Shown here: piece by piece, positions 1-64,000 of the stretch
Layout: each line of letters opens with the position of its first letter
How positions within the stretch are numbered: the first letter of the stretch is position 1
Assembly (NCBI GenBank): GCA_907165135.1
Contig: OU015570.1
Coordinates: 558,001-622,000 of the forward strand
DNA: 64,000 nt
Direction: 5' to 3'
From: Oikopleura dioica
Taxonomy: Eukaryota > Animalia > Chordata
Notes under the pieces: model-generated
Told to the model about the DNA's origin: nothing
Database searches by the model: none
What the model saw: the letters and a program-made list of their open reading frames with translations, nothing else
Translations under genes and position numbers: made by a program

Positions 1-339
1 CTTGCTGCCTCTTAAACCCAACGTGTGCTAGCTTCGGCAAATGCGCGTTGCCCATTGTGCCTTTTGTGCATGGATTTCGAGGGGGGGGCGGCAATCGCCA
101 CCGCCGCTCCATAAATACGCAACGACCGACCGGGCGCATCTCAGTAGAGTGCGGCCCGAGTCACCGATTTTATACTCCGTTTTTGCCGCCAAAATCAAGT
201 CAAGAGAATAAACTTGCAGCCAGAGACTTTCCCTCCCAGAGACTCTTCATATTTGCAGGATGTAGCTTAGAGACAGTGAGGTTAGATATTATACAAACTA
301 GCTCGGCAAGGCATTTTGGGGCTGCCATTATTGTCGAAA

Positions 340-1885
340 CTAGAACGTGCTTATATCCACTCCTCTGATTGACACGTTGATTTGAAATTTTTCCTTATTC
401 GGGACACATTCTATCTTCGCTTGATTTCGAGCTAAATCTCCCAGACTTAACAACACGTTTTTGTCGCTGCCTTCGGAGACCCTCGAATTTTTCAAACTAA
501 TTCTAACCCGGTTGCTGAATTTCAACGTGAAAGACACTTTAAATGGAAGGAATTTTAATAACCCCCCTCCAGCAGTTCTGCCCTTGCCGCCAAGTGCATG
601 CGTTACCTTGACTGAACTGCTACCTTTAATTTTATTAAAGAATTCCGTGCTAAGTAGGGAGGACGAGGCACCTGTATCCAGTCGCGTGAATTTTAATTTA
701 TTGTCATTTCCTAAAGCTTTCTCACAATCGGGCAAACAGAAATAAATTTCTAACAGTATTCGTTCGCGCACTCATTCGTCTTGATCTTCTGGGCCCTCTA
801 ATCCCGTTCTTAACGTACCGTTAACGAAGCAAACCTGGGCAAAAATCTCATTTTGCATTGCAAACTCGTCGTATCCATCTCGCTCACCGCTCGTTGACAC
901 GAAATTGAAGTCATCACTCGAATCTGAAGAATACTCAAACTCGTGTCTCAACTAGAGCAGCTCCTCCACGTCCACGTCAGTCTCCAGTACAAAGGCTTTG
1001 TTGCCCCTGACTTGCTTGACACCCTTGCGACGGAAGAAATTATTGAACTTTTTCTTAATATCCTCCCGCTTGAGCTGACCACGTGGTTTATACATCTTAC
1101 TTGGCGCCTCTCTTTTCAGCTTATCCAGATCACGTTTGTTCAAAGTCCGACCCGTGTACGTGGACACCCTGCCGGAGCTCATCTCGACTTTCATGTCTCG
1201 GTTGCTAAGAATTTCCTTCAATTCTACTGCGCCCGAGTTCTGCCGCGGTAAGGCCGCTCGATTTCTCGAATACAACTTGTCCACCTTTTCTCGCGGAGAA
1301 AAATTCTTTCGCATCAACACATTAAGCTCATCGAATTTATCCACTGCATCGCGTGTATCTACCTTGTCTTCATCAATCTCTTCGGGGTTAAAACTTTTCA
1401 CGTGTATCTTCTTAGATCTCACTGCTTTCTGCTGCTCTGAACTGATAAACGCCAGCGTAGATCTAAAGTCGTTCGTGTAGAGATCCAAAACCAACTCCAC
1501 CTGAGTGATTTCTACGTGTCCCACGGCTTTAGTGGCTTTATCAATCTCTGCCAAAAAGATCTTGCTTTCAACGATTATATCACGGTTTATCAAGTCCTAA
1601 AACTCAAGCTTGTGCTTGGTGGCTTTTTTTTCAAAAATACTCTCCCAGCGTTCAGGCTGCAGACCTATCGCACACAGTGCCCACGAAATTGATTCCGCAA
1701 ATGGCCCAAAAAAGTCGGGATCAGTGCAATAGTACTGCAGAAACCTACTTCCCCCCATTGGAGTTCCTCGGGGAAACCTTTCTTAAACAATAGCATTTTA
1801 AGTCATTATCTTCATCATTAGCTTTTTAATGATATCATAAAGTGCATCTGTTTTCACGTGGCTTTACTCGCCCCTTCCCACGACT
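340..1885 (-). pseudogene. Gypsy-like gag C-terminal half and aspartic protease (leftmost unit), broken by stops
   Basis: ORF 340-771 has the protease motif RLDTGASS. Its flank LLEIYFCLPDCEK matches LLQIYFCLPDCEK of ORF 8731-9114. ORF 952-1593 ends in a segment similar to the gag end at about 9050-9100. Confidence 0.75.
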
Positions 1886-1916
1886 CGTAAGAACCGGAGA
1901 AATTTCAGAAAGCGAT

Positions 1917-2251
1917 AAATTGCTCCTGCAGTAACTCAACACCTTCGGATTTCTGACACGTGTAAGCGTTCTAACGTTTATTCTAGTACAGCAGTTTATC
2001 TCAACAAAACAACACGAGTTCTACAGTGTCTCCAGCGGCAACGATAGAGGCCCAAAAAGATGTACACGTGAAAGAAGTTGATGAAGGCAGCTGCGGCGCC
2101 ACGTTACTGAACAAACCTGAATCTCTAAATTAACGTGTTTCACCTCGAGTTCGAACGCTAAGCGTATGAGCAACGGTTGGTGTGGACTCAGCCGACCGTT
2201 CTCGCGCGTAGGTTTTCTTCCTCGGGGCAGGCAAGCCTGGCCAGACAACTA
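1917..2251 (-). repeat. LTR (about 335 bp) of the minus-strand Gypsy-like chain; polypurine tract at 2252-2270
   Basis: About 92% identical by eye to 10339-10550 plus 16568-16721. On the minus strand it is preceded by GGATTAAGGCGGGAGAA. Confidence 0.8.
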
Positions 2252-2279
2252 TTCTCCCGCCTTAATCCTTACGTCTCGC

Positions 2280-3533
2280 CTATTTGACCGAAGTAAACCT
2301 ACCGGAACTATGCTCTAAAATCTCCCACGTCGAGCGCCGCGTTCGTTGAAAGAACCTCTTTTGGCACAAAACCGTGGTAGCTTCCGCGAGCCGGAGCGGG
2401 CCGTTTGTAAGCTCCCTCGCCGCTGAACCCACTAGATGCTGAGCCCCACGAGCGGCCACCGGTGAAGACTTTCTAGTGCTGAGCCCAAGCTGGTAGCGGG
2501 ATTCGTTCAACCACGTCACGATTTTCTTCGATGCTGAACGAAGTTTCTAGGCATCGCAGGCTGCCGTTGGGTCCAACGGTCACGAGTTGAGAAGGGCGAA
2601 GGTGGTCCATTCCTAACACGCGACAAAGCCTAGCCTTCTCGCCCCACTTTGTACCATACTGGATCAGCGTATCCAGCGTCCAGTTTTTCATTTCTTCCAC
2701 CGACTGGATAAAGTCCAGGCCTGCAGCTTGGCTTTTGATCGCCATTTCCGACGTGGTGTCGACCCAGCTCCGCAGCTCGTCCTTTGACGCCTTTTCTCCT
2801 GGCTTTTGTGAGAGCTGATAAATTCGTTAGATCGATGGGAACCCCGCCGGCTTTTTATCAATATCTCCACGTGAATCGATAGCCGTTTCTTTACTAACCC
2901 AGTTTGGGCTGAGAGCGCTAAAGAGGCCCTGCAGATTGACCACGTTATCATTGATCAAATCGTCGGCCACGACTTCACTTGCCATATTCCAAATTGTGGA
3001 CTTTAAGTCCTCACAATTGGCACATTCGTAGAGCTTCATCCTGAATCCCGACGAGGTAAGAATAATAGCCCCCAACCAGCCTTCGGGCGTTTATTAACTG
3101 GTCAATTAAGTCCTGAGACGCCTTCAGCTGGAGTAGGACAAATAGAAGTGTCCGTGTTCGCATGTTCTTCTGAACTTCATCGGTAAGCCCTCATAATTAC
3201 ACGTGTTAAACAGACCTGTTCCTCCACCGTGAAAATCATCTTTTTAGCCTTAGCCATTTTGTCACACAAAACGCGGAGAGCTGCGATGAATTTTTTCACT
3301 TCCGGATCACTTTCGTAAGCCTTCACATCTTCGATTTTTGCAAAAGTGCTGACAAACTGCGACACGGGTACACCACCTTTAAGCTCGTTTCTGGCACGTG
3401 TAGATTCTTCTGATAGTTTCACGTCCCGAGCCAAATCTAACTGTCGGGCCCGTCGTTTCCACTTCTTGGAGTAGACTCCTTCGGGGGCATTTTGTCTAAA
3501 TTTCACGTACTTTATTACTCTCATTTTACTCAA
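2280..3533 (-). pseudogene. Sense accessory ORF cluster of unknown function between integrase and the 3' LTR (ORFs 3177-3533, 2827-3075, 2473-2745)
   Basis: Successive protein-like ORFs separated by stops or frameshifts; no recognisable domain. Confidence 0.4.
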
Positions 3534-3685
3534 AATCTGAGATTTATGTAGAACTAAACACGGGGATACAAGTTAACACGTGTGTTGAATGCCCCGGCTG
3601 GCCGTGTGAATTACTTCTCGTTGATCTCCTCGTTGTCGCCGTCCGGAAATCCTGAAGTTTTACTTTAAATTCTAATACATTTTGA

Positions 3686-4491
3686 TTTAGTGCCTTTCCA
3701 AAACTCTTTCACCGAGAGTTGAGCGGCATCGAGGCGTACTTAAACAACCTCGCCCGACGCCGCCACGTTCATCCAGATCGCCCACGTGACCTTCTTTATC
3801 GCTACGAGTTTGATGCTAGATCCGTGAATCCTCAGCGTGGCACTCGCCGCGCTTACCGCGACGAAAATGTGGCCAATTCCACCTTACTACGTGTTCTCTC
3901 CGACGTACTTGGCGTCAACGTCACCCCAGTACAAATTCAAAATGGGCGAATTCCGAACTTCGAAATCAACGGCCGCCGCGAAGCATTCCGCGCCGAAATC
4001 CGGCTCCCTCAGCATGGAAATACGCACATCAACGTCTACACCCTTTATTGCGAGTACAAATCCGCTGTCAACCGCATTCTTGACGACCAGGACCGCATTT
4101 CACGTGACCATCGCGTGCCGCCGATTTTTGGTGCACCTACTTCGCTACACCACGTTCCGCATCCATGACGGGCATGAGTTGTACCAGTTGTTAACCAGCG
4201 CCTTTCACACGAGGTTGGCGATCCTTCAGTCGGATATTTTCACTACAGTTTTGACCACGCGCCGCCATACTTTGTATTTCTCCTATGGACTATTGCCTTG
4301 CACGGGGTAAATCTTTATTATTATATTTTAAAAAGTCAATAATTAAACATATTAACGCCTTATTTAGCGAGTCCTTTACGCCCGCCGCTGAGGATTCACA
4401 CCGCAAAATTGGCGTCCGCACTCCCTCATCTTTAACCGCTCCACTCTACGTGACCCCGCCAGTGATCAGTCAAACATCTTGCGATGTCTAA
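3686..4491 (+). CDS. Antisense accessory gene of the LTR element; GT-AG intron 4307-4367 and one probable frameshift near 4110-4160
   Basis: Removing the AT-rich 61-nt intron joins ORF 3837-4310 in frame to ORF 4285-4491 (LPCTG-ESFTPAAED). ORF 3719-4168 is open upstream. Confidence 0.55.
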
Positions 4492-4599
4492 CCTCGGTCT
4501 TCGGCCGAGATTTCTTCAATAACAGCGAGCACGGATACCGCGGTAGCCTCGGGAACGACAACAGCAAAGGTAACACGTGATTTGGTCTTCTTCCGCGCT

Positions 4600-6265
4600 A
4601 AAATGAATCAGTACTCGTCCGACTCAATTTCAACGATCTCCCGCGCTTCTTCACGGACCACAATTTGTCGATGATCATGTGCCTGGCCTTGTACTTATTC
4701 CAGTGAACCGAGAAACATTCTTACGTGGCACAGGTATCTTCTTTACCTGTTTATCGGGAGACCTTTCGTATTCCCTTCCAGCAATGAAGGAGTCGTTCCA
4801 CGTGTTTGACGCGTCTTTTTAGGATGAAGCGAGTGTTATTTTTGCGGGAGGAATGTGCTACTTGGGCAGTGTTTACGCCACGCCACGAGTACTCGTGAAA
4901 TCTGGAAGGCTCCGCTTGTTCTACGACTTCTGTCACAAGGGCGGGATCAGATTTCCTGACTTCATCAAGCGACGCACGAATCGTGGCACTGATCTCTATT
5001 TTCCACGTGATATTTTCTCTCACGCCCGTAAGTATTTCTCCTATGGCGGCTTTTCACCACTCTCTTACACATTCAACTACTCCTACATTAAAAATATATC
5101 TAGGCGAGCATCGCGTGATCCCGAAGGGGTCTTTGGAGCTCTACCTCGGAGTCGATCTTATTCATAAGATCATGGATGTGGATACTATGGAGCTCCCCGT
5201 GCTTCCAATTCCTCTCAAGCCCAGATTTGAGACGGTCGACGACGAATCGATCTGGCCCAACGACGAAAAAATTCGAGAGCAGCAGAACGCCCGAGGTCTG
5301 CTTACTCCCCTTGGTGGCTATGGAAGCCTTCGCTATTCCGCTTAATCCTTTCCTGAAGACAACGAAGATTAGGCCAAGGGCCCCATTTCCGCGTGAATTG
5401 ATCTACCCGTGTTTATCTTTCTCCGTTTCTATGATTGGGAAAAGGCAAATTTCTCCAGCCAGCCTTTAAACAACTTTTCACCTTTTGATTTGTTAACTTC
5501 GGAAATGATTGGGACGCTTCGGAAACTCTGCCCAAATCCGCCCCTCATCGTGAATGTAAAATACCACGTGACTCTGAGCATGCACATCCTTCGGCGACGC
5601 CTGAATTTCTCGTGCCGAAATTGCCGGCTACTCGCGCACCTTCTCCTGTTCCTTCCGCGGCTGCTTCCTCCACTCCGATGAAGCCACTTTCTGCTGCTTC
5701 CGGAGTGGATTTCGATGAGAGCCGAATTCCTCTTGCTGAGAGCATGACCTCGGCCATATCTCTGGATCACACCGCTTTTCCTCCTAAATAGGCGGTCGAA
5801 CAACACGAGCCGAAAGTTTCCACGGGAGTCGAGTCTATGTGTTCGCAAGAGAACACCACTGTACTAATGAAAACTATTGACCCATTGATTGATAAAAATG
5901 CTAGCCGACTCTCGGTCATAAGTGAACCTGACGATTCAACTCCTAATTGTTTGCCAATTCTGCCCACTTTCGTGCCTCGTGACCATCTCTATACTCGTTG
6001 GTAATAATCCTGAGCGATCGCACGTGGCGTTTCCTGACCATATTTTAGCTACTCTTTGCCGGATTTACCGCCGAACTTGTTTCCCGAGTTCGAGCTTGAG
6101 GTACTTAAATACTACTCGAGAGGTCCCCTTCTGGTTCACCACGTGTTTGTCGACCTTCGCAAACAAGCTGGCCTCCAGCGCCGAATTCTGCAGCATCCAT
6201 TCTCCCGAGTCAAGCAATTCTTGCTCCATATCGGTTCGAAATGCGCTCGATCCTTTTTATCTTAA
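4600..6265 (+). pseudogene. Further antisense accessory ORFs of unknown function (4853-5167, 5173-5345, about 5600-6003, 6056-6265)
   Basis: Long readable frames interrupted by a few stops, converging on the integrase end at 6320. Confidence 0.4.
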
Positions 6266-6319
6266 TTTTTAAGTCGGACTTTGCATTACTCGCGAATTAG
6301 CCCTCCTTGCAGTTTCGAT

Positions 6320-7900
6320 CTATCCTTTCCACCAACTGTGGATGTTGCTGCCAAAGGATTCACGCCAGCTTTTGCACGTGATCTCCGCGGACTTCTCATG
6401 TGTTACGACGAAGTAGGGATTGAGGTCATTCTTTTGCCATTCCCCTTCTAACAAAATGTAATCACCAACCTTGATTAACTTTTCAAACTCATCGTCGTAA
6501 CTGTCACCTTTTTCGTAAGGATAAAACTTGATCGGCTTTCTCGTGCGTCCCTTCTCCTGGTTCTTTAGGAACGCCTTTCTGCCTCTTTTACGACTCAGCG
6601 CGTCGTAGTCCAAGATCTTTTTCATGTCAATTTTTAGGGGACGGTCAAATTTATCACGTGAAAAATATATCTCGTTTGGGGTATATCCATGCCTGCTCGG
6701 GTTTTCGTTCAACCGAGCCGCTGCTCCAACAGCAATCCGCATGTGTGAATCCTTTTTGGGATCTCCGCCTTCAGGAACATGGTCAATTACTGCACAGGTG
6801 AATCCATCGGCGAAAGATGGTTTTTAGACTTGCTAGTTTTCTCCGGGAGATGAATCTCAATCTTCAAGTCCTTCCACACGTCCCTTGTGGCGATACTTTT
6901 GTTCACACTACACCCGTCAAGAAAAATTCCTATCTTTTTCTCCCGAATCGGCCCCCTCAAGAATTCTCCCACCGCTCTACACAACACTTCCGTGCCTTTG
7001 TCCGCGGTCGTCTCCGAATTCTTGATTGGATACAACTTGGTTAAGCCTGAAATGGCCTCCGAAATCACCCAGAACTTCAGCGTTGTTTCATCGCCGCTAG
7101 GGAAAGAATTCCTCGTGATAACATCCGCAAATAGAACTTGCCCTTATTCCTTGGGAGATTCACCATTATATTCTTTAGAAATCATTTCAATCCTCGCTTG
7201 TTTCCTGAAATAAATTCAACCAGTGCAGCTTCTGTGCATTTTTTCCACTACCTTGTTCAACCCGGCTGACCAAAACATGCATCTCACGTGCTTTTTGAAC
7301 GCGGTAAGCGAGGTGCAATCCGTGACCTTCATCATGTGCCTCACGAGCAGTTCTAAATATTCTAGCGGGACCACAATCGGTTCAACTTTCTTGTCCTCTA
7401 CGAAGAATGCCTGCTTGCACAATAAACAGTTCTTTCCCCCTTTTGTGGACATTTTTTGTCCCAAAATTTTCGAAAAATGTCAAGAAACTTAGGCAACGTC
7501 TTCCGAAAAAATGTCTCTTCGAAATCGCTAAAAATTTTTCTTCGAGATTTGAGTACGCCGAATGGTTTTCTAGACTTTACATGTATGCTGCTGAAAGACT
7601 GACAAAGGCCCCTGTGTCTCTAGTTCAACCTTCAATTTTGTCTTTTTTTTCGTAAAAAATGAACAACTCGATCTTGATTAGCAAGAATAAATCTCAACAC
7701 AAAGAAAATTGTCTTTTATTTCTTTCCGCGAAAAAATGTCTACAAACTTGGAACAGCATCTTTTATAAAGTGTCCCGCTTAAAGGCCTTAAAATGGTAAA
7801 AATGTCCACAAACTTGGGGTCCACAAAAGAGGAAAAAAACTGTACCAACATCGTTCTCAAGACTTTCTCAGGCTCTCCGCGATCCTGTCAACGTAAGGCA
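6320..7900 (-). pseudogene. Gypsy-type integrase (Zn-binding remnant, catalytic core, GPY/F-like tail), interrupted by a MITE
   Basis: HRSCTGC, VLFAD...IFLDG core, LNENPSRHGYTPNEIYFSR (YNxxP..GxTP motif) and NPYFVV. Confidence 0.75.
7427..7842. mobile_element. Tc1/mariner-like MITE, CAGTT..CCTCTTTTGTGGAC family
   Basis: TIRs cagttctttcccccttttgtggac and gtccacaaaagaggaaaaaaactg; same family at 43237 and 55858. Confidence 0.75.
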
Positions 7901-8003
7901 TTTTACCAATCTTGCGCTTCGATTCTATCGCTCTATGCACGTGTCTATCTGTTAATTGCATTTTTCTGATTAGTGGAAAATTCTCTGGGAATTCTTTCAT
8001 TGA

Positions 8004-8573
8004 TTACTTTTTCAGAAACGTGTCTGCCTCCTCGTGAACCTCGCGGGCTTCCTTTATAAAGGAGGTTTCATCTTGCGCTCCGCTCGACTCTTGTAATCTC
8101 TTCGCACGTGCTCTATTAGCCATCATACAAATCTCCTCACTAACTTCTATTGGCTTTAACTCCGTCATTACCGTGGCCTGCCTCAACGTTTGACGGAAAT
8201 CGTTCACGTTCTCAATCATAAAGATACTGTCGAACATCCCAACGCTAACCACGGGTTCCTTGGACTAACACTCTACTTTACCAGCGTGATTCGCGCTCAC
8301 CTTCGATAAGTACCCGTGATAATCAACTTCCACGCACATTCTACAATCCCCATTACAGGGCTTGAGATGGGCCTCCGACCTGGACAGTATGTCCGCCAAG
8401 TCCACTCCCGCAGATCTGCAGCTCTTGTACACGATCTTCACATTGTAAGACATTAACTTCACGAGTCTCTCGTTAATTTTGCAATCCTCTGCCAACTCCT
8501 GGCCGTTCAAGCATCTCTTGTACAACTTTTTCACCGAAATCGAATCCGTGATCACCGTCACCGGTTCATTCAC
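8004..8573 (-). pseudogene. RNase H C-terminal half and linker
   Basis: VTVITDS ... LMSYNVKIVYKS..VDLADILSR, the typical Gypsy RNase H tail. Confidence 0.75.
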
Positions 8574-8574
8574 A

Positions 8575-10180
8575 AGGAGATTTTTACGTTTCTCCGCAAC
8601 CTCAACGTGAAAGAGACCGTGACCGGTAAAAATTTCAATAAATTTCCACCAGCCACTTTTCCTGCCCCTGCACGTGCCTTGTTTATTCTAGTTCCTTTAC
8701 TCAGCGTAATCAAATCAAACAAAAACTCGCTTAACAGGGAACTGAAGCCCCTGTGTCCAACAGCAGCTTAAACCACACGTGTTCATTTTTATTCAAAACC
8801 TTCTCGCAATCAGGCAAGCAAAAATAAATTTGCAATAATCTTCTATCCGGCTCCTTCTTATCGTCACGTGTCGTTTCTTCTACTGTCGCCCTTAAATTAC
8901 AGTCATTAATCTCCCTAATTTTAGCAAATATCTCACCGTCTAATCCGAAGTCTTCATAACCGTCATTATCCTCCAATTTAAGCTCGTTGAGCAGCGCACC
9001 AATGTCCTCACCCGACTCAGAGCCTGAGTACTCGCAGTGAGATCGTAGCGCCAATAACTCGTGAACTCCGACTTCTTCCTGGAGTGTGCTTTCGCTTTCG
9101 GCGAAAATCGCCAAGCGAATTTATATGCCTGCTTCCCGACAACTTGTAAAAACTTTAAGAATTTCAGGTAGTCGTTAGTTCTCGAGTTATCAGCGTAATC
9201 ACGTGTCATAATTTCACCATACTGCTTCAGGTTAGTTACATAACCATTTTTCACATCCTCACGTGAGGTGTCCTCAACGTTGTCACATACGATGGGACAA
9301 ATCTTACGCATCACCACCAGTGCTTCATCTGCAGCGGATGGTCTCCCATCAACCTGCTCAAAATACCGCAGTAGTGGCAGTTCCAAACCCGGGAAAAACG
9401 TATCTTTGAAAGCTCTTTCGCTAACTTCACGGTTCTGGACGGCATTATCCACGAAGCCATCATGAAGTGCGTTAACAGAGCAGTGGCTTAACACCCCACG
9501 ATATCTTCCAGCTACACGCCACTCTTGAACATTGCCAGACCATTAGGAACCGATAACCGGCCCGTCAAGTCAGGCAATGCGCCGAAATTCTCTCCCCATA
9601 GCAGGGACACATTCGAGGGTAACCAGGCCATATAATTCGTTGCAAGGAATTATTCGTCAAAGTGAAAAATTTTGAGCAAGAAGTAAGCCAACTTGTTATG
9701 TTCAGGCTAATTTTTTGATACAAAAACTGATTCAAAGAAACAGCCTAAACCTTACTCAGGTGGCTACGCCCCTGGGACCTCCCCAAAGGTCTAACAAAAG
9801 GGTGGCTTTGCCCTACGGGACCCCTCGTCAGAGCTTTTTTGCCTAACCCTAACCTCTTACCCTAATCCTATACCTTACAAATCATATTAAAACCTAAGGA
9901 ATATCATTATTGCTTCATAAGCTTACCATGGAAATTTAATTAATTATTTTGTGTGATTTACTGATCTGATTTTAGCTCAAAAAGAAAAGGAACACGACGA
10001 ATTATTCGTTTTTTCAACGTAAAATTCGTTGCAACGAATTATTGGGCCGGGGTACCAATTCGAGACCAAGTCGACACTGTCGTCCGCCGCCGTGAAGCAA
10101 AGTGGTACGACTTCTTTCCCGGTATAATATTTCAGCCCCGGAGGACACTGAAACATACCGTTATGATCATACGCGTTCAT
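8575..10180 (-). pseudogene. gag-like ORF and aspartic protease of the middle unit
   Basis: LLDTGAS motif. ORFs 9977-10180 and 8940-9494 match the sibling ORFs at about 17100-17410 and 16719-17075. Confidence 0.7.
9632..10047. mobile_element. About 0.4-kb insertion with palindromic AATTCGTTGCAACGAATT ends and degenerate (CCCTAA)n inside
   Basis: Interrupts gag; the end motif occurs at both sides; cctaaccctaacc at about 9842-9880. Confidence 0.45.
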
Positions 10181-10327
10181 TATAAGGCCAAGTCAACGAC
10201 AAGGTCTCGAGGTTTGAAAAACTGAGTTAAAGTTCGTGCCCGAAACTCTGGTCTAGGAATCAGGTAATCTCTTTCCTTCGCTTCTAGAAGTTTGTTCTCG
10301 GAATCAGGTAATTCCTTCCCAAAGCTT

Positions 10328-10550
10328 CCAGTCACCACTTATTGCTCCTGCAGTAACTCAACATCCTCGGATTTCTTATACGTGTAAGCGTTCTAACGTT
10401 TATTCTAGTACAGCAGTTTAGCTCAACAAAACAACACGAGTTCTCAAGTGTCTCAAGCGGCAACGATGGAGGCCATAGAAGATAAACACGTGAAGGAAGT
10501 TGATGAAGGCAGCTGCGGCGCCACGTTACTGAACAAACCTGAATATGGGT
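10328..10550 (-). repeat. Primer-binding site (TGGTGACTGG, 10328-10337) and the distal part of a shared LTR split by a nested insertion
   Basis: Homologous to 1917-2125; the LTR continues after the insertion at 16568-16721. Confidence 0.8.
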
Positions 10551-11439
10551 TATTGGGTTTTGGACTTTTGACTTATATTTTACCATATAAATCACTTTCA
10601 AGTCCTCAATTATCAACCAAAACCTCGCGCACATTCATGGGTGAATGCGCCCAAATGTACATATTTTACAGGAAACCATCCACCCAACTATTTTTCACAT
10701 GTACAACCGGTTCTTAATTACACTTCTCTCTGCTGCCACATTGCCCATGTCTGGGCTGTTTTCCTCAATAAACTACGCATTTGCAAGCTCTTTGTTTCCC
10801 GAAAGGTTCTTCGCGTCCAAATAAAACAGTCATAAATCCAGTCACCAAACTGGTGACTGAAGTAAAACTTTTTATAAAAGAGATTTGAATTGCCCCCGAA
10901 ACAAAACAAATTTCTACAACAAATAGAGAAGATTTTCTTTCCAGTCTACTACAGCACTGCTAAGCCCTACTACAGTCACCCCGAGCGCGGCTTTCGCCTA
11001 GACGTCTAGTTCATTTCCAGCTTCCGGTTTCGCAGCGGTTTTCCTGTTTGACTTCAGCGGACCAGCAACAATTTTTGCAACTCGTCTTTCTTCCCTCAAC
11101 TCTACATCTTCCAACACTTTGCTTCCCTTCAATTTCAAATCAAGGTACTTTTGCGAAATTTTCTATTTATTTCTTTCATGATTTCGAGATTCTGAAAAGA
11201 AAAGAATAAGTTTTATAAAGACACATAATTTTTATTTCTTAATTGGGATTTGACGGTTAGATAACTATTTCGGATTTTAATTTTTGAAATCTGAAACTTT
11301 ATTTTCTTTCTAGTTTATTTGAATCATTTTAGGTTTTCGAAAATCTATTTCGGTCTTATTATTTTTCATAGCAATGCCAATAAGGGAGTCTTTATTTTTA
11401 TAGCTATCAGAGCTAACTCCTCGGCAAGTTATAGCTTGT

Positions 11440-12901
11440 TTGGTAGCAAAAGATATTCCGGAAGGAATTTCTGATGAGGATAATCAACAAGCTCTGAAAG
11501 ATTACGCAGAGGCGCATGTTTGGAGGCGAGATGAAGAAAGTGGTGAATTCCTCATTAACCCCCGGGGTGTGAGAAATTTTCCGGAGATAGAAAGCATCTA
11601 TGCTGAGCCTAGGAGTATAACCGAGACGCCCGTTACTAACCGAGTTTTGGAATCCGGATCTGACCGTGATAGATTCGACCAATCACATCCCAGACCAACA
11701 GTTACAGTTCCAGCGCCGCCAGCAATGAGCGCTAGAATTGGCAATCAGCAAGAAATTCCCCAATCAAATGCAAATGAATTCGCTGGTTTTGCCTCTGCGC
11801 GGCCAAATCAATCTCAGTTTTCGAGTTCTAACCAGCGAACACGTGAAGTGAATGCACAAGATCGTTTTTCTGATCGCCGATCTCCTTCTGATAATCTTCC
11901 GAGTACACCTCGTTTTCAGGCTCGGGATCAAGGATGGCACTCCGAAAATTTTTCGGAAAGAGCCGCGGTGCGGCTCGATCCAACTAGGCTCATAAAACAA
12001 GCGGCTAACATTCAGCGGCTAACCAGCCTTGAGTCTCGGCGTATTGAGCTTCTCATCTTGGACATCCAAGAGCACGCTCAGAGATTTGGGTGGTCAGATA
12101 GTTCTTGCGCGGATGTAGTTTTAACGAAGCTATCCGCGGAACTGCGCCTGGAGAAAAAACCAACGACAGTTTAAGGGAAATCTGTCGAAAACTAAGGGAC
12201 CAGTGTGAGTTGTATAACGACAGCCGGGCTGACTTCAGATCATTCCGACTCCGACCAAATGAGGACCTTGTAGTTGCATTTCGTCGGTTACTAAAGATCT
12301 TATCGGGCTTGAACTATGACGAGATTCCGGTTGAGAACAGGAGATCATTGCTCGAGGATTGCGTCTCCAAAATTCTGACCGCCAGCGCTTACGCCATGTG
12401 GGAGACACTGTGGCTATCTCGAGACAGTACTACTGATTTGAGTGCTAATCTCCAGATCATGCGCCAAGTTGCGAAATCGCGCAATCAGAACTGCAACGTT
12501 TTAGAGGCCGAGAGCCAAGAGTCTGATTTTGATTTTTGCGCTATGAATGGCAAAATAACTTGTCATTTCTGTAAGGGACCTCATTATCTGGCTTCTTGCC
12601 CCAAGTTTCAGAGCTTAGCGGGGCTCGAGGGACGAGTTTCGAAACTCGAGACAAGTGTTTCAGATATTCAGAGTGAGATGAAGAGTGGTTTTTCTCAGAT
12701 TTTAGACCAGTTGAAGATCGGACAAGCGAATATGTCTTACGGATCTCAGAATCAGGGTTCCAACAAATCCCAGGGTAGTCAGCAGGGACAAAGCGTAGTA
12801 AGAACGCGAAAGTCACTGTTCCTCACTGTACAAAGTGCCCAATCGAGTCAACTGGTGCGCCTCCGCGTCATTGGCCACAGCAATGCCCTCTCCAGCTATG
12901 A
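11440..12901 (+). pseudogene. gag with two zinc-knuckle motifs, frameshifted
   Basis: CHFCKGPHYLASC and, in another frame, CTKCPIESTGAPPRHWPQQC just before TGA 12899-12901. Confidence 0.8.
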
Positions 12902-14060
12902 CTAGGAAAGCCCCCGTCTCCAGAAATCAATCTTTTAAGCACGCCTGAACTCTTACCGCAGATCAAGTGTTCTTTAAAGAATGTGGAACTTACCGGCCTT
13001 CTTGACAGCGGGTGTAATTTGGTGATGCTATCGCGGTCTTAAGCCAACAAACTTTCTCTTTATCTTTATCCGTCCAAAGTGGCTGTTCGAGCGGCTTCGG
13101 GCGATTTTCTTAAAATTTCCGGCGAAACTACTGTATCTCTTCTGATCGGGTTTTCAGACTTGAGGTTGTAGTTGCCGATCTAAATTATGACATTGTACTC
13201 CCGGCGACTGCTTTCGGTCATTTCGAGATCGACAACGAGCGAAAGGTTGCTATTTTAGATGGTGAGGTAGTTCCGCTAGTACAGAGAGGTGGTCACGTTG
13301 AGGTCAATCTGATCGAAAGAGTGGTTCTAGCGCCTTTTGAGTCTTTGGTCGTAGCAGGAAAGTGCTCACTTGATTCTAGAGCTCAGGGAATCGTAGCAAT
13401 AGAGAGGTCTTCTAATGGGTTTTTACCAGAAAATAATATCGAACTGGTCGAGAGCGTCGTCGATGCTTCCAAAGAAGTCAACGTGATGCTCGTTATCAAT
13501 AACCCTTTCGAAGTCGAGGTTCCAGAGGCGGCAAAAATTGCTGACGGACACTGGCTCGAGCCTACTAAGAATGGATTTGAGTCAAATGAGTAAGTTGCTA
13601 TCCAAGAGCACCCAGATCTAGAGTTAGAAGCACGTGCGGCTGAAATCTATAAAGAGGTCGAGATAGGGGCGTGGCTTGAGAAAACGGAGTCTGAAGGATT
13701 TCGCGATCTTATGGGTGTCCATCGTGTTGTATTCTCCACTTCTGATGAAGAAATTGGCACTATCAATCAGTACGCTTATTCCATCCGATGGAAAGATGAG
13801 ACGAAAGTTGTGTACTCTAAGCCCATCAAACCGAAATTCGCGTTGAGGGAGGAAGGGTCTCAGATGCTTCGGAAGTGGTGTCGAATGGATGTGATACAGA
13901 AAGGCGTGTCCCCAAATAATAGTCCACTTTTCTTTATAAGAAAAAAGAATGGTCGCTGCCGCCCAATTCTGGTAGCCCGTTTGACAAATAAGGAGACGCT
14001 TACGGAACGCTGGCCATTACATTCCATGGAAACCATGCTTAACCAAACGGTGTCGCTGTT
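12902..14060 (+). pseudogene. pol remnant: protease and N-terminal RT
   Basis: LTGLLDSGCN protease motif; SPNNSPLFFIRKKNGRCRPIL ... ERWPLHSME at the start of RT; no YxDD, so truncated. Confidence 0.85.
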
Positions 14061-14507
14061 TATGCTAGTTCAACTGCCACTTTTCGAAAGAAATGTCGGT
14101 CGTACAGGCAGTCAGGGTCCTACGAAACAGTTTGAGGGGTTCAGATTCTTGAAAAGTTCAGAGACTCGGGGAGAAATTCTCTGTCCCAGAGACAAGAGCA
14201 AGGTGCAGATTATATCCGTTATCTTTAATTTTAAGGAAATTGATGAACCGCGTTTTGACTTTAATTCCACGTGGGAATAACATTCTTCAATCAAAGAAGA
14301 GATTACCGAAGTAGAGTCAGAATCTAGGCTTTTTGCGCTTATTATCGGAGTCTCTACCATTACGCTTATTTTCATCGTGATCCTTTATTCACGTCGACGA
14401 TTCGCTACTCTTTTTTCGAGAAATAAACAGATCTTTAGAGATTTAAATAACTTGAAACCTATCGTTTTTCATACAGTAGGCTCGGGCAAAAGCGCTAGCC
14501 GCATCTA
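14061..14507 (+). pseudogene. env-like C-terminus with a transmembrane helix, fused in frame to the truncated RT
   Basis: After one TAA at 14278-14280 the frame reads RLFALIIGVSTITLIFIVILYSRRR (hydrophobic helix plus basic stop-transfer residues). Confidence 0.6.
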
Positions 14508-15075
14508 AAGTTCAAATGTCACCGGGAAACTGTTTTAGGAGCAAGAACTTAATTGTTCGCTTTCTTTTTATATAAAATCGACCTTAAGTTACTGATATTT
14601 CAAGGAGCGCAATTAAGGATCTAGTACAGTAATGGTTTTTTAAGGGATCGAGTTTTCAGTAAAGTTCAATCAAGGTCGGTTTGCGGGCCCAATTAGAATA
14701 TTGGACTTCCCGTTATTAGGTTCACCCGTTTAGAGGGTTGCCCTAACTCTAGGATCTGGTAGACAGTCAGATAGGGTATTTTTTAAATTAAGCCTAGAGG
14801 GTCCCTAAGTTAGCTCTTTTTAAGTTTTAGTTTTTTTTGCGATTTTTACTCCTTGTTATTTTGAGTAATAATTTCCTCTGTTCATTATTGCTTTTCTCGC
14901 TGCAAAAACACAAAAAAAAAATAGAGGAAGAGAAGTACTCCCATAAATCCTACTGTTTGAAAATTTGAATTTCTTGTCTCGAAAACTCGCTTCGCCGTGA
15001 ATAAATCAACCCACTTCTACGCGTCTACACTTCCCATCAGGGCGCGTCATGCCTCATCAACTACGCCTCAACCCC

Positions 15076-15377
15076 GCGCGCTCATCAAGCGTTGCACTTG
15101 GTTCAAATTTTTCTCCGTCTACTCCTCAACTCGTTGTTACACGCCTCATGCGACTACATCTCCACGTTGAGCGCGCTCGTCAAGCGCTGCACCAAGACAC
15201 CGTTCTTCTACTTTTCTCCAGAATTCCTTGCTGCACACCTAAAGCATTCACGCCTTCTTCCTAGCGCGCTCATTTAAGCGCAGCTAGCAGTCGCCTTTTC
15301 CGTTAACTCGAACAATTGGCGCTTCACGAATCATTTCACACACCCCAGCTAGACGCGCGCTCACTTAAGCGCTGCGC
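15076..15377. repeat. Four hairpin motifs (GCGCGCTC-N2-3-AAGCG) at 91-95 bp spacing with divergent spacers
   Basis: Motif starts at 15076, 15171, 15264 and 15355. Confidence 0.8.
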
Positions 15378-15613
15378 TTCTCTCGATAACCGGTCAATTC
15401 GCCAAAAAGCGCGTCACGGTCGTGAACACGCTCAACTCTAACGTCTACTACTCCTGCGCATCGCTCTTGCGCCGCAATCCGCGTCTTTCAAGGTCAAAAG
15501 CTGACTACAATAGAAGAAAACATTCTACTTATTACAATTTTCATTCTTTATATTTTCATTTCTAGTCCAAATTGGTGATACTGTCGTATTTTTCTTGTTT
15601 TTTGTGTCTTTTT

Positions 15614-16037
15614 TTACTGACGCTTTCCGAATATTTCCTCTTCGATTTCGGTGATAAGTGCCCGACAATTTTCCAGAGCAGCCACTCGTTCTTGCGGACT
15701 GAAAATACGATTTTAGAATTTAAACCAAAAATGTATGAATCTAGAGAATTAGCTTTTACCTCATTGGTTTGACAACCGTAACGGTCGAGCGCGGACGCCG
15801 CTTTGCTGCTGGCTGTTCTACTGAGATTTGAACTTCACCCGATTCGGGTTGAAATTGAAAGTTCGCGAACATTTTACGCGCCGTCTGAAGATTGCGCCGT
15901 TTAGTTTTCCAAGTTCCGTTCGAATTTTGCTCATAATCGATCAGCCCTGCATTAAATTCCGCAGCCGTAAGCCACTTTTCAGGGCTTAGCCTCAGACGAA
16001 ACAAAGTTTTCTTCTGAGTTTCGGTGTAGTCAGCCAT
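15614..16037 (-). CDS. Spliced antisense accessory gene, 120 aa (exons 16037-15760 and 15698-15614)
   Basis: ATG after a pyrimidine tract and AAG. The 61-nt GT-AG intron 15759-15699 joins KPM-S-PQERVAALENCRALITEIEEEIFGKRQ* in frame. Confidence 0.65.
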
Positions 16038-16563
16038 CTTTTAAAGAAAAAAAAATGCAACTCTCTAGTCTCTTTTAAGAATATTTTTTCAAGATATATG
16101 AGATTTCGAATGATTTTCAGACCGCTAGAACATCTCAGATGTGCTCATCCGTGCATGAACCGTATTCCGTTAAGAAATTTCTGTTGTTTTTCTTTTCCAT
16201 GTTTACATCACTTTTTTTTCAATCGTTCAACCCGCCTATCACGTGCTGAAAAGCCAGGGAGGGGTATTGGGTTTTGGACTTTTGACTTATATTTTACCAA
16301 ATAAATCACTTTCAAGTCCTCAATTATCAACCAAAACCTCGCGCACATTCATGGGTGAATGCGCCCAAATGTACATATTTTACAGGAAACCATCCACCCA
16401 ACTATTTTTCACATGTACAACCGGTTCTTAATTACACTTCTCTCTGCTGCCACATTGCCCATGTCTGGGCTGTTTTCCTCAATAAACTACGCATTTGCAA
16501 GCTCTTTGTTTCCCGAAAGGTTCTTCGCGTCCAAATAAAACAGTCATAAATCCAGTCCCCAAA

Positions 16564-16739
16564 GGGTTTATCTGCTGTGTCTTCATTAGAATCTCTAAAT
16601 AAACGTGTTTCACCTCGAGTTTGAACGCTAAGCTTATGAGCAACGGTTGGTGTGGACTCAGCCGACCGTTCTCGCGCGTAGGTTTTCTTCCTCGGGGCAG
16701 GCAAGCCTGGCCAGACAACTATTCTCCCGCCTTAATCCT
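16564..16739 (-). repeat. Remainder of the shared LTR (16564-16721) and its PPT (16722-16739)
   Basis: Nearly identical to 2120-2270. Confidence 0.85.
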
Positions 16740-17410
16740 AACGAAGTCATTAGTTCTCGAGTTATCAGCGTAATCGCTTACCATTACTTTAATGTAATGA
16801 TTTAAATAGCGGACGACGCCGCTCTTCATGTCTTGGCGAGAGGAATCCTCTACAATGATGCACAACACGGGCATAATTTGTCTGACCACCGCCAGAGCTT
16901 CATCGGCAGGAGATGTTCTGCCTGCATCCGCTTCGAAATAATAATTCAGCGGTAACTCGCATCCCGGGAAAAAGTACTCCTTGAATACTCTTTCCGATTC
17001 TACGGCTGTCTGATTGTGATTATCGACAAACCCATCTCGTGCATAGTTCACCGTACAGAACTCGACTCCTGGCAAGCCTTGATATCTACCAGAAGCTCGC
17101 CATTCCTCTTACATTTCCAAGGAATCCGGGATTGATAGCCTGTGATAGCCGTGATATCTGGAGTCACTCGAAGCGAACGCTCCCACATGAGGAGCATAGC
17201 GGCAACCTGGTCCGTGAACCGGTTGTCCCCTAAATTCTTGCGCAGATCGCTCGCATGAACATTGACAGTATGCTCTTTCTTGGCCAGTATCTGTTAACCT
17301 ATAACACAGCTATCCGCTGCAGTGAAGCATAACGGAGTCAATTCTTTACCACGATGATATGTCAGCCCCGGCGGGGTGGCAAACATATCATTGTTAAACG
17401 CGTTATCCAT
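16719..17410 (-). pseudogene. gag N-terminal part of a heavily deleted upstream unit
   Basis: PPGL..GKE..PLCFTAAD and DYADNSRTND are shared with 9977-10180 and 8940-9494. Confidence 0.75.
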
Positions 17411-17515
17411 GTTAGCACTTTATCAAATTAACGACAAGGCCTCGAGGTTTGAGACGAGCATCTAGGTTCGTGCCCTTAAGCACCTGTCTCGGAATCAGAG
17501 AATTCCTTTCAGGCA

Positions 17516-17890
17516 CTTCAGTCACCACACTTAACTCTCCCTGCAACAATCTCAACACCCTCGTACAATTTACCTTTCATAGCGTGTTTTAAATGTTTAT
17601 TCTAGCACAGCGTTTTATTCAACTACAGTGAGGCTACAACAGTCAGTCCAGTTCCGAAGATAGCGACGGTTGTACGACGGATCACGTGTTGAATTGGAGG
17701 CTGCGTTTCCGTGGCGCTAGACAAACCTAAACGTACAGGTAGTCCAGCGTCTTCTGTGCTTCTTTGTTGATCTCTGAATAAACTAAAACTACCTCGAGAT
17801 GAAACACTTGCAGCGTTTTGAATACGCGAATTGAAGCTGCGCGAACTCACGTGTTACGACGTGGGTGGAGACTTCCTGGGGGCAGATGAA
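17516..17890 (-). repeat. Diverged 5' LTR with PBS TGGTGACTGAAG (17516-17527)
   Basis: Blocks such as ctcaacacc and gtttattctagcacagc align to the 1917-2251 LTR; upper boundary approximate. Confidence 0.6.
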
Positions 17891-18225
17891 ATTTGTCACT
17901 CCGCCTCAAAACCACCGTAATCTAACGCAGTATGTTAGTCATCTGTTTCCCATAATTTTTTAATTGAATTTTGTTCTCCTCAATCGAAATTATTTTAAAT
18001 CGAAAAAATTCTGGGAAGCTTTAGACTAACATGGTTTTTGAACATAAATTTCCCTATATCTCTTCAACCCTTAATTTTGTTTTTTCTCCTTAATATATTT
18101 TTTTAATCTTTATACAGATTTATTTAACCTGTAGAAATTTGAAACCAATTCGATTTGTCTATCAAAAGATATTTTTTTTTGTGCGCGAATCCTACCCATT
18201 TTTACAATTTTAGGTCGAAATCACT

Positions 18226-18474
18226 GGGAATGGTCGGACTCATTACCAAAATTTTTGGTTACCCATTACCAATTTTCGGTAGTCGATTATCAATTTATTA
18301 TATTTTTTCGCCAAGTTAATGAATAAAACACCCCACAAATTTTCTATTATACAGGCGCGGAGCGCACACTCGCTCTTCGAATGAAAAAATCGACACTTTT
18401 TTGACGAATTTGGTAATGCATTACCAAAATTGGTAATGGGTTACCACAATTGGTAATGAGTCCGACCTTTTCCC
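18226..18474. mobile_element. MITE with GGTCGGACTCATTACCAA inverted ends
   Basis: Clear inverted repeats; TSD not identified. Confidence 0.65.
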
Positions 18475-19289
18475 AATAAATCTTTTTCAATCCGAATTTT
18501 CTCTTAAAAATGAAGATCTAAGATGGATCTTTGCTCCTATGTGAGCAAATTATTTCCAACATTTCTATATTCAGAGAAATCGAGCCCTAGTTAGAGCCTC
18601 GCCGACACCCGTACCCTTAAGTCGACCGCCAAGTTAGCCAAAAACTATAATTTATGCTTCAACTTGTCTTACCGATACTTCGCCTGATAAAAAATGTCAG
18701 ATTGCCCTCATTTATAAACTGAAAAAGACATTTTCATCAACTCAATGGCTCTCATTATCAGTAATGATAGCTTTGGTCAAAACACGTCTAGGAGCGTTTG
18801 ATGCCGCTTTTAAATGGTTAAGGATCGGTTTTTCGTCGTTCATTTTCATGATCAGTTTTTATTTAGTTTATGATAAGCATAACTAGTAATCATTTGGAAG
18901 CGAGTTTTTACTTGGTTTAGTTAGGTCGGCGTCATGATTTGAGGAGCAATATTTCTGACCGCTATTTTGTGAGTGGGACACTACCCCCTCATAGGGTAGG
19001 CATATGATTCATATCATATGAATCATATGATATGAATCATTTGATATGATACTGTGTAAGAAGTTAAGATCGAGAATTGGGTCTCCAAAAAATTTTCAAT
19101 GCGAACCCCACCCGCTTTTGAAATCCTTTAGTATTAGATTTTTATTTTCTGATGGAAAGATTATTTCAATCATTACATACGAGAATATGAGTTTTGATAA
19201 CAAAACAAATTATTCCTTCATTAAAATTCTTTCTTTATTTTGCCGATTCCGACAACAGGCAATCTTGAAAGAGCATCTGAAACTTCAAT

Positions 19290-20260
19290 AAGGGGATGAT
19301 GCCCTGGTATATAATGAACTGTACAGAGGGGATATTCGAGTAATCTCGAGAAAGCCAGGCGATCTCTGCTTCCGCCGGCACCTTTTAATTCGCAACTGTG
19401 TTTTGCACTTTCAAGCGATTTATGGTCGCATAAGAGAAGAAATCGTCGATCTTTTCTTCGAATCTTTTCTTTCGAAAGTGCATAGCTCTCTTAAACGTGA
19501 TAAGCTCTCTTGAACGGCAAGAAAGTAATTTTTCTTGGCTGTCAAGTGCTTTGCTGGCGTATGGTTATGTTGGTGATAATATCACCATTTTTCTTGAGAT
19601 TACCAATGATAGAACCGGTTCGCTCTAAAGCGGTATCTGCGGCGATAAAAAGAAATTCATTTTCGTCACCCGCTGGGTAGCGAAGGTGCTCGACTGAGAC
19701 GCCTTTTTTGATTCAATTTTTGACAGCATCGATGCCTTTCATTATGATATCGTTAAGCTGAAAATTTTTCCCTTTACCGATTTCTTTAGTCAGCGGATCG
19801 AGCGATGCTGACATTTAAGAGATAAGCCTTGAGTAATAAATGAGACAACCAAAGAAGCGCTGGGCCTCTTTCTGAGTTTTCGGATAATCTAGGTCCAGAA
19901 GTGCTTTGACTTTCATGTCATCAGCCCGGATACCCGATTCATTAATAAAGAAAAATTTGGCTTCAGTTTTGAAAAACTCGCATTTTTGAAGAGCGACAAC
20001 CAAATTCTCTACTGACATTCTTGTCAAAAATTTGTCGACACATTTGTTGTGAAATCGCTCACTGCTTATAACAAAGAAATCATCAAGATAATTAACGGGG
20101 TAATAATCTTTATTCATTCCTTGAGTCCCTGTCATAACTTTATTTATGAAATACTGGAATGTCGCTGGACTGCTTAAGAGCCCATTGCCCATTCGTTGAT
20201 AGCGGAATTGTTCTCCGCAAAACAAAAAACTTGTGATATCACGAGATTTCTCTCGGATGC
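19290..20260 (-). pseudogene. Gypsy RT C-half and RNase H fragment
   Basis: RMGNGLLSSPATFQ ... NYLDD ... KCEF. Confidence 0.88.
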
Positions 20261-21329
20261 CTATTAAGTAGAACGCATTTATGACGTCAAGCGATATAAA
20301 GTAAATTTTATCCGTTGGGAATCAGCCCCATCCCTTGATTTTTAAATTTAAGGGGCTTGACAAAGGCTGGAGAATCACTGAGTTGATCATTCTCAGTTTC
20401 GTCCCCAACCCCGGCCACCTCCATCTGATGTAAAAATTTATGTTCTCCCTATTTTTAATTTTTTTACGGTTTTTACCTTATTTTTTTTTTTGCTTAGTTT
20501 ACAGTCGTCGAATTATCTCAGGGGCCTGACTTAGGCTTTTTCTATGGTCAAGACCAATTAAAATCAGGACTTTCTGTTTTTAAAATTATATTTATCACTT
20601 TAGAAAGCTTTTCAAAGAATATGAAAATTTTCGATTTTTTCAAAAAAAAATTACATAATGAATTTTTTTAATTCCCCTCCGCTCACGTTAAAAAGAAATC
20701 CAGAAATGCGAGAGTTCAGTGAGAGAATTTTCTTTTCGTAAAAGGGAATTCTTCCAGCTGGCGGGTTCCTCCGCCGCGGAGGCTCCGCGTGGTACTCCGC
20801 TTAATAAAAAAGCGAAACACGCACACTTGGTGTCGCTTATTCGGGCTCGAGTCCAGGGCAACCCCCTACTTTCATCGGTAGAGAAAAAACAAAAATATCT
20901 CATTCTAGAAAAAGGATCAAATTCCATCTTATTGTTTATTCATACTTCAAAATGGTGTAATTGTTCTTCAAAATCGGTCTTCTGACTCTATTTTGAAAAA
21001 TCTTTTATAAGGAATGGATGGTGCCCGCTTCGCGGGTTCAGTGGTAGGGAAAATTATTGATCAGGCAGGTTACACTTCTATTTTCGCGCCTACTATTGTT
21101 CTGCCCTAATTGAGCAAATTTGAGTCTCTACAATAGTCTGTTGTCAATAGATATGTTTTGAAAAATTTGTTTTTTTTTTTCATTTTTTGTGACGACATTC
21201 ACGACATTCACGACATAGTTCGGGCCTTCCTGCTTTTTTAAGCTCCGCCAATTTTTTCTCTACACTCTCCTGCAGTCTTACGTCAATTTTATAGGGGCGA
21301 GTGTACACTGGATCGGAGTAATCTTTGAG

Positions 21330-22090
21330 TCTTAATTAGGTTAGGTAATTTTCGATAGTCCTGCATCGCTTGACGTTCTTGAAAAAATAGCGTGATGTTT
21401 TTTTCAGAATCATTAAAAGCTCAGATTTGAATTTTATTGGAGCCTTCGAGCAAATATCTTCAATTTTTTTATCGAGTGGGAATTCAGCGATAAGCCTTTT
21501 TCGTCTTTCTCGACATTTATGAATTTCTTTTTTTATGAATTACCCGCTCGTAAGGTTCCAATTGGCTTTCTGTAAGGAGAAAATTGAGATCCAAGCATTG
21601 ACGCGGTTTTCTTAAAAACCCGAATCTTGCACCCTTCTCAATAATTATAACCGAATTTGTTCGATTATGAACAGTAACCAGTCTATTTTTCCAGGAATTT
21701 GGCTTCATTGTGACAAATACGTTATTTTCCAGAAATACTTCTTCGGGGGAAAGTATTTGCTGGTTATCTGTACTTGATTCTTTTTGAAGCTTGAAATAAA
21801 CAGAACGGTTACTATGTGGGGAAAGCTCCGTGTCTTTCTGATAGAGAACTTCTCCACGTACTTTCTTCTTTGATTTCTCGAATATTATAGTTCAGATGTT
21901 TCATTTCAAGAATTGCATTGAATTTCATTGGAGCTTCAATTACAAAAAGGGTTATTTTATAAATTTCAATATTCGAGTTTTTTATGAAAATATTAGCTGT
22001 GAGAGTCTCGCTCATTGTGATTACTACTTCCATAAAGGCATTAGAGATTGACTCCTGATTTTTCAATTTTTTCAAAGTCATATTGATATA
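21330..22090 (-). pseudogene. Degenerate Gypsy pol linker fragment (protease-RT region)
   Basis: VTVHNRTNSVIIIEKGARFG resembles the linker seen at about 13480-13550. Confidence 0.4.
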
Positions 22091-22497
22091 TGATTTTTCA
22101 CTTGCCCCAGTGTCGATAAGGACTTGTGGAATTTCAAAGTTTTTGACAGAACTATTAATAATAGTGTATTATTTCTCTACATAGCATGTGTACATGCTCT
22201 TTTGTCTCGTAGTCGACTCATCTTTATGAATTTTTATGATCAAAAATTACAGCCAAAAAACCTCCGTTGTAGACGAAAATTTGATCAGGTGGAAAATTTT
22301 TTTAAAAAATTGTTTTTTTGGCTCAAAAATATGTATTGACTTTCTTTTGCAACTTATGAGGGAGAAAAAAAGTATAGTAAAGAGGTCTGAAAATCCCCTC
22401 TCTGATTTCAGCGGGTACCTACATCTAAAGCGATGTCCCGTTCAATAGTTTTTTCCATTTAACCTAAAGTGACTTGTGAAGCGTTAGGATCAAAGGC

Positions 22498-22740
22498 TTA
22501 ATAGGCTTCCTCAGCTTCAGCTTCTGCAGCAGCTACCTCTTCCGCAAAATTCCTGATTTCTGTTAAATTGATATTTTCAATTACAACGTATTCAGAGTTT
22601 TCTCCAGAAAAAATACCCTTGACAGGTCGATTGACTGAGTCCCGAAGACTATCAAGTTTAATCTTGTTTTTCGCCCCTGTGTAACGCCCCTGTCGAAGAC
22701 CGTCTTTATTTGGCTCCGCTTGGCTAAGAATCATAAGCAT
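22498..22740 (-). CDS. Possible terminal exon of an unidentified gene or pseudogene
   Basis: 80-codon open frame after a gtaag...ag intron-like stretch; upstream frames are broken. Confidence 0.25.
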   Translation of the reverse strand: MLMILSQAEPNKDGLRQGRYTGAKNKIKLDSLRDSVNRPVKGIFSGENSEYVVIENINLTEIRNFAEEVAAAEAEAEEAY

Positions 22741-25050
22741 CTCAAAGTGTCATCAGTTTGACGAATATAGACTATATTTTAGACTTACAGTTGACTCGCA
22801 AAATTTGGACCCGCACAATTCGGCCCTTCTTTCGAATTTGGCGAAAATTAATGAAAATCGCTCAATTAGCCATCTATGTGAATATCAGTCAAATTTGCTT
22901 GCTCAAACGTATTTTGTAAGATAACTTTACGAGAAAAATGCTATTTCTTACTCTTTTTCTTATAAACACGTCGAATTTACGGGGATAATTGTGCGAGTTA
23001 ACTGTACGTCAATTCGGTTCTACGTTGGTTTAAATTTGTTCGTCAGCTTGGTATCACCGAATCGATCAGACATATTTGCAAAAATCATTTCACGATATTC
23101 TTCTCAACATGAAAAGATGGTCAGTTTTTACGAGCCAGATTGACCCAAAATTGTCTTATCATCATGTCATCTCTCTACGATCTAAACTTTTTATCATTGG
23201 AATGCTCATATGCTCTCATCATACTGCGATCTGACGTAGATTCATCAAAAAATATGAACCTCGCAAAACCGCATGTTTAATATTGATATTGATAATTCTT
23301 ATCATTGCTTTGCGATTCTGAAAAAAACGATTATTGACAGTATATGATTCAACTTCTACAACAAGATAGCCGTCAATGCCTTCAGAACTGTGAGCACAAC
23401 TGACCGATGAAAATCCACTTCAGTATTGTTGATGATCATCTTAATATTTCTCCCATGTCTTTTAGCTATGCAAGATCGATTGTTCATCGAGTTGAAATAG
23501 ATCTTATAATGGTTCTTATGTCCAAAATATAATCTTCTTTAAATACGGTTTATGTTAACAGTGTCTCGAGCGCGAGCACGCCCTCTGAGCTAAAGAAAAA
23601 TATAAAAAAAATTAAAATATTTAGAATCATTTTAATAAAGGGTATTGTCATCGCTCTTTACAAAGTATCAAATTTTTAATCTGAGTTGATTTTTAGAATC
23701 CTCATGAAATTCTGAACAAAAAAGTCCTTATGACCTTTTTCTCTCTTTCAACCGGTTTCCCGGAAATTGCGACTAAAATTGGCGAAATTTAATGCATTTT
23801 GCCCAAAAGCCAAATTTTGACCATTTTTAGAAGTTTCCGAGGGGCTTCATATGACAAATTTTTAGAAAGCTTATGTTCAGGGCTTCAAACTGGTATATAA
23901 ACGTCGGAGTTTGGGCATGCCCTCAGGGCAATTAAGGAGGTTGTTTCGGTCAAAAATGGGTACTATCGATTTTCGAAAAAATTTTGTAAGAAAAAATAAT
24001 TAACCCGATAACGAGAGCGGGAGGTTTTTCGGATATACAGTCAGGGCTTGCAACTTCTGGCCTTGCAATTACACGGTTTTTGGCGGAAATCCCGAAAATT
24101 TATGCATTTTCATAAAAAGGCATGATAAATATTCAATTTCTATCAAAATTACATTTTTAACTATGAGAATAGTATTTTTTAGAAGAAAATGATATTATGA
24201 CTAAGAATCGAAGTTTTCTAGAACATGGTGTTTTTGTTATTTTTGGCGACATTTTGCGACATTCGGCGACATTCGGCGACATTCGGCGACATAGTCAGTG
24301 TATGTTGGGATCAGTCTATGAGACGGACCCAATGTACTCTCGTCCTGGGCCACCACCCTTGATCTATTTTATGATCTTCTTGATAAGCTTCGCTACCTCC
24401 AACTCTTGACTAAGTATAATAAACTAGAGAGTTGGTGTGTTGATCCAAAAGGGGTCGTCAAAGACGATCCCATCATTGGTGACTGAACCCTTTACGGCCG
24501 ACGTCCCAGTGAAGAGAGCGGCGGCGTCCAGAAACATGTCAGTGGAAACTACAGTCAGCGGCTGCGACAACGAAATGAGTCACCATCTTGAGGGGGACCG
24601 ATCACCTTCCTGGCATAACTCAATGCACAAGGACTCGTTCGCGTGTCGAAATAAGAACATCAGCCTTAACTACGACAGTATCAACACCATCAGCCACTAC
24701 GACAAAGTCGACAACAACATCAGATAACTTGGAAATTGCAAAAGCGGCTATTCTGCCACTTCCCTAGCCGCCTTTTCAAAATTCGAGAATTTCACGACGA
24801 TCGACACAGGCGCCGCACCTTTCGCGAAGATTCGAAATTTTCTGCTGATCTTGACCGGCGTCATAAAATTCTAGGTTCTTTATCGAATTTTATATCCCAG
24901 CGCAGCTGACGAGACCATAAAGCTACACACATCAAGCAAACCGCTGGTCATAAAAGTTCGAGAAAACACCAAGGTCAACAACATCGGCTGATAAAATGGA
25001 ACCGAGCCGCGCCGACTCAAAGTGAAGTACACAAGTCAAGTCAAGAGAAT

Positions 25051-25479
25051 ATGAAGCTCACTGAATACTTATATTCGGTGATGCAGTATGCGCCAATATG
25101 GAACAACCAAAAAGGAACAAAAGAAGAGGAAGTCGAAGACATCAAGAATTTCATAGAGGCGATCGATGATTTCAGAAGGGACTGCGATTTAGATGAAGAA
25201 GTTGCAATTTACATTGCGATGCGCCGAACTAGCTTTGAGGCGGAAAATCTCTTGCGAAGAATACAGGACGAATGCGAAGAGAACACTCAAGATCTAGATA
25301 GATTTGAGGATTCACTTTACGAGCTTGTTTCAGCTGCGCACGACTCCGAGTCCTCCTCCTCAGTATCAGGGAGCGTGACTTCTGACACGGAAAGCTCCGA
25401 CTACAGCTCGTGGACGACTTCACCTTCAACACTTTCATCTGGATCAGAAGATGGAGAGATCAGTTTCGACTCCGATTAA
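25051..25479 (+). CDS. Short gag-like ORF, 142 aa, with an acidic Ser-rich tail
   Basis: Located after the PBS; DIKNFIEAIDDF..CDLDEEVAI resembles a capsid N-terminal helix pattern. Confidence 0.45.
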   Translation: MKLTEYLYSVMQYAPIWNNQKGTKEEEVEDIKNFIEAIDDFRRDCDLDEEVAIYIAMRRTSFEAENLLRRIQDECEENTQDLDRFEDSLYELVSAAHDSESSSSVSGSVTSDTESSDYSSWTTSPSTLSSGSEDGEISFDSD

Positions 25480-26182
25480 ATTCCCGCTAAGTGGTGCAAT
25501 GAAAATGGACAAATGAGGAAACAATAATTCGACAAAGAGCTCACAAAAAGAAGGGATTATGACTAGTTCAAAAGAGAAGAAGGAAGAGTTGATTGGCCAG
25601 GGATCAGGTGGATGCCTTAACCTACACGGAAGACGCACGTGTGCAAGGCCTAGCTTGAAGGACTCAGCTGGTTGTAAAGATTCAACCGTACGGCCGAAGA
25701 GAGTAGGGATGCCAACGTCCAGACGTGACCCGCGGAGGGAGTCCGCGGCGCCGAGAATGCAAGGAAGGGCCAACCTAGGGTCCGGCATGATTAGGACCAA
25801 AAATTAAATTTCAATAAAACTTCACGATTCCACAAATTCGACCCCAAGAATTTCAATTCCGGTCACTGATTCTTCAAAAAACCTCCGATTCAACCCTTTT
25901 CAGGGCTTTAATGAAAATTTGAATGGAGAGCCAAGTGCGCTCTGATTGGTCAGCTCCGCCTAGCGATTTTTATTACTGCAACGATCCCCCCTTGGTGGCT
26001 CAAATGTTAGCGCTCTCGCTTGAAAAGCAAGAGGTGGTGAGATCGATTCACCGAAAATCAAAAATTTTTTTTCATTATTTTTCATTATTTTTTTCATAAT
26101 TATTGAAAAATTTTAATTTTCGTTATAAGAAAAAAAAAGATTTCTCAGATGATTACCATAACAAACAAAGAAATTGGAATTA

Positions 26183-26581
26183 CAGTTAATTATGGAATTT
26201 TTGGACATTTTTTGTCCCAAGATTTTCGCGAAAATGTCCATAAATTTGATACACGCGGCCAAAAAAAATATCCCATCCAAATCGCTTAAAAAATTTTTTT
26301 TGAGAAAAATCTCCATCATTCTTTGTTTAATCCTTCTTCTAAAGACAAAAAATGTTTAAGGGGTACGAGATCAACCTTCAATCTTATCTTTCTCAAAGAA
26401 AAAGTAAGATTTTAATATGAAAAAACTTCATATCTGGCAAAAATAACAGAAAATTTAAAAATACGGCGCAGAAAATGTCCAAAAATTTGATACGGGCACT
26501 TTTGAAAAGTGTCCCAAGAAAACCCCATAAAATAGCAAAAATGTCCAAAAATTTGATGTCCAAAAATTCCATAAAAAACTG
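26183..26581. mobile_element. Tc1/mariner-like MITE with TA TSD
   Basis: ta|cagttaattatggaatttttggacat ... atgtccaaaaattccataaaaaactg|ta. Confidence 0.75.
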
Positions 26582-26603
26582 TATTTTCATTTTTACGCAA
26601 ACG

Positions 26604-26770
26604 GGTGTGGGTGGGGTTGGGGACAAAACTAAGACTGATCACCTCAGAGTTAAATGCCTTTGTCAAGCCCCTTAAAGTTAATAATCAAGGAACGGGGCTG
26701 AGACGGCCCGAAGGGCCGTCAAGCCCCTTAAAGTTAAAAATCAAGGAACGGGGCTGAGACGGCCCGAAGG
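26604..26770 (+). repeat. 59-bp tandem unit with GC-rich hairpin GGGGCTGAGACGGCCC-GAA-GGGCCGTCAAGCCCC
   Basis: About two units here; family copies at about 20320-20420 (-), 36697-36801 (-), 51384-51570 (+) and 60330-60420 (+). Confidence 0.8.
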
Positions 26771-27427
26771 CTTATTATTTCGACAAGCTTGACGATATTT
26801 CTGTAATGGTTTTGCAACCTATACAAATAAGTAAACACAAGAGAAATATACAGACAACTGAGCAAAGTTGGCTGTGTATAAAAAGAGTAAAGTTTTGAGC
26901 TTTTATTTGATCTTATCTCTGAGCGAGCAAAAGTGAGAATGACTGTGAGAGAGATGGTGAGCGGTTTTTATAGTTTTTCAAATTTTCGGGTTCCCAGTAG
27001 ATTAATCGGCTGTTATTCGATCGTATCGTTTTCATCGGATTAATTGAACATTAACGTAATAATTCGTCACCAACGGATTTTGTCACTTGGAAAAGGAATA
27101 ATTCCATTTTAGCGGATTAATCGGATTTCGAGCATCAGGACGTGAGAATAATTTGAAGAGCGGCGTTTTAAAACGGATTATTTGGTTTTTCAGGAAGGGC
27201 GCGCGTTTTAGAGTCGATTATTTCGCCAGCGCTAGTGCGCCATCATTTTCACTTACGCGCCGTGCTCGCGTGGCAAGCTTTGCTTTGCCCCGCGGCGTGA
27301 TCGTAATTAGAGCAATTCTGTAAAACCACTACATATTCTTCCCTCTTCTTTTTGAGCGGAGCGTTCTGGTAAAGTTTGAAGAAGGAGCGGTTTTCAGCAA
27401 GTAGGTTCTTTGAAGATTTGAGCATCT

Positions 27428-28129
27428 TCAAAGAAGATTTCCATGAAAGAAGGAGTCGAATGCATCAGAAGTTGCATCATTGACAAGATCGTATTCACGA
27501 GCGGGGGAATTCCAACGTATGTCCAAATTTACTTGCCCTGAATTGTTGAGCGGAGCTTCAGGGGGTTGGTAGACTACCAGGGCAGTCTCTTGAGCTACAA
27601 GGCAATATTTCTGGCATTTTTCAATAAAGAAAGCGAAATGGACATTGGAGAGGAGTTCAACTTCTTTCAGATCGGAGAAGTTAAGGTTGTCCCAGGCGAT
27701 TCTTCTGTACATGAAATGTTTGACAAAAGATTCGCGAACTTTGTCAGCTAGCTGAAGTTTTCCTTCTCGTGAGGTCTCGAAGTTGAGAAGGATTTTCATC
27801 GTGAAGGCAGTTTTCTTTGTCCATAAAATTATATCATTTGGACGAGGTTCTCTTTCGTAAGAGATCCAGACATTGGTGAGCTTTTCGAGGTCAATTTGAG
27901 CAGCAAAGTTGTTGTAGAACTCGTAACCTTTGCGAGCAGATTCCTCGACGATTCTTATGAGCTGGATTGTCTTTTCGCAGAACAGATATCGAGTGTCAAT
28001 TTCGAGCGGGAGCATTTGAGGTATGACGTATCTCAGGAAATTGGTTTTCAGATCACCTGTTGGTTTGAAGTTATGACAGATTTCGTTATATTTTGAATAC
28101 TTCCGGTTTTCTACTTGTCTCTGAGCCAT
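27428..28129 (-). CDS. Intact 233-aa orphan ORF downstream of a Gypsy integrase tail
   Basis: ATG-initiated, uninterrupted; no transmembrane segment or known motif seen. Confidence 0.55.
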   Translation of the reverse strand: MAQRQVENRKYSKYNEICHNFKPTGDLKTNFLRYVIPQMLPLEIDTRYLFCEKTIQLIRIVEESARKGYEFYNNFAAQIDLEKLTNVWISYEREPRPNDIILWTKKTAFTMKILLNFETSREGKLQLADKVRESFVKHFMYRRIAWDNLNFSDLKEVELLSNVHFAFFIEKCQKYCLVAQETALVVYQPPEAPLNNSGQVNLDIRWNSPAREYDLVNDATSDAFDSFFHGNLL

Positions 28130-28884
28130 TTTCGATCTCTTGCGAGTGGCGTTTTTCTCGGAAGCGGAGGCGAAAGAGCATTTTTTCGATCAACGAATCA
28201 GGAAATTGAGCGCTTTTACGTAAGATTCAAGAGTCGGGAGGCTTGCATACTCTTCCCTCTTTTTTTTGAGCTTTTGAGTCTTCTGAGTGAACAGTGTTTG
28301 AGCGAATTATTTGAGCAAACGATTCTTAGAGCGAACAAATTTGAGCTGAATCGTCTCTTTGAGCAACTTGATCTTGATCGTTTTAGCAGATGAATCCATG
28401 AGCGAGCAGAATCATCTTTAAGAAACTTGATCTTGATCGTTTGAGCAGATGAATCCATGAGCGAGCAAAATCATCTTTAAGAAACTTGATTATGAATTAT
28501 CTGAATGTGAAAAAGCAACTGCACGCATTGCTTCGCATCTTTGGAGGAGTGGACCAAGGTTCAGAAAAGCGGTGTCCATCGTGTGCGCAATTGATAGACA
28601 CATTAGCTGGGTTATGAGAACACAAGTCCAAAGAGGCCTGTATGAAACTTCTGCACAGCAAATGAGCGGAACTGGATTCCCTTTGATCGAGCGAGCGGGG
28701 ATGACTTCGAGCTTTGAAGTGAGCCGATCCAGTGTGCATAAACATTGCCGAAGTTTATGATCCAATATTTGAGCTTCAGGTTAACCTTTTGAGAACAGGA
28801 CTTTTTATCACAGATTTTGAGCGAACTTCGTAAACAAGTGTGAACGTGAGCAGGAACAGGAGCATAAGTTTAATGGCTTGATCA

Positions 28885-29200
28885 TCATCGTCGTGAGCGA
28901 AGGCGATGTTTCCATTTAGGAGTTTGAACTTGAAGTCCATCATCTCTATCAACAGGCTCATGTTGATCTTTATGAGGGCTTCTGATACTTTGATCTTCTT
29001 TCGTATCATTATGAGCAGGAACTTGAGCAAGATCTTGATCGAGCTGATCTTCTTCCGCTTTTTGATCAGTCTTTACTTTGACGACAAACTTTGTTTGATT
29101 TTCAGCCGTTTTGAGTCGGAGCGGTCGGATCAGGCTGATGTGTCGTCGATACTCTTTCTTTGTAAGCGGGCACTTGACATTGTAACTATCCTGCATGGTA
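28885..29200 (-). pseudogene. Gypsy integrase C-terminal tail
   Basis: KKEYRRHISLIRPL and KWKHRLRSRR match RREYRRHINVIRPL and WAKRLRQR of ORF 54510-54968. Confidence 0.75.
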
Positions 29201-29639
29201 TGTAGCAGGTGTAGCATGCAGCAGCGTTCAAAAAACGTGTAGCAAAGGGTAGCTTGCTACATTGCTACATTTTTCTGGGGGTGAAAATTTTTGTTCGCTT
29301 AAAGAAAATTCTAGAGCAGATTTGTTATTATCGACTCCGAAATTCAGCAGAAAATTTTCGTGAAAAAGCAACAATTTTGTTCTAGAATGCAATATTTCAA
29401 AAAAAAAAACGTGACAAGAATACATTTTACAGGAATATCTGTCGTAAGAGACGATTTATCAGCTTCATTGTATTTTGAACGTCTCTTTTGATACCTGACA
29501 GTGTTTATTAGCTAAGAAGTAATCTAGTTTGACCTTAAAAATTTTGCGAAAAAATATTTTTTATGTAGGAAGTGTAGCATGTAGCAGCGATTTTTCTGAG
29601 GCGATGTAGCACATGTAGCATGTAGCAGCAATATATTGC

Positions 29640-30007
29640 TACATTTTGAACCCTGCCTACAACCGTTTTTAGTCTCTTCCTGGATGAATTCAAAGCTCGA
29701 AGAAAATCTGCAACGTAATATCCATCAGTTGCTTATGCCCATTGTTAATGTTTTGAAGTGGACCGAAGATCTGACTGTATTTAATGCCCTATTGAAGCTC
29801 TGCTCTGACCACCAAATAAAGGAGCTCGCCCTGCCCCTATCATCCACTGCCTCCGGTTGGAAAGAAGATAAAAGAAAAAACGAAGCACTTGAATTGCTTT
29901 CTGCCTCTTTTCCTGAGATTGAACCTGTTTATTCTCCTGAATTTCAATTATTTCGACCTGAACATATGATATGTTACATATCCCTGTCTGTACAAATAGA
30001 AGCTTGA
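29640..30007 (+). CDS. 3' exon of an unidentified host gene, 5'-truncated at a tgtagca-repeat element (about 29200-29640)
   Basis: About 120 open codons ending in TGA, convergent with the zinc-finger gene 110 bp away. Confidence 0.4.
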
Positions 30008-30116
30008 AATAAGTTGAAAAAATTTATTTTCATTTTACAAAATGGCGGGAATAGCTTGAAGTATTGACCTCTAGCTTGAGATCACAGGCTTACAGTACAG
30101 TAAAATATAGTAATAG

Positions 30117-30930
30117 CTACACAACGAGTAAATTAGCGTCATTGGGAAGGCGGTAGATGATTTTCACAGATCTGAGCGTACTGATCGCAACTCGTTGAGC
30201 TCGGCGATCTCGGTAGTTGTTTTGCTTAGGCAGTTTTTTGCTGTGGTCGCAGCAGCCTAAAATATGATTAATAAGGAAACATGAGTTTCGAAAATACCTT
30301 GGTAAATTGATTTGTGGCAAATGACTCCCTCTTCTGTGGAAAATTTCTCTCCGCAGTCTCGACAGGAGTAGATAAGGGGTCCTTTGTCCATATGGGCACG
30401 GCGGTGTGCGTCGCGTTGCTTGAAACTCTTGAATGTATTTGGACAGAGCTCGCATTTGAAGGGTCCGTGGCCGATGGCCTTGTGTATTCGCAAACCGACA
30501 CGAGAATCGAACATTCTTGGGCACTATAGATACAATTAGACTCGCCTTTACAGATCGCTAATTACCTCCGAACATATCAAGTGAGCTCTCGCAGAGTGTT
30601 CCATTTGATCTTCCTTTGAAGTGAAGGTTTTGTAGCAGAACTTGCACTTGTAGAACTTCAAGCTAAGAGAAGAACTAATACTGAGTTTCTTCTCTCCAGC
30701 CTTTTTTTTGGCTCTTCTTTTGAGCTTGATTTTTCATTTTCTTTCGTGGACAAATTCAGCGGTTTCTTCTCCGCGACTGGCTCTGTTTCTTTGTCCGGTT
30801 TGGGCATGAATAGCGGGTCTATCTTGAGCACATCAATTGGGTCGTTTATGTCTTCAGCGATTCCCTTCGGGAGCTTGATCAGCGGCCCCACGTCCAAATC
30901 CATGGGCTCGATTTTGAATAAATCTGAAAC
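30117..30930 (-). CDS. C2H2 zinc-finger protein, multi-exon; probable 1-bp deletion in the T8 run at 30702-30709
   Basis: YKCKFCYKTF..QMEHSARAH, FKCELCPNTF..RDAHRRAH, YSCRDCGEKF. One extra A on the minus strand makes 30903-30570 continuous. True start uncertain. Confidence 0.8.
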
Positions 30931-31827
30931 AGAGTTTTACTCTACAATTTTCTTCCGAAGACGAAGGTCCTAATAGTCTGTAGATTGATCAATATTTGAA
31001 AATACTAACTCGGCCGTGTTGTGAGAACAGAGCGATAATTCTCAGGATTCCGACTTTAAAAATGATATCGTTATATCTTGTTTATTATTCTTTTGCGTTC
31101 TGGTAATATTTCTTTTACTCTTTTTTCTATTGGAGAACTTTCACACGTGAATATCTAACGTTCGAGTTTTCCGGCTCCTGACGTAATCAAAAGAAGCTTA
31201 TATTGTCTAATAGACAAGGATATACTTGAGAAATATTTTAAAGTTTCAACAAAACATCAGCTTTATTACTCGCGAGTTCGATTATGATTCGAGGGAACAA
31301 CTAATTATTTCGAAAGTCTTACCAATATTCATCTCTGGCGATATATTCTCTTTATTCGGCAATTTAACGTCGCTGAAATCTAGGGTCATGTTTTTTCTGT
31401 TTTCCAAAAAGACGATTGAGTATAATTTATAGTAGATTTTGAAGCTTAATTTTATGCTCCGCCGAATGCGCTCGAGCAGGCGGCTGGTGATCCTAATCTG
31501 CACGAAGTGGTTCGAGCTAGAAAGTCTGCGCCAACATTTTGGGCCTCCAAGTTTAGAAAAGGCCTTCACACGGAGATCTTCGATCGATAGGGTAGATTAA
31601 TAGTAGTATTTCTTGTTAATTTTCACTTCCGGTCTGATTCAGGGATGCTGGATTTCTCAATGGACGTCTCAATGTTTTATACATCCTACTAACTTTAGGT
31701 CCTTACTTCCTCACTCAGCATTTTAGATCGAGCGAACTCAACTTACTTTTAAAGTTACTAAATTAGTAACTTTTGCTATCTTCAGTACTTTTATGAAAAC
31801 TAAATTCGGCTTAAGATTTTTGATTGA

Positions 31828-32857
31828 ATGCGCGTTACATCTGTTTGTCGTAATCTACTGAACATAACTCGCACTGGAAACACAAAAATAATCGAGCTAG
31901 CGGACCTAAAAGGCCGAAATGCCCTTGGAATTGATATGCTCAGGAAAGGATTATAATCGCAAAATAGAATGAGCATTCAGCTCTATAAACAAGCCAAATC
32001 CTTATAGAGAGCTCAACGAAGCGTTAAGGTATTTTTGTCTAAATATTATTGACTGTTATGTCAATACTTTTTAGTGACGATTTTAGCGATTACCGATCGA
32101 TTGTGATAAGATCAGCTCATCCTAAAATTTTCTCGCCGGGACATAATGTAGCGGAACTAAAGAATTTCGAACTTCATCAGCAGTTTTTCGGAACATGTAA
32201 AGAAGTTATGAAGAAGATAAGGGAAGTGGATGTGCCTGTGATTGCTCAAGTTACAGGGCTTGCTGTTGCTGCTGGAGCTCAACTTGCAATCGCAGCAGGT
32301 GGTAGACACTCATGTCTTCGACTTTTAATGATTCTTAAGATATTACGATTGCATCTGAAAACGCCAAGTTCAGCGTCCCCGGCGCAAAAACCATCGGGTT
32401 ATACTGCCACTCACCCGCGGTTGAACTTGCCCGCGCGGTACCTCGCAAGATTGCGATGGATTTACTTGTTACTGGAGATTTTCTGGAGGCAAGCGATGCG
32501 TATCGAGCTGGAATGATTTCCCGATTAGTCGGCGATTATGATGCGTGTGTTGCTGCTGTGGAAGGTTCGTTTTATTGTCGTGTATCGAGCTTATCTGGAA
32601 CATAACTACTATAATAAAATACATGACGCTTTTCAGATGTGATCAACAAAATTGAAAACACCTCTCGAAGCGTCCAAGCACTTGGAAAACAAAAGTTCTA
32701 TGACCAAGTTGATCTACCGATTCAAGACGCCGCAAATTTGATGGAAAACGCAATGTACGAGAATCTTCAACTAGCGGACACACAAATAGGAATCAACTCT
32801 TTCATGGAGAAGAAAAAGCCGCAGTGGACCCATTCTAATGCAAAACAAGACCCCTAA
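31828..32857 (+). CDS. ECHDC3: Enoyl-CoA hydratase domain-containing protein 3-like, intact, 268 aa; exons 31828-31943, 32008-32028, 32075-32298, 32340-32564, 32637-32857
   Basis: Crotonase motifs RNALGIDML, FSPGHN, PVIAQVTGLAVAAGAQL, GLYCHSPAVELARAVPRKIAMDLLVTG; exon phases are consistent. Confidence 0.88.
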
Positions 32858-33012
32858 GTTAGGGGCCCTAACTTTTTCCACTGTTCAGATTTTCTTTGAT
32901 TTGGAGACATACAAGAGTGCGATAACTTTCATAATCGAGCTCTGAATTGATCAGAAATCGACGATTTCTTCATTTTTCAAAATGCAATGTGTGACTTTGG
33001 CTGTCTGTTAGA

Positions 33013-33388
33013 ATGCTAAGGGCGGGTCGGGCATTATCTCGTCGTCTGACGTCGAATCTTCAAGGATTCCATGTCGTGAACCAATTCGAAGTAGACGATT
33101 TGAAATTGAAAGTTACCGAGCGAGTGCACCAAGAAAGCGAAGCCAAATGGACGCACATTGATAAACAGGGCGAGACGGAAAAAGTCTTTAACATTTGCTT
33201 CCGCACCGTTCCTTTTACCGACAACGGTGTCGCTCACATTCTAGGTAATTTTGAACAATTAGAGCATGTTATGATTAATTCACTTAGAGCACCTTGTTCT
33301 GTGTGGATCAAAGAACTTTCCCGTCCGGGATCCATTTTTCAAAATGATCAACCGCTCGCTTAATTCTTTCATGAATGCAATGACTGGA
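33013..33388 (+). pseudogene. PITRM1: 5' fragment of mitochondrial presequence protease (M16C); exons 33013-33244 and 33288-about 33388
   Basis: Arg-rich presequence, [40 protein letters not shown] (inverted HXXEH); cut off by Gypsy sequence. Confidence 0.9.
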
Positions 33389-36300
33389 GCATCTGCATGA
33401 GCTGTTGACTCCCAGCATGAGCCGTGATCGTATGCAGATATTGAATAAATTCATCAGCAAGAGAACTTGGCAGAACGAGCCGATCATTTGAGTAGAGCAC
33501 ATTGTCTTTGAGCTTGAATTGTTTCAAAGAATTGTTGATTTCGAACTTGACAATGAGATTTTTCGTCTTTGAGCAGGATCGTTGAGCGAGAGCCATTTCT
33601 TTTGAAGTGAACGAACGATTTTCAAAAGAAAATAGTACATCATCTTGAGCGAGAGAGTGGACTGCAAATATCGTCTCAGCGATATCAAAGAAATCTTTTG
33701 CTTCATCCTCCAAGTCGGAGCTTTTTGATCTTGGAAGGCGTGAGAAGTAGTCAGCTGAAGCCATTTCCGGACTAGTTTCACTTTTATGAATGATGTTGAA
33801 GTTGAACCCGAGGAGATAATTGTAAACATTGCTTAATTTTATGTCGAGCTTTGACTGTCGAGCTTCTCGGAACAAGTAGAGCAGTGATTTATGATCGACG
33901 TACGCATCAAATTCGGTGTTGAGCAAATAATATTCGAAGAACTGAATACCCCAACAGAGCGCAAATAATTCTTTGATACGCATCGGCCGTTTCAGATCGG
34001 GCCCTTGAAGTTGTTTACTGAAGTACCCAAGTGCAGCGAGCGAGCCATTTTGAATTTGATAAAGGGTTCCACCGACCGCGAATCCTGAGGAATCTGTCAC
34101 AAGGACGAGCTTTGATCCAAGTTTGAAGTGAGCTAGGGTCGGTTCCTTCAGAAGTTTGTGTTTGATCGTTTCGAATGCCTTTTGATGCGTCTCAGTCCAT
34201 TGGTAATCTACCTAAGCGGAGGTGAGTCTGTAGAGCGGAGCAAGGATCTCACTTTCTTTTTCAATATATTTTATATTGAAGTTGATCATTCCAAGGTATC
34301 TCTTGAGTTCGGCTTTTGTCTCAGGTGGATTCATCTTCTCGATCGCTTCGATATGTTTCTTGAGTGGCTTAATTCCAGAGGCAGTCACACGATGTCCAAG
34401 AAAGTCGATCTCATTACTTGCGAGCTGGCACTTTTTCGCACTAATTATGAGCCCATAATCCAAACACGTTTTGAAGACAAACTCGAGCGACTTGAGATGT
34501 TCTTCCCAGCTGGAGTCAATGATGACGAGATCATCAATGTAGAGCGTGATTGATGGGTGGTTCATAAGCGTCATCATGATGCGACTAAATGCAGCAGGTG
34601 CATTGCAAGAGCCATAGAGCATTCTGTTTGCTTGGAAGTGTTCGTTGTTGTATGAGAAGGCCATTTTGTGAGCATCACTTTCATTGATCAGGACTTGCCA
34701 ATAGCCTCGGAAAAAGTCTACTGAGCTGATGAAGCATTCTTTTCCTTCACTTAGGCGTTTGCCGATCCTTGTGAAGACTGTTTGCATGTGCGGAAGTGGG
34801 AAGCGATCTTTGATGAGAAGTGAATTGATTCCTCGAGCGTCGAGACTGATTCGAATTGTTTGATCAGGTTTTCGAAGGAGGATCAAAGGAATGTTGTGAG
34901 CGGATTGGGTTTTCTGAATAACTTTGAGCTGTTTCCATTTCGTCATCGCTTCATCGACTTGATCTTGAGAGTGAATTGGTATTGGTCTTGGAGGCTGGTG
35001 GGAAGTTTTGGATTCATCGTAGAGCGGAAGAGTGTAACGAAATCCAAACAGTCGTCCAAGATCGTCCGAGTCCATTGAGAAGCTAAGCCGATATTTGTAA
35101 ACAAGTTCATCCAATTGAGCCTTTTGAACATTGTTTGCTGACCCGTATGATCCGTTGCTGACCCGTTTGAAATTGATCCTTTCGGCGGCTTGTGAACGTC
35201 TATGGAGGAACTGATCGTATTCCTCCTTTTGAGAGCCAGATTTTCTATCCACCTCTATAATTCCTGTGAGAAGCAGATCTGAGGAATTTGGATTGATAGT
35301 GGGGATAAATTTTCCTAGGAGAGTTATCGAGCTTTCTCCAATCGTTACTTGCTTGAGCGTATCCATGCCAAGAATGATCGGGCACGAAAGGTTTTGAACA
35401 ATGAGCGGGTTGAGTTTGATCTTGAGTGGCGATCCATTTCTTATCAGATTTGCTTCGATCGTGGAGCTGAGCGTACTGACTTGAACGATTTCTGAATTCG
35501 CACACTTGAGCCTTATATTCGAGGGTGTTTGTTTGTTGACGTGAGCTGGAAGTAGGTCGATTACATCGGAGCGGAAACATGTTCGACTACATCCGGTGTC
35601 AATAAGAGCGGGAAAGGTTAGTCCGTGGAGCGTGATCTTGACATATTTGAGCGAGGTCGGTGCAAAATGAGCATATTTACACGTTTCGGTGACCTTTGAT
35701 AGTCATTCCTCGTTTTTGATCAATTTTTACGTGAGCGGGAACATCATCGGAGTGGATGTATTTGCACTTTGATCCAAATTTACACGATCCCCTTTTGACA
35801 AAGCTGATGCAGAATCCGTCGATCTTCGAAGTGTCGATTCTGTTTCTCTTCCGCTTTGGCTCTTTTGGCTTTGGCTGATCCTTTTTGACTGCTGAAGACA
35901 CAATTTCTTTCAATTTTGAGCAGAGCATTGAAACTTCTGAGCTTTGTGTCGGTGAGGATTCCTCTGCAGTGAATATATTTTCTTTCTTGAAGAACGATCT
36001 TTCAAGTTCAGTGCTGCGCTGAGCGATGTTTTTGAGAGTCAGCAGCGATTTTTCCCTTCTGAGCAACTCACATAATCGCGGTTCTTGAGCGTTGATGAAC
36101 CTTTCGCAAATTATGCTTTCGTCGGCTGGATCAAGGGTTTCTTTGCCGTATCCTTTCTTGAAGAAGGCGATGAGTAGGGTCCGTACACAAAAATTCTAAC
36201 TTTTTTGTTTCAAAAGCAAATCCTTTGAGAGTTTCAGGGGTAATTTATATGCCCTTGAGGATTGTAAAAACATAAATTTCCAAAAAAAAGAAAAAAGGGT

Positions 36301-37570
36301 TGATGAGATAATCGCATAAATAGGCTGAAAAAACTATTGCATAAGACTTTCAAAAGAATTAACTACATAAGTACATTTTTAGATAGCTATTTTTATTTTA
36401 ATCTTCAAGAAAAAAGTTTGAACACCGTCTGCAACATGCTCATTTTAAGAGAAGAAGATCAAAATTCTGCCTTCTTGCGCTGCGCTTGGCGCGCGGTGAG
36501 TCACTTTCCATATTTGGAAGTCGTAGGGTGGCCGCAGCGCAACGACACAATCAGAAAAATTTCAATTTTCATAGAAATATAAATTCTAATAAAAATAAAG
36601 TTTTTTTGAGAAATAAGAAACAAAAGATAAATAAAATATTAAGAAAAAAAGATAAAAAAAAAATTTTTCTTTCAAAATTTAAAATTAAAAATAATGGGCC
36701 GTCTCAGCCCCATTCCTTGATTTTTAAATTTAAGGGGCTTGACAAAGGCCTGGAACTCTGAGTTGATCAATCTCAGTTTTGTCCCCAACCCCACCCACAC
36801 CCATTGTTTTTAAAATTCAAATTATCCCTGTTTTTATTTAAATTATGGTTTTTATCATAGATTATGAAAATAGTTTTTTTTTAATTTTCAATTAGTTCAA
36901 TTCCTGGCTCGAAAAAATCTTCCTAGAGCATATCTGACGGTTCTTTCGGTACACTCAGGCTTATTTAAAAAATTTGAAAAAATCTATTCTACCTTTCACC
37001 CTGGGTTTTGCGTGCTCACCCCGTATCATGCGCTCCCCTGCGTGACCGCGCGCCGCGCGCTGCATTCAAAATATCGGCAAAATTTACAGTTTTTTGTAAA
37101 TTTCGGACAGATGCATGCTCTGTTCAAACTTTTTAAAAAGGATTTGAAATGAGCTTGTCCCGCCGGTTATCCCAGTAAGATCAATTTTTCTGAACTCGGA
37201 ATGCAACCTGGTGAACACAAAAATCACCATTTTTAACCCTTTATATTTTCTCATCCCTTTTATTTTAGAGAAAGTCAAAAAAGCAAAAATCCTTATTTGA
37301 GCTATCTCTAAAACACATTTAAAAATAAAAAGGATTGGATAAGTATTTCGGGTACTTAATTTTTGTGTACGGACCCTAGCGATGAGCTTTGTGAGCGCCA
37401 TGAATTGTGATTCACTCCCACGTTGGAAGTTGTTGTACTGAAATTTGTAATGTTCGGCATCCTTTCCAAGGATGAGAGTGAGTTTGTTTTTGAAAAGATC
37501 CCAGCTTTTGAGCTCATCTGCTGAGATCGCTTCGATCAGTGCGCTTCCGGTCTCTTTAGTCAGTCTCTGA
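33389..37570 (-). mobile_element. LTR-less Gypsy gag-pol: gag (37570-35700, split by a MITE), protease, RT, RNase H, start of integrase
   Basis: ALIDTGCS; VDFFRGYWQ, YGSCNAPAAF, YIDD; TDSS..KELFAL..DHKSL..ADYFSR. One TAG at 34212. Confidence 0.93.
36175..37378. mobile_element. hAT-type MITE nested in gag
   Basis: 21-bp TIR TAGGGTCCGTACACAAAAATT and 8-bp TSD GCGATGAG; removal restores gag ...LTKLIAFFKKG.... Confidence 0.92.
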
Positions 37571-38127
37571 TATGAGTCATATGATATGACAAGGGATTAA
37601 TTTTTTTTAATCGAGGAAGAGCTTTTTCATCAACAATGACAAAATCGCAGAAGCTTAGAATAATCTTCCTTCAAAATTGACTCCTGAGAATGTCTTCCTC
37701 TTCAGCCAATCAGAGCGCGCTTCCTCAATTTTCATATAATGATAAATAATGGATAATATTCAAATGGACAGCACATAAAAACCTTGAATTTTTTAAGATT
37801 TTTTCTTGCAGATATGTGAATTTTCGGGCTGAATTTATCAAAATTTGGAAAAGAGAAGTTTGTGCAGCCATTATTAGTATAAAAAACCGAGAGAAATCGG
37901 CGATTCCGACACTGAATAAGAATATTGGCACTATCATTTTTTTGCCGTATTCGAGTCCCTTAAATCCCATAAGAATTTTTCTTAATACTTTAAGATTTTC
38001 GCTTTTGAAAAATTAGGTCCTCCGATCATGCCGGACCCTAGGCCAACCTTGCCGGTGGAGAACTGACAACTCTAGAAACCTGTCATGCTCGAGTAGAACG
38101 AAAGAAATTCGCGAAACATAAATCATA

Positions 38128-38331
38128 CCGCGATTGGCATTTCTGACTGACTGATTCTGAAAATAGCTTATCAACCAATCAAAATTTGACTCTGGTCTCC
38201 TTTATATGAAAATCCAGTCAAACCAGTCGACCAATCAGGAGCCATTACAAATCTGCTTTGTTTTAGCATGGAGAATTGTAACGGCTCATACACTGACTGG
38301 AAAATCAGTCAGTCAGATATGCCAACCGCGG
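38128..38331. mobile_element. Small MITE with internal CCAAT motifs
   Basis: ccgcgattggcatttctgactgactgatt is inverted with aatcagtcagtcagatatgccaaccgcgg; TA flanks. Confidence 0.65.
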
Positions 38332-38849
38332 TATATATAAATGTTGCCTCTGTTCACATCTCAATGCGATTCTCTCAGCTGTCTATCTGTTCTTTTCTTT
38401 CTCTTTTACCCCACCCCCGGAAGAGATGGGTATCATTTTCCCTCTATTGCACCTGATAATTATCGATTTCTCCCTATTGCACCCTCTGGGTGACCCTGGG
38501 GCGGAAGAATGTTGGGATCAGTCTATGAGACGGACGCAATGTACTCTCGTCCTGGGCCACCACCCTTGATCTATTTTATGATCTTCTTGATAAGTTGCGC
38601 TACCTCCAACTCTTGACTAAGATTCGGAAATAAATACCAAATTATAATAAACTAGAGAGTTGGTGTGTTGATCCAAAAGGGGTCGTCAAAGACGATCTCA
38701 TCATGTAAGCCCGATCATGGATTCATCTGCTCAATTGATTAACATCAAGTTGTTCAAAGACGGTTCTGCTCGCCGATAGAGCCGTCTGCTCAATTCCGTC
38801 AAAAACGTTAAATTAATTTCATAATAAACGTTTGAGCGGGTTTTTGGTT

Positions 38850-39330
38850 CGACAGTGATCAACTGTATGTTTCATTTCCTTCAGAACATGAAAAGGAATA
38901 TTCATAAATATTTCGGAAAGGAGTTTTTCAAGTGCACATTTTTGAATAAGCTTTTTCGTTTTCTGAAGGGATTGATTTTTATTAACCCTGACTACCGATG
39001 AAAATATGTATGTTAAAACTGCGCTTTCTCAGTTTCGCAAGTTGATTCCAAAGTTTCCGAAGGAATTGCAGCCATAAGTCCGCAAATATTTAACTGAATA
39101 TTTTGAAGCGCTTTATTTGAAGCGTTCGGACTTTTCTGGCTGGAATCTCTTTGGATAATTTTCAACTTACGAGACGACTTTCACAAATAACTGTATTGAA
39201 TCTTACTATAAAACCTTGAAAACCAACTCAGGGTCTGGTAGGAATACAATTCAGCGACTTTGTGTGACGGTAAAGAAAACAAAGGGTCACATTCGACTGG
39301 CAGAAATCAACGGTGAATACAATTCCCGTG
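38850..39330 (+). pseudogene. Mutator (MULE) transposase remnant
   Basis: CMFHFLQ (CxxH motif) and FTNNCIESYYKTLK (catalytic E motif) in broken frames. Confidence 0.7.
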
Positions 39331-41136
39331 ATAAAGTCGCTATTGCCAAGCATGTGAATCTCCAAGGTTTTCATTACCAACTCACTCTTCTTGAACCTGA
39401 CTTTGTTAAACTCCATTCTCTTGAGATTGCTCTCAAACTTGGAGATATTATGACTCCATTGACTGCTAAAAACAAAAATACCACTGTACCTTCTCCTCTT
39501 TCGAACTGCCATCCAACTAAAAAATATGAAAATAAAATACAAACAAAAATCGAGTGTCAAATTTGAGTTCCTTGCATATTTTTACCCTAGGATAGGTTTT
39601 ATGATAAAAGAAAACAAAAGTTTATTTTTAGGTCTAGAAAATATTCGCCACTTTTCAATTTCACATGGGGCTACGATGCTTCATTTGCAAGTGTCTTGTC
39701 TCCTTCCGCGTTACTTGCGAGTGCCTCAGCTGATCGACCTTGCGCCTCTCGCGCGCCTGTTTTCGAACTCGCTCTAGGCTTGGCCTGGAAAACGTCTCTT
39801 TATCCCAACTTACTTTCCGCTTTATATAATCAATTTCTGATCTCAAAAAAATTTTTATGCGAATTAAGTGATGTTTAACTAATGATGACCTTCAAAAACG
39901 GACTGCTCCTTTGTAAGATATTCAACTCTTTATCTTTCTTTTTATTCTAAAATAAAAATCTTTACACTTCCGGGAAGATGTTTGTGCAAATCACCAGGTT
40001 TTATTTGCATGGAATCTCGGACAGTAGGTCAGAGATTTACCCGCCGAGAAATTGGTACGCGCTAATGCTTTTGGGCTTCCCGCCCAGCCAGTGGGCCCAA
40101 GCGCGCAAAGCATAAGCCCCTCACTTTCTTGTCCGTCACTTTTGCTGCTCCACCGCAGTGGGTTTCTAATAGGAAAGAGCCTTCTGAGTGAGACGGTTCA
40201 AATCACCATGCAGCTTCCTTTTTATTATGTACGTGTTTCTCAATGTACATAAGTTGGGTTTGAAAATGAAGTTTATTGTTATCGCGGGCAGGATAAAAAT
40301 AGTGAACGTTGTTTTGTAAAAGGAGCAATTTTACATTGTGAGCAGATTTTCAAGTGAGTATCGAGCTGTGAAGCAGAGCGACTTATATACGATTTCTGTG
40401 CGTACGGACAGAGCTTTGTCCGTACGGAAGTTTGACAGTTGCGTGAGGATAAAGAGAGTTTTGTAGGAAGAATGCATATTTACGTGCGTAAAGAAGTATG
40501 TGCACAGGGAGAAAGGGCTTAACGTAGGGAGCAAGCGTTGTTTGTTACGGGCGTAGATAGTGACGTCCGCGCGCAGAGAAGTCTGTCCGTGCGCAGGGAA
40601 GTCTGTCCGGGCGGAGGAGTTTGTTTGCGCAGGAGTTACTATGAACTCCATGCGCAGCGCGTATTGCACATTGAGATCCACTATATATTCTTCCCCCTTT
40701 TAAAAAGAGCCTTGTTTATCCAAGTTTCTTCCAAAGTTAAACGATTTCTCATTTGTCTGATCGTTGCTGCTTGTCATCTTCTTACTTTTAGTATTTGGTT
40801 CCTGTATCTGTTGCACTTTTGCTTCTTGTCAATCATCTCGTGAGCAGTGCCACAAACAACTTCCAAGTGAGCGAGCAGTTATCACTTCTATTTTCATTTT
40901 TCCTGTGTTGAGATACCGTATTCTCTATTGTGAGCGAGCAGTTGTCACGAGGTATCTTCATAATTATTCGATTTCATGAGCATGTAAATCGCAAAAACTA
41001 CGAAACCTAGAAAAATTTGAATTTCATATTCGAGAAGCCTGAATCTTGAAACCTATCTTTTCATTCATAAGTCAGGAAAAAAATTTTTGGGTGACCCGCT
41101 GGTGATTTGCGTTCGATCCCTATCCGGGTCCATTAA

Positions 41137-42441
41137 CCCTATGCGTGACGCGGGTACACTCAGTGCACCCGCTCAAGGTTTTCTGTGCATTTCTCTCTCA
41201 ATTTACGCCCGAAATCGAAAATTTGAAAAGAATAAAAATCTACGTCAGTAAAAACGCCTACTTCGTTACTTTAAGAAAAATATTTTATAGTAAGCTTGAA
41301 ACGTTAAAAATGTCGATATTTTGCTATTTTTCGTCTCGAGAACAGCTATTACGATGCAAGTTACGTAAATTCCAGCCCCTTTTACTGCCGTAGAAGGGGG
41401 TATTCGGATGTCGGGCGCGTAGGGTCTGCCAGACCCGGGGTCTGCATTGACGATCAAAATTTTGGCTCCTTTGGCCCGTTTTGATTTAGAATTGTTAAAA
41501 GATGAAGTTTTCTCATAGATCAGGCGCGGAGCGCACCAAAGCGCCTGTTTAATGTAAAATTCTGATACATTTTTTCATGTGCAGACCAGCGGTCTGCATT
41601 TTGCAGACCCGGGGTCTGCATGAAGACCCTACTCGGAGAGAGGCGATTTTCTGGAAGTTAGATTTTCTGGAAATTAGATTTTCTGGAAAAGGCGATTTTC
41701 TGCAATTCCAGAAAATCTAATATTCCAGAAAGTCTTACTTCCAGAAAGTCGCCCCTTTCTAATTGAAATGTAAATTGAAAATCGAGAAGCAAAAATGTCA
41801 ATTTATAGCTTTAAAAGTCTTTCATTATCAGTGATAATTTATCACTTTAAAATGAACGTCGAAACATTATCTGCGGAAGTATACTATTGCCAATAGTCTA
41901 TTGGCCCGGGTCTCATACCCGGGATACCTCCTCAGAAGTGACGCCCGGGTGCAAAATCCAGGATTCCTCTAACCTTAAGGTAACCTAAAGCCGGCCAGGG
42001 TGCACCATCTATGGAACAGGGGTCAAAGAACTAGGTCTCTTACCGAAGTGATTTTGAGTTTCGAAAAACGGAAGAAACTGTAGGGCTAATTATCGATTAG
42101 CTACCCTTAGGTTACCTTTCGACTACCCTTGGTTAGGGTAAGGGTTCGGAAATATGCTTATTTTGAGAATTGCTGCATGCACCATGTATGTTGCATTGCT
42201 ACGATTACGCCGACACCACTGATGGCGCTTTTGGACGGTGAGCAGTATTTTTCCGAAAAATTGGTCGAATAGTCTCCCTCTTCGAATTGGAGGACTACAT
42301 CCACCTACATCCGGGTATTCCGGTCTCTGAGACAATGACAACAGCGAATTTAGGCTATTTTTCATCGAAAACTGGCAAAAAGAGAAGAAAATTGTTCTTG
42401 ATGGGCCGGGTGCACTGCATGCACCCGCGTCACGCATAGGG
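41137..42441. mobile_element. piggyBac-like non-autonomous element
   Basis: TTAA|CCCTATGCGTGACGCGGGT ... ACCCGCGTCACGCATAGGG|TTAA. Confidence 0.85.
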
Positions 42442-43236
42442 TTAAAAAGAAAAAAACTAAAACGAGAAAAACAGATAAAGATAACAGTTTTTTGTTATTG
42501 ATTCTTTTAAGTCTGAATGTCTCCTGATTTTAAACAAAATTGTCGTTTAAAGCCCTTTATCTAAAAGCCCCTTTGTTAAAACCACTGTATGCTTAAATTT
42601 CCTTTTAAGTTTCGCAATTCAAAATTTTGTCGATCATTTCTGGATGATTATGATTCTGATAGCTTTCATGAAAAGAAACAATTTATGTTATCACTCAAAA
42701 ATCTAGATAAGATAAAGAAATGCTATCCTATTTTTGAATGTTATTATGTTCTTTTTAATGGACTTTTCAAGGTTTAAAAGACTTATTCTAACTATTCCCG
42801 AACGGCGACGGTGACGTTATTGCGGTAAACTCCTGCAGAACTCAGTATATTGCACGATACAGTTATTTTCCGGGCTACCCGGACTATGTCGCGAATGTCG
42901 CGAATGTCGCAATTTTGAAAAAACAATTGTTCTAGAAAAATAACAAAATTGCCAAATTATCGAAAAAGTCATTTTTGTCGAGAAAATATGCTGGAACTTC
43001 GTAAAAACGAGAAATATTGAAACGGTCATAGTCAGTGCCCGCTCCGCGGGTTTACTGGTAGGAAACTCCTTGATTTGGCAGGTTACACATCTGTTATCAC
43101 GCCCCTACTGTTCCGAGGGATTCGGAAAATTCTCATTTTCTAGAGTGTTTTTGTTTTCAATTTTGTTATTTTTTGCTGCGACATTCGAGACATTCGCGAC
43201 ATTTGCGACATTCGCGACATTCACGACATAGTCCGG

Positions 43237-43471
43237 GAGTCCCTTTTTTCCTCTTTCGTGGACATTTTTTGTCCCAAATTTTCATAAAAATGTCCACGAA
43301 AGTGGGCAAGAGTCTTCAAAAAATGTCCTGCCGAAGAGATTTTCCTCATAAATTTTCTCGACTGGACAAATGTCCATAAAAGTGGAACATTATCCTTGCA
43401 AATATGACCCAAAAACTCCTAAAAATAAAGAAAACGTCCAAAAATAGGGGTCCACAAAAGAGGAAAAACTG
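43237..43471. mobile_element. Short copy of the CCTCTTTTGTGGAC MITE family
   Basis: Ends match the 55858-56255 copy; left end degenerate. Confidence 0.6.
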
Positions 43472-43582
43472 TATTGGTAATTCGCATAACTTATGGCCCA
43501 GCAAATTGAGGCCCCATTTTCGAAACATTATCGAAATTTATCATCCTCAAAGAATCCAACTATACCGTATATAGTCTATACG

Positions 43583-44248
43583 TAGGGCCGACGAGCAAAA
43601 ATTCAACCCCAAGAACCCTTTGTGGTAAAGCCTTGAAACTTTAGGACAATATGTATTTTGGCCCATCTTAAAAATTTGTAATTGAAATTTTTGGTATGAT
43701 CACGTGATCACGTGATATGGACCCTCGAAAAGCTAGAAAAGCTTGCCAACCTCGATCCCCTGACCGGAGGTGATCATAATGTAGCTCACATGAAAGAGCA
43801 CAAAAGTCCTTCCTAAAGAGTCCAAAACATTTTTGGTGGCGAGATCACATGACTCGCTAGAGGGAAGTGAAGCGTCCAAAATGGCCCTTTTGCAAAGTAT
43901 ATTGGCCTGAGTAACCCGTGAAATCTGGATTTTTACCTCTATTTTAGCGAGTTTCGAGTCCTTATATAGCTTCTAGCGTGTCCTGTAAAGACGGCACCAA
44001 GAATTTTTTGAGGAAACCACTAGAACAAACCAAGACCTTTCTTTTGGCCTAACGAGAAGATGATGCCATAAGGGGATCAAGCTCGGCAAGCTTTTCTAGC
44101 TTTTCGAGGGTCTGTAACCCGTGATCACGTGGTCAGACCAAAAATTTTCAATAACAGTTTTTAGTTGGGCCCAAATACATATTGTCCTAAAGTTTCAAGG
44201 CTTTACCACAAAGGGTTCTTGGGGTTGAATTTTTGCTCGTCGGCCCTA
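43583..44248. mobile_element. Fold-back hAT-type MITE
   Basis: TAGGGCCGACGAGC... long inverted arms; 8-bp TSD TCTATACG. Confidence 0.9.
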
Positions 44249-44256
44249 TCTATACG

Positions 44257-45365
44257 TAGGCATAACGTACAAAAAAATCAACTTTTTCCCTGTAAGAGAT
44301 ATTAATTTGAAACTTTGGGAGCAACAAAAGTACCCAAAATGACTTTTCAAAATTTTTTGGAAAAATAATTTTGGTACATTTTAGTACTTTTTTCATCCCT
44401 TTTCTCGCTACTTTTTGAGCAATCTAAGCTACGGGGTTGTTAGTGTGCTCATTCGAAAAAATAGTAAAAACAAAGATCTCATTTCGAAAAAAAGCCAATG
44501 CGATCGGCAAGTGAAGTAACCGGCGTTGAAGAAGCGTAAAAATGCGTGCTTGCAGAATAAAAGGCGCCGTCTCAAAGACTTAATTTAGAGAAAAGGATTT
44601 TTAATTTTCTGTTCTTCAAATTTGTGAATTTTTGAACTACAGTGACCTTGAATGACCTCAATTTGAACTTTCATGTGACTAGATAATAAATGTCCACTTT
44701 TTAACGTGGAACGCATAAATTTTACGTTAGTCATGATTTTTCCGAAAAGTTCAAAAAATATAAATTGAACTTTTATGACCTTGAATGACCCCAAGATGAA
44801 CTTTTTAAAAATTTTCGATCATGTGATCGGAATCCTCGACATTTTTATGTTAAACCAATAAGTTTCAGCTAAATACAGTATTTTTTCAAAAATCAAATTT
44901 TTGAACTTTGATGACCTCGAGTGACCCCAAGATGAACTTTTTCAAAATTTTTGATCACGTGATCGGAATCCTGGACATCTTTTATGCCAAACCTATAAGT
45001 TTCAAAAGGATCAAGTTATTTTTGAAAAAGGCCGATTTTTGAAATAAGTGATGACTCATCAGATTCCGAGTTTTTCATCCCTAGAATCCAGAGAACCCCC
45101 AATGCACCCCTTTTTATTGATGTTTCTTACTCAGTTTTTGCGCTATTTCAAATGAACATACTTACAACCCCGTAGCTTGGATTGCTCGAAAAATCAATTT
45201 TTTGACAACTTTGGGGTACTTAAAAGTACTAAATTTGAAAATTTTGAATTTTTTATTTGTAATGTTATCCGAGCACAAAAATCTATATCATATCTGAAAA
45301 TCAGCTTCCTGCGACTTTCAGATAAAAGTCGATTTTTGTGCGTTATGCGGCATAACTTATGCCTA
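44257..45365. mobile_element. Second probable hAT-type element abutting the first
   Basis: 9-bp TIR TAGGCATAA / TTATGCCTA; flanks TCTATACG and ACTATACG (7 of 8 match). Confidence 0.55.
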
Positions 45366-45499
45366 ACTATACGCCCCTTTTTTGTTATCTTCAAAATTTA
45401 ATTTGCTAAAAGAATGTTATCAATTCTTATGGATTGATAATGGCAATTTTCTATAGAATGCATATGCATATGTAATAGTTTTTGTTATTTCCGGAGGTT

Positions 45500-47000
45500 T
45501 ATTGAATTAAAAGTAAAAACGTGGAACACTCTCTGTGGTACTGACAGTTTTTGAGTAAATCAAATTTCTGGAGACTTTTTGTCCAAGATTGTTAGAATTA
45601 ACGGTATAGGGCGGTTACATTCGATATTTCAAGAGTCGTTCGAAGCTTTCTGAAAGCCATTCGAAAAATTTCTGAAATTGCTTATAAAAATGAGCTCATA
45701 CGCGGTGCGCGCCTTATAAGTAAACGAACTATATTTCGAATTATTTTGGTAAAGATTTTTGGGAAGTTTCGAACGTCATTATCGTAAAATAAGCCTAAAA
45801 ATCGGTCAATAATGAAAATGGCACGAATTGACTGATAATCACATGAAAGTCGAGACATGTTGTTTTGAAGTTAGAAAAAGCTTTAAAAATTTTTTATAAA
45901 ATTTTCCGATCAAGAAGAAAAATTGTACAGTCGACTGTGGCAATTACGAGTGGGAGAATCACGAGTATTTCACGAAATTCCCAGAAAAAATAGGCTCGTA
46001 ATTGCAACAGTCGACTGTAATAAAAGTATTTGGTTAACTGTTTGTCTGACATTTAAAATTTTCAAAATACTCCTCTTATTTTGGAATTTTCTTGGATGAA
46101 AAATTTGGCTGTATCTATATACCTATTAACAGAGCCATCGTTTTACGACATATTTTTGCGAGTTCTATGTGAAACAATTGATCAACTGGCGACTCCACTT
46201 ATCAAAGATGAGCTTGAGCTTGAGCTAAAAATACCTGTGCACTACCTTTTAAATGTAGATGCATCCTTCAGCCCTAGTTCATTGTGCACAGCAATATCTA
46301 TCGTAGCAAGAGGTGGTTCACGCTTTCTTATGAACAATGCACTTGAGACAATGGTAATTTACCTCACTATTTGATGATTTCAATGACAAGATACTGCTGT
46401 CAACATTTTTGTCGCAAAACAGTCTAGGAGCTTAAAACTTATTTTAGAATTCTACTCTTGTAAAACAAGGAATGAACGACGCTCCCGAGTTATCTTAAAT
46501 TTTCGATTGCGAATGGCTTCAAGAGTGTAAACTACTCTGATGAAATCTCCAAACTACAGACTGCAAGCCAAAAGAACAGTCAAAACGAAAGAATTTTCTC
46601 GCTGGTAGCACTTGTGCGCTTCGAATAATTAGCGAACTTTGACAAACAATGCGCTGTGTATTCTTATCAGATTGAGAAAGCTATTATTTCCGTTGGCTTT
46701 GGATTGATGAATGCTCGATCAGAAGCAGATTCCTTGAAATCAACGTAAGGTTTACGACTGTTCATCCAACAATCCACCCAGCCGAATTCTGCCATCTTTC
46801 AAAAATTCGTGAAAGAAGCAATTTCTGACGTTAAATTTTGTTTTTGACCAAATTAAATAAATTTTAAGGCTTACCCATTTGATGCACAGTCTGAGATAAC
46901 TGAGTTTATTGGGTTTTTCATAATCGCTAACACTTCCATAAGAGCTATTCTAGCGCTTTTGCTAGAACTGTCACTCATCGCTCTTCCGTTTATAGGTGAG
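45500..47000 (+). pseudogene. Multi-exon host-like gene remnant, unidentified; 90-bp TA-flanked palindromic MITE at 45928-46017
   Basis: Open blocks bounded by GT donors (46081-46350, about 46640-46745, about 46875-46995, the last hydrophobic); in-frame stops elsewhere. Confidence 0.35.
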
Positions 47001-47392
47001 CGCACACTGTTATGTATAGGTCTATCATATACCTCTCGCTCAACCAATTTTTCCGGAGACCCTACTTATATCCCTGCATTTGAAGGTAGTTATGTACTTT
47101 CTTAGAAGTATGTTGTTTTTATGCATTCTCAGAAAAGTGTAGTTATGTAGTAATACTACATTGGAAGGGTTTCTTCCACCAAGTTCAGACATAAAATTAT
47201 AGTATAATTTTATTACAGCAGAAGCTTTTCGGCGATTTCGCCTTCATAAATGCTATGAGTAAATTTTACTCAGTAAAAATAGTTGGAACAGTAAGAAACA
47301 AAAATGCAATAACCTGAATGATTCAAAAATGGAACTGACTGCAACCACATAATCATCGACAACAACCCAGACATTCTAGAGATAAATAACAA

Positions 47393-48500
47393 TAAAGAGT
47401 CATGGGCGGCTCCGGGCAAGAGTGATCTCCCCTCCGAGAGAGAGATGAGGTGCAGGGCCGTACTCAGCAGCGCCGGGGTCTATCCGACGCTGCGGCACTT
47501 CCCCACACTCACCCTCACGAAGTGAGAAGAGCTTTATTGAAAATTTTCTTCAGTTAATAATTTGTGTAATAAGTATTTAGAATAGTCAAACAAAATACAG
47601 AGTAAGAATTCAGGAACAGAAAATTTAATCAAGTTCTTCTCAAGCAAATTTGTCGTCTCTATCGTGATTGATAATGATGCGATGGGAAATTCACATATGA
47701 CGCGGCCCATCATATCGCTGTCGTGTGAACAGACAGGTTTGTCTTCTGATAATGATAATGATAAAGATTGTCTGGCTGGCTGACATCTCGTCTTCCCAAC
47801 AAAATAAATTTCTTCTGACATAAAACTGCAACGATTTCAAGTGATCCTCTTCTCCACTGATCGTCTCTTAGCAGCTACCGAATCTCTTCTTGTCTTCTTT
47901 AATATTTTCAATCTTCTTTCAAAAATACATTTTCATCTTAACAGGCCAATATCTTTAGACGAAGCTCAAAGCGATTCGAAAACAAATTTTCTCCACCCAT
48001 CGGAAATAACAAGCGAATTTAATAATTTGAAATCCAACCAAATAAAATAATTCCAATTTGTCCGCAATTAGTCTCATAAATAAAGAATAGAAGAAAGAAA
48101 TTTATCCATTTCAAGGTCCCCATAATTGGCGAGGCTTCAAGATTCAAGAATTAAGATAAAATAAGTTCCATTTTTCTTCAGTATTTCTGAGTCCAACAGC
48201 GGTAAAAAATCGTTTCCATTGATAATTTTGTTGAAATTTAGATCCAATAATTCATCGAAAACATCCAAAATTCTTACAGTAAAAAGCGGCGAGCGGTCGA
48301 TTCTCTCTTACAGCAGCAAGGCAAAAGAAATATTTTTTAAAACCCAATCATCTTTCTTGGGACGTGAGATCTTTCACTTCAGTTCACCGTAAAGAGTCAT
48401 GGGCGGCTCCGGGCAAGAGTGATCTCCCCTCCGAGAGAGGGATGAGGTGCAGGGCCGTACTCAGCAGCGCCGGGGTCTATCCGACGCTGCGGCACTTCCC
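47393..48500 (-). mobile_element. TRIM-like mini LTR element: 111-bp direct repeats 47393-47503 and 48390-48500
   Basis: One difference seen between the repeats; ACAA on both flanks; degenerate PBS CGGTGAACTGAAG and a purine-rich tract in the expected minus-strand positions. Confidence 0.65.
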
Positions 48501-48647
48501 ACAACAATAACAGTGAGCACAAAAATTTTGAAAATGAGACAGGGGCAACTTTTCGCGCGCATTAAAGACCCTGTCTCTATAAAAATCATCAAACGAAACT
48601 AATATTCTCGTGCATTACTTAAATATTTAATAGATTCGTTTTTATTC

Positions 48648-48687
48648 AGGGGACGCGTTTCGGCACTAAAGTGCCTTCATCAGCCCT
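48648..48687 (-). ncRNA. Minimal type I hammerhead ribozyme
   Basis: AGGG-CUGAUGA-AGGCAC uuua GUGCC-GAAA-CGCG-UC-CCCU. Confidence 0.85.
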
Positions 48688-48844
48688 AGTACAGAAATTA
48701 ACTTAACAGCTCAGAAAAAGGAAGAGTACTCTCACCTTAGAGTGGACAATTTCGAATGAAAACGAAAATTGAAAACAGAAAATGAAAATTCGCTTTCGCG
48801 GCAGGTGAATGGAGCGCCAGAGAAAGCGAATTTCAAATGCTCCA

Positions 48845-49939
48845 TTACAGAAATTTAACTTCAGCAAACTTGACTTGCTTGTTCAAGCTAGGGTCGTTTA
48901 ACTTAATTGAGAAGGCTTCCAACAAGATGCGATCTTTATAGTAAGGTTGGTTGGAGATAACAGTCACAAATTTGTTTTTAAAGCAGAAATTGGTTTTGAT
49001 CCTAGCCCTTGAAGTTGTGGGTTTGTACTTAGGAGTGTCTGGCTCACTTAGATATTTATCGTAAAGCTCTCTGAATTTTGGACATCTCAAAGTATGGAAA
49101 AACATTGGACTACGATAGCGTGGTTCGAAATGCTCTTGAATGCGTGTTCCCAGTTGTCGCTTTGTTTCTCCCTGGTAATCTGTTTTGCCACAAGGACATT
49201 GAAAGTGGTAGACTACACCCGATTTTTGTTCAATCGGGATCGGGCGTTTCCATGTTGGATGCAAACATTGTTCAACTCTCACTGTTTTCCAGCAAAGTCT
49301 GAGAAAGAACTTTGGAGTAACTTTCTTGAGAATTGCCCGCATTTTGCGCCCAATACGATCGCACCGCTCCCCAGTGAATGTGGCTCGAAAATTGTAAGTG
49401 ATTTCATCCTCCACTTTTCTATCCGGTTTAGGCGTATTCAAAAGTTTGATTTTGTCTTCAATAAGCGACGGTGGATATCCATTGAGAATGAATTTCCTCC
49501 TTGTGTTCCGAAAACCTAATTGAATGGCATCTTCGCAGGATGACGCATTTTTCACTCTATGAAGATGACCAACCAACAAGCTTATTTTCTGGGATTTTGG
49601 GGCGACATTAGTTCGAAAATTTGGTAAATGATCCTTATTCGACTCTTTCTCATAATGAAACATCTCAATTTTGCCTTTGTGGATTTGGAATTGAGTGTCC
49701 AAAAAGACGAGTTTACCATCTGTCATCGCTTCCTGTGTGAATTGTATATTTTTATGAAGCTTGTTGGCTTCATCCAAAATGAATTGTGACTCAGATTTTT
49801 TAATCAAAAATATACAATCATCCACGTACCTCGCAATATACAGGGCTTTCCCTTCCCCAATTAGTTGGTCAAAGAATGGGGCCTCTATTTGATGCATGAA
49901 AATATCGGCCAAAATAGGACTCAATTTAGATCCCATCAC
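48845..49939 (-). CDS. Penelope RT C-half and GIY-YIG endonuclease
   Basis: MGSKLSPILADIFM, RYVDD, GVVYHFQCPCGKTDYQGETKRQLGTRIQEH, LLEAFSI..LN. Confidence 0.93.
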   Translation of the reverse strand: MMGSKLSPILADIFMHQIEAPFFDQLIGEGKALYIARYVDDCIFLIKKSESQFILDEANKLHKNIQFTQEAMTDGKLVFLDTQFQIHKGKIEMFHYEKESNKDHLPNFRTNVAPKSQKISLLVGHLHRVKNASSCEDAIQLGFRNTRRKFILNGYPPSLIEDKIKLLNTPKPDRKVEDEITYNFRATFTGERCDRIGRKMRAILKKVTPKFFLRLCWKTVRVEQCLHPTWKRPIPIEQKSGVVYHFQCPCGKTDYQGETKRQLGTRIQEHFEPRYRSPMFFHTLRCPKFRELYDKYLSEPDTPKYKPTTSRARIKTNFCFKNKFVTVISNQPYYKDRILLEAFSIKLNDPSLNKQVKFAEVKFL

Positions 49940-50178
49940 TGAGCCATCACGTTGGCGGAAAAAACCTTCTGGGGTGGTAAAGCTCGTAAGCTTAAAAGGA
50001 CTGTGTCAACGACGTTCTGGAATGCGTGTCTGAAATTCGCTTTCTCTGGCGCTCCATTCACCTGCCGCGAAAGCGAATTTTCATTTTCTGTTTTCAATTT
50101 TCGTTTTCATTCGAAATTGTCCACTCTTAGGTGAGAGTACTCTTCCTTTTTCTGAGCTGTTAAGTTAATTTCTGTACT

Positions 50179-50218
50179 AGGGCTGATGAAGGCACTTTAG
50201 TGCCGAAATGCGTCCCCT
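50179..50218 (+). ncRNA. Hammerhead ribozyme copy with a stem III change (GAAAUGCG)
   Basis: Same sequence as 48648-48687 with one C-to-T substitution. Confidence 0.75.
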
Positions 50219-51383
50219 GAATAAAAACGAATCTATCATTATGAGAGGTCAACTATAAGACAATCTTAAATATTTAAATCTGGATTTTGGAGAACGATAT
50301 GGACTGCTTCCAGTTTTTTCGTTCTCTTAGATCCAAATTTCGTTCAAGGATTTTGAACTTAGATTGAAAAAACTTTTGATGAGATTTTGATTGAGATTCA
50401 ATTAATTCCTCCTGGTATTTTTCGTATCCGATTATACGCAAATAAGGTTTTCCCCTGTGTGAAGGGGTGAAATGTTGGTTTATTCTAGCTCGGACATTAA
50501 TCGTCTCTCCAATATATGATGAGGAACATGAACAACTAAACTTATAAATCGCATTAACTGCTCAAAGTGGATCTTTCTCTTTGAAATGATAGTCTTCTTA
50601 AATAAAAATCTGGAGTCACTGATTTTACAAGATTTTTCAAATCGCTTGCAACTATTGATATTTTTCGCATGTATATGGAATTTGTAAGCAATGGTTTCGA
50701 TCAGGAAAATCACTAATCTCTTGTGCCCAATTTATTTTTTTCTGAGTTTTTGGGCCCGTTCGCATGCTTTTAGCGCTAGAAATTGTTTTGGGTGAATACC
50801 CAAGTGACTAAAATTTTTCTAAAAGTTCATTTAATGCTTTGTCAAGTTGGTTAGGCTCAAAATTCGTACTTTTGCTCTAATAAATTCTGATTTTAAAATT
50901 CCCACCTTCATACTCTTTGGCGCAACAGCTGTTTTTGAATCCATTGTCACAGATTCTTTTGGAGCGCTTTAATTTCTTATTTATTGCTCTTTTGACTTTC
51001 AACCTGGTTATGCACTCTTAGATAAATAATTGTTATTTAACATTTATCAGATAGTTTCAGTGCGCTTCGCGCCTGCTCCAAGAGAAAACATCATTTTGAT
51101 GCCTTTTGGAATCAGTTAAGCCTGAAATGACTACAATTTAAATCGATAATGCATAACCAGGTTATGCAGAATGAGCAAAAATGCATAACCTGGTTATGGC
51201 ATAACCTCAGCGCCCGACACCCCCATTTAAGGGTTAATCTGTTTCGTAGGATATGTAAGGATAAAAATTTTGAAATCGATTAATTATTCTTTCTCGAGAT
51301 CCTTTTGGTGCATAAATGAGACAGTCATCGCAATATCAAAAATAATAATAATCAGCTAAGTCAAGAATTTGGGATCAAAGGCC

Positions 51384-51570
51384 TTTGTCAAGCCCATTTA
51401 AAATTAAAAGCCAGGGACGGGGCTGAGACGGCCCGAAGGGCCGTCAAGCCCATTTAAAATTAAAAGCCAGGGACGGGGCTGAGACGACCCGAAGGGCCGT
51501 CAAGCCCATTTAAAATTAAAAGCCAAGGACGGGGCTGAGACGGCCCGAAGGGCCGTCAAGCCCATTTAAG
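51384..51570 (+). repeat. About three tandem copies of the 59-bp hairpin unit
   Basis: gtcaagcccatttaaaattaaaagccagggacggggctgagacggcccgaagggcc repeated. Confidence 0.9.
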
Positions 51571-53012
51571 GCTAGGGTGGTCGATTTGGCCCAAAGCAGG
51601 GCTCATAAACTCTGGACTTGTGAATGCCAGAGTACCCCATAATAGCTTTAACTAGAGATCTATCCTAGATCTTCTGAATTACAGAAGCTTTTTCCATCAT
51701 CCCAAAAAAGCCACTTCCGGTGGCTTCAAAGTTGGCATCTCGGCCAAATTCGCGAAAATAGCCCATCTTCACGGCTCCAAAACTCCAAAGTTTGCATTAT
51801 GGTCCTATCAACTCTTACTATTTTTCGATTTCTTAGACCCTATTCTTAAAATTTACAGAAGATTTTTTTATTTGATAATTTTTTCTTTAGAAAATTTTTC
51901 AATAAACCAAGGTACCTATTTTTGACTATTCATTGCTTTAAAATGCCCCACGGGCATAGCCTAGACGTCACAAGCCCTACCCTAAATGAATGTCCTTAGA
52001 GTTAACTTTCCAAAAATGTATCATATGCCACTATTGTAAAGGGTTGAAATTTCAAAATATTTGGTTCACTTTCAAAATACACTAATTTTCTGCAGCTTTA
52101 GTCGCAATTTCCGGGAGATCGAGTAGAGATAGCCAAAAGGAAATTTTTGCTTTATTAAATAACTAAAAATCACGAGGAAACCTTTTGGAACTTTTTTCTA
52201 CAGCAAAAAAGTGCCTTGAGCAATCTCCTCATGTGATTTTAGGGATGAAGATGACGTTTTTAGTATTCTTATAATGAACAAAAATCAAGCTCGGATACTA
52301 AAGATGTCGATGGCAGGGCTTTATGTATTATAACAATAATTTTTATTTTACCCATTTTCCCACTGTGCACCCCCTAAAAATAATGAAAAATAAGTCCTTA
52401 AGATGTAAAGCTTATGCAATTCAACAAAGAAATAACACAACGCAACTTCAGGCAACTCTAGAGTTGAATGAAGGTTAAAAAGGTTAAAAGTTAGTTTTGG
52501 TTTATTGTCCACAAAAGTATCTCTGAGTGGTGTGGTATGGTTATGGTGAAAAAGGGGAAACGAGAGGGTTCATATAGGGTTAACTTTAGCTTCGTATTCA
52601 GCTGGAACAGATGATGGTCAGTAAGAACAGTTCGGATCGAGAAGAAGAGGTTCACAACGAGTTGTAGCAGTTCACAACGAGTTGTAGTGATTGATGTTCA
52701 GAAGTCGCAGTTGAAATTCAGAAAGGACAGTTGAAGTTGAACTAGCTTATCTCGCGGCGCCGAAGGCCATTTCAAAAATGTAGGCGGCGCCCAAGAGCAG
52801 TGGTAGAGCGAGCGGGCGTCAGACGCGCAATTGCCTTTGGCGGAATTATGTGTTCTTTTTATGAAACGAGCAGAATAGTAAGACCTATAAATTCCTCCCT
52901 CTCTATTTTTCAGACTGAAATCCATATTTTAGTCTGAGTCGGATGATGTGAATCCAGGCGGTGATTCTGGCGAGTATTCAAGTAAACTGTTCGACAGACT
53001 TCCATTGATGAG

Positions 53013-53919
53013 TTAATAAGCATCATTCAATATTTGGCTTGGGGACGGGTTGATGGTTGTCTGTGGGGCGACAGTATAATGTTTGTCAGCAGAGCGGTCA
53101 TTTGACGTTTCAATAAAGGGTTCAAGAAAATTAAGGCAACTAACGTCGGTGATCGACATTTCATTCGCAGATATTAGTTGAAGAATATCATTAACAGTTG
53201 ATTGAATGTCATTTGAAGCAGTTGGTATTGGGTTGTCTAGTGGCGGGGGATGAAACATATCCTCAAAAGTTTGTCCAGTGACATCATCAGTAACTTTTGG
53301 AAGACCTCTTTGTTGTTCATCATCACTGATTGGAACTCACTCGTAAATCACCGAAGTCTCTTGATTTTGTTCATGACTGCGATTTTCATGTGTGAGAGTT
53401 GTTTGCTCACTATTGATCGCAGGCGGCAGGTTGCAAGGTATTCGAGCGTTTATTCCAAGTTCTCTCAAATAATCCGCGTTGAGTCTCTTATCTTATTTGC
53501 GATAAGTTAAAACTCGGGAATCGTGATATCTCGAAATTTCTTCCAAAGGTTTCTGCATCTGTTAACCTATCGAAAGGAGTCAAGATATGATTGTCATCAT
53601 AAGTTTCTCGACTTAAATGTCTGTAGAGGAGACTTTTTCCGGTAAATTCCAAAAGAGAACAGATGTTCAGCTCTTGTGTTGGGGTTGTTAAGGTCATCAT
53701 TGGAATTGGTTGTGATGTTGACGAATTCGAGGAAGTAAACAAAAGGATTTCGCAGTCCTTAAGATACTGGCGAATCAAAATTATTGTTTTGTCTTCTTTA
53801 ATTCTAGACAGACTAAAAGTATGTCCTAGCATATATGTTAGGCAGAATTGTAGGAAGCGCTTCTTAGAGTCGTATGTATGCATCCAAACAAGGATTTGGT
53901 TCAGGGAAGTGTTCGACAT
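53013..53919 (-). pseudogene. Accessory ORF(s) downstream of integrase, unknown function
   Basis: ORFs 53488-53919 and 53013-53258; same relative position as the 27428-28129 ORF. Confidence 0.35.
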
Positions 53920-55334
53920 CTCTTTGCGCTTGTGTCTCTCGTCGACAGGCGATTTGAATAAAATGAAGTGAAAATCTTGACAACCAAAATCTCAAATTTT
54001 GGCCAAAATTTTCGTAAAATATGGGATAGATAAGTGCTGTATAAATATTGGAGCGGCACTTCCATGGGTATCACTGCGTAGCTCTTGTATCATTTGTCAT
54101 CTCAGTATGACATCAATTGTTCATCTTAGCACATGAACGTCACAGGTAACATTCATTCTTCTATCGTCGAAGATTTCTGTAAACAAGAACGGTTGCATCT
54201 TGTCGCCTTCATATTTCTACATTTTCGAATCTTGGAGAGGCCTCAGTATGAGTTGCGCGCGGTAGACTTTCAGCGTCACAAAAATCAAAAATGCGTGAGG
54301 GATATGGCCACCTAACTGTTAGCAGGGAATGGAAGCTACGTTTTGAATACGAGGCGAGATTTGGTTCGTTAGGAGGTCCGATCTCCATGAGCGGTCGCCA
54401 AGCTGCTCTTTAGTCGGATATCCAAGTGGACTTTGCTTACAGCCATATTTTTCCACAAATATGGATTGGCACATGGGGCTCGTGAGGGCCTTCCCTCCCC
54501 CTTCACATTTTATTTGTGTCTTTGCCGCAATCTCTTTGCCCAAGTATTAATGTGAGGTTCTCCAGGGCAAACTTCTTTCAGTTCTTTCATATCATGAACT
54601 TCTTCTGCATCAAGTTTAGCAACGGTATCAGGATCTGGAGAAACTGGTGGAACGGTAGCAGGAAAGTCCTCAGCGTCATTTTTGAACTTCAATGGTCGGA
54701 TCACGTTGATATGTCGACGGTACTCCCTTCGAGTTTCAACATCTTTTACAATGGAAGAGTCCTTGCTGATTCGTTTAATAACACTAAATGGGCCGAACCA
54801 GACTCTATTTAGCTTTCTAAAAGCTGGTTTCCAGATGAGACATTTGGATCCAATCTCAAGGGTAGGAGCATTATTCTTGTCTCGTGCAAGCAGTTTCCGA
54901 TATCGAGAAACTTGATGAGCAAGAATAGGCGGGTGCAATTCGTCAAAGTACTTGTTGAGTCCAGTCAACCACTTTTCCTTTGATGCGCCGTCAACATTGC
55001 ACGTCGTGGATGAATAACCGTTTTTACATCATGTTTAATTGATTGCTACCAGCATGGCACGTGTAGCAATGAAGAAAGAAAATAAATTCATTGCTAAGAT
55101 CTTCAGGAAGGACAAGACAATTATCTTTGTAAAGTAACCCGTCCTTTGTTTGAAAAGGTAATTTTGGATTGCGTCCACATTTTTCAATAAAGTTTCTTGA
55201 CTTCACACAATTCCTTTGAAGTTTGGATAACTCTTCCGTGGTAAAGTTTTGTTCACCAAATGAGAAGACGCTCTCTTTGCTAGCTGTAATTCTTGTGTGG
55301 AAGGCGAACACAGTCTCGGGAATATCCTTGAATA

Positions 55335-55731
55335 CAGTGAAAACTCAAAAATTGGCCGGTTTTCAGATCCGAATTCCAGGAAAAAACAGCCAAATTTTGA
55401 GTTTTTTACGGGATAGCCAAGAGTCCCCTTCAAAGAAACAAATTTTCGAAATTTTGGAAAATTGGCATGATTTTCACGTTTTTGATGAATTTGTATAAAA
55501 TTTTTGCTTGTTTGAGGTTATAATTATTAGAATTATTTCATTTTTGATAATTAAAACACTTTTAAAATGCCAAATATGCTCAGGAATAGCATTATTTGGG
55601 CGCAATTTTGATGCAAAATTTTTTATTTCTGAAAACGCGGCCAATTTTTGAGTCTTTTTCAGATTCAAAAATCACTCAATTTTAACCAATACCGGCAAAA
55701 TTTTGAGTAGGCAAATTTTGAGTTTTAGCTG
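55335..55731. mobile_element. Tc1-like MITE with TA TSD
   Basis: Removal restores ESDSIIFKDIPETVF. Confidence 0.85.
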
Positions 55732-55857
55732 TATTATCGAGTCACTTTCAAGGTCATCGCTTGAAGAAGCCTCTAGACGTGAGAGATAATCAGCAGTACA
55801 CATGATCGGGCTTGTGCCAGGCTCGTGAAGGATCGTGAAATTACATTTTAGCAAGTA

Positions 55858-56255
55858 CAGTTTTTTTCCTCTTTTGTGGACCCCAAGTTTGTGGACATTT
55901 TCTTCATTTTAAGGGGTTTCCGTGGGACACTATTGCAAAGATAATGTTCCGATTGTGTGGACATTTTCCCTGATAAGAAAATTTAAGAGGCAAAAATGGC
56001 ATATTTTTTTCAAAAATATAGGGTTATTTTCAAGAAATGAAGGACTTAAGCATTTAAATTTGTCGAAAAAAGATATAAATAAGCAAGAGAAAGGCGTTTC
56101 GAGGATGAAATTCGCCATTTTTCAATAAAAACGTATATTTGAAAAGATTTAAATATACTACGGCGGGACATTTTTTTGGGAACCCTTGCCCACTTTTGTG
56201 GACATTTTTCCGAAAATTTTGGACAAAAAATGTCCACAAAAGAGGAAAATAACTG
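55858..56255. mobile_element. Tc1-like MITE, CCTCTTTTGTGGAC family, TA TSD
   Basis: Removal restores NIHNYLLKC. Confidence 0.88.
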
Positions 56256-56607
56256 TAGTTGTGGATGTTTGTTAATTTGATATCGTTGTTTTTGTAGTCT
56301 CGCTGCTCTTAAAACAAATAACAAAGTGATTTATGATCCACAACGCAGCTGAAATGTGTATTGAGAAGAAAATACTCGAAATGAAAAATGCTGAATGCCA
56401 GTGCAAATAGCTCTTTGATCCTCATTGATCGTTGTAAGTCAGGTCCTTTCAGAGCTTTGGAGAAGTAGCCAAGGATGTTGAGATTTTCTCTGATTCTCTG
56501 ATAGAGGATTCCGCCTTCTTTCTTTCCATTACTGTCGGGTACCGAAATCAAGGATTTTCCAAGTTGAAAGTGGGACAGTGATGGATTCATCAACAATTCA
56601 TTCTTAA

Positions 56608-57445
56608 GGGTGTCCCCAACGATCGGATTCGACTAATCTTAGTCTGATGACCAAATTTTTTTCAGTTAATTAAAGGAAGCTGATTCTAGAGCTTTTTTCA
56701 GATCTGAAATATCTCATTTGATTCTCGAGATATTACTGTTTCTATGACAGCGCTAATGCATTACGGCTCGATAGAAATGCACTGTAAAAAGTGTCATTTT
56801 CAAAATTTCGATTTTATATATCGACCTGTATATTTTCTGAGAGCTTGAAAAATTCTCTATTCAATGATACTTATATCAATACGATAGTACAAATTTTTCA
56901 CCTTCAAACAGTGCGCCAAAAGTCGCAAACACCTGCACATTGGCGCCGGAAAAAGGGATTAAGGGTCTTATCAACGCAAAATCTGAGCTTGCCGGGAGAT
57001 TGAAAATAGATCAAACTATTATTCCTGTAAAAATGAGAAAAATTGAATTTCAGGAACAGCGCTAGAATCGAGCTCAAACTTCAGCAAAATCGTTACTTCA
57101 AAGAATGCATCGTATCTGATGCATACAGATAAATTTTAAAAATCCGTCAAATTTATGGCATAGAGGAGCGTTCAAGGAATTAGGATCTGGTCGTAATTTA
57201 AAAATTGAATTTGTAGAACTCGAGAAAAACGATCTCAAAGATTGGTCAGAATAGAAAAATCAGAACTCTTTGAAGAAGCGGTAGGGGATTAAAAGATTAC
57301 AATTTCAAAATTCTGCCAAATTTATGGAATAGAAAAGGGTCTAAATAATAATGAATATATTTCTTTTAGCCGAAAAGCCTTCAGGAAGTTCTATAAAAAA
57401 TAGCTCAAAGTATAGCCTGTTTTAAAAAAATCGTTGGGGACACCC
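56608..57445. mobile_element. TTAA-targeting element with GGG..CCC termini (Kolobok-like)
   Basis: TIR GGGTGTCCCCAACGAT; removal restores FQRIKNELLMNP. Confidence 0.88.
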
Positions 57446-58849
57446 TTAATTCTTTGGAAAGTGTGCTCATGTTTGTCAGCCCATTGAAATTCAACATTCT
57501 TTGATGTAAGATCGTAAAGAGGTTGCAAAATGGCATTTTCGTCTCTAATGAACTTGATGTTCTAATTGAATACTCCCAAGAGGCCTTTAATTTCGCTCTT
57601 TGACTTTGGAGCTTTCAAGTTCTTGATGGTCTCGAGATGTTCGGCATAGAAAACATTTCTTTGGTGAGAGGAGCAGGCCATTATTAACGCAAGTCTTGAA
57701 GATGAATTCCAGTGTTTCAAGGTGTTTCAAAAAGGAATTGCCAATTCAGATTATATCGTCCAAGTATGAAAGAATGCTTGGGTGGTCTAGTAACTTCTGA
57801 ATGATTCTTGAGAAGGCACTCGGAGCTGTTGATACACCATAAAGCATCCGTTGAGCGGCGTAATGTTTGTTGTTGAAGGAGAAAGCGAGCTTGTGGGAAT
57901 CTTCAGCGGCGGTTTGTATTTGCCAGTTCCCACGGTGGCAATCAATTTGACTTATGAAGCATGTGTTCCCATTTGAAAGTCGAGTTCCGATTTCTGTCAA
58001 TACCACTGACAAGTGAGGCAACGGGAACCGATCTTGTTAAAGGAGTTTGTTTAAGGATCTTGCGTCAAGAGAAATCCGAATAGAGCCATCGTTTTTCTGT
58101 AGAATAATCAGAGGAATATTGAAACCAGACGATGTCTCTCTGATGCTGTCCAGACTTTTCCATCGCTCAATCTCTTTGCTAACCTGATCTTTCATGTGAA
58201 TCGGTATTGGGCGAGAAGGTTGTTGTGTTGTCTGAGATTCATCAAGCATAGGTAGGGTGAACCGGAAATTATGAAGTTTACCAAGGACATCTTCACCCAT
58301 TGAGAAGGCAAGTTTATATTTGCCAACGAGATCAGTAAGTTTTCCCTCTTGCTCCGAAGTCGTGTCGCCAAATGAGCCTATTTTCCGTTTGAAATTCATT
58401 ATTTCAGCCTTTTGACTTCGTAATCTTTGGAATGATTCTAGGGATTCTCTCTCAGTTTTATAATCTTTCATCTCGACAATTGCATTTTGAGTTCTTATCG
58501 GGTCTTATTGTTCGGACTTGTATGTTTTTCCAAACAATAAATTTCTTATCAGGAAAAGCAACATCTTTGAGGAGGTCGCAGCCAATAAGGACAGGAACAC
58601 AAATTGAGTCGACAACAAGTGGATTTGTGATCAGAGCGAATTTTCCGTTGCCGATTGTTTGACTGTCATTTTGATTGGTTCGGCGATTGTTGACGGTCGG
58701 ATAAATTGATTGTTTGCACAAATTATTTCCACTTTTGATGGTTTTGTGTTGTTGACGAATGGAAGACTTGAATTGATACAGGTCTTTGAAGCACCGGTGT
58801 CGAGGAGCGCGACGTAGTTGTAGCCATTGACATTGACGTTAATAAATTT

Positions 58850-59310
58850 CAGGCCCAATTTTGAACCAAAAGAATTCAATATGCACAAATTTGAAAAATT
58901 TCCAAAAGGATATGGCATACAATCAAGTCTTGAATTCGCTAATTGGTTGAAATCAAAGTCTTTTGCAAATGACCAGATTGAATTCTTCTCTCTTGATGTT
59001 AAAAAACTTTTTCCTTCGGTTTGCACGAAAAGCTTGATCGATTTTTGTCTTGAAGAAATTTTTGTGCGCAATCGTGCAGTAAAAATGCTCCCAAGATATA
59101 GGGACTCAAATGACAAATTCTAACCCCCTATCCCTAAACATCTTCTTCAAATAATGCTTCCCAAGACACTTACTCATTTTACAGCAGTTGAAGGTTATGA
59201 AAACTTTTTTAGGCAATTTAAGGGACTTTCAATGGGTGATGTTACGAGCCCTTATCTTGCGAACTATTTTTTGCACTGCATAGAACATAAAGAAATTGAA
59301 AATATGTAGT
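58850..59310 (+). pseudogene. Penelope-like RT fragment
   Basis: FFSLDVKKLFPSV and RQFKGLSMGDVTSPYLANYFL. Confidence 0.85.
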
Positions 59311-59564
59311 CTGTATAGCCTATACAGTATTGGTCTTACTATTCTGCTCGTTTCATGAAAAGAACACATAATTCCGCCAAAGGCAATTGCGCGTCTGATG
59401 CCCGCTCGCCTTACCACTGCTCTTGGGCGCCGCCAACATTTTTTGAAATAGCCTTCGGCGCCGCGAGATAAGCTACAGTGATGACCCATTTTAAGGCCGG
59501 CCCTTTTAAGGCCACTTTTTCGAAAAATCTCAAAAATCTGTCATCCTAAAAAAATCCACTTTAA

Positions 59565-61540
59565 GGGTGTCCCCAACGATCGAGTCGGAGTTTTCTTAGT
59601 CGGGTGAACAAACTATTTAGAGTTAATTATGGGAAGCTGATTCTAAAGCTTCTTTCAGATCTGAAATATCACATCTAGTTCTCGAGATATGACTGTTTCT
59701 ATGACCGCGCTTATGCATTACGGCTCGATAGAAATGCACTGTAAAAGTGTCATTTTCAAACTTTCGATTTTATATATCAACCTGGGTATTGTCTGAAAGC
59801 TTGAAAAATTCTCTATTCAATGATGCCCATATCGACGCGATAACACCAATTTTTCATTTTCGAACAGTGCGCCAAAAGTCGCCAACACGTGCACTTTGGC
59901 GCCGGAAAAGGGGATTAAGGGACTTATCAGCGCGCAATCTGAGCGTACCGAGAGATTGTCAATAGATAAAACTATAATCTCTGTAAAAATTAGGAAAATT
60001 CAATTTAAGAAACTACGCTAGAATCGAGCACAAACTTAAGCAAAATCGTTGCTTTAGATAATTCATCGTCTCAGATGCATGCAGTTAAATTTTCAAAATC
60101 CGCCAAATTTAATGCAGAGAGGAGTGTTCAAGGAATCAGGATCTGCCCGAAATTTGAAAATTGAATTTGTAGAACTCAAGAAAAACGATCTCAAAGATTG
60201 GTCAGAATAGAAAAGTCAGACTTATTTGAAGAAGCGGTAAGGGATTAAAAAATTACAATTTCGTTATTCTGCCAAATTAAATGCAGAGAAAAAGGTCTGA
60301 ATAATAATGGGTGTAATTCTTTTGACCAAATTCAAAAATCAAGGGACGGGGCTGAGACGGCCCGAAGGGCCGTCAAGCCCCTTAAATTCAAAAATCAAGG
60401 GACGGGGCTGAGGCGGTCCGGGAAAATTTTGAATGATAATATCGAAGAAATAAGGCTTATTCTGAATAAGTTATTCATCTTGCTCGATATTCGAAGATTT
60501 CTTCCTCGAGTTCTGGTCTTCCAGCAAAAGGTCCTCCGCCATATGAATTCCAGATATTAATAGTTTTGGTCGATCACGACTATCGAGATTCACGAGTCAT
60601 CCTGACCGATGGCAATAGTTTTGAAGGTGGATTCTAGGGTAACAAGGCACGGTCTTTCCAATAAAGCTACTGGTTCAGGCTGATCTGCTTAGGGGGGTAC
60701 TGAATTGTGCCGCCCTGCGCCGCCCTGCGCCGCCCTGCGCCGCCCTGCACCGCCCAGCGTCGCCCGGTCCGTAACCAATCGACTCTCATTCGACCAAACC
60801 ATGACCTAGGAAAGAGTTCTGAACAAGAGCGAGAGTTGGGCCCCGCCAACCCAATGAGTTCTCTACCAGAAAATGCACGCGTAAGGGCCTTTGGCCCGTC
60901 GCGTGCTCAATATACAGTGGCACATCCTAAACTGGGCAGGTCGCTTTGTCCATCCGCGGCCCACTTTGGGATGTGGTGACTCATGCCATTTCTTTTGCTC
61001 TAATAAGAGAAAGCGTTTCTGGAAGCGGCCGCCCCTGCCCAGTTTGGGATGTGGCGGCACCTGCCCAGTTTGGGATGTGCCACTGTATTAGTTATTTTAT
61101 GCAAGATCTGAATTTGATTGAGAACAACGCTACTGGCACCCTAAATTATAGGTTTTACTTATTTTAACTGTTTGACAATATAAATAAGTGAGAATAACTA
61201 AGTTGACATAAAAGCTTAAATTACGGCCTTTGAAAGACCAAAAATCTTCAAACCCGGTGAGGCTGGGCGGCACAGGGCGGCGCAGGGCGGCACAATTCAG
61301 TGTCTCCCTCTGCTTACAAGTAATTCAATTTCTCAAAAAACTGCCCTTTAATCTGTTTTTGTTGTATTTTTGCTGACAACGTGACCTAAAAATATTTTAT
61401 TTTTGTATCTGTGAATCAGCTTTATCCTAGGAACAATAAAATGGGAAGAATTCTAGTTTACCTCGTTTATAAAAATAACGTTTCGTCACCTAGCTATAAA
61501 TATTAGCTCAAACTATGGCCCATTTAAAAAATCGTTGGGG
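59565..61540. mobile_element. Diverged second copy of the 56608 element with nested inserts
   Basis: Same left TIR and colinear similarity to about 60320; partial right TIR atcgttggggacc at about 61530-61542. Confidence 0.7.
60692..61308. mobile_element. MITE with GG termini and 8-bp TSD TCTGCTTA (Merlin-like)
   Basis: GGGGGGTACTGAATTGTGCCGCCCTG is inverted with CAGGGCGGCACAATTCAGTGTCTCCC; subterminal GCCGCCCTGC repeats. Confidence 0.8.
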
Positions 61541-61793
61541 ACCATTTTTTCAATTTCTATTCGAAACCCGAAACTTGAACTGTCACTTGAAAAAACTTTT
61601 CATCTTTGACTGCCCGATGCCTCCTGTCTTTATCTTTATTCTTATTTTTTGGTACTCTTCGATGATTTTTTCTCGAATTATACAATTAGCGATGATTTCT
61701 TACGGTCCTTTCTGAATTTTCACTTAGATTTGACTCCAAGTAATTAAATTTATCATTATATTGGCGTCAAAAATACGCAGAGGAATGTCTTAA

Positions 61794-62537
61794 GGGTAGA
61801 ACATGAAATCGGCGCGCGGCGCCTCGCTCGCCCAGCGCCCCGCCGTGCCCTACTTTTCAGAATGCCCTAAAATCGGAACGGATAAAGCTTTTTCAAAAAT
61901 TTTTCGGATTATAGATTATCAAAGCCTTTTCTTTTCACAGATTGAAAATGGGCAGAATCATCAAAGAATAAGTCGGAGAAAATGACATGAGTTGGTTAAA
62001 CTCTATCTCTTCTCGCAATTCTTATCCGATTTTTTCAAATTTCGATAGGTCAAAAGTGTTCCGTTAGACCTAAAATTCCGTAGTCTCAGAATTAATTTTA
62101 AAGCTTTATGGAATTTTATATGAGCTTTTGAAATGAGAGCTGCACCGTCGTGAGGCGCGCAGCGTGAGAGAAGAAGCGGCGCGGCGTGAAAGCACTTGTT
62201 TTGAGAAGCCGTGTGCAACTTTAGGAAGCTTCAAAATTAATTCTGAGACTACGAAATTTTAGGTCTAACGGAGCACTTTCGACCTTTCTAAATTTGAAAA
62301 AATCGGATAAGAATTGCGAGAAGAGATAGAGTTTAACCAACTCATGTCATTTTCTCCGACTTATTCTTTGACGATCTTGCTCATTTTTGATCTGTGGAAA
62401 GTAAAGGCTTTAATGATCTGAAATCCGAAAAATTTTTGAAAAAGCTTTATCCGTTCCGATTTAAGGGCATTCTTAAAAGTAGGGCACGGCGGAGCGCTGG
62501 GCGAGGAGGCGCCGCGCGCCGATTTCATGTTCTACCC
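61794..62537. mobile_element. Fold-back TTAA element with GGG termini (Kolobok-like)
   Basis: TTAA|GGGTAGAACATGAAATCGGCGCGCGG ... CCCGATTTCATGTTCTACCC-type inverted end|TTAA; long inverted arms. Confidence 0.88.
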
Positions 62538-64000
62538 TTAACCATTGTTCTTTCGAAAAAGCTCATTAATTATCTTCTTCACGTAATTTTTCTTTGACGT
62601 CTTCACTAGAATCTCTTCATATCTTTTTTCTTATGATTTGTCATGTAACATGACTCATGTTTTTCCTCTTTTCAGACATGTTTTTCGAATATAATTTTTA
62701 AAATAATGAAAGAAAGAATCACCTTGAGTTCAATTCAAAGGATACATTTGGGAAAACGCCACGATTCATACAATGTTCGGGCGAAAAAATATGCTTTGGA
62801 CCTTAATTCATCACTTTTTATCCAAACAAAGGGGAAAATTTGTTGTCATCCGACTCGAGACAAAAATATCCATTTTAACGCCACTTTTGAAATTCGCTGT
62901 CATCCAAAAATTGGCCTTAAAATGGGTTTTCACTGTATTATTATAAGCGGAGGTCATCATCAATTGTGGTTTTAGAAAATATTATCATCTTACTCGGAAA
63001 AAAGAAAAATTTGACTTTTAAAAATCATCTTATTCTTAATTTTATTCAATCAAGAATGTCTCAGAAATAATAACCTTAGAGAGATCATCAACGTTGAGAA
63101 AATGTCTTTTTGTTTGGTAGAACCTCTATCTTCTACGATTGAATTCGAATTGGGTGGATAGTGAGGCCAGGGTGAAATCTCTTATCTTGGAATTTTTGAA
63201 ATCTCTCTCCGGGAAAAAACCGAGAAGACCTCCGGCATGCATTCTTTTAAAAAATGTATGAGTCATACAGTATGACCTCGTATTCGCGGTAAAAATCAAA
63301 ACGTTAAATTAAAAAAACATTGTAATACTTTTCAAGACTGAACACGATTGTCTAAATTTAACAAGAATGAAGTTTTTCAAATCGATAAATCGGTTTAAAG
63401 GACAGTTTATCGTTTATACCCCTTGTTTTCAAATTCGTGGCAATTCTTGTGTACAACTCTCCAAAGTCAAATTTTGATTTAAGCGACAATAAAACGGACA
63501 AAAATATATATATGAAGTACATAAAAAATTGTTTTATTGCCCATAAGAGATAGCAGAGTTTAAAATAAGTAAAGCAAATATTTATCGGGGAGTTTCGAGT
63601 TTTTCACATAATGGCTTAAAAAATAACAAACAAACACATGCGACCTAAAGTGATTGGAATATAAGTGGCGCTATGATTCTTCAAAAATAAAAATATATCC
63701 ATTCTTTATGCCAAGAGAGAAAATTGAGAAATAATATCACTATGTTTTCTTTTTCTTTAGTCGGCTCTATTGATTCTTTGGGTTATCGGGAGAGCAAACT
63801 ACTTAACATCCAACCCTTATCCAACACTAGGAATGGTCTTGAGTTTTTGCTTGCTCAACAAAAACGTTATTTGAAGCTATTTGATTCTGCTCTTGCTTTT
63901 TCTGTTGATTTGCCGGATAATTAAATCCCTGACAACGATTTTTGCAATAAACTCTTCGAGAATATTGAGATCGACATTGACCAAGACACCATCTCAAAAC

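Follow-up and report, generated by a model that had tools for sequence, protein, structure and literature searches.

Host genes between hAT-like termini on the Oikopleura dioica Y: a probable product of nested insertions and repair-mediated duplication at one site

Introduction

Among described systems in which host DNA is found between terminal inverted repeats (TIRs), the closest to the locus considered here are the Pack-TIR elements, for which the criteria of Tan et al. (2021; PMC8277862) include an interior of 100–5000 bp, a length of 80–120% of the parental sequence and a junction between the host DNA and the TIR element. Single-copy animal Pack-TIRs formed by transposition-independent gap filling hold intron-bearing host DNA between non-autonomous TIRs and have a clear parent locus, microhomology or filler at their breakpoints and an origin that is probably post-transposition (PMC8277862). 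In plants, the Pack-MULE, Pack-CACTA and Pack-TYPE elements (PMC8903248, PMC6379663) combine a frame of TIRs and target-site duplication (TSD) with gene fragments and no transposase, are short and often multicopy, carry their fragments joined directly to the arms and, in the case of Pack-CACTA, have a record of mobilisation. A different route is described for the Drosophila simulans clade (Chang et al. 2022, PMC8794474), namely autosome-to-Y duplications that keep introns and intergenic DNA, lie in LTR surroundings, have deletion or end-joining-type junctions and include both open and degenerating copies, on a repeat-rich Y where repair is biased towards end joining.

Here, we dissect a 64,000-nucleotide window (GenBank contig OU015570.1, positions 558,001 to 622,000) from the Y-specific region of O. 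dioica OKI2018_I69, in which, as the initial annotation had recognised, a non-autonomous hAT-like element with a TSD encloses host genes in a chordate, a tunicate. Like the Pack-TIRs in general, the locus has TIRs and a TSD of superfamily length, no transposase and an unambiguous parent locus, and it shares with the single-copy animal examples all of the features listed above, including an event that was probably post-transposition. Unlike them, the break that was filled would have lain in an LTR retroelement nested in a MITE rather than in the element that bears the TIRs, the parent lies on a different chromosome and the size and length limits are exceeded or missed: the interior is 10.8 kb, of which the host block of 3.72 kb makes up about 35%, and that block adjoins Gypsy and MITE2 sequence and not the hAT arms. 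With the plant Pack elements it has in common the TIR and TSD frame, the gene fragments and the lack of a transposase, but nothing points to its having moved once the genes were inside, in that no further copies with other TSDs exist. The junctions, retained introns and intergenic DNA, setting among LTR elements and mixture of open and degenerating copies recall the D. simulans clade, although here the host is a tunicate, the Y-specific region is 2.9 Mb and there is no gene-family amplification. Finally, as in other nested transposon insertions, each layer can be told by a mark of its own (two layers have an 8-bp TSD, one a TA TSD and one a TG LTR end), with the difference that one layer is a three-piece templated patch containing host genes and not a transposition.

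The outer hAT-like element

The region is bounded by a perfect 16-bp TIR, TAGGGTCCGGCATGAT, at 25776-25791 (+) and 38025-38040 (-), a sequence that occurs twice in the window against an expectation of 0.02, and outside it by the two 8-bp copies of GGCCAACC at 25768-25775 and 38041-38048, so that the TIRs and perfect TSD claimed at the outset are confirmed. The TIRs of hAT elements are short and begin with YARNG, a consensus that the start of this one, TAGGG, fits. Two empty sites (L015 and L016), which are paralogous copies of the repeat flanking the outer element, each carry one uninterrupted GGCCAACC (C5:15072319-26 and C3:1517687-94).

The element itself is a non-autonomous hAT-like MITE whose left arm (25776-26801, +) and right arm (37584-38040, +) converge on a single point when aligned to the reference copy L003 (718 versus 697). 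The left arm, in which 26662-26770 consists of 55-56-bp tandem repeats, is 93% identical to C3:2377238-2378611 and C5:4324099-4325259. The proposed search for further elements returned four relatives elsewhere in the genome, and 8-bp TSDs flank all five copies of the family; the relatives are 0.9-3 kb long and cargo-free in every case.

It had also been stated that no transposase is enclosed, and this holds: a genome-wide search with PF05699, which places hAT dimerisation domains at 10 sites, has no match in C3:583776-596040, the span of the element, and among ten ORFs inside the element a Pfam scan finds RT and RNase H as the only transposon domains. Three of the ten hAT-domain places (L017-L019) were compared with the outer MITE as possible autonomous partners and rejected, as they have no TAGGGTCCG ends and no likeness to it in TIR or arm. 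A second large element, considered from TIRs at C3:1339541(+) and C3:1361957(-), was likewise discarded, since the flanks of the two differ (CAATAAGT versus CACTGCAG) and they do not belong to one element. Decay of the TIRs and TSD is uninformative for dating the outer insertion because, at the observed divergence, their 48 bp should have gained no more than ~0.7 substitutions.

A Ty3/Gypsy element and further nested MITEs

The retroelement sequence listed as cargo is present on both sides of the gene block (26802-29192 and 33389-37563), although not as a separate 3' piece and an LTR-less gag-pol: the two are parts of one minus-strand Ty3/Gypsy element, colinear with the siblings L002, L011 and L012, and one LTR is kept. 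This 3' LTR (26802-27335, -) is 97-98% identical to both LTRs of L002 and L011 and is followed by the internal region downstream of the integrase (27336-29192, -), 95-97% identical to L002, L011 and L012, up to 29192, where homology to all siblings ends. It resumes with pol and the region upstream of it (33389-36174, -), in which RNase H spans 33372-34100 and RT 34215-35366, and the last segment retained is 37379-37563 (-). The sibling L012 encodes RVT_1, RT_RNaseH, Integrase_H2C2 and rve in that order, of which the copy in the window keeps RT and RNase H. Its 5' LTR and ~1.3 kb are missing, its own target duplication went with the 5' end and the 3' LTR alone is left, which makes it a truncated member of the family; in place of the lost end stands a junction filler of about 16-20 bp (37564-37583), where ~20 bp of the MITE are also gone.

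Read on the plus strand, the 3' LTR starts with TGTAATGG (TG...) exactly at the MITE junction, 26802. Because a canonical LTR end lies precisely where MITE homology stops, the Gypsy must have reached the MITE by integration and not by capture.

Two further MITEs are nested in the locus. The first, in the left arm, is a 399-bp Tc1/mariner-like MITE (26183-26581) whose ends read CAGT...ACTG and which duplicated a TA, and after it the outer MITE resumes at 26582; many copies 98-100% identical to it exist, and the insertion is very young. The second is a 1.2-kb hAT-like MITE within the Gypsy (36175-37378), with a 21-bp TIR, TAGGGTCCGTACACAAAAATT, and an 8-bp TSD, GCGATGAG, and this copy records that hAT-type MITEs with TAGGGTCCG ends were active after the Gypsy had arrived.

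A gene block copied from chr2

Between the two Gypsy parts lies a host block of 3.72 kb (29668-33388, +), which is a copy of chr2 C5:12370487-12374255(-). The two are 97.3% identical, with 100 substitutions and 11 indels, and the alignment is colinear through introns and intergenic DNA, with genes on both strands and no poly(A). Divergence is low across 29988-30947, a tract that may reflect gene conversion. The parent locus, which the initial annotation had asked to be sought, is unambiguous and has complete genes, including a full-length PITRM1, and public gene names assign the two ECHDC3 copies to YSR and chr2. The breakpoints given earlier as 29640 and 33389 agree with the measured ones to within 30 bp.

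In the siblings, the points that match 29192 and 33384-33387 are separated by ~857 bp, which code half of Integrase_H2C2 and the whole of rve, and it is this integrase-core sequence whose place the host block fills. On its left, the block is bordered by part of a member of a second MITE family, MITE2 (29193-29655, +; TIR CAGGGTTCGAAATGTAGCA), which lacks ~65 bp on the left, the TIR among them, and keeps its right terminus whole, followed by about 12 bp of filler, CCTACAACCGTT (29656-29667). The filler has no match in chr2, in the lost Gypsy segment or in other MITE2 flanks; a 22-mer across the MITE2/filler boundary finds one match with three mismatches, at C5:9389404, a locus with no MITE2 similarity, which was thus dismissed as chance. 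On its right, at 33388, the block shares a 2-bp microhomology (GA) with the Gypsy. There is no TSD around the block, and recipient Gypsy sequence was lost. Judged by these sequences, the borders are most readily understood as end-joining or gap-filling junctions.

The enclosure of the block entirely within Gypsy sequence, together with the precise LTR/MITE junction, would also be expected if a Gypsy had captured the block elsewhere and, as a non-autonomous element using proteins supplied in trans, had retrotransposed into the MITE. We regard this as very improbable, since copy-and-paste leaves behind a donor Gypsy with the block, and the block is present at two genomic places only, here and on chr2; none of the siblings has MITE2 or the block at the equivalent position; and the C2H2 gene in the block, which has the same orientation as the Gypsy, retains its intron.

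Nanopore reads underlie the assembly, in which haplotypes were merged and for which an error rate of 1.3% is given (PMC8008620), and chimeric long reads might have spliced an allelic chr2 haplotype into the YSR contig. That the bridging contigs listed are short is compatible with such an artefact, which we nevertheless consider extremely unlikely. Y-type contigs with zero differences are found in three public runs, from three studies, at about 0.3-0.6 of the depth of the chr2-type contigs that accompany them, and a 164-nt short-read contig (X3), also with zero differences, bridges the MITE2/filler/block junction; this independent bridging covers the left block junction and not the right one at 33388. 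Filler and microhomology at the junctions are, moreover, unlike abrupt read ends.

The initial annotation had taken the whole as evidence that a hAT transposon captured and mobilised genes. Stated fully, the composite would have been built elsewhere, after which a hAT transposase, recognising the intact TIRs, would have moved all 12.3 kb together into GGCCAACC by cut and paste; such a vehicle would have brought a retroelement and an open ECHDC3 paralogue to a chordate Y and would still be mobilisable. We think this unlikely, even though the TIRs and TSD are perfect, the outer MITE family left 8-bp TSDs at four other sites, a related MITE inserted later than the Gypsy and the genome holds hAT dimerisation domains. 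Set against it are the position of the block, which lies mid-Gypsy and has no contact with hAT sequence, its end-joining-type borders, the hAT-domain elements examined, which share neither TIR nor arm sequence with the outer MITE, the small, cargo-free remaining family members, the departure from the limits of Tan et al. (2021) and the fact that in-place nesting accounts for everything with no extra event. The composite is single-copy and its junctions are unique in the genome, so nothing shows movement as a unit; as TAGGGTCCG-ended MITEs were mobile after the Gypsy, the entire composite might have moved at a later time.

Coding state of the duplicated genes

As originally described, the outer genes of the block are cut mid-gene and introns are kept. 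At the left end, an unnamed multi-exon chr2 gene with no Pfam match is represented by its last exon only (29670-30007, +), cut ~5 nt into the preceding intron, and a 7-bp deletion and 1-bp insertion scramble its ~10 C-terminal codons. At the right end, a PITRM1/PreP 5' stub (33013-33388, +) comprises exon 1 and part of exon 2, cut at 33388, or about 110 of ~1000 codons, the remainder being on chr2 only. The inner genes had been called intact and working. Judged by the reading frame, only one of them is intact, and a working state is contradicted for the C2H2 zinc-finger copy (30120-30936, -), which is frameshifted in exon 1 by a 2-bp insertion near 30702 (T8 versus T6), and the longer run accounts for most of the contig depth of X1 and X2.

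The ECHDC3 copy (public model YSR.g17051; 31828-32857, +), by contrast with this frameshifted gene, has an open frame of 268 aa over five exons (31828-31943, 32008-32028, 32075-32298, 32340-32564 and 32637-32857), with a dN/dS of 0.36. It differs from the chr2 copy at 18 coding positions, including 31844, 32084, 32110, 32446 and 32662, and by 10 amino-acid changes. A 2-bp indel at 32336 was considered as a frameshift and rejected, as it falls in a 41-43-nt intron. An oligo-dT RNA run (X16), probably from another O. dioica lineage, has no reads on either copy at 95% likeness and is no measure of expression. A milder variant of the vehicle reading, in which ECHDC3-Y with its dN/dS of 0.36 would be a male-specific functional paralogue that has been retained, is likewise unlikely.

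Proposed history

We consider it probable that the locus was assembled by nested insertions and a repair-mediated duplication at one Y-specific site. The architecture, junction sequences, parent locus and empty sites on which this account draws are observed features of the assembly. A non-autonomous hAT-like MITE of ~1.3 kb would first have inserted into an older repeat, duplicating GGCCAACC, and a Ty3/Gypsy element would then have entered the body of the MITE. A deletion with short filler may next have stripped the Gypsy of its 5' LTR and about 1.3 kb besides, and the MITE of about 20 bp, before the further hAT-like MITE and the Tc1/mariner-like MITE arrived. Lastly, the integrase region of the Gypsy would have suffered a double-strand break or gap that was mended by end joining or template switching, with the outcome that 3.72 kb copied from chr2, preceded by the piece of another MITE and ~12 bp of filler, now stand in the place of about 857 bp. 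It is the order of these second to fifth steps relative to the first, and the repair mechanism, that we infer.

Significance

The composite is an ordinary autosome-to-Y DNA duplicate within a transposon nest. TIRs and a TSD around host genes can thus mislead, and Pack-type screens that do not dissect the interior would score gene capture by a DNA transposon here, where the genes probably came in through the repair of a broken nested retroelement. For O. dioica, the composite records, with junctions at base level, one route by which autosomal genes enter a small, repeat-rich Y-specific region, and it singles out ECHDC3 (YSR.g17051) as a candidate male-linked paralogue.

The outer element and the Gypsy nested within it

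The 12.3-kb composite at 25776-38040 lies in the Y-specific region (YSR) of O. dioica OKI2018_I69 (the window is G000:C3:558001-622000), an assembly made from one male with Nanopore, Illumina and Hi-C data, the YSR of which its authors call repeat-rich (PMC8008620). With the whole genome searched (64.28 Mb, 19 scaffolds), the locus is best described as a set of nested transposons on the Y; within it, a broken Gypsy element has been patched by a 3.7-kb copy of chromosome 2 (chr2; C5) DNA. The TIR and TSD frame described in the initial annotation holds, with the TIR TAGGGTCCGGCATGAT at 25776-25791 (plus strand) and 38025-38040 (minus strand), two matches in the window against 0.02 expected, and GGCCAACC adjoining both. 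The flanking DNA is a repeat with two paralogues, C5:15072319-26 and C3:1517687-94, in which both flanks continue across a single GGCCAACC, so that the anticipated empty site is found twice. Just beyond the composite, the right flank contains a 210-bp MITE (38125-38334; inverted ends of 32 nt) that is missing from both of these sites. The whole composite is also bracketed by direct repeats (24302-24476 and 38509-38704) that are 97% alike and 14.2 kb apart; the host repeat, with only three genomic copies, 91% alike, may be LTR-like or a tandem unit.

The TIR occurs 19 times genome-wide, including four paired copies of 889, 1161, 1374 and 3015 bp, all cargo-free and each flanked by a perfect 8-bp TSD that differs from the others. 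As the TIR copies are paired with such TSDs, the outer element can be placed, on sequence grounds, in a non-autonomous hAT-like MITE family. A hAT domain is absent from every copy of the family, and none of the hAT-domain elements compared (three of the ten places with a hAT dimerisation domain) shares its ends, so the superfamily assignment rests on TSD length and the TAGGG terminus. The 0.9-3-kb size spread of the family is explained by expansion of a 55-56-bp internal tandem repeat, present as two units at 26662-26770 and as dozens elsewhere (C3:2212600-2215614, C5:9639287-9642116, C1:4946697-4948691 and C5:7037897-7040162). The hAT dimerisation domain itself occurs in at least seven near-identical open frames, with a 177-aa open stretch lacking stops (G000:C1:636914, 641782, 732634 and 737494; C5:13847453; C4:380299 and 393172), which are candidate active hAT transposases.

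The arms of the outer MITE (25776-26801 and 37584-38040) meet at positions 718 and 697 of the reference copy L003, and the element was therefore broken at essentially one point with the loss of about 20 bp. The sequence between them is colinear with three full Ty3/Gypsy copies on the YSR, to which the pieces 26802-29192, 33384-36174 and 37379-37563 are 95-98% identical, with reverse transcriptase and RNase H at 35366-33372 on the minus strand. The ‘Gypsy 3' piece’ and ‘LTR-less gag-pol’ previously read as separate cargo are thus halves of a single element. Its 3' LTR starts with TGTAATGG at 26802, the exact end of MITE homology, a junction diagnostic of insertion into the MITE by integrase rather than of capture. 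At the other end, the internal region breaks off at 37563 and is followed by a filler of ~16-20 bp and then MITE; a deletion has removed the 5' LTR, ~1.3 kb of Gypsy and ~20 bp of MITE.

Two further MITEs are present: a 399-bp Tc1/mariner-like element inside the left arm (26183-26581; CAGT ends, TA duplication), whose many genomic copies, 98-100% identical and mostly on the YSR, suggest very recent or continuing mobilisation, and a hAT-like element at 36175-37378 with TIR TAGGGTCCGTACACAAAAATT and 8-bp TSD GCGATGAG. That the finished composite was moved as a unit by a hAT transposase is unlikely: the perfect ends, and the insertion of a related MITE later than the Gypsy, leave room for it, but the remaining family members are small and cargo-free, no partner transposase was found among the hAT-domain elements compared, and no observation requires such movement.

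A probable repair patch derived from chromosome 2

The gene block, at 29668-33388, has a sole other match in the genome, C5:12370487-12374255 (minus strand). With 3695 bases aligned, the two copies show 100 substitutions and 11 indels. The chr2 locus extends on one side into Peptidase_M16_C, M16C_assoc and PreP_C exons, the further PITRM1 domains foreseen for a parental locus, and on the other into more exons of an unnamed gene; because it runs on into the remaining exons on both sides, chr2 is the parent and the Y block the derived copy. Divergence from chr2 amounts to five substitutions (0.5%) in a 0.93-kb tract (29988-30947) that takes in the C2H2 gene complete with its untranslated flanks, against 3.4% in the remaining block (binomial p = 3e-9); later Y-chr2 gene conversion could explain this, as could unusually strong constraint extending to non-coding DNA.

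In the sibling Gypsy copies, ~857 bp separate the points matching 29192 and 33384-33387, and in one of them (L012) this stretch encodes pol residues ~521-807, which take in all of the rve core together with half of Integrase_H2C2. In the window, this stretch is replaced by three pieces: a fragment of a second MITE family (29193-29655; right terminus intact, left ~65 bp including the TIR missing), ~12 bp of filler matching nothing found, and the chr2 block. The block is cut on the left ~5 nt into an intron of the unnamed gene and overlaps the Gypsy by 2 bp (GA) on the right. Neither a TSD nor a poly(A) tract nor any transposon end frames it, and it has kept its introns, its intergenic DNA and its genes on either strand. 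Such junctions, with part of the recipient gone, a patch of several pieces, filler and microhomology, appear to be the product of end joining or of gap repair by template switching. This process has also been inferred for single-copy animal Pack-TIRs (Tan et al. 2021; PMC8277862); here the break lies in a nested retroelement. Pack-TIRs are defined there by an interior <5 kb that is 80-120% as long as the parental sequence, with the fragment bordered by the TIR element, and the locus falls outside this definition in size, length ratio and flanking.

The outer MITE would thus have been hit by Gypsy integration at 26802, the 5' Gypsy end and adjoining MITE bases deleted with filler left, and a break in the nested Gypsy patched with the MITE fragment, filler and chr2 copy. 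Ordinary events suffice for nesting in place, which also explains why the LTR junction is precise, why there is a single copy and why the block lies where it does. Retrotransposition into the MITE of a Gypsy already carrying the block is very unlikely, as a donor copy would be expected and the genome holds none.

State of the genes and read support

The ‘intact host gene island’ of the initial annotation survives only for ECHDC3. Modelled with five exons, the Y copy has an open frame of 268 aa and every splice site in common with the chr2 copy, and its exons match ECH_1 positions 40-250 in order; intron 1 (31944-32007) has an apparent non-canonical GA-AG pair in both copies. Public models recovered by protein search (Oidioi.mRNA.OKI2018_I69.chr2.g7471 on C5 and OKI2018_I69.YSR.g17051 on C3; 178 aa, 5/178 residues differing) agree at the last two junctions. 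Both begin at an internal Met and omit exons 1 and 2 along with half of exon 3, the part encoding ECH_1 positions ~1-90. Across the full model, the Y and chr2 copies show 8 synonymous and 10 non-synonymous differences (dN/dS 0.36), a value compatible with constraint, albeit from few differences and with the chr2 lineage included. The C2H2 copy has T8 for the T6 of chr2 near 30702, frameshifting exon 1; the longer run is mostly kept in short-read contigs from two runs, and the frameshift is probably real, homopolymer error being the alternative. PITRM1 is cut in exon 2 directly past its HILEH motif, and the fourth gene retains only its last exon, with a scrambled end.

Zero-difference contigs cover Y-specific indel-rich stretches in public runs from three studies, one possibly from the sample used for assembly: X1 at 31606-31856 (depth 51), X2 at 31974-32140 (depth 71, alongside a chr2-type contig at 114) and X3 at 31606-31874. 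Y-type depth is ~0.3-0.6 times chr2-type depth, in keeping with a hemizygous locus. In one oligo-dT RNA run, probably from another O. dioica lineage, neither copy had a matching read at 95% likeness. Loose contig ends at 29668 and 33388 continue into chr2 sequence and those at 29192 into intact Gypsy copies, as expected. Misassembly, raised earlier as a possible refutation, is very unlikely given these Y-type variants in multiple runs and an X3 contig (29626-29789) spanning the junction of the second-family MITE fragment, filler and block.

The structure was well observed and its meaning over-read. The locus is a new example of processes already known and a warning for screens of Pack-type elements; its significance is modest, and lies mainly in a possible male-linked ECHDC3 paralogue.
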